Source: an uncultured Candidatus Saccharibacteria bacterium (GTDB taxonomy: Bacteria; Patescibacteriota; CPR2_A; CAYFQT01). Taken from it: a stretch of 64,000 nt of DNA. Both the position numbers and the translations under genes were made by a program. The notes beneath the pieces are model-generated. The model searched no databases. It was not told the origin of the DNA and worked only from the letters and a program-made list of their open reading frames with translations. Positions 1 through 64,000 of this stretch are shown piece after piece. Positions within the stretch are counted from its first letter, which is position 1, and the number at the start of each line of letters is the position of its first letter. The DNA is taken from the NCBI GenBank assembly GCA_964345445.1, contig CAYFQT010000038.1:30893-94892 (forward strand). The letters run 5' to 3'.

Positions 1-1
1 T

Positions 2-667
2 TCAGCTTTTAATTTTCGGGATGTAATGGATCAGCAAAAAATTCTTTTAGTTAATTTATCGCGAGGGAAAATTGGCGATGTAAACAGTGACCTTCTAGGA
101 ATGATTTTGGTATCTAAATTGCAAATGGCCGCCATGGGTCGAGCTGATATTCCAGAAAGTGAAAGAAAAGATTTTTATTTATATGTTGATGAGTTTCAAA
201 ATTTTGCTACTGATTCTTTTGCTACAATACTTTCCCAGGCTCGAAAATATCATCTTAATTTAATTACTGCTAATCAATATATAGCTCAGCTTGAAGAACA
301 AGTTCGTGATGCGGTTTTTGGCAATATTGGAACATTAATTTGTTTTAGGGTGGGTGCTCAAGATAGCGAATTTTTGGCTCGAGAATTTCATCCAGTATTT
401 TCAGAGAGTGATTTAGTAAATATAGATAGATTTAATACCTATATTAAACTTTTGATTGATGGCACAGCTTCCAGACCTTTTTCTATGCAAACTGTTAAAA
501 CAGAAGGTGAGGAGAACAAAGATGTTACTTTGTCTATTAAAGAGCTTTCTCGCCTGAAATATGGAAAAGATAAAAAAGTTGTAGATAAAGAAATTGGAGA
601 AAGAGTAGATATAGAAAGTGTAAGTGAATTTCCAATATCATCAGGGGAGGAGATGAGGAGAGAATAA
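2..667 (+). CDS. C-terminal part (5' end outside window) of a TraD/TraG/VirD4-like P-loop ATPase; paralog of the C-terminus of the 39630..42482 protein
   Basis: Frame is open from position 2. LYVDEFQNF Walker-B-like motif and ANQYIAQ...VFGNIGTL block align to the C-terminal 200 aa of the 950-aa minus-strand ATPase. Lys/Glu-rich tail. Confidence 0.6.
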   Translation, partial: SAFNFRDVMDQQKILLVNLSRGKIGDVNSDLLGMILVSKLQMAAMGRADIPESERKDFYLYVDEFQNFATDSFATILSQARKYHLNLITANQYIAQLEEQVRDAVFGNIGTLICFRVGAQDSEFLAREFHPVFSESDLVNIDRFNTYIKLLIDGTASRPFSMQTVKTEGEENKDVTLSIKELSRLKYGKDKKVVDKEIGERVDIESVSEFPISSGEEMRRE

Positions 668-728
668 GTTAGTTATAGTTAAGTAGTAAGCAATAAATAA
701 AGAATAAGATTGTCTAAGAGGTAAAAAA

Positions 729-1013
729 ATGGGAGAAAAATTACCAAATTTTGAGGATCATTATAAGGAAATCCAAAAAGAATTACAAGGTGCAGAAAAT
801 AGAGATTTAAGTACAGAAGATAAAGTAGTAGATAGATTAAATTCTTTAGCAGAATCTTTAGGTTTTAAGAACCCTGAAGATAAACAAAGATTTTTCGAGG
901 AGGCAGAAGAAATAGCTGAGAAATCAATCTTTGATTTTAAAAATGAAGATGTAGATAAAATCAAAGATGAATTATGTGATCAATATAGTGATAGTAATAG
1001 AAGAGAAAATTGA
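729..1013 (+). CDS. small highly acidic hypothetical protein
   Basis: 94-aa ORF rich in D/E immediately downstream of the ATPase fragment; no recognisable domain. Confidence 0.35.
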   Translation: MGEKLPNFEDHYKEIQKELQGAENRDLSTEDKVVDRLNSLAESLGFKNPEDKQRFFEEAEEIAEKSIFDFKNEDVDKIKDELCDQYSDSNRREN

Positions 1014-1039
1014 AGATATTTTAAGTATTAAAAATAAAT

Positions 1040-1068
1040 TTGCAAAAAATTTATAAAAGGTATATAAT
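1040..1068 (+). promoter_or_regulatory. sigma70-like promoter TTGCAA-17-TATAAT
   Basis: TTGCAA at 1040-1045, 17-nt spacer, TATAAT at 1063-1068, about 75 nt upstream of the 1142 start. Confidence 0.5.
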
Positions 1069-1141
1069 AAATTCCACTTTGTAAAAATCAAATAAATATA
1101 TAAAGTTTAAAACACAGATAAAAACCAAGGGAGGAAACAAA

Positions 1142-1744
1142 ATGTCCAAATTATCTAAATTAGAAGTTATTAGACAAATGTTAGAAAGTGCAGAAAATAA
1201 TATTGCTTCAGCTCGTGAACTTTTAAAAGAAGTTATGGGAATAAAAGGAACAGCAGATGTAAGTAAAAAAGCTAAAAATCTTTCTATCTCTGAGGGGGGA
1301 GAAATAATTGAAGGTGTTTTTGATGGAGAAAATATGATTGGTCCTGATGGTCAAAAATATCCTGTGCCGGCAAATTACGCTTCTAAATCTAAATTAGTTT
1401 TTGGAGATGTATTGAAACTTACTATTACCCAAGACGGTTCTTATATTTATAAACAGATTGGTCCAGTGGAAAGAAAAAAGGTTATTGGAGTATTAACCCA
1501 AGAAGATGATAATTTTAAAGTATTAGCTGAAGGGAAGACTTATAGTGTCCTGCAGGCTTCAGTTACTTATTTTAAAGCCAATATAGGTGATGAAGTAACC
1601 TTAATTGTTCCTAAGATGCAAGAAAGTGATTGGGGTGCTATTGAGAATGTAATTATTAAGCCTCAAAAAGAAGCTGTAACTGCAAAAACACAAAAAGAAG
1701 CAAAAACGCAAAAAGAAAAAGAGAAGAAGAAAAAGAAGAAGTAA
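1142..1744 (+). CDS. hypothetical protein with poly-lysine C-terminal tail
   Basis: 200-aa ORF with good SD (GGGAGG); ends KEKEKKKKKK; no recognised domain. Confidence 0.5.
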   Translation: MSKLSKLEVIRQMLESAENNIASARELLKEVMGIKGTADVSKKAKNLSISEGGEIIEGVFDGENMIGPDGQKYPVPANYASKSKLVFGDVLKLTITQDGSYIYKQIGPVERKKVIGVLTQEDDNFKVLAEGKTYSVLQASVTYFKANIGDEVTLIVPKMQESDWGAIENVIIKPQKEAVTAKTQKEAKTQKEKEKKKKKK

Positions 1745-1766
1745 AATACTTTAGGCGATAAATAAA

Positions 1767-1791
1767 TAGACGGTGACTCCGTCTATTTTTT
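1767..1791 (+). terminator. Rho-independent terminator
   Basis: TAGACGG-TGACT-CCGTCTA hairpin followed by TTTTTT. Confidence 0.6.
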
Positions 1792-1905
1792 ATATCAAGA
1801 TTATGTTTTTTACCCCGTTGACTTTTTTACTTTTTTGTTTTAAATTGAAAGATAGTAAGGTGAATAAGGGATAAGGAATAAGGAATAGGGAAGGGGAGTG
1901 AATTT

Positions 1906-3516
1906 ATGGTTTCAAAATCAAAAGATATAAAGAAGGAAGTAGTTCTATATCGGAAATGGAGACCTCAGTTTTTTTCTGAGATTATTGCTCAAAATCATAT
2001 TAAAAAAACATTGCAAAATGCTATAATTAAAAATCGTATTTCCCATGCTTATATTTTTTGTGGTCCTCGAGGAACAGGTAAAACATCAGTAGCTCGCCTT
2101 TTAGCTAAAGCAGTTAATTGCACAAATTCTAAGTCAGGAGAGCCATGTAATGAATGTAAAACTTGTTCTGAAACTTCTTCTGGTAGAAGCTTAGATCTTA
2201 TTGAAATTGATGGTGCATCAAATAGGGGGATTGATGAAATTAGAGAATTAAGGGAGAAAATTAGATTCAGTCCTTCTTCTGCTTTATATAAAGTTTTTAT
2301 TATTGATGAAGTTCATATGTTAACTCGCGAAGCTTTTAATGCTTTACTTAAAACTTTAGAAGAACCACCAGAGCATGCTATTTTTATTTTGGTAACTACT
2401 GAAGTACATAAGATCCCTCCCACTGTTCTTTCTCGTTGTCAAAGATTTGATTTTGAAAGAATTTCTATAAAAGATTTAATAAATAGGTTATATTTTATAG
2501 CCAGTAAAGAAAATTTAAATGTAGATAAAAGGGTTTTACAACTTATTGCCCAAAATGCTGAGGGAGGATTACGAGATGCTATTTCTCTTTTAGATCAATT
2601 AGTATCTTATGGAGGGAAGAATATAAATTTAGATCAAATTAGATCAGTTTTAGGCCTTGCTGATATAAAAACCTTGGAAAAGTTAATGGATTTGTTAATT
2701 AAAAAAGATACTACACATGCTATCAAACTTGTAAATGATGTTTTTTCTAAAGGTTATGATCTTCATCAATTTGCAAAAGGAATGATTGAATATTTAAGGA
2801 GTATTTTGATTGTTAAATTAAACCAAGATAATAAAATATTACAGGTATCTCCTGAACAATTTAAGAAAATAATTTCTCAATCAAAAGAAATTAAACTAGA
2901 TGAAGTTTTGTATTTAATAAAATTATTTATTAAAGCAGAAAAAGATTTAAAATCTGCTACTTTTCCTCAATTACCTTTAGAATTAGTATTAGTTGAAGCA
3001 AACAAAGGTAGTTCGAATATTTCTCAAGAAGATATTTCCCCGCCCGACGGCTTTTCTTCCGACAAGATGGGCAAGGCAGGGGGCACGGACAGAGATGTGC
3101 CTATGGCGCAAAAAATAAAGGCAAAAAACAAACCAGCAGATGAAATTAATTCTAAAAAAGATAATATTGACATAAAGAAATTTTTAGATCTTTGGGAGGA
3201 AGTTCTAGAGGAAGTAAAATATTATAATCATTCTGTTCGAGCTTTCCTGAAAGCTTCTCGCCCTGTAGCTATAAAAGACGATGAAATTACTTTAGAATTT
3301 TTCTATCCCTTTCATAAAGAACGGATTGAGGATGATAAGAACCTTTCCTTGGTAGAAAAAGCTGTTTTTAAAGTAACTAAAAAGTCTTATAAGATTCACT
3401 GTATTTTAAGTGATAAAAATATTTCAGGATTTCAAAAGACTCAAAAAAATGATGGTAATGAAGATGGTGGTTTATTTCAAAATGCCCAGAAAATTTTCAA
3501 AGATCAGACAGAATAA
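1906..3516 (+). CDS. dnaX: DNA polymerase III subunit gamma/tau
   Basis: GPRGTGKTS Walker A, IIDEVHML, SRCQRFDF clamp-loader motifs. Confidence 0.9.
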   Translation: MVSKSKDIKKEVVLYRKWRPQFFSEIIAQNHIKKTLQNAIIKNRISHAYIFCGPRGTGKTSVARLLAKAVNCTNSKSGEPCNECKTCSETSSGRSLDLIEIDGASNRGIDEIRELREKIRFSPSSALYKVFIIDEVHMLTREAFNALLKTLEEPPEHAIFILVTTEVHKIPPTVLSRCQRFDFERISIKDLINRLYFIASKENLNVDKRVLQLIAQNAEGGLRDAISLLDQLVSYGGKNINLDQIRSVLGLADIKTLEKLMDLLIKKDTTHAIKLVNDVFSKGYDLHQFAKGMIEYLRSILIVKLNQDNKILQVSPEQFKKIISQSKEIKLDEVLYLIKLFIKAEKDLKSATFPQLPLELVLVEANKGSSNISQEDISPPDGFSSDKMGKAGGTDRDVPMAQKIKAKNKPADEINSKKDNIDIKKFLDLWEEVLEEVKYYNHSVRAFLKASRPVAIKDDEITLEFFYPFHKERIEDDKNLSLVEKAVFKVTKKSYKIHCILSDKNISGFQKTQKNDGNEDGGLFQNAQKIFKDQTE

Positions 3517-3665
3517 AAACTCTGTGGCTTTTTAACTACAGTTCCTTGAAGATATTAAAAGCTGTGGATAATTATATTTGTATTTTTTTTATTTTGTAGT
3601 ATAATAAATTTTGTTTATTGTAATTAAAATAAATAATTTATAGGTTTTAACTTTAGGAATAATCG

Positions 3666-5018
3666 ATGGAAGAAATCAATGAAAAAATTCCTCCTCAAAA
3701 TATTGAGGCTGAACAGTGTGTTTTAGGTTGTCTTTTGTTAGATAAAGAGTCAATTGTTAAGATAGCAGATATTTTAAGCCCTTCAGATTTTTATCGAGAG
3801 AATCATGGGTTAATATTTAAGGTAATTTCAGAATTATATGAGCAAAGAAATCCTATAGATTTAGTTACTACCTCTAATAAATTAGAAGAAGAAGGACAAT
3901 TGGAGCAAATAGGAGGAGCAAGTTACTTGACTGTATTAGTAAATAGTGTTCCTTCTGCTGCACATGTAACATATTATGCCGATATTGTTCAACATAAGGC
4001 AACATTAAGAAGATTAATTTCAGCAGCTAATGAAATTACATCATTAGGATTTGAGGAAAATAAAGATTTAGATAAAATTTTAGATAAAGCAGAACAAACT
4101 TTATTTTCTGTTTCTCAAAAATATCTCAAGCAAAATTTTATTTCCATTAAAGAAGTATTAACCGAATCCTTTGATAGAATTGACAAATTACATAAAGATA
4201 AAGGTACATTACGAGGTATTGCCACTGGTTTTGTGGAATTAGATAGAATTTTAGCCGGCCTGCAAGCTGCAGATTTAATTATTGTGGCTGGCCGTCCAGC
4301 AATGGGTAAAACTTGTCTTGCTTTGAATATTGCTCAACATATAACTTCAGAGGAAAATGTTCCAGTAGGTATTTTTAGTTTAGAAATGTCCAAAGAACAA
4401 TTAGTAGATAGATTAATTTGTTCAGAAGCAGGGGTAGATTCTTGGAAATTAAGAACAGGTAATTTAGCAGATGAGGATTTTCCTAAAATAGGCCATGCAA
4501 TGGGAGTGCTTTCTGAAGCTCCTTTGTTTATAGATGATTCTCCTAATGTTAATGCAATGGAGATTCGTACTAAAGCTCGTCGTCTTCAATCTGAACAAGG
4601 TTTAGGAATAATTATAGTAGATTATCTTCAGTTAATGCAAGGTCGTAAATTAAAAAGTGATATAAATAGAGTTCAAGAGATTTCCGATATTTCAAGGGCT
4701 CTGAAATCACTTGCTCGAGAAATTAATGTTCCAGTGGTTGCGGTATCTCAACTTTCTCGAGCAGTAGAAACAAGACCTGACAGAATTCCTCAACTTGCCG
4801 ATCTGAGAGAATCAGGTTCTATTGAGCAAGATGCAGATGTAGTAATGTTTATTTACAGAGAAGATTATTATAATAAAGATACAGAAAGAAAAAATGTTGC
4901 TGATATCTTTATTAAAAAGCATAGAAATGGTCCCACAGGTCAAATAGAATTATATTTTCAACCTGAGCAAATGAAGTTTTCTAATTTGGAAAGAAAAAGG
5001 GAAGGGGTAGAAATATAA
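3666..5018 (+). CDS. dnaB: replicative DNA helicase
   Basis: GRPAMGKT Walker A, IIVDYLQLM, SQLSR motifs typical of DnaB. Confidence 0.93.
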   Translation: MEEINEKIPPQNIEAEQCVLGCLLLDKESIVKIADILSPSDFYRENHGLIFKVISELYEQRNPIDLVTTSNKLEEEGQLEQIGGASYLTVLVNSVPSAAHVTYYADIVQHKATLRRLISAANEITSLGFEENKDLDKILDKAEQTLFSVSQKYLKQNFISIKEVLTESFDRIDKLHKDKGTLRGIATGFVELDRILAGLQAADLIIVAGRPAMGKTCLALNIAQHITSEENVPVGIFSLEMSKEQLVDRLICSEAGVDSWKLRTGNLADEDFPKIGHAMGVLSEAPLFIDDSPNVNAMEIRTKARRLQSEQGLGIIIVDYLQLMQGRKLKSDINRVQEISDISRALKSLAREINVPVVAVSQLSRAVETRPDRIPQLADLRESGSIEQDADVVMFIYREDYYNKDTERKNVADIFIKKHRNGPTGQIELYFQPEQMKFSNLERKREGVEI

Positions 5019-5185
5019 AATCATTAATATTGTAATGTAGTTAGTCGAGTTAAACGAAGTATCTTCCCGGCAAAGCCGGGACTCGTGGTAAACATATGGT
5101 TTTAATGAGCGAAGCGATGCTATGCTACGGGTGTGAAGCATAATACTACGACTACTACATTTACTAACTTTTTATAATAATAGTA

Positions 5186-5209
5186 GCCGAGCTTAGCTCG
5201 GTCTTTTTA
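5186..5209 (+). terminator. Rho-independent terminator
   Basis: GCCGAGC-TTA-GCTCGGT hairpin followed by CTTTTTAT. Confidence 0.55.
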
Positions 5210-5341
5210 TTGCAATAAATCCCAATTTTTCATATAATTAAACTAATTACATTAGAGAATATAATAAAAATTATTTAATTACGCTGGAGCTGTGCGAAAG
5301 CACTAATTAAATAAATATTAATACTTAATTTTATCAGAAAG

Positions 5342-5962
5342 ATGGAAGAGCAAAAGATTAAACTTTTAAAATCAGATATTTTAGCCTCTTTATTAATAGG
5401 AATTCTGGCTTTTTTATTTTCATTAATCATAATCAAAAATTTAGCAATTAAAATTCCTTATTATCAGAGTGCTTTATTTTTTATCCCTCTTTGTTTAGTG
5501 GGAATTTATATTGGCTATTTACTTGGTCGAATAAAAAAAGTGTTTTTTCAATTTACTAAATTTGGTGAAACTGGTGGATTAAATTTGTTGGTAGATTTTG
5601 GTGTTTTAAATTTACTTATTTTATTTACAGGAATTAGTACAGGAATCTTGTACTCGGTTTTTAAAGCCATTTCCTTTACAGTGGCAGTTATCAATAGTTA
5701 TGTTTGGAATAAATTCTGGGTTTTTAAAAAAACAGGTTCTTCTAAAGAGACGAGTAAGGAGTTTGTTAATTTCATTATTGTAAGTTTAATTGGATTAGGA
5801 ATTAATGTATTATTAGCCAGCTTAATAGTTTATTTTTCTTCCCTGGGTAATCCACAACCACAATGGGAGAAGATTTGGGCAAATATAGGTGCTGCTTTTG
5901 GTTCTATTACAGCTATGATTTGGAATTTTATTGGATATAAATTTTTAGTATTCAAGAAATAA
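5342..5962 (+). CDS. GtrA-family polyisoprenoid-linked glycan translocation membrane protein, with 2-TM N-terminal extension
   Basis: QFTKFGETGGLNLLVDFGVLNLL matches the GtrA signature; multiple TM helices. Confidence 0.7.
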   Translation: MEEQKIKLLKSDILASLLIGILAFLFSLIIIKNLAIKIPYYQSALFFIPLCLVGIYIGYLLGRIKKVFFQFTKFGETGGLNLLVDFGVLNLLILFTGISTGILYSVFKAISFTVAVINSYVWNKFWVFKKTGSSKETSKEFVNFIIVSLIGLGINVLLASLIVYFSSLGNPQPQWEKIWANIGAAFGSITAMIWNFIGYKFLVFKK

Positions 5963-5997
5963 TTGCATTTAAATAAATATAAATAGGAGAATAGAAT

Positions 5998-6786
5998 ATG
6001 AAAGAAAGGCCTTATCTAACAATTATCATTCCTACTTATAATGAAGCTAAGCGTATTGGAAAGACTTTGGATGCTGTAGCTGATTTTTTAAAGAAACAAA
6101 AATATTCTGCTGAAATTTTGGTAATGGATGGAGGAAGCAAAGATGACACAAAAGGAGTTGTTAAAGTAAAAGAGGAATTGTTTGATGATATCCAATTTAT
6201 AGATGTTAGCAAAAACACTGAGGGCAGAAGCGGAAAAGGTTATGCAGTGAGATGTGGAATGATGAAAGCAAGGGGCCGATATGTTATGTTTACTGATGCT
6301 GACAATTCTACTCCCATTTCTGAAGTTGATAAACTTTTGCCTTATATGAAAGAATATGCAGTGGTAATTGGTTCTAGATATTTAAAAAGAGAAACTGTTA
6401 AAATAAAACAGCCTTGGTATAGGATTCTTTTGTCTCGAGCAGGTAATCTTTTGATTAAATTTTTAGTATTACCGGGCATTTTTGATACTCAATGCGGATT
6501 TAAAATATTTCGGCAAATAACAGCAAAAAAAATATTTTGCTTTCAATATATTGACGGATGGGGTTTTGACATGGAGATTTTGACTATAGCCTATAATTTG
6601 GGATATAAAATTAAAGAGGTATCAGTTTCCTGGTATGATGCCGGTGGCTCCAAAGTTCATTTATTTAAAGATAGTCTTAAAACATTAGCTGATTTATTAA
6701 AAATTAAATGGAATTTATTAACTGGGAAATATAGTAAGAAAAAATTACTTGATTGTCTTTTAGAAAAAGGATTGATTAAGAAATAA
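5998..6786 (+). CDS. GT2 polyprenyl-phosphate glycosyltransferase (GtrB/DPM1-like)
   Basis: IIIPTYNEAKRI N-terminus, TDADNS DXD motif. Confidence 0.85.
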   Translation: MKERPYLTIIIPTYNEAKRIGKTLDAVADFLKKQKYSAEILVMDGGSKDDTKGVVKVKEELFDDIQFIDVSKNTEGRSGKGYAVRCGMMKARGRYVMFTDADNSTPISEVDKLLPYMKEYAVVIGSRYLKRETVKIKQPWYRILLSRAGNLLIKFLVLPGIFDTQCGFKIFRQITAKKIFCFQYIDGWGFDMEILTIAYNLGYKIKEVSVSWYDAGGSKVHLFKDSLKTLADLLKIKWNLLTGKYSKKKLLDCLLEKGLIKK

Positions 6787-6874
6787 TTAAATAACTGAAA
6801 AACTTAATAAATAAAGAACCAAATAACAAAAAAACAGAAAAATAGAATTGTTATTAAGTTGGAAGTAAAAGTAT

Positions 6875-8650
6875 ATGGACAAATTATCATCTTTTATCAA
6901 AAAACACAAAGTCAAATTGATAGTTGGTTTATTATTAACTGTTATGTTTTTTACAATGCTTGCATCTTCTGTGGGAGATTCAGGAATTGTTGATGAAATA
7001 GCTCATATTCCTGCTGGTTATTCTTATTTAACTACCGGCGATTTTCGAATTAATCCTGAGCATCCTCCTTTGATTAAATCTCTGTCAGCTGTTCCTTTAT
7101 TATTTTTAGGATTGAAATTTCCTTATAAATATTGGCAAGCTTATGGTAATAATCAATGGGAGCTGGGTTGGAAATTTATTTACCATTTTGGTAACAATCC
7201 TGATCGTATCTTTTTTTGGGCTAGAATCCCTATAATTTTATTAGCTTTATTATTAGGTTATTTTGTTTTCAGGTGGGCAAGAGAGCTTTATGGAGCAAAA
7301 GCAGGAATTTTTGCTTTATTTTTATATTCATTTTCTCCTAACATCATTGCCCATTCTCGATTTGTAACTACTGATTTAGGAATGACTATTTTTTATGTAT
7401 TAGCTGTTTATTTTTTTGGTAGATTTTTAAAAAATCCTACTAAGAGAAATGTTGTTATTGCCGGGGTGATTTTTGGATTGGCCCAGTTGGCAAAATTTTC
7501 AGCAGTACTCCTAGGCCCGATATTTATTATCCTTGTGATATTAAAGGCTTATTCTGAGAGTAAATTTATAAAGCAAGAAGATAAATCTTGGATTTCCAAT
7601 TTACTAGCTTATTTGTTTAATAAAAAAGTTTTTAAGAATGGATTAAAATATTTAGCAAAGCTAATTTTAATTTTTACAATTGCTCTTGCCTTAATTCTTT
7701 TGGTTTATTGGGTTCATACATTCCGTATGCCTTTGGCTGTTTGTGAAGATTTAATCAAAGAGTCAATCCCAACTAATCAGAATATTCAAAATGGTCTTAT
7801 TACAATTTCTCACTTTTCTAGACCTTTGGCTCAATATCTTTTAGGATTAGCAATGGTTTTTGCTCATGTAGGAGGAGGTCATACTGCTTTTCTTTTAGGA
7901 GGTTTTTCCAGAGTAGGTTGGTGGTATTATTTCCCCGTTGCTTTTCTTGTAAAAACACCTATTCCTACTTTAATATTTTTAGTTTTAGCTATTGCCTTAA
8001 TTAGAAAATTTAAATGGAAGTTTTCGGAATGGCTTTTAATTGTCCCTGTTATTTTCTATTTTTTAATTAGTATTAAAGGTTCTTTAAATATTGGAGTAAG
8101 ACATCTTCTTCCTATTTATCCATTTATTTTTATTTATGTAAGTAAGTTAGCGCCTGGCATTCAACAATTAGCCCTTAACTCTGTTAAGTTTTCAAAAAAA
8201 TGGCTTTTTAATTCCTTTTATTTATTTTTTGCTATTTTGTGCGGCTGGTATTTATGGACTTCATTATCTATATACCCTTATTATGTTGCTTATTTTAATG
8301 AAGCAATAGGCCCTAAAAATGGTTATAAATATTTAGTTGATTCATCTTTAGATTGGGGTCAGGATTTAAAAAGATTAACTAAATATGTAGAAGAAAATAA
8401 TATTAAAAATATAAAAGTGGATTATTTCGGTGGGGGTGTGCCTCAATATTATATTCCAGATAGCATAGAGTGGCATTCTCAATATGGCAAGACTTCCGGC
8501 CCGATTGCAATTTCGGCTACTTTCTTACAAATGAGCAAGTTCTATGCTCCCTTAGAAAACCAACCTTCTTACCAGTGGATAGAGAAATATGAACCGGAGA
8601 CGGTAATTGGTCATTCGATTTTTGTGTATAATATACCTGAGGAGAAGTAA
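6875..8650 (+). CDS. GT-C family 39/83 (PMT/ArnT-like) integral membrane glycosyltransferase
   Basis: 591 aa, more than 10 TM helices, DEIAHIPAGYSY...EHPPLIK motif in the first periplasmic loop. Confidence 0.8.
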   Translation: MDKLSSFIKKHKVKLIVGLLLTVMFFTMLASSVGDSGIVDEIAHIPAGYSYLTTGDFRINPEHPPLIKSLSAVPLLFLGLKFPYKYWQAYGNNQWELGWKFIYHFGNNPDRIFFWARIPIILLALLLGYFVFRWARELYGAKAGIFALFLYSFSPNIIAHSRFVTTDLGMTIFYVLAVYFFGRFLKNPTKRNVVIAGVIFGLAQLAKFSAVLLGPIFIILVILKAYSESKFIKQEDKSWISNLLAYLFNKKVFKNGLKYLAKLILIFTIALALILLVYWVHTFRMPLAVCEDLIKESIPTNQNIQNGLITISHFSRPLAQYLLGLAMVFAHVGGGHTAFLLGGFSRVGWWYYFPVAFLVKTPIPTLIFLVLAIALIRKFKWKFSEWLLIVPVIFYFLISIKGSLNIGVRHLLPIYPFIFIYVSKLAPGIQQLALNSVKFSKKWLFNSFYLFFAILCGWYLWTSLSIYPYYVAYFNEAIGPKNGYKYLVDSSLDWGQDLKRLTKYVEENNIKNIKVDYFGGGVPQYYIPDSIEWHSQYGKTSGPIAISATFLQMSKFYAPLENQPSYQWIEKYEPETVIGHSIFVYNIPEEK

Positions 8651-8850
8651 AATAATAAATCCGAAATCCTAAATACTAAACAATTTCAAAATTCTGATGT
8701 TCCAATATTCTAAACGTTTGTTTTAGTCATTTGTATTTATATATTAGGATTTGTTTAGGATTTAGAAATTAGATATTAGGATTTATTCTTAATTAGATAT
8801 TGATTAGGCATTAGGTCAATTAGGAATTAGAAATTAACTATTACAATAAT
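8651..8850. repeat. degenerate TTAGGATT / ATTAGG repeat-rich intergenic region
   Basis: At least seven ATTAGG(A/C)(A/T)TT units within 200 nt, plus an inverted AAATCCTAA at the 5' edge. Confidence 0.5.
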
Positions 8851-8862
8851 TTGAGGTTTAAA

Positions 8863-9594
8863 ATGGATGATATCTATCTTTCAGTGATTATTCCAGCCTA
8901 CAATGAAGAGGAACGTATTGGACAAACTTTGGATCTAGTTTGTAAATATTTAAAAAAACAAAATTTTCCTTCAGAAATTATTGTAGTAAATGATGGAAGT
9001 AAAGATAATACTTTAGATGTAATAAAGGGGAAACGATGTTTAGCTTATTTTCAAATCATTTCTTATTCTATAAACCGAGGCAAAGGTTATGCAATAAGGT
9101 CGGGAGTTAAAAAAGCTCAAGGTAAATATATTCTATTTGCTGATGCGGATAATTCTACTCCTTTTGAGCAAATTAAGAAATTACAAGCGAAGATTAGAAA
9201 TGATTGTGATATTGTTATAGGCTCTCGTTATATATCTGGTGGAGAGATCAAAAAAAAACAAAATGTAATAAGAAGATTTATTAGTCGAGGAGGAAATTTA
9301 TTATTTTGGTTAATTTTAGGACTTAGATTTAAAGACACCCGCTGTGGTTTTAAATTGTTTAAAAGTAAGATAGCTAAACATCTTTTTTCTTTGCAGAAAT
9401 TAGAAAGATGGGGATTTGATACAGAAATTTTGGTTTTAGCTTGTAAATACAAATATAGGGTAGCAGAAGTCCCGGTGATTTGGTATGATAAAACCAGAAG
9501 TCAAATTAATCCTTTCAGTGATTCTTTAAGATCCTTTTGTGAAATATTTCAGATTAAGTGGAATATGATAAGAGGGAAATACAATAAAAATTAA
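8863..9594 (+). CDS. second GT2 polyprenyl-phosphate glycosyltransferase (paralog of 5998..6786)
   Basis: VIIPAYNEEERI, ADADNS. The ORF track starts at 8851, but the Met at 8863 (MDDIYLS) aligns with the paralog. Confidence 0.85.
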   Translation: MDDIYLSVIIPAYNEEERIGQTLDLVCKYLKKQNFPSEIIVVNDGSKDNTLDVIKGKRCLAYFQIISYSINRGKGYAIRSGVKKAQGKYILFADADNSTPFEQIKKLQAKIRNDCDIVIGSRYISGGEIKKKQNVIRRFISRGGNLLFWLILGLRFKDTRCGFKLFKSKIAKHLFSLQKLERWGFDTEILVLACKYKYRVAEVPVIWYDKTRSQINPFSDSLRSFCEIFQIKWNMIRGKYNKN

Positions 9595-9701
9595 AAAATC
9601 AAAATGCAAAATACAAAACGACAAACCAAAGTTTAAAAAGAAAAAATAATTTTGAATTTTTATATGAAATTTTAACTTTTAATATTTTATAAGGAGCAAC
9701 T

Positions 9702-10001
9702 ATGTTAGATCGTACAAAAGAATTATTAAAGTTACAAAAGCAAGCTAGAGAGATTCAAAAAGCTTTAAGAGAAGAAATTATTGAGGTAGAAAAATTAGAT
9801 GGAAAAATCAAAATTGTAATTTCAGGGGAACAAAAAATCCAAGAAATAAAAATTGATCCTTCTTTACTTACAGCTGATAGTGTTTTAAGCTTAGAAAGTA
9901 ATTTGAAAGAAGCTTTTTCTGAAGCTATTACTCGTTCTCAGCAAGTAGCCGCAGCAAAGATGAAGGAAATGGGAGGAGGAATGGGATTACCAGGGTTGTA
10001 G
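9702..10001 (+). CDS. ybaB: YbaB/EbfC nucleoid-associated protein
   Basis: 99 aa, KIDPSLL and C-terminal MGGGMGLPGL typical of YbaB; sits upstream of recR. Confidence 0.85.
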   Translation: MLDRTKELLKLQKQAREIQKALREEIIEVEKLDGKIKIVISGEQKIQEIKIDPSLLTADSVLSLESNLKEAFSEAITRSQQVAAAKMKEMGGGMGLPGL

Positions 10002-10022
10002 AAAAGTATAAGTGATTAAGTA

Positions 10023-10105
10023 ATTAGGAATTTGGAATTAGTAAAGAAGAAGAGTTTATGTTAATCAAAAAGTTTGGAAAACTCTAACTAATTCCTAATT
10101 CCATA
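10023..10105 (+). repeat. long imperfect inverted repeat (AATTAGGAATTTGGAATTAGT / RC) with nested AGAGTTT..AAACTCT hairpin
   Basis: About 18-bp arms around a 40-nt loop between ybaB and recR; possible terminator or attenuator. Confidence 0.4.
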
Positions 10106-10123
10106 TAACTACTACTGATACTT

Positions 10124-10729
10124 ATGAACTATATTCCAAAATCAGTTCAAAATTTAATAAGTGAATTTTCCAAACTTCCTGGAATTGGACCGAAGACAGC
10201 CTCGAGGCTTACTTTTTATCTTCTTAGATCTTCTGAAGAAGATATTGCCTCTTTAGGAAAGACAATTTTAGAATTAAAGAAGAAAATTGTTACTTGTTCA
10301 GTTTGTTGTAATATTGCCGAAGAAAATCCTTGCCCAATTTGTAAAAATTCTCAACGTAAAAAATCTCAAATTTGTGTTGTAGAAGAGCCACTGGATGTAA
10401 TGGCTTTGGAAAAGACTGGTGAATATAAAGGAACTTATCATGTTTTAGGTGGGGCGATTTCGCCAATTGAAGGAATAGGTCCTGAAAATTTATATATCAG
10501 GCAATTGGTCAGTAGGATTAAAAAAAATAGAGATACAATTTCAGAAATTATTTTGGCTACCAATCCTTCTTTAGAAGGGGAAGCTACTGCTATGTATCTT
10601 TTAGAAATATTAAGACCGCATAATATCAAAATTACTCGAATAGCTAGAGGATTGCCGGTAGGAGGAGATTTAGAATATGCTGATGAAGTAACTTTAACCA
10701 GAGCTTTAGAAGGAAGAAAAGTATATTAA
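10124..10729 (+). CDS. recR: recombination protein RecR
   Basis: GIGPKTASRL HhH, C-x2-C...C-x2-C zinc finger, Toprim region. Confidence 0.92.
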   Translation: MNYIPKSVQNLISEFSKLPGIGPKTASRLTFYLLRSSEEDIASLGKTILELKKKIVTCSVCCNIAEENPCPICKNSQRKKSQICVVEEPLDVMALEKTGEYKGTYHVLGGAISPIEGIGPENLYIRQLVSRIKKNRDTISEIILATNPSLEGEATAMYLLEILRPHNIKITRIARGLPVGGDLEYADEVTLTRALEGRKVY

Positions 10730-10796
10730 TATATTCTTTAAAAGATATTTTAGAAAAATCAGGGTAAATACTCTGATTTTTTGTTGGCGCATAAAC

Positions 10797-10825
10797 CTTG
10801 ACTTTTTGCCTATTTTAAGGTATAA
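10797..10825 (+). promoter_or_regulatory. sigma70 promoter TTGACT-17-TATAAT
   Basis: TTGACT at 10797-10802, 17-nt spacer, TATAAT at 10820-10825, upstream of corA. Confidence 0.55.
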
Positions 10826-10920
10826 TAGAATAATTACAAAACTATAGAGACCCGACCCCCAATAGTAAAGACTTGGGGGAGGTTGGGTCTTCAAAAGTCA
10901 ATTCAATTAGCGGTATAGTT

Positions 10921-11841
10921 ATGAATAAAATACAAAAAATTAAAATTGGAAATTTAACCTGGGTGAATATTAAAAATCCTACTTCCAAAGAAATTATTTA
11001 TTTGGAGAAAAATTTTAATTTTCATATTTTGAATTTAGAAGATTGTTTGTCTGTTTTTCAACGGCCTAAAATTGATGAATACCCTGATCATTTATTTATA
11101 GTTTTACATTTCCCCGTATTTGATTATAAAAAAAGAATGCTCAAATCCTCAGAAGTAGATATTTTTATTGGTTCGAATTATTTGATTACTCTTTCCGATT
11201 CTTGCCTAAAACCTTTAAATATTTTATTTGAGAGTTGTTTAAAGGACGAAAAAAATTGTACAGAAATTTTCCAAAAAGGCCCTTTTTATCTTTTATATAA
11301 AGTTATAGATAGGCTAACTGATGATTGTTTTCCCATTTTAGATAAAATAGCTTTTAATATAGAGAAAATTGAAGATCAGATATTCAAAGGCCAGACAAGA
11401 AAGATGGTGGAGGAAATATCTACGGTTAAAAGAAATATTTTAAATTATAGGAAAATTATTGAGCCCCAAAGAGAAGTCATTGCTGACCTGGAAAGTAATA
11501 ATAAAGAATTTTTACCTTCAAATTTAGATATTTATTTTGATGATATTTTAGATCATATTGAAAAGATTTGGTATACATTAGAGAATTATAAAGAGTTGAT
11601 AGACGGATTACAGGAAACTAATGAATCTTTAATTACCCATAAAATTAATGATGTAATGAAAATATTGACTATTTTTTCTGTTATTCTTTTGCCTTTAACT
11701 TTACTCTCTGGAATATATGGAATGAATTTAGAACAGTTGCCTTTAGCTGAACATCCTTTGTCTTTCTGGATAATTTTAATATTTATGATGATTATAGTTT
11801 TAGGCATGCTTTATTATTTTAAGAAAAAGAAATGGTTATAA
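10921..11841 (+). CDS. corA: CorA-family Mg2+/Co2+ transporter
   Basis: YGMNLEQ (GMN motif) before two C-terminal TM helices. The ORF track starts at TTG 10873; ATG 10921 (MNKIQK) is an alternative start. Confidence 0.8.
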   Translation: MNKIQKIKIGNLTWVNIKNPTSKEIIYLEKNFNFHILNLEDCLSVFQRPKIDEYPDHLFIVLHFPVFDYKKRMLKSSEVDIFIGSNYLITLSDSCLKPLNILFESCLKDEKNCTEIFQKGPFYLLYKVIDRLTDDCFPILDKIAFNIEKIEDQIFKGQTRKMVEEISTVKRNILNYRKIIEPQREVIADLESNNKEFLPSNLDIYFDDILDHIEKIWYTLENYKELIDGLQETNESLITHKINDVMKILTIFSVILLPLTLLSGIYGMNLEQLPLAEHPLSFWIILIFMMIIVLGMLYYFKKKKWL

Positions 11842-11842
11842 A

Positions 11843-11898
11843 ATGCGAATTAGTTACAAATGAAATGTATAGTTATTTCTAATGCGAATTAGTTACTA
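11843..11898 (+). repeat. direct repeat AATGCGAATTAGTTAC(A/T)AAT x2
   Basis: Two 20-nt copies 36 nt apart downstream of corA. They are followed by a TGGCGGCAAA...TTTGCCGCCA hairpin at about 11910-11950, a likely corA terminator. Confidence 0.45.
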
Positions 11899-12011
11899 AT
11901 ATTAAATGTGGCGGCAAAAAATGCTATCGCATAATTTGCCGCCATTTGTAATTGGAAATTAAATTTTGCCTAAAATAAGCTATACTGTTATACTAATAAC
12001 AGAGGATCTTT

Positions 12012-13445
12012 ATGCTTAAACTTTACAATACTTTAACTGGTAAGAAAGAATTATTCAGACCTATTGCAGGAAAAAAAGTAGGGATTTACACTTGTGGTCC
12101 CACTGTTTATGATTATATACATATTGGAAATCTGCGGGCATTTACAACTGCTGATATTCTGCGAAGATATTTGGAATATAGAGGTTTTAAAGTATATTAT
12201 ATAAAAAATATTACTGATGTTGGACATATGTTTGCAGATTCGGATGAAGGGAAAGATAAAGTTCTAGAGACAGCTCGGAAAGAAAAAAAAGATCCTTATG
12301 AAGTGGCTAAATTCTATGAGTCTGCTTTTTTAGAAGATGAAGGAAAGATGAATATCAAACCATCTAATGTTTATCCTAAAGCTACTGAACATATTGAAGA
12401 TATGATTGAATTGATAAAAAGATTGATTAAAAAAGGTTATGCTTATGAAACATCGGGTTCTGTTTATTTTAGAGTAAGAAAGTTTAGAAAATATGGGAGA
12501 CTATCAGGAAATACTATAGATCAACTTGCAGCTGGGAAACGAATCCAGCCACATCCTGATAAAAAAGATCCTTTTGATTTTGCTCTTTGGAAAAAAGCAG
12601 AACCCTCTCGTCTTATGAAATGGAACTCGCCTTGGGGTGAAGGTTATCCAGGTTGGCATATTGAATGTTCAGCAATGAGTATAAAATATTTAGGAGAAAG
12701 TTTTGATATCCATACTGGTGGTGAAGATAATATTTTTCCTCATCATGAGGATGAAATAGCTCAATCAGAAGGAGCGACAGGAAAAAAATTTGTTAGATAT
12801 TGGGTGCATACTCGTCATCTTTTAGTTAATAATCAAAAAATGTCTAAATCCCTGGGTAATTTTTATACCTTAAGAGATTTACAGGAAAAGGGTTATGATC
12901 CTAAAGCTTTAAGATATCTTTTTCTGACTTGCCACTTCCGAGATAGATTAAATTTTAGTTTGAAATCTTTATCTAGTGCAGAAAATACTTTAGAGAATAT
13001 AAGAGACTTTTTTTGGCGATTAAAAAATATAAAAAATAACAACAATAGAAGGAATAAAAAAATAGAAAAGTTAATTTCCAAAACTCAAAAGGGCTTTAGG
13101 AAAGAAATGGATAATGATTTAAATACGCCAAAAGCTTTGTCTTATATTTTTGATTTTATGAGAGAGGTTAATAGATTAGTAGATAAAGAGAGATTAAGTA
13201 AAAAAGATGCTAAATTGGTTTATAATGTTTTAATGGAATTTGATCAAGTATTAGGTTTGCTGAAATATTTGTCACATGAAGAAGAAATTTCTGAGGATAT
13301 TAAATTTTTGATCCGTGAAAGAGAAGAGGCCCGGAGAAAAAAAGACTGGGCTCATGCAGATGCTATTCGTGACCAACTTAAAGAAGAGGGTATAGAGTTA
13401 GAAGATACATCTTCTGGAACAAAATGGAGAAAGGTTAAAAAGTAA
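12012..13445 (+). CDS. cysS: cysteine--tRNA ligase
   Basis: HIGN (HIGH) and KMSKS motifs; CysRS architecture. Confidence 0.93.
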
Positions 13446-13450
13446 ATCAT

Positions 13451-13506
13451 TCCGGGATCGTCCCTGGCCGATACGAGCTCGGCTCGAGCAGGCTAATGGT
13501 AGGACA
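13451..13506 (+). other. duplicated 5' fragment of tRNA-Gln (acceptor 5' strand plus D-arm) interrupted by a 31-nt GC-rich insert
   Basis: TCCGGGATCGTC, then the 31-nt CCTGGCCGATACGAGCTCGGCTCGAGCAGGC, then TAATGGTAGGACA, versus the intact tRNA TCCGGGGTCGTC TAATGGTAGGACA. Confidence 0.7.
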
Positions 13507-13764
13507 ATGAAAATGGAAAAGTATTATTTTTATGTTTTAAAAAGCTTAAAAGATGGAAATTTATATAAAGTGTTTACAAAAGATATCAAAAAAAGATTAA
13601 ATGAACATAATTCAGGTAAAGTAAGATCTACAAAGAATAGAAAACCATTTATTTTGGTATATAAAGAAGAATTTCAAAATAAAAATGAAGTTATTAAAAA
13701 AGAAAAATATTATAAGTCTTTAAAAGGAGGTAAAGAGTTAAATAAAATTATAAGTAATGTTTAA
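13507..13764 (+). CDS. small stand-alone GIY-YIG nuclease family protein
   Basis: YYFYVLKS...GNLYKVFT...R..EHN pattern of the GIY-YIG domain, 85 aa. Confidence 0.75.
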   Translation: MKMEKYYFYVLKSLKDGNLYKVFTKDIKKRLNEHNSGKVRSTKNRKPFILVYKEEFQNKNEVIKKEKYYKSLKGGKELNKIISNV

Positions 13765-13772
13765 GTAATCGT

Positions 13773-13843
13773 TCCGGGGTCGTCTAATGGTAGGACATCA
13801 GGTTTTGGTCCTGAAAATTGGGGTTCGAGTCCCTGCCCCGGAG
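13773..13843 (+). tRNA. tRNA-Gln (anticodon UUG)
   Basis: Manual cloverleaf: acceptor TCCGGGG/CCCCGGA with U1:A72, D-stem GTCT/GGAC, anticodon stem TCAGG/CCTGA, loop TTTTGGT (anticodon TTG), T-arm TGGGG-TTCGAGT-CCCTG, discriminator G; no encoded CCA. Confidence 0.85.
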
Positions 13844-13853
13844 TTCCGCTTAG

Positions 13854-13877
13854 ATGCCTGCATGAAGGCATTTTTTG
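13854..13877 (+). terminator. Rho-independent terminator after tRNA-Gln
   Basis: ATGCCT-GCATGA-AGGCAT followed by TTTTTT. Confidence 0.5.
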
Positions 13878-13928
13878 GGTCTTACCCCAGGCTGGTCATC
13901 GAACCTTATAGTAATATATAGCTCTTGT

Positions 13929-13945
13929 AATACAATTTTTGTATT
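13929..13945. promoter_or_regulatory. palindrome AATACAATTTTTGTATT (TACA-n-TGTA type), candidate metal-regulator operator
   Basis: Perfect 7+3+7 inverted repeat 25 nt upstream of a TTGACT-17-TATAAA promoter (13969-13997) driving the P1B ATPase. Confidence 0.4.
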
Positions 13946-14012
13946 GTAATAATGAAATTGATGTTTTATTGACTAATATTAAGCTAATTTATATAAAGGA
14001 ATTGAAAATAAT

Positions 14013-16010
14013 ATGATGCAAAATAGTCATTCTAATCATAAAAAACATAATATGAAAAGTGGGCAAAATCACCATACTCATATGATTAAAGAATACAAAA
14101 AGAGATTTTGGATATCTTTAGTATTAACCATTCCAATTCTTATTCTTTCACCTGCAATTCAAAATTTTATTGGTATAAGAAATATACTTGAATTCACTGG
14201 AGATATTTATCTTCTATTTACATTAGCCTCTTTTGTCTTTTTCTATGGAGGTTACCTCTTTTTTAAAGGGATATTAAAAGAATTAAAATCTGCCAAACCA
14301 GGCATGATGACTCTTATTGCTTTAGCAATTACTGTTGCCTATGTATATAGTAGCGCTGTCATTTTTGGCTTAGAAGGTAAAATCTTCTATTGGGAATTAG
14401 TAACTTTAATTGATGTAATGTTACTTGGCCACTGGATTGAAATGAAATCTATCATGGGTGCATCCCTTGCGCTTGAAGAACTGGCTAAACTGATGCCTTC
14501 TGAAGCGCATTTAATAATGCCTGATGGGAGTATTCAGGATGTACTATTAGATAAACTTAAGCCTAACGATAAAGTTTTAATAAAACCTGGTGAAAAAATT
14601 CCTGCAGATGGAAATATCATAGAAGGCGAAACTTCAGTCAACGAATCAATGCTTACAGGTGAATCAAAGCCAGTAGCAAAAAAAGTAGATGGAAGTGTCA
14701 TAGGAGGGTCAATCAATGGTGAAGGCTCAATTACGATAGAAATTCAAAAAACTGGTAAGGATTCTTTTCTTTCCCAAATCATACAATTAGTAAAAGATGC
14801 CCAAGAAAGCAAATCAAAAACGCAGGACTTAGCTAATCGAGCAGCTCTTTATTTGACAATTATTGCTATCGTCGGTGGAGTTTTAACTCTGTTTGTTTGG
14901 TTTGCCATTCTAAATAAAGACTTTGCTTTTGCTTTAGAAAGAACAGTTACCGTCATGGTGATTACATGTCCTCATGCTCTTGGGCTTGCTGTTCCTCTTG
15001 TTGTAGCTGTTTCCACTGTTTTATCCGCAAAAAATGGTTTATTAATAAAAAACCGTGTAGCTTTTGAAAGTGCCAGAAATATTCAAGCGATCATTTTTGA
15101 TAAGACTGGTACTTTAACTGAAGGTAAGTTTGGAGTAACGGATACTATGATTTTAGATAGTAACCTAAACGAAAAAGAACTATTACAATATGCAGCTTCT
15201 ATAGAGTCGAATTCAGAACATCCGATTGCCAAAGGAATCACTTCATCAACAAAAGAAGTTTCCCCTGTTAAAAAATTTGAAGCAATACCTGGCAAGGGAG
15301 CAGAGGGAGAGGTTAATGGTAAAGATATAAAAGTTGTAAGCCCAGGCTATCTTAGAGAAAATAAAATAGCAGTTGATAACCATAAGATCGAAAGGCTTAC
15401 TTCACAGGGGAAAACTGTTGTATTTATTTTAATAGATGGAAAGCTCAGTGGAGCCATTGCTTTAGCAGATATTATTAGACCTGAATCGAAAAAGGCAATT
15501 TCTCAACTTAAAAATATGGGTATTAAATGTATGATGCTGACAGGAGACAATAAGCAGGTAGCAGAATGGGTTGCTAAAGATCTTGATCTTGACGATCATT
15601 TTGCAGAAGTATTACCTCACGAAAAATCTGAGAAAGTGAAAAAAGTTCAAAAAAGAGGTCTTGTTGTAGCTATGACTGGTGATGGTGTAAATGATGCTCC
15701 AGCATTAGCTCAAGCTGATGTTGGTATTGCTATTGGCGCAGGAACAGATGTAGCTGTTGAGACGGCTGACATTATATTGGTGAAAAGCAACCCTCTGGAT
15801 GCAGTTGCAATTATTAGTCTTGCTAAGGCTACATACAAAAAGATGATTCAAAACCTAGTGTGGGCTACTGGTTACAATGCTATTGCCATTCCAATAGCCG
15901 CAGGAGCCCTTTTTAGTTATGGGATTCTTCTTAGCCCAGCAATAGGGGCGGCGTTGATGTCGCTTAGCACTGTAATTGTTGCAATCAATGCTAGATTTTT
16001 AAAAGCTTAA
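14013..16010 (+). CDS. copB: P1B-type heavy-metal (copper) transporting ATPase, CopB-like
   Basis: His-rich N-terminus, CPH motif in TM6, DKTGTLT, GDGVNDAPAL. Confidence 0.85.
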   Translation: MMQNSHSNHKKHNMKSGQNHHTHMIKEYKKRFWISLVLTIPILILSPAIQNFIGIRNILEFTGDIYLLFTLASFVFFYGGYLFFKGILKELKSAKPGMMTLIALAITVAYVYSSAVIFGLEGKIFYWELVTLIDVMLLGHWIEMKSIMGASLALEELAKLMPSEAHLIMPDGSIQDVLLDKLKPNDKVLIKPGEKIPADGNIIEGETSVNESMLTGESKPVAKKVDGSVIGGSINGEGSITIEIQKTGKDSFLSQIIQLVKDAQESKSKTQDLANRAALYLTIIAIVGGVLTLFVWFAILNKDFAFALERTVTVMVITCPHALGLAVPLVVAVSTVLSAKNGLLIKNRVAFESARNIQAIIFDKTGTLTEGKFGVTDTMILDSNLNEKELLQYAASIESNSEHPIAKGITSSTKEVSPVKKFEAIPGKGAEGEVNGKDIKVVSPGYLRENKIAVDNHKIERLTSQGKTVVFILIDGKLSGAIALADIIRPESKKAISQLKNMGIKCMMLTGDNKQVAEWVAKDLDLDDHFAEVLPHEKSEKVKKVQKRGLVVAMTGDGVNDAPALAQADVGIAIGAGTDVAVETADIILVKSNPLDAVAIISLAKATYKKMIQNLVWATGYNAIAIPIAAGALFSYGILLSPAIGAALMSLSTVIVAINARFLKA

Positions 16011-16340
16011 TAAAAGGAAGGAGTGAAGTTTTCATTTATTCTAATGAAGAAAATTCTTGATACACAAATTGAATAGCAATGATAGCTTCACTAAAGGTCC
16101 TCACTCAAAAAACTCTTCCAATTCATCGAGCATCTCCATGTTCGAATAAAGGATATCAAAGAGAGTTTAAAAAACGGTTTATAGAGCCATTTTTTTAAAT
16201 TCTTGACATTATAGAGATTATTTAATATTATTTAATATACTATAATTTTTTTAAGGGGGTGATCTTTAACAATTTTTCTTTAAACTTAAAAGTAAAGAAC
16301 TTTACAAGAATAGTAAGATTTTAAAAAAGGAGAGGGAAAG

Positions 16341-16949
16341 ATGAATAATGAGGAAGTTGTAAGTATTTCACAGAAAAGTTGGCATTATAGAACAGTACAT
16401 TGGATGTATCATAATCCACTTTGGAATTCATATCGCGATTATGGATGGAAATCACTTTGCACATATGGAAGAAAACTAATCTTTGCATTATTGATTTTCT
16501 ATCCAATTATAGTTCCAATTCTTCTTCTAGCTTTTGTTTTTGAAAGAATAACTAGAAGATGGATAAAAGAAGATATAATTAGAGAAACAACATCCGGTCT
16601 ATTTGAATGGTTCATATTGAGTATTTTGATTTTTTATAGTTGGTATCAAATAAGAATTGAATATGGATGGTCTGGCTTTCTTGTTGAAGGAATGCCTTGG
16701 TATTATAAAGTTGTTGATTTTATTGCTGTATTCAATATTATTGCAATTGCTATATTTTCCATATCAATTATTTATTTTGTTACTCAATATTTTTTGTGGG
16801 ATCCTTTAATAGAAGAATGGAAATATTTAAAACAAAGATTTGAGAGAACAAAAGAAGGGGAAACTGGAGAATCAGCTATGTCCATAATTGTCAAAACTTA
16901 CCTAGCTTGGAAAAATAAAGTATGCCCACCAGTAGAGTTTGTGGACTAA
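16341..16949 (+). CDS. hypothetical aromatic-rich membrane protein
   Basis: 202 aa, about 4 TM helices, no recognised domain. Confidence 0.45.
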   Translation: MNNEEVVSISQKSWHYRTVHWMYHNPLWNSYRDYGWKSLCTYGRKLIFALLIFYPIIVPILLLAFVFERITRRWIKEDIIRETTSGLFEWFILSILIFYSWYQIRIEYGWSGFLVEGMPWYYKVVDFIAVFNIIAIAIFSISIIYFVTQYFLWDPLIEEWKYLKQRFERTKEGETGESAMSIIVKTYLAWKNKVCPPVEFVD

Positions 16950-17116
16950 ATTTCAAAATTCTATCTGCTTTATGCAGTTACACTATTTAAGAGATCTGCA
17001 CCGTATTTGGTGTTTTAGTGTGTTAAACAAGGTCTCTTTTTTATTTGACAAAAGAATTTTGATATAATAATATTAAGTATCTAGGAGATTTCTAGAAAAC
17101 TAAGGAGTGAGTACCT

Positions 17117-17235
17117 TGAAAAATGAAAAAGTACCTTTTGTTATTACTGATAATAATATAGAAGTGTTTACAGATAAAGATGGTCAATTTGGTAATAATC
17201 AGAGATTTATTGGAAGAAAGGGTGATTATAATTGA
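17117..17235 (+). CDS. putative 38-aa small ORF (TTG start) translationally coupled to the next ORF
   Basis: AAGGAG SD 8 nt before TTG; its stop overlaps the next ORF's start (ATTGA). Confidence 0.25.
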
Positions 17236-17522
17236 GTGAAAAAGGTTTTGTTGAGAAAAATGGTATGCCAGCAGAGATAATGATAAGTATTAAAAAGAAG
17301 AGAGAGAAAAAAAAGGGAAGCTATGTTGCTACTTTATATAGCAACGATATTTGCAAGATTAAAGGATCTTTTTGTGGAGAAGGGAACACCCCGGAAAAAG
17401 CTATAAGAAATCTCATGACAAAAAAATGGCCCAACCATAATATAATGAAGCTCTATGGTGATGTTAATAATATGATTATTTCGGATTTTAAGTATGCAGA
17501 AGAAAATACTAAATCTTATTGA
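17232..17522 (+). CDS. hypothetical protein, weak HicB/UPF0150-like pattern
   Basis: GSYVATL...GSFCGEGNTPEKAIRNL resembles the HicB antitoxin core; low confidence. Confidence 0.35.
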   Translation: MSEKGFVEKNGMPAEIMISIKKKREKKKGSYVATLYSNDICKIKGSFCGEGNTPEKAIRNLMTKKWPNHNIMKLYGDVNNMIISDFKYAEENTKSY

Positions 17523-17965
17523 AAGAGGCGATTGATAAAATGAAAAAAGATTTGGAATTAAATATGGAGTTGGTTTCTTCATTTAGTGATTGTTCAATGG
17601 GATTGAGTCTTTTTCTTCATAATATTAGGGGTAGTCACACTATAGAATTAATTGAAAACGGATTAGGAATTTTGGAAGTTTTAAAACAAGGCAAAAATTG
17701 TGTTGAGGTTGAAAAGAAAATTAACCTAGATCAACTTTCAGCCTGTGAAGAATACAATATAGTTAAAGAATGTCTAAAGGAAGAAAATTTTGATGATTTT
17801 GTAAATGAAATTGAAATATTGTTAAATCATGTTAAAGATTTTCTCAAAGGAAAAAGACCAGATGAACCTGATGAGAAAGATGTAAGGAAAGTCCAAAATA
17901 TGACTTTCAAGATCAGTGAACCATGTTTGACATATGTTTCACAAACAGTTTCACCATTTAGATAG
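17519..17965 (+). CDS. hypothetical protein
   Basis: 148 aa, start overlaps previous stop; no domain recognised. Confidence 0.4.
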   Translation: MKEAIDKMKKDLELNMELVSSFSDCSMGLSLFLHNIRGSHTIELIENGLGILEVLKQGKNCVEVEKKINLDQLSACEEYNIVKECLKEENFDDFVNEIEILLNHVKDFLKGKRPDEPDEKDVRKVQNMTFKISEPCLTYVSQTVSPFR

Positions 17966-17995
17966 AGAATCTTATTGAAAGGGGCGTGAAAAGAA

Positions 17996-18445
17996 GTGAG
18001 CTCAACAACAAAACTTTCTGAAATTTTTCCAGGATTAGATGATTTACTTGAAGAAACCAAAGAAAAAATTTGGTCAGTTCATTTTGTAGGAGAAGCAAGA
18101 GGGTATATTAGAGGATTTTTTTTAGGGAATAAAAGTGTAAAGAACACTTCCTATAATAAGAGGCATATTATTTATATTAAGAATGGAGATTTGATAATTG
18201 AAGAAATTGCTGAGAATATTGTAGATATCGCATTTGGTAAGTCTGATATTTTTATTCCTGAAGATTATGATGATGCTATGGATTTAGTTCAAGGATTATG
18301 TGGACTTATTAGAAATACTATTGCTTGTTTGAATAGTGGTGATCATATAGCAGAAGACATGCTAATATTAGATGTAATAAATAAAAAAGTTCCAGAAATA
18401 GCTTCAGAAAGAGCAAAAGCACAAAAAGTCAGAGAAAAAGTCTAA
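17996..18445 (+). CDS. hypothetical protein (GTG start)
   Basis: 149 aa; no domain recognised. Confidence 0.4.
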   Translation: MSSTTKLSEIFPGLDDLLEETKEKIWSVHFVGEARGYIRGFFLGNKSVKNTSYNKRHIIYIKNGDLIIEEIAENIVDIAFGKSDIFIPEDYDDAMDLVQGLCGLIRNTIACLNSGDHIAEDMLILDVINKKVPEIASERAKAQKVREKV

Positions 18446-18473
18446 GATTGAAAAATAGAGTTTAAAAAATAAT

Positions 18474-18533
18474 GAACTCCTGTTTATTTATATATTTTGG
18501 TTTTCAAACCAAAAACAACAGGGGTTCTTTTTT
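18474..18533 (+). terminator. candidate terminator (long-loop hairpin plus T-run)
   Basis: GAACTCCTGTT ... AACAGGGGTTC with nested TTGGTTTTCAAACCAA hairpin, then TTTTTT. Confidence 0.45.
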
Positions 18534-18800
18534 ATTCTCCTTCTTAGACACCCACTTTTAAACTGGGGATGAATACGCAAAAAAGAAGTTTTCTGCTTTA
18601 GGGGATTTCGCAAAAAAGAAATATTAGATAACCCGGGTTTTAATTTGGGTAAGCTTCATTTATTAGTTATTAATTTAGTATTATAAAAGTTTTTATTTTG
18701 TAGTATAATTAAATAAGTTACATTAAACAATATAATAAGAATTATTTGATTACACTGGAGTGAAACAAAAGCTCTAATGTAAAGAAGGAGAATAATTATA

Positions 18801-20039
18801 ATGACAAACATTAATTTTAGCAATATTATAAAAAATCTAGAGAGAGTTTCTAATATAATAGATGTTGATGAAGATGTTATAGAGATTTTATCAAGTCCCC
18901 AGAGAGTTATTCAAGTAAGTATTCCAGTAAAAATGGACTCTGGTAATATAGAAGTTTTTCAAGGATATCGTGTTCAATATAATAATGCTCGAGGACCATA
19001 TAAAGGCGGTATTCGTTATCATCCAGATACTGGACTTGATGAGATTCAAACATTGGCAGCACTTATGGCTTTTAAATGTACAGTAGCTAATATTCCTTTC
19101 GGTGGCGCCAAGGGCGGTATAAAATCTGATCCTACCAAGATTTCTAAAGATGAACTTGAAAGATTAACTCGAGGCTATATAGATAGGATTTATGAAGTTA
19201 TTGGCCCTCAAAAAGATATTCTAGCTCCGGATATTTATACAGATGCTCAAATTATGGCTTGGGTTATGGATGAATATAGCAGAAGAACTGGTTATAATGT
19301 AACAGCAGTTGTAACAGGAAAACCAATAGAAATTGGTTGTTCAGCAGAGAGAGGAGGATCGACATCACTGGGGGGTGTTATTATATTAAAGGAAGCTTTA
19401 AAGTCAATAAAATCTAAACCATCTGATACAAAAGTGGCTATTCAGGGATTTGGAAAAGTAGGTTCTTTCATGGCGAGTTTTTTGGAAAAAGAAGGTTTTA
19501 AAATAATTGCTATATCTGATGTTTCAGGCGGGATAATGAACAAAAAGGGATTAAATGTTCAAGAAATTTTAAAATACAATCAGAAAACTGGTAGTGTTAC
19601 TGGTTGTCCTAAAACTGATAAAATTACTAATAGCCAATTATTAGAATTAGATATTGATGTTCTTATACCCGCTGCTGTAGAAAATCAGATTACTGAAGAA
19701 AATGCTGATAAAATAAAGGCTAGAATAATTCTAGAGATGGCTAATGCTCCCATAACACAAATTGCTGATGGAATGTTGGAAAAAAGAAAGATTATTGTTG
19801 TTCCAGATATTTTGGCGAATAGCGGAGGAGTGGTAGTTTCTTATTTTGAATGGATACAAGATATGCAGGCTTATTGTTGGTCAGAGGGAGAAGTTGTTAA
19901 AAGATTAAAAGAAGTTATGGTAACATCATTTGACGAAGTGTTAGAAAAGAGTAGAAAGTATAAGACTAGCTTAAGAATGGCTTCTTATATATTGGCTGTA
20001 GAAAGATTATCTGCCGCTATCAATTTAAGAGGAAAATAA
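18801..20039 (+). CDS. gdhA: glutamate dehydrogenase (Glu/Leu/Phe/Val dehydrogenase family)
   Basis: KGGIRYHP, GGAKGG, 412 aa. Confidence 0.92.
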   Translation: MTNINFSNIIKNLERVSNIIDVDEDVIEILSSPQRVIQVSIPVKMDSGNIEVFQGYRVQYNNARGPYKGGIRYHPDTGLDEIQTLAALMAFKCTVANIPFGGAKGGIKSDPTKISKDELERLTRGYIDRIYEVIGPQKDILAPDIYTDAQIMAWVMDEYSRRTGYNVTAVVTGKPIEIGCSAERGGSTSLGGVIILKEALKSIKSKPSDTKVAIQGFGKVGSFMASFLEKEGFKIIAISDVSGGIMNKKGLNVQEILKYNQKTGSVTGCPKTDKITNSQLLELDIDVLIPAAVENQITEENADKIKARIILEMANAPITQIADGMLEKRKIIVVPDILANSGGVVVSYFEWIQDMQAYCWSEGEVVKRLKEVMVTSFDEVLEKSRKYKTSLRMASYILAVERLSAAINLRGK

Positions 20040-20076
20040 TCCAAACTTTTTAAATAAACTTTTCCCCGGGGTAATT

Positions 20077-20865
20077 ATGGATTTTAAGAAATATAATAGT
20101 GATATTGGAACAATCATTTTAGCAGCAGGAAAGGGAACAAGATTAAATTACGGAAAACCTTCTCCTATACCAAAAGTTTTGTATAAAATTTGTGGTCGTC
20201 CAATGATTTCTTATATTTTAGATACTTTAGAGAAGATTGGAATTTGTAATATAGTTATTGTAGTTGGCTACAAAGCGGATTTGGTGGAAAAAGCTTTAGG
20301 AGACAAGTATACTTATGTAATTCAAAAAAAACAGCAGGGGACAGGTAATGCTCCTTTATATGCAAAAAATATATTAGCCGGCAAGGTTGATACAGTTTTA
20401 ATTCTTCAGGGAGATGACTCAGCTTTTTATGAACCTCAAACATTACTGGATTTAATCAATTTGCATAATAGACAAAAAGCTATTTTGACATTCCTAACAA
20501 TTGATCATCCTGCTCCTTCTGAGATGGGAAGAGTAGTGCGAGATAAAAAGGGGAATGTGCAGGGTATTGTTGAGAAAGAGGTAATAACTGAAGAACAAAA
20601 GAAAATTTGTGAGATAAATGCTGGTTTATATTGTTTTAATGATAGATGGCTTTGGCAATCACTCCCGAAATTAAAACACAGCAAGGTAGGGGATGGAGAA
20701 TATGCTCTTCCTGATTTGGTTAATATGGCAACCTCTGAAGGCAAGAAAGTTATAACTTATAAAATTGATGATTTAAATCAATGGGTGGGAATTAATAATA
20801 TAAAGCAATTAGAGCATGCTAATAAATTGATGCGCACAAAGTTAGTCAGTAAGGTAATAAAGTAA
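20077..20865 (+). CDS. sugar-1-phosphate nucleotidyltransferase (GlmU N-terminal-domain-like)
   Basis: IILAAGKGTRL pyrophosphorylase motif; 262 aa with no acetyltransferase domain. Confidence 0.75.
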   Translation: MDFKKYNSDIGTIILAAGKGTRLNYGKPSPIPKVLYKICGRPMISYILDTLEKIGICNIVIVVGYKADLVEKALGDKYTYVIQKKQQGTGNAPLYAKNILAGKVDTVLILQGDDSAFYEPQTLLDLINLHNRQKAILTFLTIDHPAPSEMGRVVRDKKGNVQGIVEKEVITEEQKKICEINAGLYCFNDRWLWQSLPKLKHSKVGDGEYALPDLVNMATSEGKKVITYKIDDLNQWVGINNIKQLEHANKLMRTKLVSKVIK

Positions 20866-20879
20866 TAAGGTTGAGGTAT

Positions 20880-21647
20880 ATGGCAACTTACAAAACAAAA
20901 GGGATAATTTTACATAGAAAAGATTTTTCTGAGTCTGATAGAATTGTTACTATTTTCACCTTGGATTATGGTAAAATATATACTATAGCAAAGGGAATAA
21001 GACGTCCGGGGAGTAAATCATCGGGTCATTTGGAACTTTTTACCTATTGTGATTTATTTATAGCTTCTGGCAGGAATTTAGATATTATTTGTCAAGCAGA
21101 AACAAAAAATAGTTTCCGGCCACTAAGATATAATTTGTTTAAAACTAGCCTTGCTTATTATATAGCTGAGTTGGTTTTAAAGATCGCTCAGGAAAGACAA
21201 AAAAATAAAAATGTTTTTAATTTGCTTAAAGATACTTTTAATTATTTATCAAAAGACGGCAATCCAGAGGTATTACTTAGATGGTTTGAACTTGCTTTGA
21301 TTGGTAATACAGGTTTTCATCCTGAATTTAATCGATGCGTTCATTGCAAAAGAGAAATTAAAGAAAATCAAGAGAATTTCTTTAGCGCCACCTCTGGAGG
21401 TATTTTGTGCCCTTTGTGTATAGAATCTGATTCCTTTGTTATTAGACTATCTAAGGATGCATTAAATAATCTTAGAATTTTACAAAGAAGTGAATTAGAA
21501 GATACAAATCAATTAAAAATTAAAAAAGATATTTTAGAAGAAATTGAAAGTATAATGAATTTTTATATAAATTTTGTTTTGGAAAGAGAATTGAAATCCA
21601 AGAAATTTGTACAGAAGATTAAAAAAGAAAAAATTGCCTATTCTTAA
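20880..21647 (+). CDS. recO: DNA repair protein RecO
   Basis: OB-fold N-terminus and C-x2-C...C-x2-C zinc motif. The ORF track starts at 20871; MATYK at 20880 is the likelier start. Confidence 0.88.
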   Translation: MATYKTKGIILHRKDFSESDRIVTIFTLDYGKIYTIAKGIRRPGSKSSGHLELFTYCDLFIASGRNLDIICQAETKNSFRPLRYNLFKTSLAYYIAELVLKIAQERQKNKNVFNLLKDTFNYLSKDGNPEVLLRWFELALIGNTGFHPEFNRCVHCKREIKENQENFFSATSGGILCPLCIESDSFVIRLSKDALNNLRILQRSELEDTNQLKIKKDILEEIESIMNFYINFVLERELKSKKFVQKIKKEKIAYS

Positions 21648-21763
21648 AGTGATCCCGGTAATTTACCCCGAAAGTTTTCGGGACAATCTTGAACAATAAT
21701 ATACTTCGAATTAATAAAAAAATAAGTCAATAAGCTTATTTCTAATATTATAAAATTTATTAA

Positions 21764-22129
21764 TTGAATATTATGACAAAAAAACAAAGCAAAAAAACAG
21801 CCGAGCAAAAAAAGTGGGAAAAAGAACATTCTAATGGAAAAGCAATATTTTCTTGGACTATTTATGATTATAAAATTTGGGGGATTGAATGTCCTGAGTG
21901 TATTTTGAAAAATCCAGGGAAAACCGAGGGAGAGCTTTTAGGAGAGGAAGAAATTAAAAATTGGTATATTGATTCCATTCAAACATTAATAGTTTTAAAA
22001 GGAGAAAATAAGAAAGTTTATGAAAGGGTGTATAAAGATTTTATCTTGGATTTGAAATATTTGTTGTCTTTAGGTAATATTCCTTTTGAACTTTTGGAAT
22101 ATGCACAAGATGAAAGTAATTTTGGATAG
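21764..22129 (+). CDS. hypothetical protein
   Basis: 121-aa ORF, no domain recognised. Confidence 0.4.
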   Translation: MNIMTKKQSKKTAEQKKWEKEHSNGKAIFSWTIYDYKIWGIECPECILKNPGKTEGELLGEEEIKNWYIDSIQTLIVLKGENKKVYERVYKDFILDLKYLLSLGNIPFELLEYAQDESNFG

Positions 22130-22162
22130 TTTATTAGACTTTAGACCTAGGTAGATATTCAA

Positions 22163-22304
22163 TATAATCGCTCAGGGGAACGAAAATTTGCTTCTGCCCC
22201 GTAATAAAACGGGATAAACGGAACTTCTTTATCTCAGACAGCTTGCCCCGTAGGAGCAAAGGGACTTTCGGGGGCCTCGTGCACAAATTTTATTTCCTTC
22301 GCTT
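22163..22304 (+). ncRNA. conserved structured leader element, copy X (TATAATCGCTCAGGGGAACGAAAATTTGCTTCTGC ... CCTCGTGCACAAATTTTATTTCCTTCGCTT)
   Basis: The 5' 35 nt and 3' 30 nt are near-identical to copy Y at 33239-33334. AAAATTTGC and GCAAATTTT form a closing stem around a GC-rich variable core. Confidence 0.5.
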
Positions 22305-22331
22305 AAAAGATTAATTAAAAAGGACTATTGA

Positions 22332-23726
22332 ATGGCTTTTAATTTGATGGAAAAAATTGTATCCCTATGTAAACGTCGAGGTTTTATATTTCCTTCCTCT
22401 GAGATTTATGGAGGAATTGGTGGATTTTGGGATTGGGGCCCATATGGAACAGAACTTAGAAATAATATAAAAAAAGCTTGGTGGAAAAATATAGTCCAAC
22501 AGCAAGATAATATTGTAGGTTTAGAGAGTTCCATTATTTCCAATCCCAAAGTTTGGGAAGCTTCAGGCCATACATCTTCCTTTGCTGATCCTTTGGTTGA
22601 TTGCAAAAAATGCAAAAAGAGATTTAGGGCTGATCATTTAATCCAGTCAATGGAGAAAAAGGAAGATGGGGTAGTTACCTCAGCAGAGATAGAAAAACTT
22701 AAAAAGGCCTTGAAGAAAGTTAGCTGTCCTGAATGTGGAGGAGAGCTGACCCAGCCAAGAAAATTTAATCTCCTGGTTCCTACTTATATTGGAGTTATAG
22801 AAGATGAAAAGTCAAAAACTTATCTAAGAGGAGAAACCTGTCAGGGTATATTTGTAGATTATGATTTAATTAGACAGTCTAGCCGGCTGAAAATTCCCTT
22901 TGGTATTGCTCAGATTGGTAAAGCTTTTAGGAATGAAATCACCCCTGGAAATTTTGTTTTTAGGTCTCGGGAATTTGAACAGATGGAATTGGAGTTTTTT
23001 ATAAACCCCAATGATGACAAAAAATGGTTTTCCTATTGGAAAAAGCAAAGATTAAAATGGTTTTTGGATTTAGGAGTGGAAAAAAAGAATTTAAGATTTC
23101 GTGATCACAAGAAAGATGAACTTGCTCATTATGCTAAGGAAGCAACTGATATTGAATACAAATTTCCTTTTGGCTGGAAAGAACTGGAAGGTGTTGCCAA
23201 CCGTACTGATTTTGATCTAAAACAACACTCTAAATATTCTGCAAAAGATTTAAGTTATTTTGATGAAGATACTAAAAAAAGATATATACCTTATGTAATA
23301 GAGCCTTCTTTGGGAGTAGATAGAGCAGCTTTAGTATTTCTATTAGATGCTTACCATGAAGTAAAAGGCGGAAGAACAAAAACAACCGAATCAATTAAGG
23401 AAAAAGAAGTGGTTTTAAAGCTGCATAAAGATCTAACTCCAATTAAAGTAGCAATTTTGCCTCTGTTACGCAAAGACCAGCTAATAAAGAAAACCAAGGA
23501 GATTTATGATTTGATGAAGAATCATTTTATGTCTGAATATGATGAAACTGGTTCAATAGGAAAGCGCTATCGCCGTCAAGATGAAATTGGTACTCCATAT
23601 TGTGTAACTATTGATTTTGATACTTTGAATGATAAAGCCGTCACTGTCCGTGATCGAGATTCAATGGTTCAAGATAGAATAAAGATTGAAAAGTTAGTAA
23701 AATTTTTATGTGAGAAATTAGAATAA
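22332..23726 (+). CDS. glyQS: glycine--tRNA ligase (dimeric GlyQS type)
   Basis: N-terminal KRRGFIFPSSEIYGGIGGFWDWGPYG, class II aaRS core, 464 aa. Confidence 0.92.
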   Translation: MAFNLMEKIVSLCKRRGFIFPSSEIYGGIGGFWDWGPYGTELRNNIKKAWWKNIVQQQDNIVGLESSIISNPKVWEASGHTSSFADPLVDCKKCKKRFRADHLIQSMEKKEDGVVTSAEIEKLKKALKKVSCPECGGELTQPRKFNLLVPTYIGVIEDEKSKTYLRGETCQGIFVDYDLIRQSSRLKIPFGIAQIGKAFRNEITPGNFVFRSREFEQMELEFFINPNDDKKWFSYWKKQRLKWFLDLGVEKKNLRFRDHKKDELAHYAKEATDIEYKFPFGWKELEGVANRTDFDLKQHSKYSAKDLSYFDEDTKKRYIPYVIEPSLGVDRAALVFLLDAYHEVKGGRTKTTESIKEKEVVLKLHKDLTPIKVAILPLLRKDQLIKKTKEIYDLMKNHFMSEYDETGSIGKRYRRQDEIGTPYCVTIDFDTLNDKAVTVRDRDSMVQDRIKIEKLVKFLCEKLE

Positions 23727-23898
23727 TATATCTATTTTATCTCTGCAATAGTGAAAGACCAAAATTGTTTTGTTTTTAATTTGTGGATAAGTGAAGGTTA
23801 GGAATAAGGAATAAGGAAAAAGGAATAAGGAAAAAATGGCTTTTCAAAGCCATTTTTTTATATTTAGGTATATAAATTATTTTTTACTTGACAAGATA

Positions 23899-23926
23899 TT
23901 GACAAATATTGAAAGTGGGGTATAAT
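23899..23926 (+). promoter_or_regulatory. consensus sigma70 promoter TTGACA-16-TATAAT for the mraZ/dcw operon
   Basis: TTGACA 23899-23904, TATAAT 23921-23926; a second TTGACA at 23888. Confidence 0.6.
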
Positions 23927-23986
23927 GGTGACAAAGATATAGATTGTGGATAAAAGTGGGGATAAGTGGTAGAAGCTGTGGATAAG
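23915..23986 (+). promoter_or_regulatory. MraZ-box-like direct repeats ((A/T)GTGG) at 10-bp periodicity
   Basis: GTGG at 23915, 23946, 23956, 23966 and 23978 (AAAGTGGGG x2, TGTGGATAA x2). Three of them equal the DnaA-box consensus TGTGGATAA. Confidence 0.5.
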
Positions 23987-24162
23987 CAGTAGCTAAAACA
24001 CACTAAAGTTACACTAATAAATCACTAAATTAATACTAAAAATAAAGATAGAGTTTTAACTTGTAAAAATACTTTAGTATTTTTACGAAAGAGGAGAAAC
24101 AAACTGAAAGCTGGAGTAATTGCCTATAAGGAAATTAGGAAAGCGGCAGGTTTGTTTGGACG

Positions 24163-24594
24163 ATGTTTATAGGAGAATTTACACATTCAGTTGATAGTAA
24201 AGGAAGATTGGCTGTTCCAGCCAAGTTTCGAAAAAAATTAGCCACAGGCGCTGTAGTTACTCGAGGCTTGGATGATTGTCTTTTTCTATATCCTAAAGTT
24301 GAATGGGAAAAACTAGCTAAAAAGTTATCCCAGCTTCCTATAAGTCAGAAGAATGCCAGGGCTTTTGCTAGATTAATGTTAGCAGGGGCTTATGATGTAG
24401 ATTTAGACAAACAGGGTAGAATAGTCATTCCTGCCTACCTGAGAAGATATGCTTCGATTAAAAATGAAACAGTCATAGCAGGACTTTATAGTAGATTGGA
24501 AATCTGGAGTACAGCTCGCTGGAATAAATATAAAAAAGGAGCAGAGGAAGAAAGTACTGATATTGCCGAACATCTGGGAGAGTTAGGTGTGTAA
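24163..24594 (+). CDS. mraZ: transcriptional regulator MraZ
   Basis: MFIGEFTHSVDSKGRLAVPAKFR N-terminus, two MraZ repeats. Confidence 0.92.
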   Translation: MFIGEFTHSVDSKGRLAVPAKFRKKLATGAVVTRGLDDCLFLYPKVEWEKLAKKLSQLPISQKNARAFARLMLAGAYDVDLDKQGRIVIPAYLRRYASIKNETVIAGLYSRLEIWSTARWNKYKKGAEEESTDIAEHLGELGV

Positions 24595-24802
24595 TATTAA
24601 AAATTTTTTGTTTGCTAGTAGCTAGTAGCCAGTTTTTTAAAAAATGGCTGTAGAGTTTATTTAAAGATGATTAAAAATTGAATACTCCGAAAACCTTCGG
24701 AGTAACCATTTGTTCACCTCCTTAAAGTTAAAACCCCACAAAAACAAAAATATTTTTTAAAACCCCACAGGCTGGCTACTAGTTTACAATATTATAAAAA
24801 AT

Positions 24803-25735
24803 ATGTCAGATGCTCAAAAACATATACCTGTTCTTTTAAAGGAAACATTAAATTTTTTAAATCCTCAACCAAATCAAAATTTTATTGATTGCACAGTAGG
24901 GGGAGGAGGACATTCTCAAGCTATTTTGTCTCACATAGCCCCTCGTGGTAAACTTTTAGGAATTGATAAAGATAAGGCGGCAATAGAAAAAGCAGAAAAG
25001 AATTTAAAGAAATATGAATCCAGATATATTCTTATAAGAGATAATTTTGTAAATTTAAAAAATATAGTTTCTGAATATAAATTTTTCAATGTAGATGGAA
25101 TTTTATTTGATTTAGGTATTTCCTCAATTCAGCTTTCCGATAAAAGAAGAGGGTTTTCATTCCTTTTCGATGCACCTTTGGATATGCGAATGGATCAAAG
25201 GAATATTCTTACTGCTTCAGATATTATAAATAATTGGGAAGAAGTGGATTTGATTAAAATTTTTAGAGATTATGGTGAGGAAAGATATGCAAGGAAGATT
25301 GCTCAAGCTATTGCTGATTTGAGAGCAAAAAATCCAATTACTCGGAGTTTGCAGTTAGTAGAGATAATTACTAAGATAAAGCCTCATAATAGAAGGATAC
25401 ATCCAGCAACAAAAGTTTTTCAGGCTTTAAGGATTGCTGTAAATAATGAGTTAGAGAATTTAAAGAATATATTACCAGATTGTCTATCTATCCTGGAAAA
25501 AGGAGGGAAAATTGCAGTGATTTCTTTTCATTCTAAAGAAGACAGAATTGTAAAAGATTTTTTTAGAAAAGAGTCAAAAGATTGTATCTGCCCTCCTAAA
25601 ACTTTAGTTTGTAGGTGCAAACATAAAGCAAAACTTAAAATAATAACTAAAAAGCCAATTACAACTACAAATAAAGAAATAAAACAGAATTTGAAAAGTC
25701 GCAGTGCTAAATTAAGAGTAGCCCAGAAGGTATAA
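24803..25735 (+). CDS. rsmH: 16S rRNA (cytosine1402-N4)-methyltransferase
   Basis: HIPVLL, GGGGHS SAM-binding motif. Confidence 0.93.
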   Translation: MSDAQKHIPVLLKETLNFLNPQPNQNFIDCTVGGGGHSQAILSHIAPRGKLLGIDKDKAAIEKAEKNLKKYESRYILIRDNFVNLKNIVSEYKFFNVDGILFDLGISSIQLSDKRRGFSFLFDAPLDMRMDQRNILTASDIINNWEEVDLIKIFRDYGEERYARKIAQAIADLRAKNPITRSLQLVEIITKIKPHNRRIHPATKVFQALRIAVNNELENLKNILPDCLSILEKGGKIAVISFHSKEDRIVKDFFRKESKDCICPPKTLVCRCKHKAKLKIITKKPITTTNKEIKQNLKSRSAKLRVAQKV

Positions 25736-25897
25736 ACTTACTAAATAACCAATTAACTAAAGAACCAAAGAACAAAATTATTATTATATTGTGATGTTAT
25801 TAAGTTATTCAGTTTTTTAAAGGTAAAAATTATGGGAAGATTATTAACTTTTACAATTTCAGAATCACAGGATAGGAGAGCAACAGGTGGAAACATT

Positions 25898-26191
25898 ATG
25901 CCTAAGATTAAAATAGGTCCTATATCTTTGACTTTTATCACTATAATTTTAGCTTGTCTCTTGTGCCTTTTCTATCTAGTTCAGTCTAATGCAGTAACTA
26001 CCAAAAGCTATGATATAAGAGAATTAGAAAGTAAAAAAGAACAAATTCAAGAAGAAAATGAAAGGCTACAGTTGGAAGCAGCAAGGTTACAATCAATTAA
26101 AGAAGTTGAAGAGGAGGCTAAAGATTTAAAGATGGTTCCTTCAAAAAAAGTCGATTTTCTCACCCCTTCTTCTGGTGTAGCAAGTAAATAA
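25898..26191 (+). CDS. ftsL: FtsL/DivIC-like cell-division protein
   Basis: Single TM followed by a coiled coil, in the dcw position after rsmH. The ORF track starts at 25832. Confidence 0.6.
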   Translation: MPKIKIGPISLTFITIILACLLCLFYLVQSNAVTTKSYDIRELESKKEQIQEENERLQLEAARLQSIKEVEEEAKDLKMVPSKKVDFLTPSSGVASK

Positions 26192-26254
26192 TGTTCTTTG
26201 ATTTTATATAATCTTATAAATGTATCTTTATAGTTTGTACTTTAGTTCATTAAA

Positions 26255-26286
26255 ATAGCTCTTGTTATAAATAAGAGCTATTTTTT
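26255..26286 (+). terminator. intrinsic terminator inside the dcw cluster (after ftsL)
   Basis: ATAGCTCTT-GTTATAAAT-AAGAGCTAT followed by TTTTTTG. Confidence 0.5.
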
Positions 26287-26337
26287 GATATAATAGTTAA
26301 AGATAAAATATTTTATTTAATTAAATTGGAGTATTGA

Positions 26338-28059
26338 ATGAAAGGATATAAAGAACATACTATCCAACGTCGACGTATTTCTTTTATTCTATCAATAATT
26401 GTTCTTTTAACTTTCTTAGTTATTGGTAAACTTTTTATTATTCAAATAATACAATATGACCATTATACAGCTTTAGCCAAAAATCAACACTGGCTTATTA
26501 AGGAGATTCCAGCCAAACGAGGTAGAATTTTAGTAAAAGATAGATATTCCCAAGAATCTTTTCCTCTGGCTATGAATATAACTCGTTATTTAGTATATGC
26601 TGTTCCAGCACAGATTAAAGATCATAAAGATATAGCTTTGAAATTATCTCCTATATTAGAAATACCTTCTGGGGAAATAGAAGAAAAAATTTCTAATAAA
26701 AAAGATATGTATGTACCTTTAAAACATAAACTGTCTAAAGAAGATATAGAAAAAATTGAGAATTTGAAACTAGAAGGGATTGCTTTTCAATCAGAGAATT
26801 GGCGTTCTTATCCAGAGGGAGAATTAGCCGCTTGTATTTTAGGTTTTGTTGATGCTGAAGGAAATGGAAAATATGGAATTGAAAGTTATTTTAATGAGGA
26901 TTTAAAAGGGGAAACAGGAATTTTAAAAACAGAAAAAGATACCCAAGGAATTCAAATTTTAGTTGGTCAAGAAAATATTTACTCTTCTTCTGATGGCAAT
27001 GATTATGTTTTGACTATTGATCGTACTATTCAACATAAAGTAGAAAATGTGTTAAAAGAACATGTAGAAAAACATGGAGCTAAAGGTGGAAATGCTATTG
27101 TTTTAGATCCCAAAACCGGGGCTGTTTTAGCTATGGCTTGTTACCCTACTTTTGATCCTAATTTTTATTATCAACAGAAAGATTATACGATATTTGAAAA
27201 TACTTGTATTTCTTCGGTTTTTGAGCCAGGTTCTATTTTTAAACCCATTGCTATGGCTGCTGGGTTAGATTTAAATAAAGTTTCTCCGGAAACAACACAT
27301 TACTGCCAGGGTAATGTGGGTGTAGGGGCGGAGATAATTTATACCTCTGACCGTAAAGCTCATGGAACAGAGAATATGATAAAAGTTTTAGAGGAATCTT
27401 GTAATGTCGGCATAATTTTTGTAATAAGACAAATAGGGGGAGAGCAATTTTATAATTATATAAAGAAATTTGGTTTTTCAGAGGCTACAGGAATTGAGTT
27501 AGATGGTGAAATAAAAGCAGATTTGAAGGATATTTCAGAATGGAGAGAAATTAATTTTGCCACTGCTGGTTTTGGTCAAGGGATTGCTGTAACTCCTTTG
27601 CAGATGGTTACATCTATTGCTGCCATAGCCAACGGAGGTAAATTGATGCGTCCTTATATAGTAGATAAGGTTGTTTATTCTCAAGAGCAAAAGGAACCTA
27701 AAGAAACAGAACCCCAGATAATTAGACAAGTTATTTCTGAAGATAAAGCTGAAACATTAATTGCTATGTTAGTTTCTGTTGTTGAGAAAGGACATGGTTA
27801 TCAAGCTAAAATTCCTGGTTATAGGATTGCTGGTAAAACTGGTACAGCGGAAGTACCTGATGAAAAAGGAGGATATGCTTCTGGTAAGACTGTTGGTTCT
27901 TTTATAGGTTTTGGCCCAGTAGATGATCCTCAATTTGTAGTTATGGTAAAAATAGACGAGCCTAAAGGAGTAGCTTGGGCTGAATCAACAGCAACACCTG
28001 CTGTAGGAGAGATTTTAGGTTGGCTTTTTAATTATTATCAAATTCCTCCTTCGGAGTAA
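26338..28059 (+). CDS. ftsI: peptidoglycan D,D-transpeptidase (PBP2/FtsI class)
   Basis: N-terminal TM, SIFK (SxxK), KTGTAE motifs. Confidence 0.9.
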   Translation: MKGYKEHTIQRRRISFILSIIVLLTFLVIGKLFIIQIIQYDHYTALAKNQHWLIKEIPAKRGRILVKDRYSQESFPLAMNITRYLVYAVPAQIKDHKDIALKLSPILEIPSGEIEEKISNKKDMYVPLKHKLSKEDIEKIENLKLEGIAFQSENWRSYPEGELAACILGFVDAEGNGKYGIESYFNEDLKGETGILKTEKDTQGIQILVGQENIYSSSDGNDYVLTIDRTIQHKVENVLKEHVEKHGAKGGNAIVLDPKTGAVLAMACYPTFDPNFYYQQKDYTIFENTCISSVFEPGSIFKPIAMAAGLDLNKVSPETTHYCQGNVGVGAEIIYTSDRKAHGTENMIKVLEESCNVGIIFVIRQIGGEQFYNYIKKFGFSEATGIELDGEIKADLKDISEWREINFATAGFGQGIAVTPLQMVTSIAAIANGGKLMRPYIVDKVVYSQEQKEPKETEPQIIRQVISEDKAETLIAMLVSVVEKGHGYQAKIPGYRIAGKTGTAEVPDEKGGYASGKTVGSFIGFGPVDDPQFVVMVKIDEPKGVAWAESTATPAVGEILGWLFNYYQIPPSE

Positions 28060-28156
28060 TTTGTAGACTGCTTCGCACTAAGCAAATTCCTCCTTCGGAA
28101 TAGTAATGATTTGATGTGTGAATTCATAACCCATTAACTTACCTATAAGGATATTT

Positions 28157-29464
28157 ATGAAGAAAATTCTTAAAAAGAATATTGTTGAGCCTCTTTTTCG
28201 TAGTTTAGCCTTTTTTATGCTTAAAAAACATAAACCAGAAGTTATTGCTATAACTGGAAGTTTAGGAAAAACTTCTGTAAAAGATACTATTGCTTTACTT
28301 TTGTCTCAAAAGTTTACAGTTGGAACTCCTAAAAGAAGTTATAATACTGAAATAGGAGCACCCCTTAGTATATTTAGCCAGGATGTTCCTCATCCTATCA
28401 CTTCATTAGTAGGATGGGTGAGAGTACTAGGAAACTGCTTTTTTCAAATTTTATTTCAAAAAAAATATTATCAGAAAATTATTTTAGAAATGGGGGCAGA
28501 TAAACCAGGAGATATAAAATATTTTACTAGTTTTATAAAACCTCATGTGGCTGTTGTTACAACAGTGGCACCAGTTCACCTTTTGGAATTTAAAGATATA
28601 AATGCTATATCGAAAGAGAAACAGATATTAATAGAAAATTTATCTCCAGATGATTTTGCAGTTTTAAATTATGATGACCAAAGGGTGAGAAATATGGCTG
28701 ATAGTACCTCAGGGAAAGTGGTATTTTTTGGATTAGACGAGAAAGCTAATATATATGCCAGTGATATAGTATCTAGAATAGATGGTTTAGAATTCACTTT
28801 GAATTATAAAAATAAATCAGTTTTTACAAAAATACCTAACATAATTTCCAGACATCAAATTTATATACCCTTAGCTGCAGGAGCTGTAGCTTCAGTTTTT
28901 GGTTTTAGCCTACAAGAAATATCTCAAATTTTACGAAAAATCAAATTACCCCCTGGTCGAATGAATTTAATACCAGGTATAAAAAATAGTTTGATTATTG
29001 ACGATAGTTATAATTCTAATCCACAGGCAGCTTGTGCTGCTCTGGAGACTTTAGCGGAAATCCCTGGGGCAAAAAAAATTGCTGCCTTAGGAACTATGAA
29101 TGAATTAGGAGATTATACAAAAGAAGGGCATAGAAAAGTAGGTAGAAAGGCAGCAAGTGTAGCTGATTTATTAATTACAGTGGGTAAGCCGGCGGAAATA
29201 TTTTTAGCTGATCAAGCTTATAAATCTGGACTTAAGTCTTCACAGATTTTTTCTTTTGAAAATTCACTTAAAGCAGGAGATTTTTTAAAGAACAAAATAA
29301 AAAAGGGGGATATTATTCTAGTTAAAGGTTCTCAAAATAATGTACGTATGGAATGGCTGGTGGAAAAAATTATGAGTGATCCTGAAAAAGCAAAGGATTT
29401 ATTGGTAAGACAAGGACCAGAATGGGACAAGCCCAAAAAATTAAAAGGTTTGCTTAAAAAATAA
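28157..29464 (+). CDS. murF: UDP-MurNAc-tripeptide--D-Ala-D-Ala ligase
   Basis: ITGSLGKTS Mur ligase P-loop; IDDSYNSNP is the MurF signature. Confidence 0.8.
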   Translation: MKKILKKNIVEPLFRSLAFFMLKKHKPEVIAITGSLGKTSVKDTIALLLSQKFTVGTPKRSYNTEIGAPLSIFSQDVPHPITSLVGWVRVLGNCFFQILFQKKYYQKIILEMGADKPGDIKYFTSFIKPHVAVVTTVAPVHLLEFKDINAISKEKQILIENLSPDDFAVLNYDDQRVRNMADSTSGKVVFFGLDEKANIYASDIVSRIDGLEFTLNYKNKSVFTKIPNIISRHQIYIPLAAGAVASVFGFSLQEISQILRKIKLPPGRMNLIPGIKNSLIIDDSYNSNPQAACAALETLAEIPGAKKIAALGTMNELGDYTKEGHRKVGRKAASVADLLITVGKPAEIFLADQAYKSGLKSSQIFSFENSLKAGDFLKNKIKKGDIILVKGSQNNVRMEWLVEKIMSDPEKAKDLLVRQGPEWDKPKKLKGLLKK

Positions 29465-29554
29465 AATGACAAATTATTTAAAATATGCTAAATTAATTAA
29501 AGATTCCCCGTAACCATTAACTAATAACTAATAACTAATAACTAAAGAATCTCT

Positions 29555-30631
29555 ATGGAATATGTACCAACATTAACTAAAATTTTTTTAATATTATCCA
29601 TATCTTTTATAATAGGTATGGCCATAACTCCCTTTTTAAGTTTTATTTTATATAAGTATAAAATAATCCAAGGTCTTAGAAAGACAGCGGTTGATGGGAA
29701 GGGGGTGCCGGTTTTTACTTCTTTGCATAAAAATAAAGCAAATACTCCTACTGCTGGTGGAGTTTTAATTTGGCTTACTGTTTTATTTTTGGCTTTTTTT
29801 ATTCATCTTTTAAAATTAACAACTGGTTTTTGGTTATTTAATTATTTAGATTTTTTAAGCCGTCCACAAACATGGTTGCCTTTATTTACTTTAGTATCTG
29901 CAGGAATTTTAGGATTAGTTGATGATCTTATAAATGTATTTGGTAGGAGTGTACAGAAAGGAATTAGGGTTACTCAGAAGTTTATCTGGCAGGCAATCAT
30001 TGCTTTAGGAGGAGCTTGGTGGTTTTATTATAAATTAGATTGGACAGTTATTCATATTCCCGGGGGTAATTATTTTGGCTTGCCATATAATATAGATATT
30101 GGTTTTTTATATATTCCTTTATTTATTTTAGTAATTATTGCTTGTGCTAATGCTGTAAACATTACTGATGGTTTGGATGGTTTAGCTGGAGGGGTGGCAG
30201 GGACAACTTTTGGAGCTTATGCAGTTATTGCTTTTGTTCAGGGTAAGATAGAATTGGCTGCTTTTTGTGGAGCTATCTTAGGAGTGCTTTTAGCTTTTCT
30301 GTGGTTTAATATTTATCCAGCTAGATTTTTTATGGGAGATTCAGGATCTTTAGCTTTAGGAGCTACCTTAGGCGTTGTTGCTCTTTTAACTAATTCTGTA
30401 ATTGTTTTACCTATTATTGGTTTTATATTTGTTATTGAAACTTTTTCTTCTATAATTCAAATTTTATCTAAAAGATTTAGAGGGGGGAAACAAATATTCA
30501 AGTGTGCTCCTTTGCATCATCATTTTGAAGCAGTAGGTTGGCCAGAGCCCAAAGTTACTATGCGATTTTGGGTGGTATCTGCTATTTTTGCTGGAATTGG
30601 ATTAATAATTGGACTAATTGGGATGGGATAA
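29555..30631 (+). CDS. mraY: phospho-N-acetylmuramoyl-pentapeptide transferase
   Basis: NAVNITDGLDGLAGG motif, 10 TM helices. Confidence 0.93.
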   Translation: MEYVPTLTKIFLILSISFIIGMAITPFLSFILYKYKIIQGLRKTAVDGKGVPVFTSLHKNKANTPTAGGVLIWLTVLFLAFFIHLLKLTTGFWLFNYLDFLSRPQTWLPLFTLVSAGILGLVDDLINVFGRSVQKGIRVTQKFIWQAIIALGGAWWFYYKLDWTVIHIPGGNYFGLPYNIDIGFLYIPLFILVIIACANAVNITDGLDGLAGGVAGTTFGAYAVIAFVQGKIELAAFCGAILGVLLAFLWFNIYPARFFMGDSGSLALGATLGVVALLTNSVIVLPIIGFIFVIETFSSIIQILSKRFRGGKQIFKCAPLHHHFEAVGWPEPKVTMRFWVVSAIFAGIGLIIGLIGMG

Positions 30632-30633
30632 AA

Positions 30634-32049
30634 ATGAAAAATTATTTATATAGATTTAAAAAGAAAAAAATCGCAATAGTGGGATTGGCAAAAAGTAATG
30701 TTCCTTTAATACATTTTTTACTTAAGGAAGGAATTGATAACATTACTGGTTGTGACAAAAAAGTTGAAAAAGAACTAGAAGTATTTAGTGAACTTTCAAA
30801 AATACCTATTGAATTATCCTTAGGTAGAAAATATTTGGAAGATTTACACAAGTTTGATGTGATATTTTTATCCCCTGGTGTTCCTAAAGATTTAAAAGAA
30901 ATAAAAAAAGCAAAAATTTATGGGGCTGAGATTACAAGTGAAATGAAATTGTTTTTTGATTTATGTCCGGCTGAAATTGTGGGTGTAACAGGAACAAATG
31001 GAAAATCAACAACGGTAGCATTGATAGGAGAAATATTAAAAAAATTAAAAATCAAGAAGCCAGAGGCGCCGACAACAAATAAAAAATCAAAAATATTTAT
31101 TGGGGGGAATATTGGTCAACCTTTGATTGATAAGTTAGAGAAAATCCAAAAAAAAGATCTTGTTGTTTTGGAACTTTCTTCTTTCCAATTAGAAGATTTA
31201 GCAAAGAGTCCTCATATTGCTGTAATTTTGAACATTACCCCAGATCATTTAAATCGTCATTATAAATTTTCTGATTACATTAAAGCCAAAAAAAATATTA
31301 TCAAATTTCAGAAGAAAGATGACTGGGCAATATTAAACTTTGATGATGAAATTGTTAAAAATTTTCCAAAAGACTACAAAGGAAAAGTTTTTCCTTTTAG
31401 TATAAATAAAAAATTTAAAAAAGGTGTCCAGATAGAAAATGGCTACATTACAGTAAAAAATGGTATATCTGAACAAAAAATTTGTTCAAAAAGTAGATTA
31501 AAACTTTTAGGTGGGCATAATCTGGAAAATGTATTATCTGCAACAGCTGTAGCATATTTAATAGGGGTAGAGCCTGAACAAATCAAAGAAGTTATAACTG
31601 GTTTTTCTGGTTTAGAACACAGATTAGAATTTGTATCCGAAATAAATAGAGTGAAATTTTATAATGATTCCAAAGCCACAACCTGTGAGTCTACAATTGT
31701 TGCCCTAAGATCTTTTGATTGTGGAAAAATAATTTTAATTGCTGGAGGATATGACAAGAAAGCAGATTTTTCTAAATTAGCATGTGAAATTATTAATAGC
31801 AAAGTTAAACATCTTATTTTAATAGGGGAGACTAGTGATAAAATTGCTCAAGCAATTTTACAAATCTCAAATCTCAAATCTCAAATCTCAAAATGTAAGA
31901 CTTTAAAAGAAGCAGTAAAGTTATCTAAAAAAATAAGTCAATCGGGTGACATCATTCTTCTTTCTCCAGCTTGTGCTTCTTATGATATGTTTTTAAATTT
32001 TGAAGAAAGAGGAAAGAAATTTAAACAATTGGTTAAGAAAGAGAAATAA
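30634..32049 (+). CDS. murD: UDP-MurNAc-L-Ala--D-Glu ligase
   Basis: GVTGTNGKSTT. The ORF track starts at 30538 inside mraY; MKNYLYRFKKKKIAIVG at 30634 is the likely start. Confidence 0.9.
   Translation: MKNYLYRFKKKKIAIVGLAKSNVPLIHFLLKEGIDNITGCDKKVEKELEVFSELSKIPIELSLGRKYLEDLHKFDVIFLSPGVPKDLKEIKKAKIYGAEITSEMKLFFDLCPAEIVGVTGTNGKSTTVALIGEILKKLKIKKPEAPTTNKKSKIFIGGNIGQPLIDKLEKIQKKDLVVLELSSFQLEDLAKSPHIAVILNITPDHLNRHYKFSDYIKAKKNIIKFQKKDDWAILNFDDEIVKNFPKDYKGKVFPFSINKKFKKGVQIENGYITVKNGISEQKICSKSRLKLLGGHNLENVLSATAVAYLIGVEPEQIKEVITGFSGLEHRLEFVSEINRVKFYNDSKATTCESTIVALRSFDCGKIILIAGGYDKKADFSKLACEIINSKVKHLILIGETSDKIAQAILQISNLKSQISKCKTLKEAVKLSKKISQSGDIILLSPACASYDMFLNFEERGKKFKQLVKKEK
31861..31888 (+). repeat. 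tandem heptanucleotide repeat (CAAATCT)x4 inside murD
   Basis: Exact 7-nt unit x4 encoding QISNLKSQISK near the MurD C-terminus. Confidence 0.8.
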
Positions 32050-32050
32050 T

Positions 32051-33163
32051 ATGCCCAAAGAAAAAAGAAAGCTTCATAAACCAGATTATATTTTAGCTGT
32101 TGTTGTATTTATTTTGATTATTTTTGGCTTGATTATGATTTTTTCTGCTTCACCAGTTATCTCTTATACCCAAACAGGCTCTCCTTATTACTTCTTCTGG
32201 CGACAGACTATAGCCTTAGCAGTGGGAATTATAGTTTGGGTTATTTGCTATTTAATTGATTATCATTTTTGGAAAAAAATTGCTTTGCCTCTTTTGATTT
32301 TAACTATCATTCTTTTGACAGCTATATTTATACCTCAATTGAAAGTTTGTACTGAAGAAGAAGTTTGCAGATGGATTCGTATTGGCCCAATATCATTACA
32401 GCCAGCCGAGATAGCTAAACTTACTTTTATTTTATATTTAGCGGCTTGGCTGGAAAAAAGAGGACAATATATCCGTAAATTCGTTTATGGATTTTTGCCT
32501 TTTATGATAGTATTGGGTATTATTACTTACCTAATAATGTCTGAGCCTGATTTAGGAACTATGTCAGTTATTGTGATAACAGGAATATCAATGTTTTTTG
32601 TTGCCGGTGCTTCATTACCTTATTTGATATTAGGAGGAGCTTTTGGTTGTGGTATTTTGTGGTTTTTGATTAAAAATGCTCCTTATAGAATGGAGAGATT
32701 AATGGTTTATTTAGACCCTTCAAAAGATCCACAAGGTATAGGTTACCATATCAATCAGGCTCTCTTGGCTGTTGGTTCTGGTGGAATTTTAGGATTAGGT
32801 TTTGGTCAAAGTCGTCAAAAATATAATTACTTACCTCATGCCGAAGGCGACTCTATTTTTGCTATTATTGGTGAAGAATTAGGATTTATAAGATCTTCCT
32901 TGATAATTATTATATTTTTAATTTTAGCTTGGCGAGGATTTCAAATTGCTCGTAAGGCCCCAGATATTTTTGGCAGATTAGTGGCTTGTGGAATTACTTC
33001 TTGGCTTATTTTCCAAGCTTTAATTAATATTACTGCTATGGTTGGTTTAGTTCCTTTAACAGGGATTACTTTGCCATTTATAAGTCATGGAGGGACTTCA
33101 TTAGTGATTTCTTTAGCGGGTATTGGAATTTTACTTAATATTTCTCGACAGACTGTAAGATAA
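32051..33163 (+). CDS. ftsW: SEDS-family peptidoglycan glycosyltransferase FtsW
   Basis: FtsW/RodA family, 10 TM helices. The ORF track starts at 32000; the Met at 32051 follows the murD stop. Confidence 0.9.
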   Translation: MPKEKRKLHKPDYILAVVVFILIIFGLIMIFSASPVISYTQTGSPYYFFWRQTIALAVGIIVWVICYLIDYHFWKKIALPLLILTIILLTAIFIPQLKVCTEEEVCRWIRIGPISLQPAEIAKLTFILYLAAWLEKRGQYIRKFVYGFLPFMIVLGIITYLIMSEPDLGTMSVIVITGISMFFVAGASLPYLILGGAFGCGILWFLIKNAPYRMERLMVYLDPSKDPQGIGYHINQALLAVGSGGILGLGFGQSRQKYNYLPHAEGDSIFAIIGEELGFIRSSLIIIIFLILAWRGFQIARKAPDIFGRLVACGITSWLIFQALINITAMVGLVPLTGITLPFISHGGTSLVISLAGIGILLNISRQTVR

Positions 33164-33238
33164 AAGTAATAGGAATTTTTGCCACGAAAACACCCCGAAC
33201 AACTCATTATATTCGTATACGGGGTAGGCGCAGTTGGC

Positions 33239-33334
33239 TATAATCGCTCAGGGAACCAAAAATTTGCTTCTGCGGAACTCGCTCGCTTACGCTCGCTCAA
33301 ACAGTCCTCGTGCGCAAATTTTATTCCCTTCGCT
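33239..33334 (+). ncRNA. conserved structured leader element, copy Y (between ftsW and murG)
   Basis: The same 5' TATAATCGCTCAGGGAACCAAAAATTTGCTTCTGC and 3' CCTCGTGCGCAAATTTTATTCCCTTCGCTT blocks as copy X, with a different core (CGCTCGCTTACGCTCGCTC). Confidence 0.5.
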
Positions 33335-33347
33335 TGCCGGAGTTTAT

Positions 33348-33380
33348 CCTCCGATGTTCATCGGGGGAAAGACTTTTTTC
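33348..33380 (+). terminator. intrinsic terminator/attenuator between ftsW and murG
   Basis: CCTCCGAT-GTTC-ATCGGGGG hairpin followed by AAAGACTTTTTTC. Confidence 0.45.
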
Positions 33381-33416
33381 AGGGGTGCTCTCAAACAAAA
33401 AAGGAGTATTAATTTA

Positions 33417-34523
33417 ATGAGAATCATAGTCACTGGGGGAGGGACAGCTGGACATATTTATCCTGCTTTAGCTACAGCCAAGGAATTAAAAAGAAAGGAA
33501 CCTAAAGCTTCTTTTTTATATATTGGCTCAAGAAATAAAAAAGAGAAGGAAATAGTACAAAAATCTAGTGTCCCTTATAGGAGTATTTATACTGGAAAGT
33601 TTAGAAGATACTGGAAGGAGGATTTTTTATCCTTTTTTCAAAATTTAATTGATATTTTTTTTATTATAATTGGGATTTTTCAATCACTGTGGATTATAGG
33701 TAGAGAAAGACCGAATGTGATTTTTTCCAAAGGCGGTTATGTGGGTTTACCTCCTATATTAGCAGGATGGATTCTAAGAATTCCATGTATAGTTCATGAA
33801 TCTGATGCGCAGGTAGGTTTAGCTAATAAAATATCCCTCTATTTTTGTGAAAAAATTGCTATTTCTTTTCCCCCAGAGGTTTTTCCTACCCTTCCTGTTT
33901 CTAAAGTAATTTTTACAGGAAATCCTACAAGAGAAGAGATTATAAAAGGGGACCCAGAGAAGGCACTAAGAATTTTTAAGTTAGAATCTGATTTGCCAGT
34001 TATTCTGGTTACTGGTGGAAGCCAGGGGGCTTCCAAGATTAATAAAGCAATATCCCAATCACTTCCAAATTTACTTCCTGTATGTCAAATAATTCATCTT
34101 TGTGGCGAGAAAGATTTAAGTTGGCTTCAGTCAATAAGGTCTCATTTTGATTTAAAGATGCAGAAGAGATATTATTTGGCAGGTTATCTTAAAGAAGAAA
34201 TGAAGGATGCATTGGCAAAAGCTGACTTGGTAATTTCTAGGGCAGGGGCTAATATTTTATCGGAGATTAGTTTATTAGGTAAACCGGTTATACTGATACC
34301 GCTTTTAGGACATCAATATAAAAATGCTCAATTTTTCCAGAGGAATAAAGCAGCAATTGTTATTAAAAACGAAAAACTTAATTCTCCAATTTTAATTAAA
34401 ACTATTTTAAATTTATTAAAAAGTCCTCAGCAGTTGGATATATTGAGTAAAAATATAAAAAATTTAGCTGAGCCTGAAGCAGCTTCTATCTTGGCTGAGG
34501 AGATTTTAAAAATTGCTAAATAA
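33417..34523 (+). CDS. murG: UDP-GlcNAc:undecaprenyl-PP-MurNAc-pentapeptide GlcNAc transferase
   Basis: MRIIVTGGGTAGHIYPALA N-terminus with AAGGAG SD 8 nt upstream. The ORF track's upstream extension (from 33234) covers the non-coding Y element. Confidence 0.9.
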   Translation: MRIIVTGGGTAGHIYPALATAKELKRKEPKASFLYIGSRNKKEKEIVQKSSVPYRSIYTGKFRRYWKEDFLSFFQNLIDIFFIIIGIFQSLWIIGRERPNVIFSKGGYVGLPPILAGWILRIPCIVHESDAQVGLANKISLYFCEKIAISFPPEVFPTLPVSKVIFTGNPTREEIIKGDPEKALRIFKLESDLPVILVTGGSQGASKINKAISQSLPNLLPVCQIIHLCGEKDLSWLQSIRSHFDLKMQKRYYLAGYLKEEMKDALAKADLVISRAGANILSEISLLGKPVILIPLLGHQYKNAQFFQRNKAAIVIKNEKLNSPILIKTILNLLKSPQQLDILSKNIKNLAEPEAASILAEEILKIAK

Positions 34524-34665
34524 TATGAAGGTTGTTAATGTTGCACTAAGCAGGTTATGAAATATGAAAGTCGGTTATCGTTGTTGGAAAAATGATACTT
34601 CTTTCCTTTTTTATTTTTTTCACTAGTATATACTAATTTATTAATTTTATTAATGAGAGTAATCA

Positions 34666-36051
34666 ATGGTTAAAGATTCTAAATATTATCATATGGTGGG
34701 AATAAAAGGGGTAGGGATGTCTGCCTTGGCTCAAATTTTAAAATCCCAAGGCGTAAGATTAACCGGTTCTGATGTAAATGAAGTTTTTTTTACTGATAAA
34801 ATTTTAAAAGATTTAAAAATTCCTGTTTTCTCGGGATTTAAAGCAGAAAATATAGGAAAACCTGATTTAGTAATATCTTCAGCTGCCTATGGTAAGGATA
34901 ATCCAGAAATTACTGAGGCTAAAAGAAAAGGTGTTAAAGTTCTCTCGTACCCTCAAATGTTAGGGGAGTTGACAAAGGATAAAAAGAATGTTGCTATCTG
35001 TGGCACCCATGGCAAGACAACAACAACAGCTTTAGCTGGTTTATTATTGGAGAAAGCTAAATTTGATCCCACTGTTGTTGTTGGAAGTTATGTTGATGAT
35101 TTTTCAGGGAATGCTCGGATAGGGAAAAGTAATTGGTTTGTGATTGAGGCTTGTGAATATATGCGACATTTCCTAAATTATAATCCTTATATTGTAATTT
35201 TAACATCGCTTGAGATGGATCATCCTGATTATTATAAAAATATTGATGATATAAAAAGAGCTTTTAGTCAATTTGTAAATAAATTATCCCAAGATGGACT
35301 TTTAGTTTATTGTGGCGATGATAAAAATGCCAGCGAGGTATCCCAAAGAGCAAGATGCCCAACTTTATCTTATGGATTTTCTGATAAAGTGAATGTTCAA
35401 GCCAAGAATATTAATACCAAAGAGAAAAATATTAATTTTAATGTTATATCATCAGGTGAAAAAATAGGAAAATTTAGTTTACAAATTCCAGGTGAGCACA
35501 ATGTATTAAATTCTTTGGCAATAATTGCTTTGGGGTTAAAGCTAGATATTAATAAAAAAATTATAAGTCAAACTTTGGCTTCTTATTCTGGGATTAAAAG
35601 AAGGTTTGAGACAATAGGAGAAGTAAATAATATTAAGGTTATTGATGATTACGCTCATCATCCTTCTGAGATTAAAGCAACTCTGGCGGGAGCAAGGAAA
35701 TTTTATCCCAAAAATAGAATTTGGGTCGTCTTCCAACCACATACTTTTTCTCGCACAAAAGAATTACTTTCTGAATTTAGCCAAAGTTTTGCAGATTCTG
35801 ATTATGTTATAATAGCTGATATTTTTTCATCAGCTCGCGAGAAAGATACTGGCAGCATTCATTCTAAAGATATTGTAGCCGGAGCTCAAAAATATCATAA
35901 AAGTGTGCAATATATAGGTGATCTTTCTGATATAGAAGATTATCTAAAAGACAAACTTCAGGAAGGGAATGTTTTAATCACCATGGGCGCAGGTAGCATA
36001 TATAAAGTAGGGGAGGGGTTGTTGAAGAAATTAAGAGGTAAAAGATATTAG
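34666..36051 (+). CDS. murC: UDP-N-acetylmuramate--L-alanine ligase
   Basis: MVGIKGVGMSALA N-terminus, GTHGKTTTTAL. Confidence 0.9.
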   Translation: MVKDSKYYHMVGIKGVGMSALAQILKSQGVRLTGSDVNEVFFTDKILKDLKIPVFSGFKAENIGKPDLVISSAAYGKDNPEITEAKRKGVKVLSYPQMLGELTKDKKNVAICGTHGKTTTTALAGLLLEKAKFDPTVVVGSYVDDFSGNARIGKSNWFVIEACEYMRHFLNYNPYIVILTSLEMDHPDYYKNIDDIKRAFSQFVNKLSQDGLLVYCGDDKNASEVSQRARCPTLSYGFSDKVNVQAKNINTKEKNINFNVISSGEKIGKFSLQIPGEHNVLNSLAIIALGLKLDINKKIISQTLASYSGIKRRFETIGEVNNIKVIDDYAHHPSEIKATLAGARKFYPKNRIWVVFQPHTFSRTKELLSEFSQSFADSDYVIIADIFSSAREKDTGSIHSKDIVAGAQKYHKSVQYIGDLSDIEDYLKDKLQEGNVLITMGAGSIYKVGEGLLKKLRGKRY

Positions 36052-36102
36052 TTAGTTTGTAAGTTACTAAGGTGCTAAGTTAGTAAGGTAGTAAAGATTT
36101 GT

Positions 36103-37011
36103 ATGAATAAATATGAAAAATTTAAAAATGAGTTGGGAAAGCCGGTTTTGGAGAAGGAGAAGTTAGCCGGTTATACTGCATTTAAAATTGGTGGGCCGGC
36201 GGATTTGTTTTTCAAAGCCACAAATAACAATGATTTAGTAAAAGCAGTAAAATTGGCTATAAAATATAAAATTCCTTATATAGTCTTAGGGCAGGGGAGT
36301 AATGTTTTAATTTCTGATTCTGGATTTCGGGGTTTGATAATTAAAAATAGTTGCCAAGATTTTAGAATAGAAAATAATAAAATTATCGCCTCATCTGGCG
36401 CTAAACTCTTTAATATTGTGCGACATTGCGCAGAAAAGAATTTAGGAGGGATAGAATTTTTGGCCAATATCCCAGGAACAATAGGTGGGGCAGTATATGG
36501 AAATGCTGGAAGTTACAGGAAAGATAATAAAAAATCTATTGCTGATGTATTAATTGAAGCAAAGATATTAAGGAAAGACGGTAAAATTAAAAAAGTAAAA
36601 AAAGATTATTTTGATTTTGACTATCGTAAAAGTAAGCTTATGGAGACTAAAGAATTGGTAATTGAGATTACTTTAGAATGTGAAGGAAGAGATAAAGATG
36701 AAGTTTTACATTTGATTAAAGAAGATATTAATAAAAGAATTAAAAAATATCCTTCATATCCTTTTCCTGGAAGTTTTTTCAAAAACCCTTCTGGCAAATA
36801 TGCTGGACAATTAATAGATGAAGCCGGTCTTGTAGGAAAAAAAATAGGTGGGGCAATGGTGTCACATGAGCATGGTAATTTTATAGTGAATACAGGTGGA
36901 GCAAAAGCTGCTGATATAAAAAAATTAGCCCGGAAGATAAAAAAAGAAGTTTATGATAAATTTGGAATAAAATTAGAAGAAGAAATTCAATATATTGGAG
37001 AGTTTAAATAA
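36103..37011 (+). CDS. murB: UDP-N-acetylenolpyruvoylglucosamine reductase
   Basis: FKIGGPADLF FAD-binding region, 302 aa. Confidence 0.9.
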   Translation: MNKYEKFKNELGKPVLEKEKLAGYTAFKIGGPADLFFKATNNNDLVKAVKLAIKYKIPYIVLGQGSNVLISDSGFRGLIIKNSCQDFRIENNKIIASSGAKLFNIVRHCAEKNLGGIEFLANIPGTIGGAVYGNAGSYRKDNKKSIADVLIEAKILRKDGKIKKVKKDYFDFDYRKSKLMETKELVIEITLECEGRDKDEVLHLIKEDINKRIKKYPSYPFPGSFFKNPSGKYAGQLIDEAGLVGKKIGGAMVSHEHGNFIVNTGGAKAADIKKLARKIKKEVYDKFGIKLEEEIQYIGEFK

Positions 37012-37044
37012 AAGGAGTATATTATAATAGAAAGAAAGGAAATT

Positions 37045-37884
37045 ATGTTATTTAGAGATTCTAGCCTAAGAAGAAAAAAAAGGATTACAAAAACAAGACA
37101 TCATCCTAAAATTTATGCTAAAAGTTATAGAAGACCTCGCACTCCGAAATCTTTTTTTTCTTTTAAAAAAATTATCATTTTGTTCTTTTTAGGAGCTTTA
37201 TTTTCTGGATTAGTATATTTTATTTTTCTTTCTGGAATTTTCCAAGTTAAAAATATTATTTTAATAAATAATCGTTCAATTATTTTAGAAGAAGTGGAAA
37301 GAACATTAAATCCTATTTATAAAAAGAAATTATTAAATTTAGAATTTAATAATATTTTATTTTTTAAAAGCAGAGAGGCTAAAAATTTGCTTTTGGAGAA
37401 TTATCCTCGTTTAAGTTCTGTTGAAATTAAAAGGAAATTTCCTGATACATTAGAGATTAAAGTCCAAGAGAGAGAAGGGATTATTGTTTGGGATATAGGT
37501 GATAAGAAATATTTGATAGATGAAGAGGGTATTGCTTTTTCTGAATGCTTAGGAGAAAGTAATCTGCCAAATATTACAGATAGTAAAAAACTACCAGTTG
37601 ATTTGAATTCTCAAGTTGTAAATAGTGATTTTGTAAATTTTATTTTACAACTTTCAGAAAAACTACCTAAAGAAGATATATTTATTGGCTCTATTGTTGT
37701 TCCAGAATCAATTTATGATATTGAAATAGAAACTAAAAAAGGTTTTAAAATTTTTTTTGACATTAGAAGAAGTATAGATTCTCAAATTAATAAACTTAGA
37801 ACATTATTAGAGAAAATTGGGGATGAGGTAAATTATATTCAATATATTGATTTGAGAATTGAAAATAAAGTCTTTTATAAATAA
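37045..37884 (+). CDS. ftsQ: cell-division protein FtsQ/DivIB-like
   Basis: Basic N-terminus, single TM, POTRA-like region, in the dcw position after murB. Confidence 0.7.
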   Translation: MLFRDSSLRRKKRITKTRHHPKIYAKSYRRPRTPKSFFSFKKIIILFFLGALFSGLVYFIFLSGIFQVKNIILINNRSIILEEVERTLNPIYKKKLLNLEFNNILFFKSREAKNLLLENYPRLSSVEIKRKFPDTLEIKVQEREGIIVWDIGDKKYLIDEEGIAFSECLGESNLPNITDSKKLPVDLNSQVVNSDFVNFILQLSEKLPKEDIFIGSIVVPESIYDIEIETKKGFKIFFDIRRSIDSQINKLRTLLEKIGDEVNYIQYIDLRIENKVFYK

Positions 37885-37946
37885 AGAGTATCATAAGTGT
37901 CATCGGATATACCTTTGATACTTATTTATAAAGGAGGCATATTAAT

Positions 37947-38288
37947 ATGTGGTGGGCAATTTTAGGATTTGCTTTAGGAATAATTATAGGATTGTTTTTT
38001 ACTTTTTCTATTCCTATACAATATGCTCGATATACAGCAGTAGCTATATTAGCTGCTTTAGATTCTATTTTAGGGGCAGCAAAAGCAGACCTAGAAAATA
38101 GATATTCCAGTCAAATTTTTATCACTGGATTAATATTTAATATGGTTTTGGCAGCTGGAATTACTTTCTTAGGAGATAAATTAGGTTTAGATTTGTATAT
38201 TGCTGTGGTTGTAGCATTTACATTTAGAATGCTTTTGAATATTGGCAAAATCCGCCGTCATATTTTAGAGAGATTTAGAAAGAGATAA
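37947..38288 (+). CDS. sbp: small basic protein Sbp (DUF1290)
   Basis: IP..Y..Y...LAALD...G.....FN..LA..FLG..LG.DLY....F..R...NI..IRR pattern matches B. subtilis Sbp, which sits between divIB and ftsA. Confidence 0.7.
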   Translation: MWWAILGFALGIIIGLFFTFSIPIQYARYTAVAILAALDSILGAAKADLENRYSSQIFITGLIFNMVLAAGITFLGDKLGLDLYIAVVVAFTFRMLLNIGKIRRHILERFRKR

Positions 38289-38325
38289 AAAATAATTTGT
38301 ATTTTAAAATTTTTATATTGATAGT

Positions 38326-38414
38326 ATAGTTTTGCGAAGTAATGAAGAAGTAATGAAGGAGTACATAAGTATTATTAATTTTGAATGTTCTTTTAATTTA
38401 CTTCGCAAAACTAT
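38326..38414. repeat. 17-bp perfect inverted repeat (ATAGTTTTGCGAAGTAA / TTACTTCGCAAAACTAT) around a 55-nt loop
   Basis: The loop itself contains the direct repeat GAAGTAATGAAG x2. Confidence 0.7.
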
Positions 38415-38448
38415 CATTGTCCGACATATTTTCAAATGTAAAATAACA

Positions 38449-38478
38449 CCAGCAGAACCCCTTCCCTGCTGGTTTTTT
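38449..38478 (+). terminator. Rho-independent terminator closing the dcw operon
   Basis: CCAGCAG-AACCCCTTCC-CTGCTGG followed by TTTTTT. Confidence 0.6.
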
Positions 38479-38741
38479 ACACTAATTAAATATATTTTAT
38501 CTTAGAATTACTCTGATAAAATAATAAGACTTTTAGTAATAGAGTTTGCCAAAATTGGTGACTTTTTTAAAAAAAATTAAATTCTATCCCCTATTATGAT
38601 GAAACTTAGTATTTTTTTACTCCAGATCTCTATATTGCTGTTATATTGCTGTAGTGAGGGATTTTAATATAGTTCAGCAATAGCAATAATGTAGATTATT
38701 GAAGTGAAGGTGTTTGATTTTTAAAAAAATAATAAAAGATT

Positions 38742-39188
38742 TTAGTAGTTCACTTCCCTATCTTTCATAATCTTTCCGAAAGTCTCTTTTATTTCTTCAA
38801 AATGTTTTTCTTTTTCTTCCTTAGAATCATTTACACTATCTTTATAAAAATATACCAAAGCCAGACTTTCAGGATTGGAAGTTTCTCCTCCAAAATCTTC
38901 TGCTTTGCCGATTTCTAAAATATGATTTCCAAATTCTATCATATCTGCTTCGTGGTCAGATAGTTCTGTTATTTCATCTTGTTCAAATAATTCCATTTTT
39001 TCTATAATTTCTTCTGATTGCCAATCTACCTCTTGATTTTTTTCATAAGCCAAAGCGGAGATGAATTTCTTCAGTTCCTCAACTTCTCCTTTAATAATAA
39101 TTCTATTAAATTGTTCATCAATTTCTGGTTCTATTTCTATTTCTTCAGTTGGGTCATATTCAGAAGTAGATCCTAAATCCCCAAGCAT
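38742..39188 (-). CDS. highly acidic hypothetical protein (possible DNA-mimic-like)
   Basis: 148 aa, about 30% D/E, downstream (same strand) of the coupling-protein-like ATPase. Confidence 0.45.
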   Translation of the reverse strand: MLGDLGSTSEYDPTEEIEIEPEIDEQFNRIIIKGEVEELKKFISALAYEKNQEVDWQSEEIIEKMELFEQDEITELSDHEADMIEFGNHILEIGKAEDFGGETSNPESLALVYFYKDSVNDSKEEKEKHFEEIKETFGKIMKDREVNY

Positions 39189-39278
39189 TTTTTCCTCTCT
39201 TATTGAAGCCTAATTACATAGACTTCTCCTTTTTCGATAAAATACTTAAAGCATTTTATCAAGTAAAATGATTTAAAA

Positions 39279-39314
39279 AGCAGCTTCAATACATAAAAAG
39301 CTGCTCATTTTTTG
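39279..39314. terminator. bidirectional hairpin terminator
   Basis: AGCAGCTT-CAATACATAAA-AAGCTGCT with T-runs on both strands. Confidence 0.45.
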
Positions 39315-39629
39315 AGTTTTTTGTATAATTTTAATTTTTTTAGAAATTTTATTTTTGTTTTCATTTTTGTATAACGCAGATTAACACTGATATTATAATG
39401 TAGATTATTTTGACGCTGATTTACGCGGATATATATTATAATCGCTGAGTGCCGATTAATCGGCAGGCCCGACTGCAACGCTATGCTTGCATTAGCGGGC
39501 AGGCTACATCTTCAACATCTTGAACAAGTGAGCGGAGCGAACAATATAGCAATTTGAACATTTTATAATTATTTGTGTTTAATTTGTGCATTAAATTCGT
39601 GTTTAATTTGAGAAAGATTCCTGCTTTTT

Positions 39630-42482
39630 TCAACCAGAGTCTGATCTTCCTTTGGACGAAATTTTTACCTCTTCTCCTTCTTTCAACTCATGTGTTTTAC
39701 TTTTTTCTTTTTGTTCTTTTTCTTCAGTTACTGAGTTTTGGGTCTTTTCTTTTGAAGATGAAAGAGTATCAGAAGGTTCTGTGGGTTTATGTGATATCTT
39801 AATTTCTTCTTTTTCTTTTATTGGCCTATGATGTATTATAGAAGGCTTTGCTTCTTTTTTTTCTTCAGCTATTTCTTCTTGAGGTTTTTCTTTTACTTTT
39901 ATACCTTCTTCTTGAGTAACTTCTTCTAAAATATCTTCTGCAGTTATTCTTACCTCTGGGTATTTTTCTACTCTAATAGTTTCTCTGGGTCTTTTTTCTT
40001 TAAATTTCTGAGGTTGAGTTTCTTCTTCGTTTTCCTCTTCTGTTTCTTCTATCCCTGCCCAACGAGCAATTTTTTCTTCTACTACATTTTTTGGGGTGCT
40101 ATATCTTTCTTGTGATAAAAGAATAACCTTTTCTTTATTTTTATTTTCCCCTTTGAGTGGAGGTAAAGTTTGAGCAGAAAAAGCAGGAGAAGTTACCCCA
40201 TTAATAGCAAGTTTTAAATAAATATTATATTTATCCAAATTTACTATATCAGTTTCATCAAAGACTGGGGCTACTTCTTTGGCTAAGAATGTTGCATCTG
40301 CTGCGCCTACTCTAAAGGAAATTAATGTTCCAATATTGCCAAAAACAGCATCACGAACTACTTCAGGCATTTGGGCTATATATTGGTTAGCTACTATTAA
40401 ATTTAATCCATATTTTCTTGCTTCAGATAATATTTTGGCAAATGATTCAGTAGCAAAGTTTTGAAACTCATCAACATATAGATAAAAATCTTTTCTCTGT
40501 TTTTCTGGGATGTCTACTCGACTCATAGCTGCTAACTGGAGTTTAGTAATCATCATTGCTCCTAAAAGAGAAGAATTGTCTTCCCCTATAGTTCCTTGAG
40601 CTAATTTGATTAATAATATTTTTCCTGAATCAATAACTTCTCGCATATCGATAGTGCTTTTAGGCTGCCCTATAATGTTTCTTATTGTTGCCGAAGATAT
40701 AAACTGCCCTACTTTGTTTTGAATTGGAGAAATTGCTTCTGTTACTAAACGAGGATTTGATTGATATCCAGGAAACTCTTGAGTCCAAAATCTTTTTACT
40801 TCTATATCGGTAATTTTCTTAACCACTTTTTTTCTAAATTTTTTATCAGTAAGCATTCGATTTACTGATAACATTGTAGAATTAGGATAATCTAACAAAG
40901 CTAATAAAGTATTTCTTAAAATATGTTCTAATCTAGGACCCCAGGTGAAAGCCCAGATTTTTTGAAAAATGGAAATTAATCCTGAACATATCAACCCTTT
41001 ATAGTCAGGGTCCACAGCTTCTAGTGGATTGAAAGCAATAGGATATTCTCGATCAGAAGGATCAAAGATAATTACATCATTTATTCTTTCAGAGGGAATG
41101 AAATTTAATATATCGTCAATTAGGTCTCCATGAGGGTCCACTACTCCTACTCCTTTTCCTGCTCGGATATCAGAAATAGCCATATTTCTCAACATATTAG
41201 TCTTGCCCATCCCAGTTTTACCAATTAAATACATATGTTTTCTTCTGTCATCAGTTTTTATTCCAAATTTTTGTCTTATATGTCTAAAGTTTGTCTCGGC
41301 AAATAAAGTTAGTTCGCTAGATGGAATAACTTTTTCTTCAATTGGTAAGTTATCAGGAGGTTCTCCTTTTTTAGATTTTGTCCAAGCGATTGTGGGAGTT
41401 TCTACTCCTATAGTTGGAAGATGAAATATTGAAGCTAATTCTTCAGTATTTAAAACAAAGCCAGAGTCGGAAAACAAACGTGCTTTATAGTCTTGAAGAA
41501 AATTTTCACCTTCATAAGTTTTGTCTGATTTGAAACCATTTAGGTTAGCGGTTGAAAATTGTTTAAATGTTCCAATAAGAGATTGAAGATGAGGATTTAC
41601 AATTTGTCCTTTCTTGCAAACATATGCTGCTCTTATTTTTGTATCAAAACCAAGTTTGGATACTTTTTCCTCAATAGCCGAAAGCTGAGTCTCTTGAGCA
41701 GATGAGAGTTGAGGAGGTCCGGAGGCACTTTCTTCAGTGGTTCCTGGTGTAATCAAAGAAGTAATTTGTCCTAAAACTTTAGCTAAAAATCCAAAAGCTG
41801 TTCCTATGCCAAAAGCTTCTGGGTTTCCACCAGCTTTTACTATGTCTATATAAGAAAGACCTTTTTTTTGCCATTCTTCCCCTGAAGGACGAACGAGTAT
41901 TTGAATCCAAATTTGTTCATTATTTTCTTTTAATTTTCCTAAAACCCCAGTGATTCCTGCCAGAGGATCTACTTCGAAATCAGGAAAGGTTTTAATAGGA
42001 AAAAAATCTAATTTGTTTAAGAGAAGTTGAGTGCCCATAATTTGTTTTTCTTTTAAATCAATCTCAGTGTAATCAGGTACTTTTTCAATTTCTACTTCAG
42101 GATATTGGGCATAAATTTGTCCTTCCACAAAATCTCTTAGATGTTCTGGAACCCAAATAAAAAATCCAATTTTTCCATTTGTTGAAGCAATTTCAAAACT
42201 AATGTGTTCTTGTAATGTTCCTTCCAGAAATCTTTTTTTAGTAGGTTTATAAATTCCATGTAGAGAAGCAAACATCATTTCTGCTGCAGTAGGTCCTTTT
42301 TCATTTTCTTTTGGAATATACAAAGATAAAAGAACGTATTTTTGTTGAGAAACCCAGTTTAATTTTCTACGGCTTAAAAAAGACAAAAATAAAAGTAGAG
42401 GTACTAGAAACCATATACCCCAAAATAAAAATTTACCAGTTTGTGGTAATATTTGGCTTAAAATTTTAAATAAGCCTTCCAT
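39630..42482 (-). CDS. membrane-anchored P-loop NTPase of the type IV coupling protein (TraD/TraG/VirD4; FtsK-HerA superfamily) type, with long Glu/Lys-rich C-terminal tail
   Basis: N-terminal TM (FLFWGIWFLVPLLLFLSFL), Walker A GKTGMGKT, Walker B YLYVDEFQNF about 240 aa later, ANQYIAQ block, 220-aa low-complexity EK-rich tail. Confidence 0.7.
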   Translation of the reverse strand: MEGLFKILSQILPQTGKFLFWGIWFLVPLLLFLSFLSRRKLNWVSQQKYVLLSLYIPKENEKGPTAAEMMFASLHGIYKPTKKRFLEGTLQEHISFEIASTNGKIGFFIWVPEHLRDFVEGQIYAQYPEVEIEKVPDYTEIDLKEKQIMGTQLLLNKLDFFPIKTFPDFEVDPLAGITGVLGKLKENNEQIWIQILVRPSGEEWQKKGLSYIDIVKAGGNPEAFGIGTAFGFLAKVLGQITSLITPGTTEESASGPPQLSSAQETQLSAIEEKVSKLGFDTKIRAAYVCKKGQIVNPHLQSLIGTFKQFSTANLNGFKSDKTYEGENFLQDYKARLFSDSGFVLNTEELASIFHLPTIGVETPTIAWTKSKKGEPPDNLPIEEKVIPSSELTLFAETNFRHIRQKFGIKTDDRRKHMYLIGKTGMGKTNMLRNMAISDIRAGKGVGVVDPHGDLIDDILNFIPSERINDVIIFDPSDREYPIAFNPLEAVDPDYKGLICSGLISIFQKIWAFTWGPRLEHILRNTLLALLDYPNSTMLSVNRMLTDKKFRKKVVKKITDIEVKRFWTQEFPGYQSNPRLVTEAISPIQNKVGQFISSATIRNIIGQPKSTIDMREVIDSGKILLIKLAQGTIGEDNSSLLGAMMITKLQLAAMSRVDIPEKQRKDFYLYVDEFQNFATESFAKILSEARKYGLNLIVANQYIAQMPEVVRDAVFGNIGTLISFRVGAADATFLAKEVAPVFDETDIVNLDKYNIYLKLAINGVTSPAFSAQTLPPLKGENKNKEKVILLSQERYSTPKNVVEEKIARWAGIEETEEENEEETQPQKFKEKRPRETIRVEKYPEVRITAEDILEEVTQEEGIKVKEKPQEEIAEEKKEAKPSIIHHRPIKEKEEIKISHKPTEPSDTLSSSKEKTQNSVTEEKEQKEKSKTHELKEGEEVKISSKGRSDSG

Positions 42483-42535
42483 TTATTCACCCCTTTAAAT
42501 TATATATTCCCCTATTTTTATTATATCATTTTTCT

Positions 42536-43681
42536 CTATTTTTTATTTATCTTTTTTAGCCCATAAGTACATTTTTTTATTCTTGTAAATTGAGGTTTTT
42601 CTTGAAGATTTAAAACTATAGTATTAGGATTTACTTGACGTACTTCTAACACTTTTTTAATAATTTCATCTTTGCTAAGCGGTTTTCCTTCCTTTTCCAA
42701 TATTTCTTTAATAACATTTGCTACTGTTCCTGGTTTAAGCCCCCATTCAGAAAGTCCATAAATTCCTCTTCCTACTAAAACAAATTTTTTATCTTTTACT
42801 AATTCATTATGCACTGCTTGACTGTTTACTGGTTTTTTATCAAAATTTGCTTCGGTAATCATTTGAGCGACTGTTCTAAAATGAACAGGTTTTTTATATT
42901 TTCTTAAAACATATAAAGCTTTGTCTCTTATATTTTTAGGATTAATATTTGACCAATATTTAAGTCCCCATCTGCCATCTTCAGTTTTCATAATATTTCC
43001 ACTTATTTCTAAACAAGATAAGAGAAAGTTATCAGATAACATAAGTTGATTTTGCTTATAAAATTCTTGTATTTTGATTTTTTGTAGAATATAGTCGGAT
43101 TCTTGAACTTTTTGAGCTTTTTGTAGTATTTTCTCAAATGATAAAATTGTAGGTATAGTCAATCTTTGAGGATTTTTTAATAGACTCCAAGATTTTTTTA
43201 ATTTTTCCTGTTTTATTTTGATAAATTTATCTTCTGTTTCTAGGATGAATTTTAAAGCATTAATATTTTCATTACTTTGTTTTATTGAATTTAGGGTTTT
43301 TTGAATAATTTTTTCTTCAGTTAATACTCCCCCACTCTCTTTTATTATTTCTATAAGTAGATTAATTGCTGGGTTTAATATCTTTTTTGAAGAAGGTTGA
43401 TTTATTTTTATAAGACTCATTTTTTCTATTTGACGAATTCGTTCTCGAGATACTGAATATTCTTTTCCAATTTGTTCTAATGTCTGTTTCGCCTCGCCTT
43501 GTAGAGCAAAACGCTTAATTATTACTTCTTTTTCTCTAGGTTTAAGATTTTCAAGAACAGAAGATACTACCTTAGCTGGTTCAAATTCTTGTAAGGCATT
43601 TTTATGATTTATAGATATTATTTTGTCTAAAATAGAAGATTGAGTTTGTTGTTTTTCTTCATTATTCATTTTTTTCTCCAT
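42536..43681 (-). CDS. DNA-binding protein with sigma70 region-4-like HTH and C-terminal HARE-HTH-like winged helix
   Basis: LKPREKEVIIKRFAL...TLEQIGKEYSVSRERIRQIEKMSLIKI matches sigma region 4.2; C-terminal VLVGRGIYGLSEW is the HARE-HTH hallmark. Confidence 0.6.
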   Translation of the reverse strand: MEKKMNNEEKQQTQSSILDKIISINHKNALQEFEPAKVVSSVLENLKPREKEVIIKRFALQGEAKQTLEQIGKEYSVSRERIRQIEKMSLIKINQPSSKKILNPAINLLIEIIKESGGVLTEEKIIQKTLNSIKQSNENINALKFILETEDKFIKIKQEKLKKSWSLLKNPQRLTIPTILSFEKILQKAQKVQESDYILQKIKIQEFYKQNQLMLSDNFLLSCLEISGNIMKTEDGRWGLKYWSNINPKNIRDKALYVLRKYKKPVHFRTVAQMITEANFDKKPVNSQAVHNELVKDKKFVLVGRGIYGLSEWGLKPGTVANVIKEILEKEGKPLSKDEIIKKVLEVRQVNPNTIVLNLQEKPQFTRIKKCTYGLKKINKK

Positions 43682-43698
43682 ATCTGAATATAGTTATA

Positions 43699-43795
43699 TT
43701 TTCTAATGTAATTACTTAATTAGTGCTTCCACTTTGTTACAGCGTAATTAAGTAATTTTCTATTATATTTTCTAATGTAATTACTTAATTATAGC
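43699..43795 (-). promoter_or_regulatory. duplicated promoter/operator region: 26-nt direct repeat x2 plus a third copy of the 57-nt conserved promoter-leader module
   Basis: TATTTTCTAATGTAATTACTTAATTA at 43699-43724 and 43768-43793. The reverse complement of 43742-43795 matches the modules upstream of gtrA and gdh. Confidence 0.55.
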
Positions 43796-43907
43796 ACAGA
43801 ATGAGGAAAATGTCAAGTCTTTTATATTTAATATATAGTTAATTATTGTTATAAAAAAATACTATAGATTATTAAAAATCATAGCTGTTTTGCAGAATTG
43901 ACTTATT

Positions 43908-45371
43908 TTATCCTTTAATAACTCCAATAGGTTCCAGTCTAGCTATTTTTTTAGCTAAACCTGCTTTTTCTACTATATTAACAACTATATCTATATCTTT
44001 GTAAGCCTCAGGAGCTTCTTCAGCCAACCCTGGTTTGCTTTTGCACTTTACTATAATACCTCTTTTTCTTAAATCTTCTTCTAATTTTTCTCCCCAAATT
44101 TTTCTTTTAGCTGCTTTGCGGCTTAATACTCGCCCTGCTCCATGACAGACAGATCCAAAAGTATTTTGAGATTTTTCTGCCCCTGTTAATATATAAGAAG
44201 CAGTGCCCATATCACCAGGGATTAGAACTGGTTGTCCATAAGGTTTATAATCTTCTGGTAGGTCAGGATGACCAGGTCTGAAAGCTCGAGTGGCCCCCTT
44301 TCTATGCACACATACCTTAATAGTAGATGGTGATTGGTGGTTAGTGACTGTCTGGTGTTCTTCTATCTTAGCAATATTGTGGGCTACATCGTATAATAAC
44401 TTTAATTGAAAATTTTTTATTTTTCCTGCTAAGGTTTTTTCCCAAATTTTTCTTACTAGATGGGTTAAACATTGTCTGTTAGCCCAAGCAAAATTAGCCG
44501 ATGCACTCATAGCGGAAAAATATTTTTTGCCTTCCTCTGAATCTAAAGGGGCACAAGCCAACTCGGGGTCAGGAAGCTTAATTCTAAAACTTGATAACTT
44601 CCCGTGCATTTCTCTTACATAGTCAGTACAAACTTGGTGTCCTAGTCCTCGAGAGCCAGAATGAATAAAAATAGTTATTTGATCTTTTTTTAAATTAAAT
44701 TTTAAAGCTACATGTTTGTCAAAAATTTGTTTAACAGTCCCTATCTCTAAAAAATGATTTCCAGACCCCAAAGTTCCTAATTGATTAATTCCTCTCTGTT
44801 TTGCTCTTTCACTTACATTTTCTGGATTAACACCTGACATACATCCTTGCTCTTCAGTATGTTCTAAATCTTCTTTTGTTCCATATCCATTTTGGATAGC
44901 CCATCCGCTTCCATTTTTTAGAACTCCATCCATTTGGGAAGAATTAAGTTTTATTTTTCCCCCTCTACCCACTCCGGAGGGGATATTATAAAATAATTCG
45001 TCTAGTAATTTTTCTAAATGAGGTTTTAATTCTTCAAAAGTAACTTCAGAGGTTAGAACTCTTGTTCCACAATTGATGTCGTAACCGACTCCTCCAGGAG
45101 AGATAACACCTCGAGGCAGTTTTGTTGCCGCTACTCCTCCTATAGGAAAGCCATATCCTTCATGAACATCAGGCATAGCAAAAGCATACCCTACAATCCC
45201 AGGTAGAGTGGTTACATTCACTAATTGTTCTAATGACCTGTCTTTCCAAATTGATTGCAAAAGCAATTCATCTGCATAAATTCTGGCCGGAACTCGCATA
45301 TCACTTCTGTAACTTTTAGGAATTTCATATAAATATTCTTCAATTTTTTTCAAATATTTTTGCTCAATCAT
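43908..45371 (-). CDS. rtcB: RNA-splicing ligase RtcB
   Basis: GSGNHFLEIG, HNIAKIEEH and other RtcB signature blocks, 487 aa. Confidence 0.92.
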   Translation of the reverse strand: MIEQKYLKKIEEYLYEIPKSYRSDMRVPARIYADELLLQSIWKDRSLEQLVNVTTLPGIVGYAFAMPDVHEGYGFPIGGVAATKLPRGVISPGGVGYDINCGTRVLTSEVTFEELKPHLEKLLDELFYNIPSGVGRGGKIKLNSSQMDGVLKNGSGWAIQNGYGTKEDLEHTEEQGCMSGVNPENVSERAKQRGINQLGTLGSGNHFLEIGTVKQIFDKHVALKFNLKKDQITIFIHSGSRGLGHQVCTDYVREMHGKLSSFRIKLPDPELACAPLDSEEGKKYFSAMSASANFAWANRQCLTHLVRKIWEKTLAGKIKNFQLKLLYDVAHNIAKIEEHQTVTNHQSPSTIKVCVHRKGATRAFRPGHPDLPEDYKPYGQPVLIPGDMGTASYILTGAEKSQNTFGSVCHGAGRVLSRKAAKRKIWGEKLEEDLRKRGIIVKCKSKPGLAEEAPEAYKDIDIVVNIVEKAGLAKKIARLEPIGVIKG

Positions 45372-45467
45372 AAAATTTCCCTCTGTTTATATTTTATCAA
45401 ATTAGAGCAAAATAAAAAACAATCTAAAGATTTAGATTGATATATAATAATATATATTAATAATAAA

Positions 45468-45872
45468 CTATATATCAAATATAATCTGAGCTTGCCAAAT
45501 TCCTTTTTTTTCTTCTATTTTTAAATCATGATAGGTAGCAGCTTTGATTTCTAACTTTATATCAGAAGTTTTCATACCTTTAACTTCCGCTTCAATTTCT
45601 TTTTCATTTAGTTTTTTAATGTTAAATTGACTGTATATTTCTTGATTTGCATCATATAAATATAAGAGCTCATTTAAAAAGTCAATGAGTAAATCTTGAA
45701 TATTGCTAGCTTTAAGTCTTATTTCTCGTTTAATTTCAGGGGTAATTTTATTTAAATCAACCATATTGGAGAACATTGCATAGGCACTGTTTATAAAAAG
45801 CTCAGATAATTCTTTTCCATATGCTCGGATAGCTAAGTCAGCTATGTGTTCTAAATTTTCAAATTTTTTCAT
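45468..45872 (-). CDS. archease (RtcB activator)
   Basis: MKKFENLEHIADLAIRAYGKELSELF matches the archease N-terminal consensus; adjacent to rtcB. Confidence 0.8.
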   Translation of the reverse strand: MKKFENLEHIADLAIRAYGKELSELFINSAYAMFSNMVDLNKITPEIKREIRLKASNIQDLLIDFLNELLYLYDANQEIYSQFNIKKLNEKEIEAEVKGMKTSDIKLEIKAATYHDLKIEEKKGIWQAQIIFDI

Positions 45873-46555
45873 TTTATTTCACCAATAATTATCATTTTTC
45901 TATCTTTAAGTTGAATATTAGTTATATAAAAATTTTCTTCTTTGGGTAAAGATTTTTCTAATTCTTCAGTTATATTTTCTTGTAATTGACTAACTAAAAA
46001 AGAAGGAATTCCTACACTACCACAATAAATTTTTTTAATATTTATTTTAAGTTTACCATTTTGTATCCATGGGATAAAAACAACTTTAAATGCTGTTGAT
46101 ACAGGTTTTTTTGTCTTCCCAAATAATTTTACCTCTTCTGGTGTAATTACTATCTGAGGATTTTCAATTTCAATTTTATTTTTAGGGGGATAATAAACTA
46201 AATAAGAAGTTAATTCTTCCTGAGTAATTTCTATTTTAAAAATATTTTTGTCTAAAATAGGATTTTCTAATTTGTCTTGTAAAGATTGAGCTTTTTCTTC
46301 TGTAGGTATGATAACTTCTTTGGGTTTGGGTTCGTGATAGACCAAAGAAGAAATTCCGGGAATTTTAATAATGCCAGTAGCAGCCAATAATAAAATAATT
46401 AATAAAATAAAAAATATACACCCAGCTCCAAAAATTTTAAGACAAAAGTGTTTTTTGCGTTTTTTTCTGGGAGTTTTTAAAATTTCTATTTTTCTTCCTA
46501 ATTTTTTTATATCTTCTTTTCTTTGAGTTTTATTATTGTTAGAATAATTTGACAT
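45869..46555 (-). CDS. hypothetical membrane-anchored protein (basic N-terminus, 1 TM)
   Basis: 228 aa; stop overlaps the archease start (operon). Confidence 0.45.
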   Translation of the reverse strand: MSNYSNNNKTQRKEDIKKLGRKIEILKTPRKKRKKHFCLKIFGAGCIFFILLIILLLAATGIIKIPGISSLVYHEPKPKEVIIPTEEKAQSLQDKLENPILDKNIFKIEITQEELTSYLVYYPPKNKIEIENPQIVITPEEVKLFGKTKKPVSTAFKVVFIPWIQNGKLKINIKKIYCGSVGIPSFLVSQLQENITEELEKSLPKEENFYITNIQLKDRKMIIIGEIK

Positions 46556-46611
46556 CTTTTTAAGAATAGACTGTATGGGGTTTCAGCCCAAAAAATGATG
46601 GAATCTTCAGC

Positions 46612-46968
46612 CTAAAGACCCGGGGATGCTTTATTTAAATCAATTTCTTCCCAATCTCCTTCTTGATCATTCCACCTGTAAGCTGTGACTTTATGAGTTT
46701 TTTCAGTATCAGAGAAAATATATTCTACTTGTCCACTTTGAGCTTTTGTTTTCTTATAGTGGACTTTTTTTTCTAAAATAAGAGGTTTGGTGGTTCTTTC
46801 TAATTTCATTTTTCCTATACCTGAATTAAAAATAACAATTTCTTTTTTACCTTTTTTTTCTTTTTTACCCAACCCATCTTCTATTTGCAAATCTTCTGTT
46901 TTTTGATTTTCAATACCAAATTTTTGATCTATATTAAATATTAAATCTTCCCATTTTTCATCATTCAT
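46612..46968 (-). CDS. hypothetical protein
   Basis: 118-aa ORF, no domain recognised. Confidence 0.4.
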   Translation of the reverse strand: MNDEKWEDLIFNIDQKFGIENQKTEDLQIEDGLGKKEKKGKKEIVIFNSGIGKMKLERTTKPLILEKKVHYKKTKAQSGQVEYIFSDTEKTHKVTAYRWNDQEGDWEEIDLNKASPGL

Positions 46969-47128
46969 TGTTCCCTCACTAATAAATTATGAATCTTGCG
47001 TTCTTAATTTTAAAGATTATATTTAAATTCTAACTTTTATCTTATTAATCTAAATAATCTTCGCGTCCGAATCATTACGAATATTATATATAACTAATTC
47101 CTCATATCTAATAACCAATAACTAAATA

Positions 47129-47752
47129 TTATGGTATTCCAACAAGTTCTACAGCATCTATTTCATTCCAGCCAGGAATTTTTTTAGTATCTAAAGTTAT
47201 TTTTATAATATTTGTTTTGAAGTTTATCTTGGGGAAAGTTATATCTAAAGAACCTAGTCCTGAAGTTTCATCGTCGCCCGTCCAAATTGTATGATATTCC
47301 CCTTTTTCATCTTTTACTTCTAGTTTAGTTACTGCTCCGGGGTTATATGACTGGTAAATTTTTACAGCAGTTGCATATACATGGGTTTGATATTCAAGTT
47401 CTATCCATTCTTCACCTTTATTTTCTTCCCCTGGAGCCCAGGCATTTTCACAATCTCCATATTTTGTAACATCAGGTTCGCCTATAAGTTTTTTTTCAGA
47501 CCAATTTTCCTCTTCCGGAGTTCCATAACTGCTACTTACAGAAGCAGAACAAGCCCATTGCTTAAGTGCATTTTGGGAAATTTTAATTTCTTGATTATTT
47601 TTTTCTTTGGGTTGATTTTTAAATATAGTTTCTTTATTAGTATAAGGTAATTCTTTGTTTTTTTGATAATAGTAATATCCTAAAAGTACTCCTATAGCAA
47701 TAATTAAACCAATTAGAATTTTAGCCCAGAGTATAATTGTTGATTTACGCAT
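47129..47752 (-). CDS. membrane-anchored hypothetical protein with beta-sandwich (galactose-binding-like) C-terminal domain
   Basis: N-terminal TM; EWIELEY...IKIYQ...IDAVELVG pattern. Confidence 0.4.
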   Translation of the reverse strand: MRKSTIILWAKILIGLIIAIGVLLGYYYYQKNKELPYTNKETIFKNQPKEKNNQEIKISQNALKQWACSASVSSSYGTPEEENWSEKKLIGEPDVTKYGDCENAWAPGEENKGEEWIELEYQTHVYATAVKIYQSYNPGAVTKLEVKDEKGEYHTIWTGDDETSGLGSLDITFPKINFKTNIIKITLDTKKIPGWNEIDAVELVGIP

Positions 47753-47755
47753 ATT

Positions 47756-47941
47756 TTATTCACTGATTCTTCTTAATAAAATTCTAAGTCCTAATAAAAT
47801 TAATAAAACTGGCCAAAATTTCCAAATACTTTCTGTAATTATTCCCAAATTACGAAGTAGAAGAATTATCCCTAAAGCAATTATGAAAATTGCCCAAAAT
47901 ATCCCTCGAGAATTATAAGAAAAATTTTTAAAGTAAAACAT
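47756..47941 (-). CDS. small 2-TM membrane protein
   Basis: 61 aa, two hydrophobic helices. Confidence 0.35.
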   Translation of the reverse strand: MFYFKNFSYNSRGIFWAIFIIALGIILLLRNLGIITESIWKFWPVLLILLGLRILLRRISE

Positions 47942-47969
47942 AGTTTTAATTAACCTATTTAGAGAAATA

Positions 47970-49115
47970 TTAAGTATTTAATTCTTTTTTTCGCCTAAAA
48001 AGTTCTTTTTGGGCTATACCCAAAGCTCCTAAGCCAAGTAATATAACTATAAAATTAATAATTCCTCCTATAAAAGGAATATTTATAACAATCAAAATTA
48101 ACACTAAACCTAGAAATAAACTTTGTACCGTCGGTATATCTTGTTTTTTAGTAAAGTAAACTAAAGTTCTTTTACCTAAATATAAACCTACAAAGATTTT
48201 GCTTATATATATAACTATAATATATATACATAAAGTAATTAAAGCTAAAGGGACTCCTATTATAGTTATAAATAATAAAATACAGATTATAGGCACTAAA
48301 AACAATAAAACAAATCCTATTCCTAAACTTAGGAGAGATTTTTTCTGTAAATTATCGACGACTTGATTAGATTTTTTAGGAAAAAGATACATCAAAATCA
48401 ATCCTATAATTATCAAAGAGGCTAATGATATTATTTTTCCAATTAATATTCCTTTTACATTTGCTGTTTTTCTTACCTGTTGAGGAGTTTTATGTGTTGT
48501 TTGTCCTTTAACTTTACCTTGAATTTGAGCTTCTTTATCACTTGTATAATTTAAATCCCCGGCAATTACACTTTTTTCACTTAGAGTTAAATTTTCACAA
48601 CTTACATTTACATTTCCTTCAATCCCTCCACCAATTTCCAAATTTCCAACCTCACCTCTAACTTTTTTCTTTACTTTTCCATTGATTTTAACTGTTCCTC
48701 CATATACTATTACATCACCTTCAATTGAACTTTCTCCTCTAAAATCTACATTGCCAGCAAATACGATTACATCACTCATTACTGTTCCGCTTAAGGTTAC
48801 ATCTGCCCCAGCTACTCTGATGTCATCTCTTACTATTCCAGAGATATTTATTATCTGACCAACAGCAATTACATCACCAGAGACATTGCCTGGGATATTT
48901 ATTTTCCTTCCTGCAGCAATTACATCACCAGAGACAATTCCATCTATATCTATATTATTAGCAGCGGTTATAAAATCATCTTCTAAAACTTGGTCTTTAG
49001 AAACAAAAGTGTAATCTCCTGTACGGATTTCAGTAGCTTGGGCAATAGTTCCAAAGAAAAAAATTGAAATAAATAAATATAAAACTATTCCCCAAATTAT
49101 TTTTTTAGTTTTCAT
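47970..49115 (-). CDS. bactofilin/DUF4097-like beta-helix repeat protein with N-terminal signal and C-terminal multi-TM region
   Basis: Repeated GDVIA.G..I.I.G.V.G motifs. The ORF track starts at TTG 49163; ATG MKTKKIIW with GAGGGAGG SD near 49115 is the likely start. Confidence 0.55.
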   Translation of the reverse strand: MKTKKIIWGIVLYLFISIFFFGTIAQATEIRTGDYTFVSKDQVLEDDFITAANNIDIDGIVSGDVIAAGRKINIPGNVSGDVIAVGQIINISGIVRDDIRVAGADVTLSGTVMSDVIVFAGNVDFRGESSIEGDVIVYGGTVKINGKVKKKVRGEVGNLEIGGGIEGNVNVSCENLTLSEKSVIAGDLNYTSDKEAQIQGKVKGQTTHKTPQQVRKTANVKGILIGKIISLASLIIIGLILMYLFPKKSNQVVDNLQKKSLLSLGIGFVLLFLVPIICILLFITIIGVPLALITLCIYIIVIYISKIFVGLYLGKRTLVYFTKKQDIPTVQSLFLGLVLILIVINIPFIGGIINFIVILLGLGALGIAQKELFRRKKELNT

Positions 49116-49577
49116 ATTTTCCTCCCTCGTCGAAGTAAACTTCAAGCTTTGGCGATCCCACAAAGTAGAATCGCTCTCGCTTTTCGTTCACTTCTCCTCT
49201 TTTGGCAAAATACTTTAGTATTTTGCTTAGTGAAATATTAAAAATCTCAGTTTCCATTCCAAAATCACCTTGGTGTTTCTTGGTGTTTAAAGCTTCCGCT
49301 TATTTCTTCTCTCCGTTAAAATGCTAAAATATTTTAACAGGCTTTTTTGATAATAATTATTCCTTTGTGGGGTCGAAGGCCCCGACGACTCGCTTCGGAT
49401 CGCCCGAATCGAGGCGAGAACACAAGTGGATGTCGGGACAACTTTCATTATTTATATTCATTGTAAAAATTGAAGCCCTATCGTAACACAAGTGGATAAA
49501 AGGACAATTTCTTTTGTTAAATTAGTTAAATTACCATTTATTCTATTCTACTTTAATTCTTTTTTTTGTGCAAATTT

Positions 49578-49612
49578 TAAAAAGGGGTCGGTATATACCG
49601 ACCCCTTTTTAC
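49578..49612 (-). terminator. perfect 22-bp palindrome terminator (GGGGTCGGTATATACCGACCCC) flanked by A- and T-runs
   Basis: Symmetric hairpin immediately after the stop of the 49636..50637 gene. Confidence 0.7.
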
Positions 49613-49635
49613 ATTTAATATAGAACTCTTTTGTT

Positions 49636-50637
49636 TTAAGGAAAAGTAGGTGTTTCATAAATATCAGGTGTCTCGTAGTAATATTCTGGCATTTCATATA
49701 AAGATTCACCACCATACCAATTCATATAATATTCAGTCATAATATCTTCCAAAGATTTGGTTTTTTTAGGCTTTTCTACTTCTATTGGTTTATTATAATC
49801 TGAGAGGGTTATTTCCAAATTCACACCAATTTTATCTTTCGTATCAGGAATTTTAATATTAAATTTACTTTTTGTCTTATACAACAGATTATCTTTTTTG
49901 CCAATCCATAATTCAGCAGATAGTTCATCAATATTATCTAAAAGTTCTTCTAAACTTTTTTTATTTGAAAGGGTCATTTCCTCTCCTGTAATAATATCAA
50001 TATTTTTCTTCATAAATTCCAATAAAGCATCTTTATCTATAATTACTTGGTAATGATAACATTTTACTCCAGAGACAGTCTCCGGTTTTAAAGCTTTAAT
50101 TTCGGAAAATTCAGCTTCTTTAATTAATTCATTAAAAAATTTGCTAAAATTTAATTCCATATCTTCTCCATATAATCCAGAGAAATCAGAAGAAGATACT
50201 TTAATCCATTCATTTTCCAAAAAACTTAAGTCAATAGGGATATATTCCAAAGGAATATTGGGAATTTCTTTGATTATAAAGTATAATTCATCCTCGATTG
50301 TTCTTATTTCTAATTGACCGGAAAAAGTTATACCACCAGTTTCAAAGCTTCCGGAAATGTCATTTTTTGTTTTAGGATTATTAATATCTAATTTATCAAT
50401 ATCCCCTTCTGCGCTTAATTTTATATTAAATGGTTCATCATCAGTTTCTCCACTTAAGGTTAAATTATCCATTTTATAATGGTAAGTTTCAGTTTCTTTA
50501 CTGCTCATTTTTTCTTGCATTGCTGCCACAACTTTCTTTGGGGTTTTATATAGGTATTTATAAGCAAAAAATCCACCTGCGCCTAATACTCCTACTCCTA
50601 ATACAACAGCAATAATAATTTTTACTTTTTTAGTCAT
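49636..50637 (-). CDS. hypothetical secreted/membrane-anchored protein
   Basis: N-terminal TM/signal (IIIAVVLGVGVLGAGGFFAY), 333 aa. Confidence 0.45.
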   Translation of the reverse strand: MTKKVKIIIAVVLGVGVLGAGGFFAYKYLYKTPKKVVAAMQEKMSSKETETYHYKMDNLTLSGETDDEPFNIKLSAEGDIDKLDINNPKTKNDISGSFETGGITFSGQLEIRTIEDELYFIIKEIPNIPLEYIPIDLSFLENEWIKVSSSDFSGLYGEDMELNFSKFFNELIKEAEFSEIKALKPETVSGVKCYHYQVIIDKDALLEFMKKNIDIITGEEMTLSNKKSLEELLDNIDELSAELWIGKKDNLLYKTKSKFNIKIPDTKDKIGVNLEITLSDYNKPIEVEKPKKTKSLEDIMTEYYMNWYGGESLYEMPEYYYETPDIYETPTFP

Positions 50638-50816
50638 TTTTTCTCCTTACTTTTTTACCACAAATTTTATTAGGTATTATTATAAATTTTAATTTATTAA
50701 TATTCGACCTTATATTTTTTTATTTTTTATATAATAAATTAAATTATTTTTGTATAAGTTTATTTCAATATACTATAAAAAAGATAATAATGTCAAATTT
50801 TACAATTTTTGTCAAA

Positions 50817-51224
50817 TTATCTTTCATATTTTTCAATAAAACTTTTTGGTCTAATAACTTCAATCTTTCCAAATTTCTTTATTTTCAACAAATGTTTATC
50901 ATTACTAATAATATAATCAGCTCTAGCTTGTTTTGCACATTCTAGAAATTTATTATCTTCAGGATCCTCAGATACTATATGTAATTTTTTAATATTTTTA
51001 ATTTCTTTTCCAATTTGAAAGAATTTTTGTATTTTCTTTTTATATTTTTGATCAGCTTTAATATTATTTAAAATAAAATTTATCTCTTTTTTAATTTTCA
51101 AGCTAAATACAGGAATAAATTTTCTTTTAATACATAAATTGATAATTTTATATGAAGCAGATTTTTTGTTCCAATATGCTCCAATAAATAAATTAGTATC
51201 TAATACTACTTTTTTTCTATTCAT
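50817..51224 (-). CDS. PIN-domain protein (orphan, no adjacent antitoxin ORF)
   Basis: VVLDTNLFI N-terminal acidic motif, DPEDNKFLECA, ADYIISNDKHLL. Confidence 0.6.
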   Translation of the reverse strand: MNRKKVVLDTNLFIGAYWNKKSASYKIINLCIKRKFIPVFSLKIKKEINFILNNIKADQKYKKKIQKFFQIGKEIKNIKKLHIVSEDPEDNKFLECAKQARADYIISNDKHLLKIKKFGKIEVIRPKSFIEKYER

Positions 51225-51448
51225 CTAAGTTCACTTTTTGGTTTAATATATAGCTTATAGAAAAAATTCATTTAATTTATCTGAAGGCAGTCTTTGAGAA
51301 AACCATATCGCAGCCCCCCCAAATAAATCTTCACCTTAGAAAAACTTTAGATGGGGAGGTGAGATCTGAGTAGCGCCTGGGGCAAGCCTATCAAAATTAT
51401 TCAATTAGAGGCGACTGCGTGTTTTCGAGGTGGATAAAATCTTGTAGA

Positions 51449-52462
51449 TTATTTAAGTTCACTTTCTGCCTTTTTAATAGCTTTAGGTAAAAATTTAATA
51501 ATATCTGAAGCAATAATAGATCTTTGACCAATTTTCTTACAAGCTAAATCTCCAGCTAAACCATGTAGATATACAGCAGTACAGGTAGCTTCAAAAATTT
51601 TTGTTAGATTTTGAGCACATAATGTAGAAATAATTCCTACCAAGACATCACCCATTCCCGCAGTAGCCATAGCAGGATTTCCTGTTTTATTAATTACTAT
51701 TTGTCCTTTTTTATTTGAGATTACTGTGTTATTCCCTTTTAAGACTACAATAAATTTTAATTTTTCAGAAAGAGCGGGAGCAATTTTTAATCTATTTTTA
51801 TCAATAAATTCCGGTGTCTTTGATTTTTCTCCTTTTTCTTTGAGTGCATTAAATAATTTACTTGCTTCTTGTGGGTGAGGAGTAATGACAGTTTCTGTTT
51901 TTCTTTTGGAAATATATTTTTCTATTTCAGTTTTATCTTTTTTTTGTTTAATTACCTTTATCCCTTTTGTTAAAGCATTGATTCCGTCAGCATCTAAAAC
52001 CAGAGGTTTGCCTATAGCAAATATTAATTGCCAGATTAATTGAACTGTTTCTGGATTAGCTGATAATCCAGGACCTAAAGCTATAATATCAAAATCATCT
52101 TCTTTATTTTTAATTTGATCAAACGCTTTTAAACTTAGGCTACCCTCTTTTGTAGAAGGCAAAGGTAAAGTCATAGCTTCAGGAAGAATTTTTTTATAAA
52201 TATCTTTTAGTTTTTCTGGAAAACCTAAAACAACAATTCCTCCCCCTGATCGAAAAGCAGATTCACATACCAGCGCTGCGGCTCCTGTCATTCCTTTTGA
52301 TCCAGCAATAATTAATACTTTACCTCTTTGGCGTTTATAAATATTTTGAGGCATTTCCCAAAGAATATCTGGAAATAAAAGTTTATTTTGAGCCTGTAAG
52401 AAACAAGGTTCTTCGAATGAAGTGAGCAGGTTCTTATTTTGAATTTGAGGTTTTATTCGCAT
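51449..52462 (-). CDS. nnrD: ADP-dependent NAD(P)H-hydrate dehydratase (YjeF C-terminal-domain family)
   Basis: GSKGMTGAAALVCESAF and TAGMGDVLVG motifs. Confidence 0.8.
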   Translation of the reverse strand: MRIKPQIQNKNLLTSFEEPCFLQAQNKLLFPDILWEMPQNIYKRQRGKVLIIAGSKGMTGAAALVCESAFRSGGGIVVLGFPEKLKDIYKKILPEAMTLPLPSTKEGSLSLKAFDQIKNKEDDFDIIALGPGLSANPETVQLIWQLIFAIGKPLVLDADGINALTKGIKVIKQKKDKTEIEKYISKRKTETVITPHPQEASKLFNALKEKGEKSKTPEFIDKNRLKIAPALSEKLKFIVVLKGNNTVISNKKGQIVINKTGNPAMATAGMGDVLVGIISTLCAQNLTKIFEATCTAVYLHGLAGDLACKKIGQRSIIASDIIKFLPKAIKKAESELK

Positions 52463-52537
52463 ATTTGAAATTATTATACCATTAGAGGAAACATTCTGCT
52501 TTAAATAAAAGGTTGTGGTCAGGTGACTGCAGAGTTT

Positions 52538-53443
52538 TCACTTATGTTTCTTTAAATATTCATATACAGATAAAGCTGCTTTAGCACCCTCACCAGCTGC
52601 TACAATAATTTGTTTTTGAGGTATATTTGTTACATCGCCAGCAGCAAAAATTCCTGGGATATTAGTTTGGTTTTCTGAATTTATCTCTATTTCTCCTTTT
52701 TTATTCAACTTAACAAGAGTTTTTATAGAATAAGAAGCAGGTATAGAACCAATTTCAATAAAAACCCCATCTGTTTTAAGTTCTTTCTGTACCCCTGTTT
52801 TTTCCTTTATTTTAATTTTCTCTACTATTTTTTTTCCTTTAATTTCTAAAGTTTCTGTATTAGTTAAAATTTTTACTTTAGGAGATTTTTTTATTCTATC
52901 TTCAGTTTTTTCATCTCCCACAAATTCTGGGTTAATATTGATTAAATAGACTTTTTGGGCAATTTTAGAAAGTTGTAGAGCTGAATCTAAGGCTGCATTA
53001 CCCCCACCAATTACAGCAATAATTTTATTTGTAAAAAAAGGAGCATCACAAGTAGCACAAAAGCTTACTCCTTTACCTAAGAATTTTTTTTCTCCTGGAA
53101 TTTGTAATGTCCGAGGGATTTTTCCAGAGGCTATAATAATTGCTTTACATTGAAATTTATTTTTGGAAGTGATAACTTGAAAACCTTTAGATATTTTCTT
53201 TATTTTTTCAACAGTTTCTTGCTTTATTGGAATATTAAAATGTTCAATATGCTCTTGAAATTTTTGAATAAGTTTTACACCTGAAATTGACTTAAATCCT
53301 AAGTAATTTTCTACTTTAAATGATTTGGTTGCCTGACCTCCAATATTTTCAGATAAAATTAAAGTAGATAATTTTTTTCTTATAGTATAAATAGAGGCAG
53401 AAAATCCTGCTGGCCCTGCACCAATAATAATAACGTCGTACAT
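52538..53443 (-). CDS. trxB: thioredoxin reductase
   Basis: IIGAGPAGFSASIY, CATCD redox motif, GGGNAALD second Rossmann. Confidence 0.9.
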   Translation of the reverse strand: MYDVIIIGAGPAGFSASIYTIRKKLSTLILSENIGGQATKSFKVENYLGFKSISGVKLIQKFQEHIEHFNIPIKQETVEKIKKISKGFQVITSKNKFQCKAIIIASGKIPRTLQIPGEKKFLGKGVSFCATCDAPFFTNKIIAVIGGGNAALDSALQLSKIAQKVYLININPEFVGDEKTEDRIKKSPKVKILTNTETLEIKGKKIVEKIKIKEKTGVQKELKTDGVFIEIGSIPASYSIKTLVKLNKKGEIEINSENQTNIPGIFAAGDVTNIPQKQIIVAAGEGAKAALSVYEYLKKHK

Positions 53444-53460
53444 TATTGTCCCTTTCTATT

Positions 53461-54027
53461 TTAAATTTTACCAGTTAATAATTTTATTAATGTCTCTACA
53501 GAAACCATAATAGTTAAAGTTGGTTTGCCAGTAGCTATATTTTCTTTTAAATTTCCTCCTTTAATTAATTTTAAATTTAGAGTACTAATAGGTGTGGAAA
53601 GAAAATCTCCCATTTTAAATAAAATATCATTTAATTTAGTTTTTTTAATATTATCCTTTTTCTTTTTTTTCTTCTCTATTTTCTTTTCTATTTTTATCTT
53701 ATATTTTTGAAGTTGTGCACAATTTAACCAAATTCCCCCACATTCATTGCATCGATTCACTTGATAGAAATTAGGTAAATTAGAATCTTGGAAAAAATCT
53801 AATTTGGTTTTACATTTAGGACAGGAAAGGACGGTAGAGATAATTGAATCAATATCTCGTAATTTTCTAGTATTAATTTTTTTAATATTTTTTTTCTTGT
53901 CATATAATTCCCACCTATCAAACCAAATTCCTCCACAAGAAGGACATTGATTAATTTCTATTGTTTTACCCCATTTTGTTTTTGTATATACTTTTTCAGT
54001 TGGAGTATTACAATTTGGACAATTCAT
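53461..54027 (-). CDS. double zinc-ribbon protein (two CPxC...C..CGGIW(F/L) modules)
   Basis: CPNCN...CPSCGGIWFD and CPKCK...CNECGGIWLN repeats. Confidence 0.55.
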   Translation of the reverse strand: MNCPNCNTPTEKVYTKTKWGKTIEINQCPSCGGIWFDRWELYDKKKNIKKINTRKLRDIDSIISTVLSCPKCKTKLDFFQDSNLPNFYQVNRCNECGGIWLNCAQLQKYKIKIEKKIEKKKKKKDNIKKTKLNDILFKMGDFLSTPISTLNLKLIKGGNLKENIATGKPTLTIMVSVETLIKLLTGKI

Positions 54028-54249
54028 ATGCCCCCCAGTCTTCAGTCTTCAGTCTACTGACTACAGACTATGAATAATTACTATTCTAAGTTTATCATAT
54101 TTTTTTTAAAATCAAAAGATTATCAAATATAGTCCAATGATTTATTTTAATAATTTATAAATAAATAATCTTCCGCGACTGCGAAAGAAAATATATATTT
54201 ATATTTGGTAAATTTATAACTATATCAAAATATAAACAACAATTTTTAG

Positions 54250-54312
54250 AAAGAAAAAGAGCAAATTGATTTTATGTCTACTTAATAAGTAAATAACCAA
54301 TTTGCTCTTTAT
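54250..54312 (-). terminator. candidate terminator (12-bp inverted repeat AAGAGCAAATTG / CAATTTGCTCTT plus T-rich tail)
   Basis: Lies immediately downstream of the 54322..54678 gene on the minus strand. Confidence 0.4.
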
Positions 54313-54321
54313 TTTGGAATT

Positions 54322-54678
54322 TTATGGTTTTATTTCTTCAACAACTTTATAGATAAGTATTCTATTATTTAACACATTCTTAAATTTTATTTTAGCATAT
54401 TCTTCGGCATCTTCCTTTCGGGTAAAATAAACTGGAGAACCACTCATGGGAAAAAAAGCCTGAGGATTACCAAGACGAATTGTAAAATATGCTACTGGGT
54501 CTATTAGGTAAATCACATAGCTGTCAATTTGACAATGAGGAGTTAAGATACCATCTTTAATCAGCCGATTAGCTAGTTCGTTAAGTTTTTCATAATCCTC
54601 AACTTCTTCTAATATAAGAAACTTTTCCCAATCAACTTCTTGTTTAATATCTTTTTTTATCCCAATCCCTCCTCTCAT
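54322..54678 (-). CDS. hypothetical protein
   Basis: 118-aa ORF. Confidence 0.4.
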   Translation of the reverse strand: MRGGIGIKKDIKQEVDWEKFLILEEVEDYEKLNELANRLIKDGILTPHCQIDSYVIYLIDPVAYFTIRLGNPQAFFPMSGSPVYFTRKEDAEEYAKIKFKNVLNNRILIYKVVEEIKP

Positions 54679-54768
54679 TTTTCTCTTAATATGGTTTTTA
54701 ATGTGCTGAAGATTTTAATTTAGCATTTTTTAGAGATTTTTACAAAATCTTTTTTTCTTTTAAGAATA

Positions 54769-55347
54769 TCAGTAAGAACAGATTCTATTTTTTTGATTTA
54801 ATTGCTCAGTTTCAGAATGTGAGTTTTCTATAATGAAATCAGCTAATTTGATACAAGCTTCAACTTGCTGTCCTGATATAGGTTGGTCAATTCCTCTATC
54901 TCTTTGATCTGCTTTTATAAATTCTTCCCATTTTTGAGGGTCAGATGGTCTTTTTCTTTTGGTTATTCTTTGAAATCTTATTTTAAGTGGTGCTGTAACA
55001 CCGATAAGAAAGAAATTCTCCTGAGATTTGAGATATTTTACTTCATCAGGGTTTCTAATACTGTCAATAGTAATATTTTCCGATTTATTCTCTTGAGCTT
55101 TTTTGAAAACTCGCCTAGCTAATACATCGTTACCAAAACAATTTCTTAGATCATCGCCAATATTTTGAAGTAGTCTTCTTGTGAATTCTTTATCAGTAAA
55201 GTCTCTATCCCTTGCTTCCTCTCGAACTATTTCAGAAAGAGAAAGATAGGCAAAACCTCTTTGTTTTAAATAACAAGCCACTTCTCCTTTACCAGCCCCA
55301 ATATAACCTGAAAGTCCAATAATTAATTTTTGTTTTCCAATATTCAC
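54769..55347 (-). CDS. P-loop nucleotide kinase (dephospho-CoA kinase / dNMP kinase-like)
   Basis: IIGLSGYIGAGKG Walker A at the N-terminus, 192 aa. Confidence 0.55.
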   Translation of the reverse strand: MNIGKQKLIIGLSGYIGAGKGEVACYLKQRGFAYLSLSEIVREEARDRDFTDKEFTRRLLQNIGDDLRNCFGNDVLARRVFKKAQENKSENITIDSIRNPDEVKYLKSQENFFLIGVTAPLKIRFQRITKRKRPSDPQKWEEFIKADQRDRGIDQPISGQQVEACIKLADFIIENSHSETEQLNQKNRICSY

Positions 55348-55381
55348 TTTGTTTTACCCCCTTTATTTTTTGTAGAGTTTT

Positions 55382-55921
55382 TTATTTATTGTCATTCTGA
55401 TATTTTCTTAAAATTTCAAAAACAACCACCCCATAAGCAGTGGCGACATTTAAGGAATTGGCCATACCCAACATAGGAATGTTAATAGAAAAATCACAAA
55501 GATTTAAAGTTTTTTCTGAAATTCCTTCTCTTTCATGGCCCAAAACCAAACATAAAGGAAATTGATATTTGGCTTTGGTATATTCTATACTTCCATCTGT
55601 TTGTTCTAAAGCTATAATTTTTATTTTTTTATTTTTTAAATTACAAATTATCTTTGTAGCATCTTTATGATATTCCCAAGGAATAAATTCTGTTGTACCT
55701 AAAGCAGTTTTGCTAATTTCTTTTCTTGGTGGATAGCCAGTTATTCCGCATAAATATAATTTTTTAATTAGGACTGCATCAGAAGTTCTAAAAATAGCCC
55801 CTACATTATATAAACTGCGAATATTTTCTAAAACTATATAAATAGGATTTCGGGGTTTTCTTTTAAATTTAGAAGGTGATGGTTTATTTTCCACCAGTTG
55901 ACAAGTAGATAATTTTTTCAC
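55382..55921 (-). CDS. SpoU-family RNA 2'-O-methyltransferase (TrmH/TrmL-like)
   Basis: NVGAIFRTSDA and SLNVATA motifs of the SPOUT fold. Confidence 0.8.
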   Translation of the reverse strand: MKKLSTCQLVENKPSPSKFKRKPRNPIYIVLENIRSLYNVGAIFRTSDAVLIKKLYLCGITGYPPRKEISKTALGTTEFIPWEYHKDATKIICNLKNKKIKIIALEQTDGSIEYTKAKYQFPLCLVLGHEREGISEKTLNLCDFSINIPMLGMANSLNVATAYGVVVFEILRKYQNDNK

Positions 55922-57021
55922 TGATATTGTAATCTCCTTAAAGCCTCTAATTTATCTCTTTGGCCAATTTTAGCTTTTCTTATAGCTTTTTCTAAAACTT
56001 CAATTGACCTGTCATAATTTTTTCTATCTACAGGGTAAGGATAGCCATCTTTTCCGCCATGAGCAAAGGAAAATTTAGCCGGATCTGAAAATGAAGGTTT
56101 GCTTCCATATACTAATTCAGAAATTAAAGATAAAGCTCTGATTGTTTTTGGACCTACACCTGTCATTCCTAGGAGTTTTTCAAAATTTTCTGGTTTTTGC
56201 ATATAGGTTTTAATTAATATCCTTTTTAAATTTTCTGGTCTAATATCCAAAGTTGAAATTGGATGATAAGAAGATAGGGTTAGATTTTGTATTTTCTTTA
56301 AATATTCAACCGTTTTTTCTGGTTTTTGCAAAGATAAGAAGGTGGATGCTTTCCTTGCCTTTTCACTTTCAGAAGCTATCATATTTAAAGTTTTTCCTTT
56401 TTTGTCACAACAAATAGCATATTCCGGTTCAACTACAAAATCATTTACTTCATCAGATAACCAGTGATAACGTCTTGCCCATTTTCCAACTGTTGACATA
56501 TCTTGGTATGAACCATGCGCTTCGCTTAGGTTCATACCTTGTTGAATTGTTGCCCATTTTCCACCTGTAGTAAAAATAAATGTATGATGGTAAAGCTGGT
56601 AGCCATCTTGGAGTGCTGTATTGTCCACCTTGGCTGACATTTTTGAGGCGTAAATAAGCTTGGAAGTGGAAGATATCGCTTGCTTCTCCCCTATTTTTTC
56701 AATTTCATGAGGTGTTTTTCTGGAAGTTTTCCCCTTGCCACCACAGACAAATAATCCCAAATCATTTTGAAATCTTGCAAGTCCTTCTTTTAAAGCACCA
56801 CAAACTGTTGTCGTTAAACCAGATGAATGCCAATCAAAACCCAGAACACAACCAAAAGATTGAAACCAAAAAGGATCAGAAAGTTTCTTTAGCATTTCCT
56901 CTGGACCAAATTCAGATACAATTATATAGCTAATTTCCCTTGATAGCCTAGTCATTCTCTCAAAAAGCCAAGGAGGAGTTGATCCATAATGTAATGGCAA
57001 GTTAACAATTCCTGTTCTCAT
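55918..57021 (-). CDS. conserved hypothetical protein (DUF763-like)
   Basis: 367 aa; stop overlaps the SpoU start; weak recollection of the DUF763 N-terminal pattern. Confidence 0.4.
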   Translation of the reverse strand: MRTGIVNLPLHYGSTPPWLFERMTRLSREISYIIVSEFGPEEMLKKLSDPFWFQSFGCVLGFDWHSSGLTTTVCGALKEGLARFQNDLGLFVCGGKGKTSRKTPHEIEKIGEKQAISSTSKLIYASKMSAKVDNTALQDGYQLYHHTFIFTTGGKWATIQQGMNLSEAHGSYQDMSTVGKWARRYHWLSDEVNDFVVEPEYAICCDKKGKTLNMIASESEKARKASTFLSLQKPEKTVEYLKKIQNLTLSSYHPISTLDIRPENLKRILIKTYMQKPENFEKLLGMTGVGPKTIRALSLISELVYGSKPSFSDPAKFSFAHGGKDGYPYPVDRKNYDRSIEVLEKAIRKAKIGQRDKLEALRRLQYQ

Positions 57022-57134
57022 TTTTCTTCCCCTTCTACCTTTATTTTACCTCAAATTAAAATTTATATAAATATAAACAAAACCTGCCTTTAACTTCTTT
57101 AAGGCAGGTTACCAAAATAGAAAAATTATTTGGC

Positions 57135-57545
57135 TTACTCTTTTTCAGTCTCTTCCTCAGATTTGCTGGCGGAATTCAGAATGCTTTCTATTCTTTCTAC
57201 CACTTCTTCTAAAGAATGTTCTGACTTTATCATATAATCAGCCGCTCCTTCTTCTAGCCCCTTCATTACTTCATCCATCTCTGAGAGATTAGATAGAATT
57301 AAAACTGGGATAGAAGATGTTTGAGATTTTTCTTTTAATTTTTTTAAAACTTCTCGTCCATTTAATTTAGGAAGTAAAATATCCAACAAAATAATATCTG
57401 GTTTTTCAATATCAACCATTTTGATACCTTCCCTCCCATCTAAAGCTATTGCCACATCATATCCTTCTCTTTGTAGTTTATTCTGATAAATCTTATTCAA
57501 AGCAGTATCATCTTCTATTATTAGAATTTTAGATTTATTGTTCAT
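57135..57545 (-). CDS. stand-alone response-regulator receiver (CheY-like)
   Basis: ILIIEDD, phospho-acceptor D in ILLDILLP, 136 aa, no output domain. Confidence 0.8.
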   Translation of the reverse strand: MNNKSKILIIEDDTALNKIYQNKLQREGYDVAIALDGREGIKMVDIEKPDIILLDILLPKLNGREVLKKLKEKSQTSSIPVLILSNLSEMDEVMKGLEEGAADYMIKSEHSLEEVVERIESILNSASKSEEETEKE

Positions 57546-57665
57546 TTTAACCTCCTGAGGTCTCTGTTATCCATTCATTACAGAGGCCGAGGCCCTATCG
57601 GAACCGGAGGTGGATGATAGGGCATTATTATTTTATTACTTAATAATAAGTGTTTGATGGGACTT
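57546..57665 (-). ncRNA. conserved two-hairpin 5' leader, copy L1
   Basis: More than 85% identical to L2 at 59878-60003. Hairpin 1 is GCCCTATC..(16-nt loop)..GATAGGGC, hairpin 2 is GGCCTCTGT..ACAGAGACC, then GGAGG SD. The hairpin-1 loop CCACCTCC is complementary to the SD. Confidence 0.55.
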
Positions 57666-57712
57666 TTTAGCTAATCTTATTTTACTACATTATTGGCAAA
57701 TATGGAACATTT

Positions 57713-59320
57713 TTAAAACCCAGTTAATTTCACATGAGCAATATTATCACAGTGATCGCCGATTCTTTCTAAATTGCGAGTTACATCTATAAAAATTATT
57801 CCTGCTTGGGGATGACAAATTCTTGCTTTTAATCTTTTTAGGTGATGATTTCGTAATTTTCTTTCCAATTGATCAACTTTTCCTTCTTGATCTAATATGT
57901 AAGTAGCTAGTTTAATATTTTTTCTTTTAAGAATTTTAACTACATTGCTATACATTTTTTTCACTTCATCAAACATTTCTATGAGCTCTTTTTGAGCTTT
58001 GTCAGAAAAAGGAACTTTTTTTTCTATTTTTACCTTTCCTAATTCAGCAATATTATTTCCATGATCAGCTATTCTTTCAATATCAGAAATAGAGTGCATC
58101 AGCCCAGCTAGTTTTTGGGATTCTTTTTTAGTTAGAGGTTTTTCGGAGAGTTTAATTAAATAATTTCTAATTTTTCTATATAAATCATCTATTGCTTCTT
58201 CTTGTCTGATTGCTGGTTGAAAAAAAGTAATATCATCTGACATTAATACTTTATAACTATTTGAAAGCAATTGAGAAGCCATATGTGCCATTCTATGAGT
58301 TTCTTTAGTTGCTTGGGATAGAGCCAGTGAGGGAAGATTTAAAACTCTTTTGTCTAGATATTTTACGCCCCTATCAATTTTTATTTCTTTACCAGGGATT
58401 ATTTTTTCTACTATTTTAACTAAAATTGGTATAAAGGGTAATAAGATTAGAGTAGTTGTTATATTGAACACAGTATGAGCATTAGCTATTTGTCTAGCTA
58501 AACCAGCTGAGGTTTTTAACATAATTTGGGTAAAAATTGGTAAAAAAAGAAAAAAGATTATCACTCCTATAATATTGAATAAAAGATGAACAATTGCTGC
58601 TCGCCTAGCTTGTAGATAGGAGCCAATTGAGGCTAAGATTACTGTTATACAAGTACCGATATTAGCTCCTAGGATTAGAGAAATTGCTGCTTTTAAATCT
58701 ATAATATTTGCCATCCCCATAGCAATAACTAAACCAGAGGTAGCGCTTGAGCTTTGGATAATTCCAGTAAATAAAGCTCCTGCTAATATTCCTAAAATTG
58801 GTATTTGACTAAAGTTAGTTAGAAGATTGGTAAAAAATGGTGCACCTCTTAAGGGTTTTATGCCACTGGTCATAAAATTCATTCCTACAAATAAAATACC
58901 CAACCCCAAAAGCATTTCCCCAATATATTTATTAGTTCTTTTTTTACTCAGGAAGAATAGGAGAAAACCTATAACTAAAATAAGTAAAGCATAATAATTA
59001 ATTTTAAAGGCAACAAGTTGGGCAGTAATTGTTGTTCCAATATTAGCCCCCATTATTACTCCTATAGCTTGTTGAAGGTTGACTAAACCAGCATTTAAAA
59101 ATCCTAAAAGTATTACTGTTGTCGCACTTGAGCTTTGAATGATGGCAGTAATAACAGCCCCTATTGAAACTCCTACAAAAGGATTATTAGTTATTTTTTC
59201 TAGTGTTTTTCTGATTTTATCGCTAGCTATTTTCTGCAGTCCTCCACCCATCAAGATCATGCCATATATAAAAAGAGCTAATCCTCCCCCTACTTCAAAA
59301 ATTATTTCTTTTACTGGCAT
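57713..59320 (-). CDS. Na+/phosphate cotransporter (NptA family) fused to PhoU-like domains
   Basis: N-terminal Na/Pi-cotransporter repeats (QSSSATT x2) plus two C-terminal PhoU-like helical repeats. Confidence 0.85.
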   Translation of the reverse strand: MPVKEIIFEVGGGLALFIYGMILMGGGLQKIASDKIRKTLEKITNNPFVGVSIGAVITAIIQSSSATTVILLGFLNAGLVNLQQAIGVIMGANIGTTITAQLVAFKINYYALLILVIGFLLFFLSKKRTNKYIGEMLLGLGILFVGMNFMTSGIKPLRGAPFFTNLLTNFSQIPILGILAGALFTGIIQSSSATSGLVIAMGMANIIDLKAAISLILGANIGTCITVILASIGSYLQARRAAIVHLLFNIIGVIIFFLFLPIFTQIMLKTSAGLARQIANAHTVFNITTTLILLPFIPILVKIVEKIIPGKEIKIDRGVKYLDKRVLNLPSLALSQATKETHRMAHMASQLLSNSYKVLMSDDITFFQPAIRQEEAIDDLYRKIRNYLIKLSEKPLTKKESQKLAGLMHSISDIERIADHGNNIAELGKVKIEKKVPFSDKAQKELIEMFDEVKKMYSNVVKILKRKNIKLATYILDQEGKVDQLERKLRNHHLKRLKARICHPQAGIIFIDVTRNLERIGDHCDNIAHVKLTGF

Positions 59321-59589
59321 ATAATGTGCCTCCTTCGTCGGCAGGTATCAAATGTATCAAGAGTATCAAAGGTTTAAAAACCTCTGATACCTGTGATACC
59401 CATGACACTTGTGAGACTTATAAAAATGATACCTTTTTTGACACCTATTAAATAAAATAAAAGGCTGTTGGCTAAAAGCTACAGCCTTTAATTAAAATAA
59501 AGATGTTTTTTTCTATACAACAGATGAATATCAAAAACCATTATTTGAACATATTCTTGGATATTATTTATTGTTTATTATTTTTTCCT

Positions 59590-59877
59590 TCATTCCACCA
59601 CTTTATAAACTATATCATGTTCTCGAGCATGTTCTTTGACTTTCAAACCGATAGCATCACCTTTTTTAGCCTCTTTGACATCTTCATGCTCAATCTGCAT
59701 TGATTCTACTTTTTGAGTAAAGTCAGAAGTAGCTCCTTTAATATGGACATTATCTCCTACTTTTAAAGTATCAGAAAGTTCAACAATAGCTACTCCTATT
59801 TTATTAAAATAGTGGGTTACTTTACCGACTTCTTTCTCTTCCTTTTCTTTTTTTTCTTCTTTTTTTTCTTCAGCCAT
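59590..59877 (-). CDS. small EF-Tu-domain-2-like beta-barrel protein with Lys/Glu-rich N-terminus
   Basis: 95 aa; G.V.....L...L.VGD...I.G.......V.S.Q......V..A..GD.IG pattern. Confidence 0.4.
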   Translation of the reverse strand: MAEEKKEEKKEKEEKEVGKVTHYFNKIGVAIVELSDTLKVGDNVHIKGATSDFTQKVESMQIEHEDVKEAKKGDAIGLKVKEHAREHDIVYKVVE

Positions 59878-60003
59878 TTTTTAACCTCCCGAGGTCTCTG
59901 TTTACCCATTCATTACAGAGACCGAGGCCCTATCGAAACTGGAAGTGAATGATAGGGCATTATTATTTGTTATTATTATCCTTAATAATTAGTGGATGAT
60001 GGG
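59878..60003 (-). ncRNA. conserved two-hairpin 5' leader, copy L2
   Basis: Same architecture as L1: GCCCTATC/GATAGGGC and GGTCTCTGT/ACAGAGACC stems; loop CACTTCC pairs with the SD GGGAGGT. Confidence 0.55.
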
Positions 60004-60090
60004 ATATTATTAATTTTAATTGTTTGTTACTTAATTTATATAATCCCTATAGCAACATTCAGTAACTATTTGTAACATCTAGTAAATTTT

Positions 60091-60462
60091 TTATCCTAAT
60101 ATTTCTTTTATTCTTTTTAATATTTGAGGAATAGTGGATTCGGATTTAACAAAAAAGTCTTCAATTTCATAACTTTGGCATTTTTCTTTGGTTTCTCTAT
60201 CACTTAAAACAGTAAGAATAACTATAGGAATAGATTCTGTTTTTGGTGTTTTTTTTAAAATGTCTAATACACTAAGTCCGTCAATTTCTGGAAGCATTAT
60301 ATCTAATAGAATTAGATCTGGTTTTTCGTCTACTGCTTTGGCTAAGGCTTCTTGACCATTTGAAGCTTGAATTACTTTATACCCTTCATTTTTTAAATTT
60401 AGCGCATATAGTTCTTGCAATGGTTTGTCATCTTCTACTAATAATATTTTTTTTTCTATCAT
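60091..60462 (-). CDS. stand-alone response-regulator receiver (CheY-like)
   Basis: ILLVEDD, LILLDIMLP, 123 aa. Confidence 0.8.
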   Translation of the reverse strand: MIEKKILLVEDDKPLQELYALNLKNEGYKVIQASNGQEALAKAVDEKPDLILLDIMLPEIDGLSVLDILKKTPKTESIPIVILTVLSDRETKEKCQSYEIEDFFVKSESTIPQILKRIKEILG

Positions 60463-60779
60463 TTAAATCTCCAGAGAAATAGATAATAATTACTAATTAA
60501 ATTTTACCATTCTAATTGAATAATTACAATAAAAAATATAATAATAGATTATTTAATTATAATTCATTTAATTTTTCTAAAACAGGCAAAGAGATATCAA
60601 TTAGGTCTTTAGTGTCGCTTCTGTTTAATTCTGCTAAGCTACCTTTTGGTTTACAAAGAAATAAAAGTTCTATTATAGCTCTATAAAGTTCTGGAGTTAT
60701 GATTTTGTTGTCTTTTAATTCCTCAGCTATATTTATTGGATCTCTTTCTTTAGATTGAGGTAATTTTTTATTTTGTATT

Positions 60780-61136
60780 TCACCTAATCTTTGGGTAATT
60801 TTTTTTTCTTATTATTCCCACAGTCAAACAAACATCTCCTTTAGTTTGTTTTTTAAGCTCTTCTTTTTGAGCTTCTGCCTTTTTTTCGTCTTTTATTTTC
60901 ATTTTTTCTACCGAGTCTTTTGCCTTTTTCAAACTTCTTTTAAATTCAAATAAATAACTAATTTTCCCACTTTGTAAACTGGGCAAAATGGAAATGAAAA
61001 ACAAAAGAACGATTAAAAATAAAGAATATTTATCCAAGTTGATTGTATCAGGATAAAATAGATTTAAAATTAAAATTGCTAAAATTAATAATGTATAAAA
61101 ATAAATAAATCTAATTTTTTTCAAAAAACTAATCAT
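60780..61136 (-). CDS. hypothetical 2-TM membrane protein; reading frame possibly continues to 60557 after a -1 shift at an A9 tract
   Basis: 118-aa ORF ends 25 nt after an A9 homopolymer (60799-60807 on plus as T9). The -1 frame stays open for about 83 more codons. Confidence 0.4.
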   Translation of the reverse strand: MISFLKKIRFIYFYTLLILAILILNLFYPDTINLDKYSLFLIVLLFFISILPSLQSGKISYLFEFKRSLKKAKDSVEKMKIKDEKKAEAQKEELKKQTKGDVCLTVGIIRKKNYPKIR

Positions 61137-61188
61137 AATTTCCCCTATTAAATTTTGATTTTTTAACTTTGAATTTTAAACTTTTATA

Positions 61189-62883
61189 TTACCATCCACT
61201 TCCTCCTCCTCCACCAAATCCGCCGCCGGAGAATCCGCCTCCTCCAAATCCACTTCCTCCAGAAGGTGCAGATCTAAAAGTACTTCCTATACCTTTGGAC
61301 ATACCATTTAGAGAGCTAGCAAAACGACTGGCTGAAAAAGCACCAACATAACTTCCTGAATACCAATCAGGAGGAGTTTTGTAGATATCTTTAAATTTTC
61401 CAGCCCAAATCTCAGCCACACCAAAAACCATTGCATAGGGCAGAAGTTTTTCAAATATCTTTTCTTTTTCGGCAAATTCCATTCTATATCTTTCAGCAGT
61501 TTTAATATATTCTTTCAAACCCAAGGCATGTTCATATGCCAAAGTTCCTGCTTTAGTCCGTCTGGGCATAAAGAAAGAAAAAATAATAATTATCAAAGCA
61601 GAAATCCACATAGATATCACAGCAGTAAAACTGAAAATATTCGCTATAAAAAATATAAAGACAAAGCCCAAAATACCAAAAGCTATACCTACTCCTAAAT
61701 AAATACCTCTTATTTTATCAGGACTAATTTTAAAATAGTTAAGTAATACTACCTCTTGATAAAGATATTTTTTAATTTTGGGCAAGTGAGTATAAAATTT
61801 TTCTTTCAAATCAGAAAGTTTACTTTCATCTTTAGAATAGCCAAAAACCCCTCTTAAAATTTCTTTTTCATGTTCTTTTAAAGATTTATCATCCTTAAAT
61901 TCTTTATTTTTAATAAATTTATAGTCTTTGCCTTTAAAAATTAATCCCTTGCCTTCAATCTCCTCAATTTTTAAATATCCTCTCACTGCTAAATCAATTA
62001 CTGTCGCTGAAATATCTTTCATATCTGCTCTTTGATCAATTAGAATCCCTAACTCCCCGGCTGTTATATTGTCTGGAGGTTCATATTGGGCAATAATGGT
62101 TTTTCTCCCCTCAGGTTCTCTGCCTCTGGTCCACCAGAGATAAAACAAAACAAAAAATACTAAAAAGGGAATAGCCACAGCCCAGTTATCTTGAGAAAAC
62201 CAGAAGATTTGTTGAGATGTAGAAGGTTTTTGGACAATTTCTTTTGGCCAGCCGGCAACAATTGTCAAATATACCGTTGATTGATAATCTATTTGTCCAT
62301 CTTTGATTTCATAGGTTAAATCTTGGCTTTTTGAACCATATTCTCCTGTATATCCTTCTGCTTGCAATTTGTCTTTGGGAATATTTTCCGGAAAATAAAC
62401 AGTAGCTGAGCAATTTTCAATAGGCATATCCAATTGAGTTCCTGTAACATTCCAATATAATTCATCATGATCAGAAAAATAATTTATAGCTCTTTGTACT
62501 TTATAGGTGATTACATAAGTATTAAGTCCAGAAATTGTCACATCTGGATCACCTATTTTGATTTTTATATTTCTTCCAGACCTGGAAGTCTCATATTTCC
62601 ATTCTTTTCCATTCTCGTCAGTTATGGAAATTAATTCAAATTTCAATTTTAAATTATTTCCATATTTATCTTTGTATTTAAGGGGGATTTCCCGGTTTAT
62701 TCCGTGCTTGCCATGTGGAACATCAACTTCTATTTTTTCTTTGATATCAATTGAAGCATCTTTATTTATAGTAATATCAGAATGAAAATTCTCAATTACA
62801 AACTCTGACTGCGCCCAAGCAAAAATATAGAGAACAAAAACTAATATTACTGTTCCAAAAATTAATCCAATTTTCTTTTTCAT
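61189..62883 (-). CDS. DUF2207-family membrane protein with C-terminal Gly-rich tail
   Basis: Signal/TM, about 230-aa extracytoplasmic domain, 3-4 TM helices, tail GSGFGGGGFSGGGFGGGGGSGW. Confidence 0.7.
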   Translation of the reverse strand: MKKKIGLIFGTVILVFVLYIFAWAQSEFVIENFHSDITINKDASIDIKEKIEVDVPHGKHGINREIPLKYKDKYGNNLKLKFELISITDENGKEWKYETSRSGRNIKIKIGDPDVTISGLNTYVITYKVQRAINYFSDHDELYWNVTGTQLDMPIENCSATVYFPENIPKDKLQAEGYTGEYGSKSQDLTYEIKDGQIDYQSTVYLTIVAGWPKEIVQKPSTSQQIFWFSQDNWAVAIPFLVFFVLFYLWWTRGREPEGRKTIIAQYEPPDNITAGELGILIDQRADMKDISATVIDLAVRGYLKIEEIEGKGLIFKGKDYKFIKNKEFKDDKSLKEHEKEILRGVFGYSKDESKLSDLKEKFYTHLPKIKKYLYQEVVLLNYFKISPDKIRGIYLGVGIAFGILGFVFIFFIANIFSFTAVISMWISALIIIIFSFFMPRRTKAGTLAYEHALGLKEYIKTAERYRMEFAEKEKIFEKLLPYAMVFGVAEIWAGKFKDIYKTPPDWYSGSYVGAFSASRFASSLNGMSKGIGSTFRSAPSGGSGFGGGGFSGGGFGGGGGSGW

Positions 62884-62918
62884 AAAAACCCACTCATTTT
62901 TAAATAAATCTATTTACC

Positions 62919-62932
62919 TATTCGCGCGAATA
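62919..62932. promoter_or_regulatory. 14-bp perfect palindrome TATTCGCGCGAATA (candidate operator)
   Basis: Lies between the ArsR gene and the DUF2207 gene start. A second copy (ATTCGCGCGAAT) sits at 63294-63305 upstream of the ArsR gene. Confidence 0.5.
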
Positions 62933-62962
62933 AGTCTATAGAATATCTTTATAAATTAATAA

Positions 62963-63226
62963 TTAAATCATGCTCATAATTTTATATTCGGGACTGTTTT
63001 TCTTAAGATCGGATAAATAATATAGAACTTTGTTAGAAACTTGTCTATGAGAAATCAGCCCTAAAGCATCTAATCGTTGCAGGTGTTTAGAAGTACTTTT
63101 AAAAGAAAGATTAATTCTATTGCTGATTTCTCCCACAGTCATTTCCCTTTCTGCCCTAAGAATTTTAATAATTTTTAATCTTCTTTCATTCCCTAACACT
63201 TTAAATAAATTAGTTAATTTTTTCAT
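62963..63226 (-). CDS. ArsR/SmtB-family winged-HTH transcriptional regulator
   Basis: LFKVLGNERRLKIIKIL...MTVGEIS...LSFKSTSKHLQRLDALGLI matches HTH_20. Confidence 0.75.
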   Translation of the reverse strand: MKKLTNLFKVLGNERRLKIIKILRAEREMTVGEISNRINLSFKSTSKHLQRLDALGLISHRQVSNKVLYYLSDLKKNSPEYKIMSMI

Positions 63227-63292
63227 AATTTATCCTTTTTTCTATTTTTCTATATTCCCAGCACAGAATATCACAATTTATAACTATTCGCA

Positions 63293-63306
63293 AATTCGCG
63301 CGAATA
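63293..63306. promoter_or_regulatory. second copy of the TTCGCGCGAA palindrome
   Basis: AATTCGCGCGAATA preceded by a partial half-site TATTCGC; in the ArsR promoter region. Confidence 0.5.
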
Positions 63307-63405
63307 CGTCCAAGGGATTTTAGAAGAAATATCTCTTTTTATTATTTTCTTTCTTCTTTCTTAGAAAAAATAAAAATATAAATAATTTCTAAAATTCCTA
63401 AAGTG

Positions 63406-63561
63406 TTAAAGATAAGAAGAATAATATACCAAACTACAAGCCGCTTTCCACAAGGCTATTCCCTTCCAGACCAGAGACCAAAAAGTTGCTATGATTATAA
63501 AAGCAACAAAAAATGGATTTTTAAAAATTGGATATGTATTTATAAAAATCTCTATATCCAT
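63406..63561 (-). CDS. possible 51-aa small membrane protein (MDIEIFINTYPIF...)
   Basis: ATG-initiated ORF below the 60-aa track cutoff with one clear TM helix. Competes with the plus-strand ORF 63403..63585, which looks non-protein-like. Confidence 0.25.
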   Translation of the reverse strand: MDIEIFINTYPIFKNPFFVAFIIIATFWSLVWKGIALWKAACSLVYYSSYL

Positions 63562-63649
63562 TTTATTTTCCTTAGATTAAATTAGCAATTTTATTTTCTG
63601 TATAAATTATACCCTAAAATTATTTATATACAAAATAGTTGTTTTTTGT

Positions 63650-63694
63650 TTTAAAAAAACAACAACACCCGGTGTTGTGTCAACACCGGGTGTT
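63650..63694 (-). terminator. Rho-independent terminator for the TPR gene
   Basis: ACACCCGGTGTTG-ACA-CAACACCGGGTGT followed (minus strand) by TTGTTGTTTTTTT. Confidence 0.6.
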
Positions 63695-63746
63695 TATTTA
63701 AACTAATTCCTTATTCCTTATAACTTATCCCTAATAACTAATAACT

Positions 63747-64000
63747 TTACTCTTCTCCTACTTTCTCCCCCCCTATTTCTTGTTCTTCCACAGGTGGTCT
63801 TCCTTCTAAAAATTCCTCTTCTTCGGCTTCTATAGCAATTCCTTTTTCTAATTTATCAATTTCCTCCAGTTGTTTTTTAGCGTCTTCATTTTCTGGTTGT
63901 AAGGCAAGCACTTTATCAAAATATTTCTTGGATTTTGAATAATCTTTTTTTGCTCTATAAACTAACCCTAGATTGAATTGAGGATCAGCAAGATCATCTT
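63747..64000 (-). CDS. C-terminal part of a TPR-repeat protein (continues beyond window)
   Basis: Minus-strand frame open to the window edge: ...DDLADPQFNLGLVYRAKKDYSKSKKYFDKVLALQPENEDAKKQLEEIDKL...EE*; TPR-like helices. Confidence 0.55.
   Translation of the reverse strand, partial: DDLADPQFNLGLVYRAKKDYSKSKKYFDKVLALQPENEDAKKQLEEIDKLEKGIAIEAEEEEFLEGRPPVEEQEIGGEKVGEE

Follow-up and report, generated by a model that had tools for sequence, protein, structure and literature searches.

The window, by which we mean the whole 64-kb stretch of DNA analysed here (64,000 nucleotides, 30.5% GC), opens inside a gene for a predicted VirD4/TrwB-like ATPase, P1. It holds the 3′ end of this gene on the plus strand (positions 2..667), the C-terminal 221 codons of which translate into a segment with the Walker B motif YLYVDEFQNF and a short charged tail. 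The ORF in this frame is open at the left edge of the window, and the N-terminal 627 residues of P1 lie beyond it. Next on the plus strand, 61 nt 3′ of P1 and preceded by a GAGG ribosome-binding site, is ac94 (729..1013), encoding an acidic protein of 94 aa (pI 4.46, 29% D+E), followed by p200 (1142..1744), encoding a basic protein of 200 aa (pI 9.2) that is a widely conserved 3′ neighbour of the ATPase. The second ATPase gene, P2, lies on the minus strand (39630..42482) and encodes 950 aa. From the N-terminus, P2 has a hydrophobic segment, a DUF8128 region, the VirD4/TrwB-like ATPase and, over its last 139 aa, an E/K-rich tail. Its conserved 5′ neighbour is sig381 (42536..43681, minus strand), a 381-aa protein in which Pfam recognizes sigma-70 region 4 and a HARE-HTH domain. 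On its 3′ side, 441 bp away, is ac148 (38742..39188, minus strand), a 148-aa acidic protein (pI 4.21, 29% D+E) and the last gene of the minus-strand replichore. A small acidic ORF on the same strand does indeed follow each ATPase, as the initial annotation had reported, and the two have the highest D+E fractions among the ~65 ORFs of the window. Otherwise the window is a housekeeping region with dnaX, dnaB, glycosyltransferases, ybaB, recR, corA, cysS, a P-type ATPase, GDH, recO, an aminoacyl-tRNA synthetase, the mraZ-rsmH-ftsI-mur-ftsW-ftsQ genes, DUF1290, RtcB with archease and a bactofilin, while Rfam finds a single tRNA. No VirB4, relaxase or integrase gene is present in the 64 kb.

The missing part of P1 was recovered from a 16.7-kb contig (L001, GCA_012975005.1), which was reached by an exact-sequence lookup of ac94 and is 99.9% identical to positions 1-2297 of the window. 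Here, P1 is complete (L001:7393-9939) and encodes 848 aa with both nucleotide-binding motifs intact, Walker A as GKSGVGKS at residue 436 and Walker B as YLYVDE at residue 686. A Kyte-Doolittle scan gives one hydrophobic stretch at approximately residues 11-44, and the fragment in the window matches Pfam TraG-D_C with 29 bits (cutoff 22). The truncated ORF is thus a real paralog, as had been proposed, and not the short pseudogene remnant that would have counted against that proposal. That the ORF is cut by the window edge could otherwise suggest a decaying remnant, or a piece of a mobile element (an ICE or prophage) that brought in a second coupling protein, and the PHROGs family phrog_5156, which matches both P1 and P2 over their full length (E 5e-88), would fit such an origin. 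The intact gene on the near-identical contig has already refuted this explanation, and its probability is now negligible. The genes around P1 on L001 are TGT, ribosomal proteins L10/L12, dnaX and dnaB, this synteny is kept across relatives, and no relaxase or VirB4 gene occurs in the 10 kb 5′ of the window in L001. The 2.9 million contigs of IMG/VR contain one relative, against 502 in the GTDB species representatives, and the window has no integrase or relaxase. An origin in a defence system or a phage was likewise rejected; PADLOC returned only domain-level matches on the window (mad8, HerA, MzaA region 4), and the single IMG/VR relative stands despite the phrog_5156 match.

We compared the two ATPases first over the shared fragment and then over the full proteins. 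P2 has Walker A as GKTGMGKT at residue 421 and Walker B as YLYVDE at residue 667, one hydrophobic stretch at approximately residues 15-38 (again by Kyte-Doolittle scan), and Pfam matches to TrwB_AAD_bind, with 43.8 bits against a cutoff of 20.5, and to TraG-D_C, with 25.4 bits against a cutoff of 22. The P1 fragment aligns with residues 609-816 of P2 at 58.7% identity over 208 aa (BLASTP E 2e-78), with 65.5% identity across the first 165 residues, which belong to the ATPase domain, and 33% in the tail. The homology had been described as 65-70% identity to the last 200 aa of P2, covering both the LYVDEFQNF block and the EK-rich tail. The homology itself and the Walker B block stand, and the quoted identity is reached in the ATPase domain; the overall value is lower, the match ends at residue 816 of 950, and P1, the shorter protein, has nothing equivalent to the E/K-rich tail of P2 (residues 812-950, 26% E and 17% K). 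Full-length P1 and P2 are 43% identical over 760 aa and are therefore paralogs over their whole length. This divergence, together with the presence of both P1-type and P2-type proteins across CPR classes, indicates that the duplication is old.

By their domain composition, P1 and P2 belong to the ‘orphan’ VirD4/TrwB-like ATPases of Patescibacteria and have a DUF8128 N-domain. Precomputed Pfam annotation places DUF8128 (PF26449) in the N-terminal half of full-length P1, of P1 orthologs and of P2 orthologs; a local Pfam run did not report it on P2 itself. Their closest solved structures by sequence in the PDB are DotL/IcmO and TrwB (E ~7e-5). Among the NCBIfam TraD/VirD4 equivalogs, the best match is SXT_TraD with 50.3 bits against a cutoff of 366, and the remaining matches stay below 31 bits against cutoffs of at least 250; on these scores, P1 and P2 cannot be taken as orthologs of conjugative coupling proteins. 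P1 and P2 share with the type IV coupling proteins (VirD4/TraD/TrwB/DotL; Pfam TrwB_AAD_bind, T4SS-DNA_transf and TraG-D_C) a P-loop domain of the FtsK/HerA type in which both Walker motifs are present, a hydrophobic N-terminal segment that precedes this domain and is a putative membrane anchor, and a Walker A-B spacing of ~240-245 aa that is compatible with an all-alpha insertion. The long charged C-terminal tail of P2 further recalls DotL and F TraD. In contrast to the coupling proteins, P1 and P2 carry an additional domain of ~350 aa, DUF8128, between anchor and ATPase, have one hydrophobic segment in place of the usual two, lack relaxase or mating-pair-formation genes nearby, and are chromosomal, core genes present as two paralogs.

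This kind of protein has already been published, at about two copies per genome and mostly distant from virB4. The passages of Quinonero-Coronel et al. (2025, PMC12102498) available to us describe orphan T4CP homologues of the same family, with 5,713 VirD4-type homologues in 2,918 Patescibacteria genomes, of which 148 are near virB4, and the authors suggest there that the VirD4-type homologue was possibly exapted and leave its role open. Those passages do not include DUF8128, the P1 and P2 subfamilies, the p200 and sigma-4/HARE-HTH neighbours or the acidic neighbours, all of which come from the present analysis, and we found no mention of DUF8128 in the literature. The 80 relatives that we kept from the 502 in GTDB all come from Patescibacteria MAGs. 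Some of these 80 entries bear wrong organism labels. A scan of metagenome contigs with the P1 fragment recovered relatives at 53-62% identity only, none of them from the narrow clade of the source genome.

The relative placement of the two ATPases follows from the architecture of the window. The coding strand changes at ~38.3 kb, every gene to the left being plus-strand and every gene to the right minus-strand, and the sign of the GC skew flips at the same point. This switch coincides with a convergent intergenic region (38289..38741), a likely replication terminus, which contains a terminator-like hairpin on the minus strand (38473..38448). From the strand switch and the skew flip we conclude that the window spans the probable terminus and that both ATPase genes are co-oriented with replication. 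A palindrome at the skew switch (CAATAA-TGTAGA-TTATTG, 38685..38702) was considered as a dif site; it is not conserved in relatives, and the assignment is unsupported. P1 and P2 do lie on opposite strands, 38,963 bp apart, with dnaX (1906..3516) through FtsQ/DUF1290 (37045..38288) between them, in agreement with the earlier description of two copies ~39 kb apart that flank a dnaX-to-dcw core. Their inverted orientation is what a terminus-spanning window gives when genes are co-oriented with replication, and it is no sign of an inversion. The initial annotation had proposed to test whether the 39-kb segment is inverted in related genomes; the closest long-scaffold relative (ERZ23486233 scaffold_11) has the same layout, with P2 (~198-201 kb) and P1 (~241-244 kb) also convergent and ~40 kb apart. 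An apparent sequence difference between the window and the contig L003, at 39467..39552, is merely a run of N in the L003 assembly.

In Berkelbacteria-like relatives, the two ATPase genes are tandem and co-directional, in the order TGT, a small ORF, P1 (~830 aa), a gene for 170-190 aa, sometimes a sigma-like gene, and P2 (~940-1100 aa). The tandem P1-p200-(sig381)-P2 arrangement was found at loci L012-L017, L020-L024, L028, L035, L036 and L057. The order TGT, small ORF, P1, p200 is common to relatives and the source genome. A single inversion of the dnaX-to-sig381 segment was considered as the route between the tandem and split layouts and was dropped, since P2 converges on SecF/SecD/ManC in the tandem lineages and not on the dcw cluster; in many other lineages, as here, the sigma-like gene and P2 run convergently toward ftsQ-murB-murC. 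The split layout of the nearest long-scaffold relative and the adjacency of p200 and dnaX in a genome without P1 there also speak against such an inversion.

We then asked what the two acidic genes are. Neither ac94 nor ac148 has a match in Pfam, NCBIfam, PADLOC or PHROGs. A word-based search of 5.8 billion proteins with ac94 returned only itself. The notion that ac94 is an ORFan was dropped when direct comparison of syntenic ORFs in close relatives revealed homologs. ORFs of this type lie between P1 and p200 at four loci (L089, 85 aa; L091, 79 aa; L093, 81 aa; L094, 92 aa), with BLASTP E values of 7e-14 for L089 and 1e-10 for L091, and each of the four can be aligned with ac94 (alignment A2). 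They are 25-43% identical to ac94, while the flanking P1 and p200 are 77-93% identical. At the base composition of the window, an ORF of 80 codons would survive by chance with a probability of ~0.001, and ac94 is therefore taken as a real, fast-evolving gene. The P1-ac94 gap shows no terminator, p200 has a promoter-like site on its 5′ side, and a strong intrinsic-terminator-like hairpin with a T-run (1764..1788, plus strand; 10-bp stem with 4 GC pairs) closes the P1-ac94-p200 unit before dnaX. Because the gap is only 61 nt and holds no terminator, ac94 is probably co-transcribed with P1.

The acidic gene behind P2 has a different history of conservation. A search with ac148 gave three homologs at 61-75% identity, and its orthologs in L084, L087 and L088 all lie directly 3′ of P2 orthologs; on contigs that extend far enough, the gene order reads RtcB, the sigma-like gene, P2 and ac148. 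A profile search against 1.84 billion representatives extended the family by just three distant relatives, two of which (P0126 and P0127) sit on contigs of 784 and 1385 bp, too short to provide context. Where P2 is 74-78% identical, ac148 is 60-75% identical, and it is therefore under ordinary constraint. In L004, the next relative out, in which P2 is 56% identical, ac148 is absent. A terminator-like hairpin with a 10-bp stem and a U-run (39273..39306, minus strand) separates it from P2, ~85 nt 5′ of the ac148 start codon, and equivalent hairpins occur shortly 5′ of the start in the three orthologous loci. In all four genomes these hairpins fold at -11.7 to -15.7 kcal/mol (z -2.7 to -5.7). Since the hairpin and U-run precede ac148 at all four loci, ac148 is probably a separate transcription unit or depends on read-through. 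Its predicted structure is a compact alpha/beta fold, modelled with confidence. A Foldseek search with this model returned nothing significant (best E 0.25), and a comparison with SycN gave a weak match, with 7% identity, 75 of 148 residues aligned and a different order of secondary-structure elements.

When aligned, as the initial annotation had recommended, the two acidic proteins prove unrelated in sequence. BLASTP detects no similarity (E 0.66), and comparison of the two family alignments with hhalign gives a probability of 0.9% (E 0.059). A motif that appeared common to both, EKxxFFEE...GK.I (BLASTP E 0.06-0.07), was rejected on the same hhalign probability of 0.9%. Outside their clade both families disappear. 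Homologs of ac94 and ac148 are absent from 80 GTDB ATPase loci (phmmer, E up to 10), and the two families are absent from 80 further metagenome loci of the ATPase family, searched by hmmsearch with the family HMMs, the E cutoffs over the two sets being 1-10. Small acidic genes on the same strand 3′ of the ATPase are also unenriched in general, at ~3-4 of 85 GTDB loci and 1 of 71 metagenome loci, as compared with a background of 6%. Neither acidic gene is found once ATPase identity drops below 74%, and the expectation that acidic partners would recur at homologous loci holds within the clade (L089, L091, L093 and L094 for ac94; L084, L087 and L088 for ac148) and fails at the 160 other loci.

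These results bear on the proposal that an ATPase and a small acidic partner form a functional two-gene module, either duplicated as a whole or repeatedly selected, in which the acidic protein would be a dedicated adaptor or chaperone in the manner of IcmS/IcmW on the DotL tail or of secretion chaperones on their substrates. We consider this quite unlikely. It would account for the position of the two most acidic ORFs of the window behind the two paralogs, for the retention of each adjacency in at least three other genomes of the clade, for the probable co-transcription of ac94 with P1, and for the small acidic ORF that often precedes P1-type genes elsewhere. In their small size (~120-150 aa in the chaperone class) and acidic pI, ac148 and ac94 also resemble the CesT/SycE/SycN-type secretion chaperones, whose fold runs alpha-beta-beta-beta-alpha-beta-beta-alpha. 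However, the partners are not homologous, they are missing from 160 loci outside a shallow clade where acidic 3′ genes are not enriched, and the ATPase duplication is far older than either of them. Synteny at 74-84% protein identity is, moreover, expected from descent alone, and the conserved terminator-like hairpin splits P2 from ac148. With the T4CP adaptors and chaperones (IcmS/IcmW/LvgA on the DotL tail, VirE1, T3SS class I chaperones such as SycN), ac94 and ac148 share no sequence similarity, and ac148 sits behind that hairpin; the likeness to SycN is weak. As far as sequence comparison can tell, ac94 and ac148 are unrelated, young, clade-specific genes that were added independently, and the conserved two-gene module that had been suggested holds as shallow synteny only, being by these comparisons neither duplicated as a unit nor a family-wide trait.

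The deeply conserved neighbours are others, namely p200 after P1, sig381 before P2 and, often, a small acidic ORF before P1. Of 160 loci, at least 29 have p200 on the 3′ side of the ATPase (at least 25 from GTDB and 4 from metagenomes); the protein, which no Pfam family covers, has more than 8000 homologs. In its predicted structure, a long N-terminal helix is followed by two beta-barrels of OB/S1/cold-shock-like type and, at the C-terminus, a K-rich helix; the barrels are five-stranded and resemble those of S1, CSD and IF1, as expected of an OB-fold protein. At L092, p200 adjoins dnaX with no ATPase, and p200 may therefore belong to replication and not to the ATPase. The sig381 gene is immediately 5′ of P2-type ATPases in 35 of 74 loci. 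On the P1 side, a small ORF precedes the ATPase on the same strand in 52 of 76 loci, and 25 of these 52 ORFs have a pI below 5, a share that is 14% among background small ORFs (p 4e-9). By sequence, these P1-preceding ORFs form several clusters; the ORF preceding P1 in the source genome (L001:6963-7316) encodes 117 aa with a pI of 5.3. In view of these ORFs and of the position of ac94 and ac148, some real functional affinity of the ATPases for small acidic proteins is conceivable.

The conserved neighbours also weigh on a further explanation, in which P1 and P2 are trans-encoded coupling proteins of a T4SS encoded elsewhere, and the acidic proteins are secreted substrates or effectors, or substrate-specific adaptors. 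We regard this as unlikely, if a little less so than the module. The T4CP-type domains and the nearest solved relatives, DotL and TrwB, count for it; recognisable coupling proteins are missing from patescibacterial T4SS clusters (PMC10633639), and T4CP genes are often away from virB4 in the passages of Quinonero-Coronel et al. (2025, PMC12102498). The rapid divergence of ac94 relative to its neighbours is also of a kind often seen in effectors and antigenic proteins. However, no T4SS gene lies within the 64 kb, and the conserved partners have nucleic-acid-binding folds and are not secretion components. In addition, the same passages report that the t4cp homologue of S. epibionticum is non-essential for epibiotic growth, while the T4SS genes are essential.

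The account that we hold to be probable is that P1 is one of two ancient chromosomal paralogous ATPases, that its acidic neighbour and that of P2 are clade-specific additions, and that the ATPases work as translocases, the last point being our inference. P1 and P2 are one of each paralog, as is typical of Patescibacteria (CPR), situated away from type IV secretion genes, and both are predicted to be membrane-anchored, VirD4/TrwB-like members of the FtsK-HerA superfamily with a DUF8128 N-domain. The surroundings of P1 comprise TGT, a small and often acidic ORF, P1 and p200, and those of P2 comprise sig381 and then P2, with the two neighbourhoods fused in tandem in Berkelbacteria-like relatives. 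In the clade of the source genome the two face each other on opposite strands with dnaX-to-dcw between them because their neighbourhoods are on opposite replichores flanking the terminus. Within this arrangement, ac94 is a fast-evolving gene inside the probable P1-p200 operon, and ac148 is probably a separate unit behind a terminator-like hairpin after P2. P1 and P2 may then act as ATP-driven hexameric membrane translocases on nucleic acid, with the OB-fold protein p200 and the HTH protein sig381 as putative nucleic-acid-binding partners. The acidic proteins, if they are linked to this function at all, could have an accessory role, as adaptors or regulators attaching to basic or charged surfaces on the ATPase tail or on p200.

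A more ambitious version would make the paired ATPases a Patescibacteria-specific, T4SS-independent membrane machine by which nucleic acid is moved or processed, with the P1-preceding ORF, p200 and sig381 as its partners and ac94 and ac148 as lineage-specific adaptors, regulators or substrates. We think it improbable in this form. The P1-preceding ORF is acidic in approximately half of the lineages, and the acidity of ac94 and ac148 would serve to imitate nucleic acid or to contact the charged ATPase tails.

The reading of P1 and P2 as ancient chromosomal paralogs with recently added acidic neighbours introduces no system of a new kind. Few unexplained proteins of the Patescibacteria are as widespread as the orphan VirD4-like ATPases, at about two per genome, and the comparison presented here tells their conserved neighbours (an OB-fold protein, a sigma-4/HARE-HTH protein and a frequent acidic ORF before P1) apart from the local additions ac94 and ac148. 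It also serves as a warning that shallow synteny can be misread as a conserved module. For the ATPase family as a whole, the conserved neighbours focus the question of function on the nucleic-acid substrate and on the binding of p200 and sig381.

A small open reading frame lies directly ahead of, and on the same strand as, the P1-type gene for the VirD4/TrwB-like ATPase with DUF8128 in 52 of 76 loci, among them L007, L013, L015-L017 and L035. In the near-identical contig that carries the full P1 (L001), this ORF occupies positions 6963-7316, just to the left of the window. These upstream ORFs fall into several sequence clusters and do not form one family. Of the 52, 25 have a pI below 5; among background small ORFs the share is 14% (p 4e-9). 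The Berkelbacteria-like versions encode 104-110 residues with a pI of about 4.1, are rich in Pro, Glu and Gln, and carry a short, conserved motif at the C-terminus.

On the downstream side, the 200-aa protein p200 (1142..1744) belongs to no Pfam family, although its homologs number more than 8000. Its predicted fold consists of a long helix followed by two OB/S1-like barrels and a Lys-rich helix. In many CPR lineages its gene follows a VirD4-like ATPase or directly precedes dnaX. Two relatives carry a charged ORF of 217-232 aa between p200 and the gene of the type encoding the acidic 94-aa protein (L091:3352-4050 and L093:744-1397), which is absent from the genome of the window. The neighboring dnaX encodes 536 aa in the window (1906..3516) versus 601 aa in L001 (11178-12983), a contig that is 98-99.9% identical to the window. 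The BLAST segments have an overlap of about 200 bp, pointing to either a tandem duplication or a difference in repeat number within the gene.

At the second locus, an RtcB RNA ligase (43908..45371) and its adjacent activator archease (45468..45872) are encoded on the minus strand just upstream of the sigma-like gene sig381 and the paralogous ATPase P2. L084 and L085, both close relatives, share the order RtcB, sig381, P2; in L004, other genes intervene between RtcB and the downstream sig381-P2 pair. Between P2 and the acidic 148-aa protein ac148, a minus-strand hairpin followed by a U-run (39273..39306), about 85 nt upstream of the ac148 start, looks like a terminator, and equivalents occur in the orthologous spacers of L084, L087 and L088, such that all four genomes, including the window, carry it. 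The same AT-rich spacer contains a GC-rich segment of about 110 nt (39440..39550, minus strand; ~55% GC) with a predicted multi-stem fold (-40.7 kcal/mol, z -2.96). This segment has no Rfam match; 29 nt of it are conserved in L087, it is absent from the orthologous spacers of L084 and L088, and assembly L003 has an N-gap at its position. Beyond ac148, the coding strand changes at 38289..38741 together with the sign of the GC skew, and this interval is therefore the likely terminus of replication. A perfect 17-nt inverted repeat lies within it (about 38327-38343 and 38400-38416), as does a dif-like palindrome, CAATAA-TGTAGA-TTATTG (38685..38702), the latter not conserved in relatives.

Both P1 and P2 match the PHROGs family of unknown function phrog_5156 over their full length (E 5e-88), although IMG/VR holds only one relative; phrog_5156 probably originates from CPR sequence classed as prophage. 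In Parcubacteria-type genomes, a simple ORF caller splits the ATPase into two successive ORFs, one covering DUF8128 and the other, of ~550-620 aa, the ATPase part (L042, L051, L055, L058, L061, L064, L066, L069, L074, L075, L078, L079 and L081). Frameshifts or the simple caller itself may also cause such a split; the two-ORF calls suggest that DUF8128 can be a separate polypeptide.

Follow-up and report, generated by a model that had tools for sequence, protein, structure and literature searches.

Three unrelated operons in the 64-kb stretch of DNA analysed here (hereafter the window, 30.5% G+C) carry, directly behind the -10 box of their promoters, copies of the same 69-nt unit. This unit is a lineage-specific dispersed leader element, distinct from both a generic promoter and any known RNA family. 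The reading that we hold, with somewhat better than even confidence, is that of a clade-restricted, mobile or duplicating leader element that has spread by recombination at TAATTAAA and acts in cis. The unit is probably transcribed as a 5′-UTR hairpin. The evidence comes from empty and filled alleles at orthologous sites, from the distribution of the unit among related genomes, and from the pattern of substitutions in its predicted fold.

Copies of the unit in the window

The genes of the window occupy the plus strand in its first 38.3 kb or so and the minus strand thereafter. The first copy (copy A, 5233-5320 on the plus strand, including the -10 box and the downstream hairpin) precedes an operon at 5342-8650 that encodes, according to Pfam, GtrA (5342-5962), a GT2 protein (5998-6786) and a PMT_2 protein (6875-8650). 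A promoter scan places the resident promoter of this operon at 5210-5238, with the -35 box TTGCAA (5210-5215), a 17-nt spacer and the -10 box TATAAT (5233-5238). Alignment to an empty allele of a relative (locus L032) delimits a single 69-nt unit at 5239-5307, running from TAAACTAATTACATT to GCACTAAT and flanked by the 8-nt direct repeat TAATTAAA at 5235-5242 and 5304-5311. The predicted hairpin occupies 5269-5318, as indicated by a single-sequence fold, a covariance-model match of 70.4 bits, pair counts and RNAalifold.

Copy B (18704-18790, plus strand) precedes an operon at 18801-21647 with Pfam assignments to glutamate dehydrogenase (GDH, 18801-20039), an NTP-transferase (20077-20865) and RecO (20871-21647). 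Behind the -10 box TATAAT of the gdh promoter (18704-18709) lies one 69-nt unit (18710-18778) with the variant core GGAGUGAAACAAAAGCUC, and the covariance model matches it at 18740-18789 with 56.6 bits. Copy T (43793-43690, minus strand) follows a promoter at 43816-43788 that is composed of the -35 box TTGACA (43816-43811), a 17-nt spacer and the -10 box TATAAT (43793-43788). Its first full unit spans 43787-43719, with the hairpin at 43757-43708 (69.2 bits), and is followed by the start of a second unit, the 29-nt stretch TAATTAAGTAATTACATTAGAAAATATAA at 43722-43694, identical to 43791-43763 located 69 nt upstream, so that copy T amounts to approximately 1.4 tandem units. The operon behind it (43669-39630, minus strand, Pfam) encodes a protein with sigma70-region-4 and HARE-HTH domains, followed by a TrwB/TraG-like ATPase (42482-39630). 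For the first gene, the ATG at 43669, preceded by GGAG, is the most likely start codon, in preference to the beginning of the open reading frame at 43681; its orthologues as called are 377-378 amino acids long.

Two further sites are related to the unit and have no hairpin. A core-less remnant (copy X) at 60494-60575 (covariance match at about 60513-60575) retains the 5′ half and a stem arm of the unit and lacks CGCTGG..GCAC; since it is near-palindromic, its orientation is ambiguous. It is situated in the 5′ region of a response-regulator gene (60462-60091, minus strand). The other site is the corA promoter (10796-10850, plus strand), where CCTTGACTTTTTGCCTATTTTAAGGTATAAT is followed by AGAATAATTACAAAACTATAGAG, which resembles the 5′ half of the unit.

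The sequence-only reading had described a 57-nt module common to these three operons, and most of this description holds. The sequence at 5233-5289 is exactly as it was quoted and is identical to 18704-18760 at 49 of 57 positions without gaps. The match on the minus strand is real too, with its coordinates to be shifted by two nucleotides (43793-43740 rather than 43795-43742). The second TATAAT indeed follows the first after 27 nt in copies A and B (26 nt in T), and the module opens at a genuine -10 box, with good -35 boxes 17 nt upstream in A and T. Its distance to the start codon had been given as 60-100 nt; counted from the first TATAAT it is 103, 91 and 118 nt in A, B and T, which goes slightly above that range. 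A further downstream string that was ascribed to B and T does exist, although the labelling was loose: GAAAGCACTAATTAA belongs to copy A (5296-5310), with the counterparts GAAGCACTAATTAA in T (43729-43716) and AAAAGCTCTAATG in B. The 19-mer TTTTATTTTGTAGTATAAT is found exactly at 3587-3605 upstream of dnaB and at 18691-18709 upstream of gdh, and the module itself is absent from the dnaB promoter.

The module is discrete. Of the upstream gaps of 60 nt or more, which 45 genes have, 18 contain an exact TATAAT and only three the full module, showing that the module is not the generic promoter consensus of this genome, the possibility on which the sequence-only reading would have fallen. The box TTACATTANANAATATAATA has six matches in the window at up to three mismatches compared to 1.5 expected, a number reached in none of 100 shuffles, and the hairpin arm AATTAYTTRATTACRCTG has eight compared to about 1.5, which no shuffle attains either. 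When the module was searched for with the covariance model over the whole 64 kb with filters off, A, T and B were the only copies recovered; the next best sense match was remnant X with 23.6 bits (E=0.03). The proposal of a single regulator or sigma factor acting on all three operons has no direct support and is not favoured, given that the carrier genes are functionally incoherent and that the module can be missing at orthologous sites.

Empty alleles and the promoter junction

The extent of the unit is defined by relatives in which it is missing. At the gtrA site of L032, whose GtrA is 97% identical to that of the window, TTGCAA, a 17-nt spacer and TATAAT are followed directly by TAAATAAATATTAATAC, and the unit is absent. 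The terminator, the -35 and -10 boxes and the downstream leader are alike in both sequences, and the window has exactly 69 nt more (5239-5307), which a flank-anchored alignment shows to lie between direct repeats of TAATTAAA. Since the empty allele has the same -35 and -10 boxes, the promoter lies outside the inserted unit. The idea of a mobile promoter cassette, raised earlier as an alternative, is largely right, with the correction that the mobile piece is the leader, behind a promoter that was already in place. The polymorphism may represent an insertion or a precise deletion, of which parsimony favours a loss in L032. A variant module is found at the gtrA site of L028 (83% GtrA identity), while the more distant L029, L030 and L033 (67, 61 and 69%) have none. 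Among the closer relatives, the unit number at this site is zero (L032) or one (window and L028).

The gdh site presents a second empty allele. In L004, GTAGTACAAT leads straight into the ribosome-binding site, L002 has a 5′-truncated copy that retains the hairpin part, and L005 and the window have a full unit; the gdh orthologues keep TTTTGTAGTA(T/C)AAT. At the T site, variation is in the number of units. L024 and L031 carry a degenerate unit (about 0.8) that is shortened by a 14-nt deletion and follows a promoter approximately 95% identical to that of the window. The window has 1.4 units, and the contig of L026 begins inside an array with a period of 68 nt, at least 2.1 copies and 100% identity between them. 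In both T and L012, a 29-nt stretch recurs after exactly 69 nt, which corresponds to 1.4 and 2 units, respectively. The copy number thus varies by whole units at the same locus between related genomes, in the manner of a VNTR. Judging from these comparisons, the module is dispensable at orthologous sites.

The unit measures 69 nt, or 68 nt in one relative, and the length of the direct repeat on its flanks differs between copies (5 to 29 nt). Each of the 11 full copies is oriented in sense and joins the -10 box at the same nucleotide. The second box, ATATAAT, is less constant. It lies 27 nt (26 nt in T) behind the first TATAAT in A, B, T, the first unit of L012 (L012a), L019 and L026, reads TATAAG in L005 and TATAAC in L022, and is deleted in L002 and L024. 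It is intact in about two thirds of the units (variants being TATAAG, TATAAC and TATAAA), which makes an obligatory role as a -10 box unlikely. A sigma-70 promoter-proximal pause element, for comparison, is a -10-like hexamer (A2, T6) at about +10 to +25.

Distribution among related genomes

Proteins of the window are present in the NCBI metagenome assembly GCA_012975005.1. The closest relatives of GDH are 86, 84 and 82% identical, followed by a drop to 55%; those of the T protein are 79, 77 and 70% identical and then 43%, and those of GtrA are 97, 83, 69, 67 and 61% identical. Homologues of GDH and of the T protein bear the names of Patescibacteria (for example Kerfeldbacteria, Komeilibacteria and Kuenenbacteria), and it is on these names that the small, AT-rich genome is described as Patescibacteria-like. 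The unit itself is confined to a narrow circle. Degenerate patterns of the GC core had no real match in 185,579 species represented by one genome each, the first pattern giving no match and the second three chance matches in GC-rich genomes. Matches in JGI and other metagenomes came only from contigs of three or four related genomes (SDBS01/BAEC19, Ga0394678, JABAOC and JABAOH). Pattern scans of viral contigs gave one chance match inside a coding region, those of plasmids none, and those of phages only AT-rich chance matches in Bacillus jumbo phages. A search of all collected relative loci with nhmmer and the covariance model yielded no further diverged copies, and a literature search on the element returned nothing relevant. 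The units were recovered in independent NCBI, ENA, JGI and Logan assemblies. At least five loci are found in the SDBS01/BAEC19 fragments (about 0.35 Mb of contigs), and three in the 64-kb window. In several cases the contigs of independent assemblies start or stop within a unit (L001, L016, L020, L026 and L028), an effect that a multi-copy repeat should have.

Full units are 75-97% identical to one another regardless of the locus. The unit at the gdh site of Ga0394678 (L005) and that upstream of a DUF389 gene in SDBS01 (L019) are 97% identical, with two differences, in genomes whose GDH proteins are 82% identical. Units at orthologous sites are 83% (B and L005), 48% (B and L002) and 64% (T and L024) identical. 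Orthologous units are thus no more alike than others, and the similarity between units does not track orthology. Furthermore, variants occur in mosaic combinations: the core GGAGUGAAACAAAAGC is shared by B and L028, and a 21-22-nt insert, AGTTCGACARGCTCACTACAR, by the second unit of L012 (L012b) and L028.

Sharing extends into the promoter in some cases. In SDBS01, two of the three copies (L012 and L022) have the complete promoter TTGACTTTTT..TTTTAAGGTATAAT in common, including the -35 region TTGACTTTTT; TTAAGGTATAAT is common to all three, and is all that L019 shares. The corA promoter of the window equals the promoter of L012 over 31 nt, at a non-orthologous site where it precedes the module, whereas the promoter of the corA orthologue in L002 is only about 70% alike to that of the window. 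Such a pattern suggests either that the whole sequence is under strong constraint or that copies are still being exchanged or renewed. The carrier genes of the window and its relatives comprise GtrA/GT2/PMT, GDH/NTP-transferase/RecO, the sigma-r4-HARE-HTH protein with the TrwB-like ATPase, a DUF389 gene and an ORF of 42 amino acids, and are functionally incoherent.

The predicted hairpin

Single-sequence folds of the unit show a long AU stem around a GC core. In copy A, stem P1 is formed by 5269-5281 paired with 5304-5316; inside it follow the asymmetric C/AC, the pairing of GCU (5283-5285) with AGC (5299-5301), a loop of GGA and GAA, the pairing of GC (5289-5290) with GC (5294-5295), and the loop UGU. 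The general nested model accordingly consists of a 13-bp AU stem, the asymmetric C/AC, GCU/AGC, a 3x3 loop GGA/GRA, GC/GC and a triloop. Across 13 copies, 82.7% of the cells of this model are paired, compared to 21-47% when the partners are slid. Double-sided changes are seen at seven pairs compared to 3.5 expected (nine of 500 shuffles reach seven), and the covariation score is 0.203 compared to 0.165 in shuffles (7/500). The five inner pairs are of the types GC7/GU3/AU1, CG13, UA13, GC9/GU3/AU1 and CG10/UA2, with compensatory changes at three of them. RNAalifold, run blind on the same alignment, returned exactly the same five inner pairs, at a consensus energy of only -2.5 kcal/mol. On the nested model, the variant core of B and L028 represents a compensatory C-G to U-A change, and in B the inner GC/GC helix is preserved as G-C plus U-A; three pairs are broken in B and L024. 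As the set consists of 13 related copies, which are also those from which the structure was derived, the covariation support for the hairpin is modest.

An analysis of covariation had been suggested as a means to tell an RNA leader from a DNA operator. Covariation is indeed seen, at the modest level given above, and favours neither strand significantly as the one that folds: G-U pairs outnumber A-C mismatches by 18 to 11 (p=0.13), and the folding energies of the sense and antisense strands are similar. In addition, nearly the whole unit is conserved at 75-97%, its unpaired parts included, for which a simple hairpin function is an insufficient explanation. The truncated copies L002 and L024 have lost the 5′ half and kept the hairpin. 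In L019 the module stands upstream of a second structured leader, which points to the 5′ end, and not the ribosome-binding site, as the place of its action.

Several other models were discarded. An inner helix CGCU/AGCG, with loop and bulge of 7 nt each, fails in B, L024 and L028 and covaries no more than shuffles do (80/500). A pseudoknot between loop and bulge (GGAGC with GCAC) requires an A-A mismatch in most copies, and a hairpin of the 5′ half (AUUAYAUU/AAUAUAAU) contains, in most copies, a conserved C-A mismatch for which no compensatory change is seen. Stop codons in all three frames of the unit rule out a leader peptide.

Selfish repeat, operator or leader

The behaviour described above could also be that of a selfish or neutral dispersed repeat, whose hairpin would serve its own propagation (for example as single-stranded DNA recognised by an HUH/Y1 enzyme, in the manner of REP/RAYT or IS200/IS605-derived elements) or would be a by-product of AT-rich palindromes. 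We regard this as unlikely, yet as a possibility to be taken seriously. Units are gained or lost with unit precision, amplified in tandem and reshuffled into mosaic variants; their similarity is independent of orthology, contigs break inside them, and they are restricted to a narrow clade. The two strands fold similarly, with the G-U and A-C counts deciding for neither, and the functional incoherence of the carrier genes is what would be anticipated of a repeat without a role in the host. A repeat of this kind does not easily account, however, for 11 of 11 full copies in sense and fused to the -10 box at the same junction, for the persistence of copies at three orthologous sites between genomes whose proteins are 70-86% identical, or for truncated copies that selectively retain the hairpin. 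Moreover, no transposase or RAYT gene was found among the 35 of 62 listed window genes that were scanned. This persistence, the hairpins kept by L002 and L024, and the position of the L019 unit ahead of a second structured leader lead us to favour some host-level constraint on the unit, as far as can be read from sequence comparison.

Alternatively, the unit may be an array of DNA operator sites, in which the TAATTA boxes and the GC core bind one factor, possibly the sigma-r4/HARE-HTH protein of the T operon, that represses or activates all carrier promoters from about -10 to +60. The four TAATTA boxes within about 75 bp of copy A, the conservation of sequence beyond pairing over most of the unit, and its fixed position relative to the promoter agree with such a function, as does the core-less remnant X in another promoter region. 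The largest arrays also precede the gene of a DNA-binding protein, as autoregulation predicts. In a palindromic operator, however, the identity of the bases in both half-sites should be kept and the site conserved together with its gene; here the symmetric core positions change in a compensatory manner (GC to AU and CG to UA), and the conserved purine loops GGA/GRA are asymmetric. Taken together, compensatory symmetric positions and conserved asymmetric loops argue for a nucleic-acid helix over a palindromic protein operator. Furthermore, the module is dispensable at orthologous promoters, and the family of the T protein is found throughout the Patescibacteria while the module occurs in one small clade. 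An operator array is improbable, though still a serious rival, and the leader hairpin is retained as the preferred reading.

Comparison with known elements

The element is a member of no named family. With Rfam 15, the whole window gave a single tRNA at gathering thresholds, and the region 5000-5400, searched with E up to 10, gave chance matches of at most 22 bits compared to thresholds of 47-120. A metabolite or ion riboswitch, or another ancient cis-regulatory RNA common to the three operons, could explain a conserved hairpin in a 5′ leader with conserved unpaired purines and some covariation, but is hardly credible in view of the missing Rfam match, of downstream genes without a common pathway, and of a hairpin-to-RBS distance that varies between about 3 and over 100 nt with no conserved terminator or SD-sequestering alternative; no U-tract follows the hairpin that could form part of an expression platform. 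The phylogenetic breadth of a riboswitch is lacking as well, the unit being associated with unrelated genes, missing from orthologous sites in relatives (61-97% protein identity) and from the 185,579 species genomes, and duplicated in tandem. Least credible is a generic AT-rich promoter consensus or an assembly artefact: TATAAT-like strings are common in a genome of 30.5% G+C, but shuffles never reach the observed counts, the full module stands in three of 45 upstream regions, and the units recur in assemblies made independently. Both the riboswitch and the generic promoter motif are thus effectively excluded.

Among mobile elements, MITEs offer a partial parallel, since empty and filled alleles are seen (69 nt between two copies of the 8-nt TAATTAAA at gtrA, with another empty site at gdh). 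In contrast to a duplication made by a transposase, the repeat on the flanks has a variable length of 5 to 29 nt. The ends of the unit, TAATTAAATAATTA and TAATTAAAT, are direct repeats that look partly inverted because TAATTA is itself palindromic; the true inverted partner is the 5′ arm of the long stem, AATTATTTAATTA, which is internal to the unit. Copies in both orientations and at many kinds of site, and a cognate transposase, which a MITE would have, were not found (11 of 11 full copies in sense behind a -10 box; 35 of 62 window genes scanned). REP/REPIN-RAYT and IS200/IS605 systems have a GC-rich imperfect hairpin with a conserved 5′ tetranucleotide, usually located at gene 3′ ends, and a Y1 transposase. 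The element does not correspond to them, with its AU-rich stem 5′ of genes and no PF01797-type gene in the scanned part of the window. Compared by eye with known small motifs, it also did not appear to fit the hammerhead core (CUGANGA/GAAA), the kink-turn, sarcin-ricin/loop E, preQ1, fluoride and glutamine motifs, SRP domain IV, integron attC sites or the archaeal bulge-helix-bulge.

By analogy, the behaviour of the element is closest to that of small modular intergenic repeats (BOX, ERIC and Correia/MITE-like elements) and of "mobile promoters". The pneumococcal BOX element is composed of boxA-boxB(n)-boxC, and ERIC and BIME are similar small mosaic repeats; they are found in either orientation and frequently at the 3′ ends of genes. 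Like these, the element is short, non-coding and modular, has a sub-unit that varies in tandem, lies in intergenic regions beside unrelated genes and encodes no transposase. BOX-type repeats are co-transcribed, have predicted hairpins and are reported to modulate the expression of neighbouring genes, a likeness that for the element is a prediction only. Unlike BOX, ERIC and BIME, to which it has no apparent sequence similarity, the element is 69 nt long and AT-rich with one small GC core, its full copies are all in sense and joined to the -10 box at the same nucleotide, and its family is small.

Correia elements (CREE/NEMIS) of Neisseria measure about 100-150 bp, have terminal inverted repeats and a TA target duplication, and occur in both orientations. 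The element resembles them in being a small non-autonomous repeat, in that its end together with the flank reads as a -10 box, and in having filled and empty sites between strains. Correia transcripts are co-transcribed with downstream genes and form hairpins, and the same is predicted for the element. It differs in having direct repeats of 8 to 29 nt on its flanks, in the -10 box that the empty allele already possesses, and in the tandem amplification of its units. "Putative mobile promoters", reportedly described by Matus-Garcia et al. in 2012, are identical promoter regions upstream of non-homologous genes. Near-identical upstream sequences before unrelated genes are likewise found here, within and between genomes, and a promoter, TTGACTTTTTGCCTATTTTAAGGTATAAT, is itself shared in the SDBS01 genome and with corA of the window. 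In contrast to mobile promoters, the piece shared by the window copies starts at or after the -10 box and their -35 regions are unrelated, so it is the leader that moves.

Promoter-proximal leader signals are known from JUMPStart/ops with RfaH, the boxB of lambda nut, and the LoaP leader hairpin. These too are short conserved elements just past the promoter of unrelated and often long operons, including those for polysaccharides or glycosylation and conjugation-like genes, and the conserved unpaired purines of the predicted hairpin would suit a protein partner as in signals of the JUMPStart/ops type. The element shows no sequence resemblance to them, and they are not known to be tandemly amplified or polymorphic by exact units.

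Proposed mechanism and significance

In the mechanism that we propose, the decisive sequence is TAATTAAA, which is repeated, as TAATTAAA(T), on both sides of the unit and overlaps TATAAT+TAAA. New copies would arise by copy-choice or microhomology-mediated recombination at TAATTAAA, so that no transposase would be needed to explain why units are fused to the -10 box and always oriented alike, and units would be gained or lost through slippage between the flanking repeats. Being placed directly behind the -10 box, the unit would form the first 70 nt or so of the transcript of the downstream operon. The 3′ half of the transcribed unit would then fold into an irregular hairpin that may act in cis on the mRNA, either by stabilising its 5′ end or by binding an RNA-binding factor common to the carriers. 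The carrier operons would thus share a handle that works after initiation, instead of a dedicated promoter or sigma factor.

A more far-reaching version of this mechanism is speculative, and we consider it rather improbable as a whole. It envisages a transposase-independent "promoter-homing leader" that spreads through microhomology at TAATTAAA, which a -10 hexamer and an AT-rich discriminator would together create, and whose 5′-UTR hairpin with its purine-rich internal loop docks a lineage-specific RNA-binding or antitermination factor. By copying a 69-nt cassette, a regulator-poor minimal genome would wire unrelated operons into one post-initiation circuit in which tandem copy number sets the dosage.

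Natural allele series are available from which the function of the unit could be read: the window copy A compared to L032 at gtrA; L004, L002 and L005 at gdh; and L024, the window and L026 at the T site. The element also has a practical side, in that it breaks short-read assemblies and could pass for a regulon motif.

Patescibacteria (CPR) have tiny genomes with few recognisable regulators, and next to nothing has, to our knowledge, been established about their control of transcription and of the fate of their mRNAs. If the proposal is correct, a repeat that joins the -10 box at one exact nucleotide and provides unrelated operons with the same structured 5′ end would be a simple route to co-regulated or co-stabilised transcripts. 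It would also exemplify the promoter-targeted spread of a sequence, possibly free of any transposase.

Genomic context of the 69-nt units

The genes of the window switch from all-plus to all-minus convergently at a 450-nt gap (window ~38290–38740), and the orientation of the 69-nt unit, the repeat located directly behind a promoter −10 box, matches that of the genes on both sides of this switch. Immediately upstream of copy T, which belongs to the sigma-r4/HARE-HTH and ATPase operon, the genes for the RtcB RNA ligase and for archease, its activator, lie side by side (43908–45872, minus strand). In a relative, RtcB/archease is adjoined by a gene for a fusion protein of sigma-r4 and the RNA-polymerase-alpha-CTD (L024 6704–8137, on the locus orthologous to the T site).

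An alternative sequence is found at copy A, the unit of the gtrA operon. Another contig of the source assembly (JABAOC010008277.1, positions 1–10) ends within this copy, and there GCACTAAT is followed by TAAACTAATT, the start of the unit, in place of TAAATAAATA. Either the assembly graph loops through the repeat here, or a strain carries a second unit in tandem at the gtrA site.

At the core-less unit remnant X, in the 5' region of a response-regulator gene, the 317-nt 'intergenic' gap 3' of ORF 61136–60780 (window 60563–60779, minus strand) is coding-like on the minus strand, and no start codon is listed for it. The gap may hold an ORF, either unannotated or disrupted, whose end adjoins the remnant.

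Structured RNA candidates

Between the dnaB stop codon (5018) and the copy-A promoter lies a structured region (5030–5212, plus strand). The interval contains ~140 nt of relatively GC-rich sequence with a long closing stem, GUAGUUAGUCGAG / CUACGACUACUAC, and an intrinsic terminator is located 3' of the structured stretch (5186–5202, plus strand). The predicted fold of this stretch has a free energy of −56 kcal/mol (z = −4.0), with none of 200 shuffles being equally stable. Since the stretch matches no Rfam family, it is a candidate for a small RNA gene. The equivalent place in L032, a related gtrA site without the unit, holds another sequence that is likewise structured.

Besides the 69-nt unit, a second conserved leader is present in two window copies and one copy in a relative, all on the minus strand. 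The window copies, which are 91% identical to each other, precede the genes for a single-domain response regulator (leader 57633–57553; gene 57545–57135) and a 95-aa EF-Tu-domain-2-like protein (leader 59968–59885; gene 59877–59590); the third is found upstream of a DUF389 gene in the relative (L019 ~2945–2895). The leader contains two hairpins, CCCUAUC...GAUAGGG and CUCUGU...ACAGAG, as well as a CCUC stretch with the potential to pair with the GGAGG ribosome-binding site. It has no Rfam match at E values up to 1 and looks like a candidate undescribed cis-regulatory RNA.

Promoter sequences

The dnaB (3587–3605, plus strand) and gdh (18691–18709, plus strand) promoters have TTTTATTTTGTAGTATAAT in common. 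Among gdh orthologues of three other genomes TTTTGTAGTA(T/C)AAT is kept and a clear −35 box is absent; the upstream T-tract with GTAG may constitute a second promoter type of the organism. Over 31 nt, the corA promoter, CCTTGACTTTTTGCCTATTTTAAGGTATAAT (window 10796–10850, plus strand), shows no difference from a promoter that stands 5' of the 69-nt units at a non-orthologous locus in another genome (L012 5796–5826), whereas the orthologous corA promoter of that genome is only ~70% alike. This comparison suggests that sharing or exchange within the clade extends to the promoter itself.

Follow-up and report, generated by a model that had tools for sequence, protein, structure and literature searches.

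Among described systems, the one closest to the locus considered here is SegB, which T4/T6-like phages encode as a free-standing GIY-YIG homing endonuclease (PMC2330249, PMC13096335). SegB cuts within tRNA genes, shows enrichment next to tRNAs of many isotypes and drives the tandem amplification of tRNA and segB, with duplications that proceed through microhomology shared by a tRNA's 5' end and the 3' end of the nuclease gene (PMC13096335). In its motif RAWTSGAAC (reverse complement GTTCSAWTY) we infer a probable match to the conserved tRNA T-loop. Fungal mitochondrial mobile endonuclease ORFs (mORFs) offer a second precedent, in that they carry a duplicated gene terminus, as at atp6 in Allomyces macrogynus and at atp6, atp9, cox2 and nad3 in Glomus (PMC3630166). 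UPF0213/Slx1-like GIY-YIG proteins, finally, have been treated as putative repair or recombination proteins; tRNA methyltransferase fusions and a recent hsdR insertion are on record, and the published work features neither tRNA-gene adjacency, nor target duplications, nor mobility (PMC1564403).

The locus described below joins a protein of this last type to a partly duplicated tRNA gene. To our knowledge, stand-alone UPF0213/Slx1-like GIY-YIG proteins are without established function, and none of the UPF0213 type is known biochemically as a site-specific or homing nuclease. tRNA genes, for their part, are classic integration sites, and elements of the integrase type duplicate the tRNA 3' end.

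The locus contains the sole tRNA, a tRNA-Gln(UUG), of the window, by which we mean the whole 64-kb stretch of DNA analysed, from a bacterium of the Patescibacteria (CPR) (Table 1); the genes around it encode RecR, YbaB, CorA, CysS and a P-type ATPase. A first-pass annotation had described, after the cysS stop codon, a 25-nt copy of the tRNA-Gln 5' end, split by a GC-rich palindrome and abutting the ATG of an 85-aa stand-alone GIY-YIG gene, with a complete tRNA-Gln 8 nt past that gene and a terminator behind it. Every element of this description was recovered at the coordinates it gave. The copy begins 5 nt past the cysS stop (TAA, 13443-13445) and consists of 12 nt with one mismatch and 13 exact nt; the ATG follows at 13507 and the stop at 13762-13764, and Rfam and ARAGORN both recover the tRNA at the expected distance. 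The intact copy scores as a tRNA while the fragment does not. The terminator was seen by eye as a hairpin and T6, but the promoter/terminator scan made no call at 13854-13876.

Table 1. Features of the cysS/tRNA-Gln locus in window coordinates.
Feature	Position	Strand	Basis or remark
cysS (cysteinyl-tRNA synthetase)	12012..13445	+	Upstream neighbour; Pfam PF01406/PF09190/PF23493; same synteny in L082
tRNA-Gln 5' leader ATCAT, read as native	13446..13450	+	Repeat search, alignment
Pseudo-tRNA piece A, TCCGGGATCGTC	13451..13462	+	tRNA-Gln positions 1-12, one mismatch (G7>A)
31-nt GC-rich hairpin module F4, CCTGGCCGATACGAGCTCGGCTCGAGCAGGC	13463..13493	+	In D-stem, between positions 12 and 13
Pseudo-tRNA piece B, TAATGGTAGGACA	13494..13506	+	tRNA-Gln raw positions 13-25, no mismatch
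85-aa stand-alone GIY-YIG (UPF0213/Slx1-like) nuclease ORF	13507..13764	+	PF01541
8-nt spacer/leader before intact tRNA, GTAATCGT	13765..13772	+	
Intact tRNA-Gln(UUG)	13773..13843	+	Rfam RF00005, 58.5 bits; ARAGORN 13772-13844
Terminator-like hairpin and T-run after tRNA	13854..13876	+	ATGCCT-GCATGA-AGGCAT and T6, by eye

The repeat extends about 5-10 nt into the 5' leader (AAGTAAATCAT against AAGTAA-TCGT), and the ATCAT before the fragment resembles both the ATCGT before the intact copy and the TTCAT of a relative, L082. Searched over +-700 nt with blastn-short, the two repeat blocks returned E values of 4.6e-4 and 0.11; chance is nevertheless excluded for them because they are collinear and recur family-wide. 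An 11-nt internal duplication, AGTAATGTTTA and AGTAATCG, spans the last codons of the ORF and the 8-nt spacer, and as a result the window ORF stops earlier than its homologs, whose ORFs enter the tRNA. The AGGA of piece B, which lies 8 nt before a second in-frame ATG (13513) used as the start in public gene calls (83 aa), could serve as a Shine-Dalgarno sequence. The unit as a whole measures roughly 320 nt. An archaeal (DPANN) origin combined with a split tRNA was considered and rejected: the nearest named CysS is archaeal, but RecR and YbaB are bacterial, as are U1-A72 and G73 of the tRNA.

The protein is recognised by Pfam PF01541 (GIY-YIG) over residues 5-74 (E 5.8e-13, 49.4 bits against a cut-off of 22.6), and phmmer matches it to the solved UPF0213 structures 1ywl_A (EF2693; E 3.4e-10) and 1zg2_A (BH0048; E 4e-8), with which it shares the minimal domain. 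This single domain makes up the 85 residues, without accessory domains and without a DNA-binding domain such as I-TevI and SegB have. The catalytic core, Y9, Y20, R30, H34 and E66, is kept and is invariant in all 54 homologs compared, while G22V (the glycine of the YIG motif) and A62V alter positions conserved in 53 of them. These two substitutions and the premature stop suggest that the window copy may be inactive, decaying or past its active phase. Neither PHROG nor NCBIfam gave a match to the protein, and a search of IMG/VR by protein pattern returned no relatives. The possibility that its C-terminus derives from a duplicated cysS 3' end (repeat D2) was dropped, since in alignment this stretch follows the consensus of the family.

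As to the insert between the two tRNA pieces, its presence and GC content (71%, against 30.5% for the window) agree with the first description, whereas the palindrome is imperfect (18-nt arms, 78% complementary) and folds no better than shuffled sequence (z -0.8). Homologous copies of this module, F4, occur in L083 and L084, both with an ORF, at tRNA-Gln(CUG) genes with a different D-arm; judged by these copies, which travel with the ORF, the insert is not random decay. Other sub-families have conserved hairpins of their own, among them F1 (14 loci) and F2 (8 loci, at tRNA-Gln and tRNA-Glu alike). F1 to F4 were found solely beside ORFs in sampled loci that had been chosen around ORFs. F5, a 20-nt palindrome (CCTGCCTGCCGGYAGGCAGG), stands alone in many unrelated contexts, including 47 viral-contig stretches, and also occurs in viral tRNAs; some of its copies in viral contigs are flanked by direct repeats of 7-14 nt. 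In tRNA contexts, no target-site duplications were found around hairpins. A 7-nt repeat (CGGAGCC) was noted in L082. Pseudo-tRNAs interrupted by a hairpin and devoid of an ORF also exist. Where the tRNA lies downstream of the ORF, the fragment is in most cases split by an insert of 17-69 nt (dG -10 to -44), and across the family these inserts occupy the D-loop, anticodon loop, variable region or T-loop. The idea that the hairpin sequesters the pseudo-acceptor strand was rejected, as it fits TGCGGGA-type tRNAs only and F1 hairpins are unchanged beside other acceptor stems.

Close relatives offer a direct view of the unoccupied junction. In L082 (CysS 81% identical), with YbaB-RecR-CorA-CysS synteny, and in L089 (CysS 65% identical), with the same synteny, an intact tRNA-Gln comes directly after cysS, and neither fragment nor ORF intervenes; the cysS-tRNA-Gln junction is polymorphic, filled in the window and empty in both relatives. 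A different GIY-YIG gene (product 45% identical) lies downstream of the same tRNA in L082, which points to independent hits on one locus. The leader of the fragment resembles that of the relative, yet A7 of the fragment differs from the intact copy and from the relative's tRNA alike, so that, on one substitution and a leader, either of the two 5' halves may be the native copy.

The arrangement recurs at many other tRNA genes. Ten sequences were used in the search for related loci, and the related set comprises 182 ORFs at 167 public loci. A tRNA was counted as downstream if its start fell between -120 and +40 nt relative to the ORF end, and as upstream if it ended no more than 200 nt before the ORF. 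By these definitions a same-strand tRNA lies downstream of 62 ORFs, against about 0.7 expected from the background density of 0.05 tRNAs per kb, and upstream of a further 26. All 88 tRNA-linked ORFs share the strand of their tRNA, and 36 of the 62 with a downstream tRNA overlap it. The downstream tRNAs cover 19 anticodon classes; tRNA-Gln hosts 28 of the 88 linked copies. Linkage to a tRNA is thus found in about half of the relatives sampled, and for this clade the suggestion in the first-pass annotation that such a position is unusual for UPF0213-type proteins does not hold. Collinear tRNA-derived blocks of at least 10 nt preceded the ORF, at a distance of no more than 140 nt, in 55 of 59 downstream cases, and blocks of at least 14 nt in 46; the control region gave six of 59. 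A mirror layout, with the order tRNA, ORF and 3' fragment, was seen at 14 loci. Many breakpoints fall in the D-loop or, between TT and CGAATCC, in the T-loop. The window ORF itself clusters with elements at tRNA-Gln(CUG) and tRNA-Trp, its close relatives residing at different tRNAs. Fragments mostly equal the local tRNA (exceptions are L105, L118, L003 and L026), and in sequence the duplication would therefore be largely target-derived and not imported, the match extending in some cases to the leader. No paper retrieved by full-text literature searches describes a cellular UPF0213-type gene lodged within a duplicated tRNA gene, and the arrangement appears to be new to the literature. In a sister clade, the ORFs sit inside unrelated, otherwise intact protein genes (integrase, reverse transcriptase, PF05635, epimerase) and are bracketed by inverted repeats of 10-14 nt.

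Set beside SegB, the family shows the same association of a nuclease gene with tRNA genes of many isotypes, and here, too, many breakpoints lie in the T-loop or D-loop and the 3' ends of ORFs overlap the 5' ends of tRNAs. SegB, however, is a phage-encoded protein of roughly 220 aa, of the I-TevI type and with a DNA-binding domain, whereas a cellular chromosome encodes the window protein, a UPF0213/Slx1-like minimal domain of 85 aa, and stable hairpin-interrupted pseudo-tRNA halves are not reported at SegB loci. The mORFs share the combination of a free-standing endonuclease ORF (GIY-YIG in atp9) with a duplicated gene end, and likewise leave a functional hybrid and a displaced fragment. They differ in residing in organelles and in protein genes, where the present unit occupies a tRNA gene of a bacterium; in duplicating the 3' end, where the window has the 5' end and 3' versions occur elsewhere in the family; in the foreign, horizontally acquired origin of the duplicate, where most duplicates in this family match the local tRNA; and in having no hairpin module.

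We consider it probable that the window holds a copy of a selfish cassette, made up of a hairpin module and a UPF0213/Slx1-like GIY-YIG gene, which invaded tRNA-Gln. The initial view of the locus as the footprint of a tRNA-targeted, homing-like insertion draws support from the empty sites in relatives, the recurrence at other tRNAs and the tRNA scoring. By analogy with phage SegB and the mORFs, either the encoded nuclease or, in trans, one of its relatives would break the tRNA gene in a conserved loop region. Repair by recombination against an element-bearing copy would then install the cassette and duplicate the 5' part of the tRNA. Upstream, positions 1-25 with the hairpin between them would be a dead remnant, and the tRNA downstream would be complete and functional. 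In effect the pre-tRNA would gain a long 5' leader in which the cassette rides; the cysS/tRNA promoter would drive transcription of the cassette, which perhaps uses the D-arm AGGA as its ribosome-binding site, while RNase P would free the mature tRNA, so that insertion would cost the host little.

Several aspects of the data sit uneasily with this cassette. Firstly, the occupied allele has its fragment disrupted by hairpin and ORF, but the complete tRNA regenerated 8 nt downstream should still be a target, which leaves self-immunity unaccounted for. Secondly, the tRNA-derived blocks on both sides of the hairpin agree with the tRNA of their own locus, whereas different loci have hairpin and ORF in common; simple insertion does not predict this and would need help from gene conversion, or the broken end of the recipient would have to be taken up. 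Thirdly, the pattern search of IMG/VR offered no vector for horizontal spread. The window hairpin, with a fold no better than that of shuffled sequence, and the small protein devoid of an I-TevI/SegB-like DNA-binding domain also count against it.

A wider claim, which we advance tentatively, is that the family belongs to an unrecognised class of bacterial mobile element, composed of a minimal Slx1-like and probably structure-specific nuclease with hairpins as its cis-acting sites. Under such a scheme the tRNA-linked clade would be phenotypically silent, hidden in pre-tRNA leaders or trailers cut by RNase P or RNase Z; the sister clade would be removed or bypassed by a new excision or splicing route; and the hairpins, CCTGCCTGCCGGYAGGCAGG included, would be non-autonomous derivatives mobilised in trans.

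It is also conceivable, if unlikely, that the duplications arose without any horizontal homing, an old resident nuclease occasionally breaking the tRNA gene beside it and recombination in situ, unequal or microhomology-mediated as shown for SegB, expanding the locus like an accordion. Amplification driven by SegB is documented, and the family has traits that such a process would leave behind: tandem arrays (L023, L034, L051), an exact duplication of the local leader (-10 to -19 nt) in many fragments (L012, L024, L034, L035, L115, L156) and fragment acceptor strands that usually equal the local tRNA, though acceptor stems vary between loci. However, in the window's clade closely related pairs of ORF and hairpin lie at tRNA-Trp and at tRNA-Gln genes of both anticodons, UUG and CUG, and F2 lies at both Gln and Glu; two close relatives have no ORF at the site, and one of these carries a different ORF beyond the tRNA. 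Together with the 19 tRNA classes occupied, the pairs at different tRNAs and the empty relatives require movement between loci.

We give rather little weight to the view that these are domesticated genes of tRNA operons, with a cellular function related to tRNA or RNA, and that the fragments are incidental relics. The unbroken same-strand adjacency, the frequent ORF-tRNA overlap and the size of the related family (5,330 clusters at 50% identity) would suit it, as would the published fusions or operons of Slx1-like GIY-YIG genes with TrmH (a tRNA methyltransferase) and COG4123 (PMC1564403). A settled cellular gene, on the other hand, sits poorly with a patchy distribution among close relatives, with a position now upstream and now downstream of the same tRNA and with the lack of any one tRNA as regular partner. 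Nor does it sit well with tandem arrays, with partial duplication of the target in nearly every case, with a sister clade inside unrelated protein-coding genes or, in the window copy, with substitutions at near-invariant positions.

It is very unlikely that the ORF is passenger cargo, inserted by a tyrosine integrase or Xer-type recombinase at att sites in tRNAs, or by the hairpin itself as a palindromic unit mobile in its own right. The unit resembles integrase-borne islands in its tRNA target, the partial flanking duplication and the regenerated tRNA, and both the solitary copies of F5, sometimes with short direct repeats, and the ORF-less hairpin-interrupted pseudo-tRNAs suggest that hairpins can stand without the gene. 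Against this, neither the roughly 320-nt unit nor its neighbours contain a tyrosine or serine recombinase gene, the duplication takes in the 5' part of the tRNA and not the 3' end, a hairpin interrupts the duplicate, and F1 to F4 accompany ORFs throughout the loci sampled around them.

A functional intron-like or split tRNA, from which the segment of hairpin and ORF is removed as RNA in the manner of a non-canonical intron with a homing endonuclease, strikes us as scarcely credible. Insert sites in the D-, anticodon and T-loops do resemble those of archaeal non-canonical introns, the halves recall the separate pieces of split and permuted archaeal tRNAs, and in ARAGORN some copies come out as tRNAs with an intron (L015; the viral tRNA-Met L200). 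With an intact tRNA 8 nt past the ORF, however, splicing would be needless, and A7 of the fragment would mispair with C66. Rfam, at the E-value threshold for the region and 13 related loci and at the gathering threshold for the whole window, recovered tRNA only, and ribozyme and intron models were dropped for this reason. The host, moreover, is a bacterium, and we know of no bulge-helix-bulge motif, splicing endonuclease or corresponding splicing system in bacteria. The pieces are most simply taken as dead fragments. Chance similarity or an assembly artefact, which the shortness of each repeat block might invite, is effectively refuted by the identical arrangement in an independent Logan assembly (L001) and by 55 further loci, from many projects and assembled with many programs, that share the architecture.

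What emerges has the look of a selfish element that is widespread, has apparently escaped description and is aimed at the tRNA genes of many bacteria. A clade nested in partly duplicated tRNA genes lends UPF0213/Slx1-like proteins a testable role, that of selfish, tRNA-gene-targeting nucleases, and would extend the recent link between SegB and tRNA from phages to cellular genomes, notably those of the reduced Patescibacteria, whose tRNA genes are precious. There are consequences for annotation as well: tRNA calls can be misled by pseudo-tRNA halves and by copies that a hairpin interrupts, and ORF calls often run through the fragment or into the tRNA. The process may also permit the exchange of tRNA 5' halves between lineages. 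If the hairpins are the recognition sites of a minimal structure-specific nuclease, these units of about 320 nt would be among the smallest autonomous mobile units.

The 25-nt copy of the tRNA-Gln 5' end described in the first-pass annotation, with its single mismatch, is present in two pieces, and the 85-aa GIY-YIG ORF abutting it and the complete tRNA-Gln(UUG) that follows were likewise recovered (see the table). An independent assembly (L001) has the identical arrangement. The repeat reaches ~5-10 nt into the tRNA 5' leader, and the intact gene is the sole tRNA within the 64-kb window. The insert does interrupt the fragment and, as described, is 31 nt long and GC-rich, being among ~12 GC-rich 30-mers in a window of 30.5% GC; the palindrome attributed to it, however, is only imperfect, and it folds no more stably than its shuffles (z -0.8). 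Promoter-like matches at the locus were likewise no more frequent than in shuffles. The reading frame of the ORF, which is of UPF0213 type (similarity to PDB 1ywl and 1zg2), is open from 13402 with its first start codon only at 13507; a second ATG lies 8 nt past the D-arm AGGA, and public gene calls begin there. Assignment of the window to Patescibacteria/CPR relied on YbaB, RecR, CorA, CysS, a P-type ATPase and homolog names. The nearest named homologs of CysS (55-59% identity) come from DPANN and other archaea, and the genome around it is bacterial (RecR and YbaB neighbours); one possibility is that this CysS is an archaeal-type synthetase, another that ultra-small archaea and CPR bacteria have exchanged it. 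Elsewhere in the window, the most stable GC-rich structured segment (57 nt, dG -28 kcal/mol) is probably the minus-strand 5' region of the gene at 47970-49163, and a GC-enriched, structured leader precedes a 464-aa ORF at 22332; neither segment had an Rfam match at the gathering threshold.

Coordinates of features in the window and in related loci (L-numbers) fetched for comparison
Sequence	Feature	Position	Remark
Window	cysS	12012-13445
Window	tRNA-Gln piece, positions 1-12, TCCGGGATCGTC	from 13451	one mismatch, G7>A
Window	31-nt insert CCTGGCCGATACGAGCTCGGCTCGAGCAGGC	13463-13493
Window	second tRNA piece TAATGGTAGGACA	13494-13506	13 tRNA nt after position 12, exact match
Window	85-aa GIY-YIG ORF	13507-13764	ATG at 13507; PF01541, 49.4 bits
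Window	intact tRNA-Gln(UUG)	13773-13843	8 nt past ORF stop; ARAGORN, Rfam 58.5 bits
Window	structured leader	22160-22290	intergenic
Window	most stable structured segment	49362-49418	intergenic
L003	ORF stop codon inside tRNA	2756-2770
L020	sister-clade unit	2440-2770
L049	NAD-epimerase case	2400-2850
L053	sister-clade unit	700-1010
L053	ORF-less miniature element	~1090-1160
L061	NAD-epimerase case	1850-2243
L077	NAD-epimerase case	1-420
L080	NAD-epimerase case	600-1100
L082	tRNA-Gln, hairpin and different GIY-YIG gene	5445-5849
L172	viral tRNA-Met with F5	~8570-8680
L200	viral tRNA-Met with F5	2239-2330
L211	viral full layout	454-819	IMGVR_UViG_3300035537_000177

Homologs of the ORF fell into 127 clusters in a word-indexed search and 5,330 clusters at 50% identity in an exhaustive one. 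Some cluster representatives of 157-214 aa (P0241, P0245, P0252) contain two GIY-YIG stretches and probably represent tandem arrays that were called as a single ORF, while the 20-60-aa N-terminal extensions of many others probably reflect gene calls through an open pseudo-tRNA/hairpin region. Homolog C-termini such as ...CGVV and ...SGIV, each ending at the stop, and ...AQLVEQ are translated tRNA 5' ends. We annotated a sample of 80 genome and 80 metagenome loci, from Patescibacteria, Ignavibacteriota, Bacteroidota, Margulisiibacteriota, Omnitrophota and others, with hmmsearch and ARAGORN. A tRNA starts at -120 to +40 nt of the ORF end in 62 of 182 ORFs (the downstream cases), where the background density of 0.05 tRNAs per kb in the same loci leads to an expectation of ~0.7 by chance; in 26 of the 182 a tRNA ends at most 200 nt upstream. 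The adjacent tRNA lies on the strand of the ORF in all 88 instances. The downstream tRNAs cover 19 anticodon classes, with Gln contributing 28 of the 62. The layout had been thought unusual for small UPF0213-type proteins; with a tRNA adjoining 88 of 182 ORFs and recurrence at these other tRNAs, the fragment-ORF-tRNA arrangement is instead a family trait. Its simplest account, and in our analysis a fairly probable one, is a selfish invader of tRNA genes, a cassette comprising a hairpin and a minimal GIY-YIG nuclease gene.

Of 59 testable downstream cases, 55 contain collinear exact blocks of the adjacent tRNA that together make up at least 10 nt (46 have at least 14 nt) in the 140 nt preceding the ORF, compared with 6 of 59 for a control region. 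The blocks are mostly split by an insert of 17-69 nt, GC-rich relative to its locus and strongly folded (dG -10 to -44). Fourteen loci (e.g. tRNA-Cys in Ignavibacteria) have the mirror-image layout of tRNA, ORF and 3' fragment, with a hairpin in place of an internal part, and ~12 further loci have the order tRNA, hairpin region, ORF. Breakpoints are concentrated in the D-arm, around position 26 and within the T-loop (between TT and CGAATCC). The acceptor strands of the fragments are normally those of the adjacent tRNA, despite wide acceptor-stem variation between loci, and in ~10 loci 10-19 nt of leader are duplicated too, which argues for tRNA pieces that are target-derived, by duplication or gene conversion. 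Exceptions are L118, whose fragment is that of an L105-type tRNA, and the fragments of L003, L026 and the window, with 1-3 differences.

Tandem arrays of ORF, fragment, ORF and tRNA occur in L023, L034 and L051. That only a local accordion operates, at a GIY-YIG gene resident beside the tRNA, is nevertheless rather unlikely in our estimation, and the cysS-tRNA-Gln junction in relatives bears on the same question. L082 encodes the CysS homolog closest to that of the window (P0122, 81% identity); there the YbaB-RecR-CorA-CysS order is kept and an intact tRNA-Gln(UUG) begins 14 nt past the cysS stop, with neither fragment nor ORF between. A different GIY-YIG gene, 45% identical to that of the window, lies downstream of this tRNA; 7 nt of the tRNA 3' end (CGGAGCC) are repeated on either side of the 42-nt hairpin between them. 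In L089 (CysS 65%) cysS is followed by a 44-nt spacer with a TATAAT-like box and an intact tRNA-Gln, and there is no GIY-YIG gene at this locus. In L088 (CysS 79%) cysS and tRNA-Gln are followed by GC-rich hairpins, with no ORF on the short contig. The 31-32-nt insert is missing from every intact tRNA (alignment A3). From L082, L089 and this alignment, two close relatives have had independent hits at the same tRNA locus, one on each side, and in a third the locus is free.

The catalytic residues Y9, Y20, R30, H34 and E66 are intact in the window protein. The YIG glycine, G22, and A62 are both replaced by valine, at positions each conserved in 53 of 54 homologs, and an 11-nt internal duplication (AGTAATGTTTA followed by AGTAATCG) leads to a stop earlier than in homologs, whose ORFs terminate at the TAA of the tRNA D-loop. 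Judged from these changes, the window copy may be degenerating, in line with the late life cycle of homing endonucleases. That the ORF is a domesticated gene of a tRNA operon seems to us quite doubtful.

The window protein has its two nearest homologs in L083 and L084 (61% and 59% identical), next to a different isoacceptor, tRNA-Gln(CUG), with a different D-arm (GCCAAGCGGTAAGGC against GTCTAATGGTAGGAC). Their order is leader and tRNA positions 1-12, CCTGGCCGACACGAGTGTCAGCTCGGGCAGGC, a D-arm remnant and the ATG, and their ORFs extend into the intact tRNA. The insert is homologous to that of the window and identically placed, between positions 12 and 13, and in all three loci the flanking pieces match the local tRNA; the hairpin travels with the ORF, and the tRNA pieces are local. 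That the GIY-YIG ORF is passenger cargo is very unlikely, though some loci do hold hairpin-interrupted pseudo-tRNAs without an ORF. In a neighbour-joining tree the tRNA-linked ORFs form a clade apart from a second, inverted-repeat type, the window ORF clustering with Gln(CUG) and Trp elements. Among the hairpin families, F1 is a double hairpin (CCCCGC-N4-GCGGGG TCCCGC-N4-GCGGGA; 14 loci) with invariant stems and variable loops, always between G18 and U19 of tRNA-Gln and 12-17 nt before the ATG; F2 (CCTCGGCCGTAG...CTACGGGCGAGG; 8 loci) occurs at tRNA-Gln and tRNA-Glu alike; F3 is CCTGCCCCGC-N3-GCGGGGTAAA. Candidate roles for the hairpin are a nuclease site, a spacer against recombinational loss of the ORF between direct repeats, and an mRNA 5' stabiliser. 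That the hairpin-interrupted copy is itself functional, in the manner of an intron, is highly improbable. The fragment received no tRNA call in the Rfam search that scored the intact copy.

The 20-nt palindrome F5 (CCTGCCTGCCGGYAGGCAGG) recurs nearly unchanged in 16 GIY-YIG loci (including L039, L070, L101, L115, L126, L160 and L169), mostly within tRNA-derived sequence. It is also present in 47 IMG/VR contig stretches (L170-L216; contigs of 33-70% GC), sometimes several per contig. Some copies lie between 7-14-nt direct repeats (e.g. L179, L173). A mobile palindrome, a nuclease site and a technical artefact are all candidates. In two viral contigs (L200, L172) F5 sits in the variable region of a tRNA-Met, called by ARAGORN as a 92-nt tRNA, with no second copy nearby; it could be tolerated there as a long variable arm. 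L211, with a tRNA 5' piece TAGCTCAGTTGGTA, the palindrome, GAGC... and a GIY-YIG ORF, is the only viral-contig example of the full layout found, and was detected via the palindrome rather than the protein pattern scan.

About one third of the sampled relatives belong to the sister clade (L006, L020, L028, L041, L048, L053, L054, L058, L065, L071, L073, L074, L076, L081 and others), in which the arms of a 10-14-nt inverted repeat (e.g. TTTACCCTGTTAAAT ... TTAACAGGGTGAA) enclose the ORF, the left one 25-40 nt before the ATG and the right one overlapping the stop codon. These units occupy precise positions at conserved motifs inside otherwise intact genes, namely those for a tyrosine recombinase (integrase; between HTFRHS and FATHLL), a reverse transcriptase (REIF and AADFRDRVVHH), PF05635 four-helix-bundle proteins and an NAD-epimerase (GAAGF and IG), and are found between operon genes as well. 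Conceptual excision makes Pfam matches continuous across the junction; the units are candidates for being spliced, excised or merely gene-killing. In the NAD-epimerase genes the element has a copy of the host gene's 5' part on either side (at least 54 nt, taking in the start codon and the region upstream of it) and an intact gene follows, a protein-gene counterpart of the tRNA 5' duplication. The integrase gene of L053 also carries an ORF-less element of ~66 nt (ATCCCGTGAGATA...TATCTCACGGGAT) that resembles a non-autonomous derivative of the MITE (miniature inverted-repeat) kind.

Two published systems work similarly. The phage GIY-YIG homing endonuclease SegB cleaves within tRNA genes and shows enrichment next to tRNAs of many isotypes; through microhomology of the 5' end of the tRNA with the 3' end of segB, it also drives the amplification of tRNA+segB units in tandem (PMC2330249; PMC13096335). 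Fungal mitochondrial mORFs insert along with a duplicated gene terminus (PMC3630166). The window protein, however, lies outside the SegB/I-TevI group, being of 85 aa, without a DNA-binding domain and in a cellular context; it had no PHROG or NCBIfam match and by sequence belongs to the Slx1-like UPF0213 group, for which earlier work noted only tRNA methyltransferase fusions and one recent hsdR insertion (PMC1564403). A full-text literature search found no description of this tRNA-nested GIY-YIG architecture.

Were a selfish cassette to invade a tRNA gene in this way, insertion would be tolerated because partial duplication of the target would regenerate a working tRNA. The cassette would then lie within the pre-tRNA leader (or trailer), on the strand of the tRNA. 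In 36 of the 62 downstream cases the ORF stop codon falls inside the tRNA, typically as a D-loop TAA or TAG. In these, RNase P processing of a common precursor would leave a non-stop mRNA, which may restrain expression of the nuclease.

Follow-up and report, generated by a model that had tools for sequence, protein, structure and literature searches.

The question raised by this locus is why two non-coding segments with closely similar ends lie upstream of the glycyl-tRNA synthetase gene glyS and within the dcw cluster of the same genome. For these segments, X (22163-22304) and Y (33239-33335), the original prediction had proposed either a miniature inverted-repeat element or a novel leader RNA. 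The window, i.e., the whole 64-kb stretch of DNA that was analysed, has a G+C content of 30.5% and carries housekeeping genes of Patescibacteria (CPR), including dnaX, dnaB, recR, corA, cysS, gdh, recO, glyS, rtcB and others, as well as the dcw cluster from mraZ to ftsQ. The sign of the GC skew flips at about 38-39 kb and the genes of the window converge at the same place, hence all of them run with replication. The genomes of Patescibacteria are regarded as streamlined, with little mobile DNA, and to our knowledge almost nothing is established about gene regulation in this group. An element placed before glyS and inside the dcw cluster would alter the expression of essential genes if it supplied a -10 box or an mRNA hairpin.

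The occurrence of X and Y as a genuine repeat with conserved, pairing ends was confirmed, the patterns being far beyond chance. Their 5' ends follow the pattern TATAATCGCTCAGGG[GAACG/AACCA]AAAATTTGCTTCTGC, with 32 of 35 positions identical, and their 3' ends the pattern CCTCGTGC[A/G]CAAATTTTATT[T/C]CCTTCGCTT, with 29 of 31. Two matches to a 20-nt 3' pattern were obtained in the window, where 0.01 would be expected by chance, and two to a two-ended pattern (0.00 expected), while pattern searches, nhmmer and a covariance model yielded no third copy within the window. The enclosed core is 77 nt long in X and 32 nt in Y. This difference in length had been foreseen together with a “variable” core; the latter term proved to be wrong, as there are two subtypes, a long one (X) and a short one (Y), each conserved between genomes.

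A 13-nt fragment, TATAATCGCTGAG, had been reported as recurring at 39437-39449. It is indeed present, and was rejected as a third copy: its common part with X and Y is TATAATCGCTSAG alone, i.e., the TATAAT box and the next seven bases, and neither nhmmer nor the covariance model recovered the remaining element sequence 3' of it. Across the window, 3 of 162 TATAAT hexamers are followed by CGCT[C/G]AG, namely those of X, Y and the 39437 site. That TATAATCGCT[C/G]AG is also found at 39437, ahead of unrelated GC-rich sequence, would suit a chance resemblance or a strong-promoter consensus followed by unrelated sequence. However, conservation is as high at the 3' as at the 5' ends (0.01 matches expected), and the cores are conserved between genomes, with nhmmer E-values of 1e-17 to 1e-43. 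Because the copies found in other genomes share both ends and cores, the element is more than a promoter consensus; this explanation is refuted by them and we give it practically no chance of being correct.

Positions of the features of X, Y and their surroundings in the window (Table 1) were combined with homology to fix the limits of the neighbouring genes. X is flanked by a 121-aa ORF upstream and by glyS downstream, the start of the latter (ATG 22332) being set by homology with the relatives L001 and L014. For murG, the start of the listed ORF at 33234 is an artefact of a frame that is open through Y, and the true start is the ATG at 33417. The gap between ftsW and murG is non-coding, as had been claimed, although its length is 253 nt (33164-33416) instead of 255 nt. 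Coding potential of the element was likewise dismissed: the frame through Y is open into murG, yet indels distinguish the subtypes and homology sets the start of murG.

Table 1. Features of the glyS and ftsW-murG regions of the window, with the basis of each assignment.
Feature	Coordinates	Strand	Basis
Weak -35-like hexamer TTTAGA, native sequence	22140..22145	+	consensus scan, 10/12 matches
TATAAT, first six bases of X, -10-like	22163..22168	+	sequence
5' arm of X, CGCTCAGGGGAACGAAAATTTGCTTCTGC	22169..22197	+	alignments A2, A5; pair counts
Core of X, long subtype	22198..22274	+	predicted folds
P2 of X, CCCG/CGGG	22198-22213	+	predicted folds
P3 of X, degenerate	22220-22247	+	predicted folds
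P4 of X, CCCCG/CGGGG	22246-22273	+	predicted folds
3' arm of X, CCTCGTGCACAAATTTTATTTCCTTCGCTT, 3' strands of P1b, P1a, P0	22275..22304	+	alignment, pair counts
AT-rich 3' tail after X, AAAAGATTAATTA..., with ribosome-binding site AAAGGA, up to the glyS ATG	22305..22331	+	
glyS, single-chain glycyl-tRNA synthetase, 464 aa, downstream of X	22332..23726	+	Pfam tRNA-synt_2b, HGTP_anticodon
ftsW, upstream of Y	32000..33163	+	Pfam FTSW_RODA_SPOVE, E = 2.5e-102
5' remnant of motif M, GCCACGAAAACAC	33181..33193	+	alignment A4, local alignment
36-nt insertion (CCCGAAC...GGGGTAGGC), absent from M of the relatives	33194..33229	+	alignment A4
5' half of M hairpin 1, GCAGTTGGCT; last base is the first T of Y	33230..33239	+	alignment A4
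Copy Y	33239..33335	+	pattern, nhmmer, covariance model
TATAAT of Y	33239-33244	+	
5' arm of Y	33245-33273	+	
Core of Y	33274-33305	+	
3' arm of Y	33306-33335	+	
Terminator-like hairpin and T run 3' of Y (M hairpin 2 and U tract)	33347..33380	+	L020 alignment
3' tail of M, AAAGACTTTTTTCAGGGGTGCTCTCAAAC, just before the murG ribosome-binding site	33368..33396	+	L020 local alignment score 68; pattern search
murG, downstream of Y	33417..34523	+	homologous starts in L001, L020
TATAATCGCTGAG fragment, not a copy of the element	39437..39449	+	nhmmer, covariance model

Copies in other genomes were sought by a metagenome scan with the two-ended pattern and by synteny look-ups in relatives. The scan returned seven loci, of which five are real copies representing three distinct sequences and two (L007 and L010) are chance matches. 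With the look-ups, four further distinct copies were obtained from related Patescibacteria, bringing the number to six. The long form was found in L008 (same as L011), between a pfkB-like (sugar) kinase gene, which it follows directly, and an 87-aa membrane ORF; the TAA stop of the kinase gene is part of the TATAAT box. It was also found in L009, where the TATAA box likewise contains the stop codon of the preceding gene and ligA starts about 155 nt downstream. The short form follows queA in L012 (same as L013 and L021) and precedes glyS in L014 (same as L015), a relative with 73% GlyRS identity. The site upstream of glyS is therefore occupied by the long form in the window and by the short form at the equivalent place in L014. 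Overall, the genes downstream of the copies are glyS (twice), murG, ligA, a small membrane ORF and a queA remnant.

All six distinct copies are co-oriented with both neighbouring genes (two-sided p ~0.03 under random orientation), which points to an RNA-level constraint or to a strand-specific insertion; since every gene of the window follows the GC skew, orientation with respect to genes and to replication is inseparable there. No further or more divergent copy was detected by nhmmer or the covariance model in ~241 kb of related loci. A scan of species-representative genomes, a set that excludes the source genome, with a 3' 21-mer returned three chance matches in unrelated bacteria, and three scans of viral contigs gave nothing or one chance match, with no sign of a phage vector. 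The flanks were also compared for target-site duplications, a check proposed along with the original prediction, and no direct repeat or target-site duplication was found around any of the six copies.

Alignment of all copies gave the common architecture TATAAT-CGCTCAGGGAAC-GAAAATTTGC-TTCTGC ... CCTCGTGC-GCAAATTTT-GTTCCC-TTCGCTT, in units of about 95-140 nt that fall into size classes of 130-141 nt (long) and 96-108 nt (short), plus an AT-rich tail of ~22 nt. The box at the 5' edge is TATAAT in X, Y and L008, CATAAT in L012 and TATAAC in L014, and the tail AAAAGAT.TATTA.TTATTGGA is common to L008, L009 and L012 and is partly found in X. The paired ends form an imperfect basal helix of 17 bp (P0, 2 bp; P1a, 6 bp; P1b, 9 bp), in which GC, AGGGAA and AAAATTTGC with their partners are broken by a bulge and a 2x2 loop. 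As had been deduced from the window, AAAATTTGC and GCAAATTTT are exact reverse complements closing a stem, and they pair in every predicted fold, while the outermost bases (TATAAT and the AT-rich tail) form no inverted repeat. In X, the 5' arm thus contains the 5' strands of P0, P1a and P1b, then the junction UUCUGC. The long form comprises the hairpins P2 (CCCG/CGGG), P3 and P4 (CCCCG/CGGGG); the short form is devoid of P2 and P4, and retains a P3 remnant and GGAACT ... CTCA(A/G)ACAG.

Folding differed between the copies. L009 gave a clean fold (-49 kcal/mol, z = -5.0) with well-formed long-form modules, and X a z of about 0. Moreover, pairing is lost without compensation in P3 of X and in P4 of L008, so that, compared with the well-formed L009, the sequences of these copies look like those of decaying elements. 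The basal helix is paired in 97% of cells across the copies. None of its 17 pairs displays a compensatory change and the RNAalifold covariation term is +0.42, the sequences being too alike for a strong test. No intrinsic terminator was flagged within X or Y themselves by the terminator scan. In Rfam searches, X and Y were without match at the gathering threshold, at E<=5 (window) and at E<=10 (isolated regions), tRNA-Gln being the sole match of the window; T-boxes, glycine and other riboswitches, known ribozymes, 6S and SRP were hence rejected. The copy upstream of glyS had been predicted not to be a classical T-box, and the T-box (RF00230), with its Stem I and specifier loop, T-box sequence and antiterminator, indeed gave no covariance-model match, even at the permissive E. 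A T-box by gene association was discarded as well, as copies also precede murG, ligA, the small membrane ORF and the queA remnant. The element is not a glycine-specific RNA switch.

The two loci were then compared with orthologous loci, these empty/filled comparisons being between species and not between strains. The closest GlyRS among 5.8 billion proteins, 84% identical, belongs to L001, which is syntenic with the window (recO-x-glyS-mraZ ... ftsW-murG) and lacks both X and Y. Its glyS is preceded by a different two-hairpin leader, and its ftsW-murG spacer holds a 205-nt structured motif, named M here. In L020, a relative by MurG (67%), the ftsW-murG spacer consists of M alone, without the element; in L025, a relative by GlyRS (67%), the spacers are 62 nt before glyS and 1 nt between ftsW and murG, and both loci are without the element. 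A match to M in L009 (3270-3283) was discarded as coding sequence. In the ftsW-murG spacer of the window (alignment A4: L001, L020, window 51225-51448), M is kept at both ends, as its 5' part on one side and as the 3' hairpin with U tract and tail on the other, with the 36-nt insert and Y between them. Because parts of M flank Y in the window and M is intact in L001 and L020, Y is, judging from the aligned sequences, a derived insertion into an older ftsW-murG spacer. The same comparison bears on the intrinsic terminator predicted after Y: it is present at 33347-33380 but corresponds to M hairpin 2, and hence belongs to the resident spacer and not to Y. From 1 nt in one relative to M in others and to M plus Y in the window, the spacer forms a series of nested insertions, and the repeat family is in this respect a marker of recent genome change.

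Identity among the copies ranges from 85 to 97%. X is 92% identical to L008 and 88% to L009, and Y is 92% identical to the L014 element and 97% to L012; the core of L014 resembles that of Y (murG) and not that of X (glyS). By comparison, glyS of the window and of L014 share 73% protein identity, and their four-fold sites are near saturation (56% identical, 58/104). The L008, L009 and L012 copies were found with a pattern that forced identity at 24 inner-arm bases, so that the inner-arm invariance of these three foreign copies is partly due to ascertainment. L014, found by synteny, is the only unbiased copy, and its inner arms are invariant too. Copies that stay near a master sequence despite saturated sites are expected of a non-autonomous element, not of an ancient riboswitch.

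X and Y could represent the long and short subtypes of a lineage-specific, Correia/REPIN-like family of non-coding dispersed repeats of a clade of the ultra-small Patescibacteria, a proposal that we believe has an even chance of being right. The miniature-repeat interpretation fits best because the element is absent in the closest relative, has unrelated neighbours elsewhere and is nested in an older motif; the uncompensated decay of the inner hairpins and the invariant basal helix also fit it. The miniature inverted-repeat element originally suggested is retained in this sense, except that the missing target-site duplications and the imperfect terminal inverted repeat do not make it a textbook MITE. 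From genome comparison, units would have been inserted into intergenic spacers or extreme 3' ends of genes, always along transcription. Replicative spread would then keep the copies near one master sequence, even between genomes saturated at synonymous sites, and a trans-acting enzyme that recognises the ends may copy the element, as in REPIN/RAYT or Correia elements.

Given its orientation, such a unit would be co-transcribed with its neighbours. Besides, its first six bases could supply a -10 box, like the Correia “Snyder promoter”, and a transcript starting 6-8 nt past this box would have its 5' end right at the basal helix and carry a hairpin in 5'-terminal or intercistronic position. The latter could affect glyS and murG through the stability, processing or read-through of the mRNA. 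For X, a promoter role is plausible, the putative -35 hexamer TTTAGA being spaced by 17 nt from TATAAT. It would be less plausible for Y, at which the consensus scan found no -35 comparable to the TTTAGA of X, and for L014, which has TATAAC.

Several observations stand against a repeat. There is no target-site duplication, the inverted repeat is imperfect and the inner junctions lack symmetry. The source genome has two known copies, both from the 64-kb window, in which no mobilising enzyme was found (no transposase, RAYT or integrase among ~50 ORFs by Pfam). In addition, the site upstream of glyS is occupied in two genomes whose GlyRS proteins are 27% diverged. The vertical inheritance of a functional leader may explain this double occupancy more simply.

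A copy upstream of glyS both in the window and in the 73% relative L014 is what a reused cis-regulatory leader RNA would produce, whether riboswitch-like or a protein-binding site, that controls glyS, murG and ligA by a global signal. We regard such a leader as a possible but rather unlikely explanation. Its functional core would consist of the junction nucleotides UUCUGC, GGAACU, CAGACAG and CCUCGUGC, with P2 and P4 as optional peripheral stems, as in many riboswitch classes. Pairing of the P1 3' strand (UUCCC/UUCCU) within P1 would alternate with its pairing to the Shine-Dalgarno region or, in Y, to the downstream terminator. This is consistent with the anti-Shine-Dalgarno-like sequence of that strand, with the Shine-Dalgarno region of L014, AAGGAACGAA, which repeats the 5' strand of P1 exactly, and with the terminator 3' of Y. 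The co-orientation of all copies with genes, an element identity far above the neutral expectation and the clean multi-stem fold of L009 (z = -5.0) also favour it. As with T-box and riboswitch leaders, X is a GC-rich structured leader directly upstream of a glycyl-tRNA synthetase gene, with a P1-like closing helix.

The leader RNA put forward in the original prediction nevertheless meets with inconsistent downstream genes, a lack of covariation and decayed hairpins in X and L008. In contrast to T-box and riboswitch leaders, no covariance model or Rfam family is matched, and the genes downstream are unrelated (glyS, murG, ligA, a small membrane ORF and a gene remnant). P1 stems of riboswitches normally covary, whereas here all copies have an identical P1 sequence without a single compensatory pair, and the breaks in P3 of X and P4 of L008 are uncompensated. 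Moreover, neither locus of the closest relative carries the element, a different conserved motif is interrupted by Y, and the glyS copies of the window and of L014 are of different subtypes, the L014 core being nearer to Y (92%) than to X.

A related view, to which we attach a low probability, is that the element is one of several standard leader cassettes that these tiny genomes reuse and swap upstream of essential genes and would form a new structured cis-regulatory RNA class. The other cassettes would then be motif M, the ATCCAC-loop two-hairpin leader and the TAATTACGCTGGAGC promoter cassette. The invariant junction nucleotides would bind a global ligand or protein, and the basal helix would compete with the Shine-Dalgarno region or terminator for the 3' strand of P1. 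Should the element prove to be a regulatory RNA, essential genes of an uncultivated phylum would be under the control of a new class of RNA. In the literature searched, neither small dispersed repeats nor structured intergenic RNA motifs were found described for Patescibacteria.

The TATAAT box, whose spacing to the basal helix is constant in most copies, could otherwise be the promoter of an independent small RNA gene with two paralogues, encoding a discrete RNA of ~90-135 nt that acts in trans. High sequence conservation between genomes and the intrinsic terminator after Y agree with this, but that terminator belongs to the older spacer motif, and X, L008 and L014 have none before the next start codon, so that their transcripts would run into the gene. 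Furthermore, the -35 is weak or absent in Y and most other copies, the T that is best conserved in -10 boxes is missing from the TATAAC of L014, and close relatives do not share the genomic position. We consider a small RNA gene very improbable.

Returning to the dispersed repeat, its closest parallels are known small repeats. Correia elements of Neisseria (CREE) have size classes of 153-157 and 104-108 bp, and conserved inverted ends around a directional core; they have no transposase of their own and abut or overlap start and stop codons (PMC2649163). Their first six bases can act as a -10 box with a native -35, as first shown in a dcw cluster, and their inverted repeats form RNase III substrates in mRNA (PMC2649163). 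The present element is similarly small and non-coding, with conserved ends around a directional core and long and short classes that differ by internal segments. Likewise, it abuts or overlaps coding ends without a transposase of its own, is predicted to be co-transcribed as an mRNA hairpin, and starts in X, Y and L008 with TATAAT, a candidate -10 box. Unlike CREE, it occurs in Patescibacteria and not in Neisseria, and there is no sequence similarity between the two. CREE also duplicate their target site, which is not seen at the present copies, and have a longer, more symmetric inverted repeat (26 bp). They exceed 100 copies per genome in both orientations, whereas here there are 2 copies in 64 kb and co-orientation in 6/6.

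REPINs consist of two invariant ends and a less conserved spacer, and form a hairpin (PMC3116915); they are extragenic and remain near a master sequence within lineages for long periods. The invariant ends, the less conserved spacer and the long hairpin possible in ssDNA or mRNA are found here too, and no target duplication is required in REPINs. However, REPINs are symmetric doublets of one REP, whereas the inner arms of the present unit (GCTTCTGC and CCTCGTGC) are unrelated, which makes it directional. Its spacer falls into two conserved subtypes, and there is no RAYT gene within the 64-kb window. REPIN hairpins show compensatory changes (PMC3116915), in contrast to the present copies. In the absence of target duplication, with asymmetric inner arms and no cognate enzyme seen, the element belongs to neither the Correia nor the REPIN family. 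Other small interspersed repeats of bacteria (ERIC, BOX, RUP and generic MITEs) are short non-coding intergenic units with stable RNA folds, often co-transcribed and able to affect the expression of neighbouring genes (reviews PMC2229807, PMC10969869). Like MITEs, the element is short, non-coding and multi-copy, occurs in varied contexts and shows presence/absence at orthologous sites; unlike them, it has neither perfect terminal inverted repeats nor target-site duplications, and no cognate IS was found in the window.

Within the mobile-element interpretation, a folded recombination site (integron attC-like) or a strict REP/RAYT hairpin is a sub-case that we judge improbable. The ends are conserved and imperfectly paired, with bulged bases and an apex of variable length, and the units lie immediately after stop codons, always co-oriented with genes. 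AAC...GTT is found at the helix base in L008, L009 and L014. A GTAG tetranucleotide was also noticed post hoc 12-18 nt 5' of X, Y and L009 and 52 nt 5' of L012. The R-box consensus of attC is RYYYAAC / GTTRRRY, and the helix base reads RRRAAC ... GTTYYY, i.e., the opposite. In addition, the copies are single sites and not site arrays, the flanking genes are syntenic housekeeping genes instead of cassettes, the asymmetric inner arms exclude a doublet of one REP sequence, and no integrase or Y1 transposase was found in the window.

Finally, the L012 copy illustrates an insertion of the repeat family that duplicated a gene end. There, queA ends normally and is followed by 55 nt, the element, 48 nt and a second copy of the last 93 nt of queA, which is ~92% identical to the first, the inserted block amounting to ~322 nt. 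Which of the two queA ends is original is indicated by the empty site of L023 (75% QueA identity): the second end is contiguous with the downstream spacer conserved in L023, hence the inserted block brought or created a replacement gene end. This 93-nt queA end around the larger L012 block is the sole duplication seen. The L012 block is also flanked by the inverted pair GGTAGGTTC / GAAGCCTACC, noted post hoc, which could be in line with a recombination site.

Besides the dispersed X/Y element, a two-hairpin 5' leader, defined by the first loop ATCCAC(T/C) and the linker CCTTCGA/CCTCGG, constitutes a second repeat family. Its copies in the window lie directly 5' of genes for a bactofilin-domain protein, a response regulator and a 95-aa product with a weak match to EF-Tu domain 2. 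Those near 57.6 and 59.9 kb share 91% identity, and in the relative with 84% GlyRS identity (L001) the same leader precedes glyS.

A promoter/leader cassette (TATAATTAAAT..ATTACATTAGA.AATATAATA..TAATTACGCTGGAGC..GCACTAATTA) is likewise reused upstream of at least three genes of the window, and was kept upstream of gdh in three genomes.

The ftsW-murG spacer, interrupted by copy Y in the window, is occupied in two relatives by the structured motif M, which in the window is found before a PIN-domain gene. From 5' to 3', this spacer motif consists of CGAAAACAC-GCAGT, hairpin 1, TCAGATCTC, a GC-rich hairpin 2 and CTGCGATATGGTTTTC. In the relative with 67% MurG identity (L020), the GAAAAC/GUUUUC of its closing helix is replaced by AAAAAG/CUUUUU, a compensatory change. 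An Rfam search with motif M gave no match. In the window, the murG reading frame is open upstream of the gene (33234-33416), across all of Y; therefore, ORF callers may add 61 codons from a TTG start. The start used in murG homologues is the ATG at 33417.

Coordinates of the features (window unless a locus is named; L014, relative with 73% GlyRS identity; L012, metagenome copy; L023, relative with 75% QueA identity)
Feature	Position	Strand	Remark
Two-hairpin leader	49353-49439	(-)	
Two-hairpin leader	57567-57633	(-)	
Two-hairpin leader	59902-59968	(-)	
Two-hairpin leader	L001 9920-9995		upstream of glyS
Promoter/leader cassette	5226-5327		
Promoter/leader cassette	18697-18798		
Promoter/leader cassette	43709-43791	(-)	
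Promoter/leader cassette	60513-60559		
Promoter/leader cassette	L014 about 1290-1360		
Promoter/leader cassette	L001 about 6560-6634		upstream of gdh
Motif M	51296-51427	(-)	upstream of PIN-domain gene
Motif M	L001 20808-20946		ftsW-murG spacer
Motif M	L020 about 95-225		ftsW-murG spacer
queA-end duplication with element	L012 1091-1501		= L021
Empty queA site	L023 3961-4160		
Hairpin region	39437-39545	(+)	TATAATCGCTGAG, then GC-rich hairpins (GCCGATTAATCGGC; GCCCG..CGGGC)
tRNA-Gln/GIY-YIG region	13446-13844		
GIY-YIG ORF	13507-13764		85 aa
Intact tRNA-Gln	13772-13844		after GIY-YIG ORF
TraG/TrwB-like coupling-protein gene	26-667		
TraG/TrwB-like coupling-protein gene	39630-42482	(-)	

In the metagenome copy L012, two copies of the last 93 nt of queA (about 92% identity) flank a 229-nt block that holds the element in its short form; of the two, the downstream one is the original queA end. 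At the tRNA-Gln gene, a degenerate repeat of the tRNA 5' half (TCCGGGATCGTC, 31 nt, CTAATGGTAGGACA) stands directly 5' of a GIY-YIG ORF. This arrangement resembles the trace that a GIY-YIG-associated insertion would leave at a tRNA gene.

Between 38289 and 39629, GC skew changes sign and gene orientations converge; this region is probably the replication terminus. The hairpin region within it lies on the strand opposite to both adjoining genes and could represent an antisense RNA or a small RNA of its own; an Rfam search with it returned no match. Two TraG/TrwB-like coupling-protein genes were also observed in the window, amid otherwise housekeeping genes, and a gene related to such proteins adjoins glyS at locus L027.
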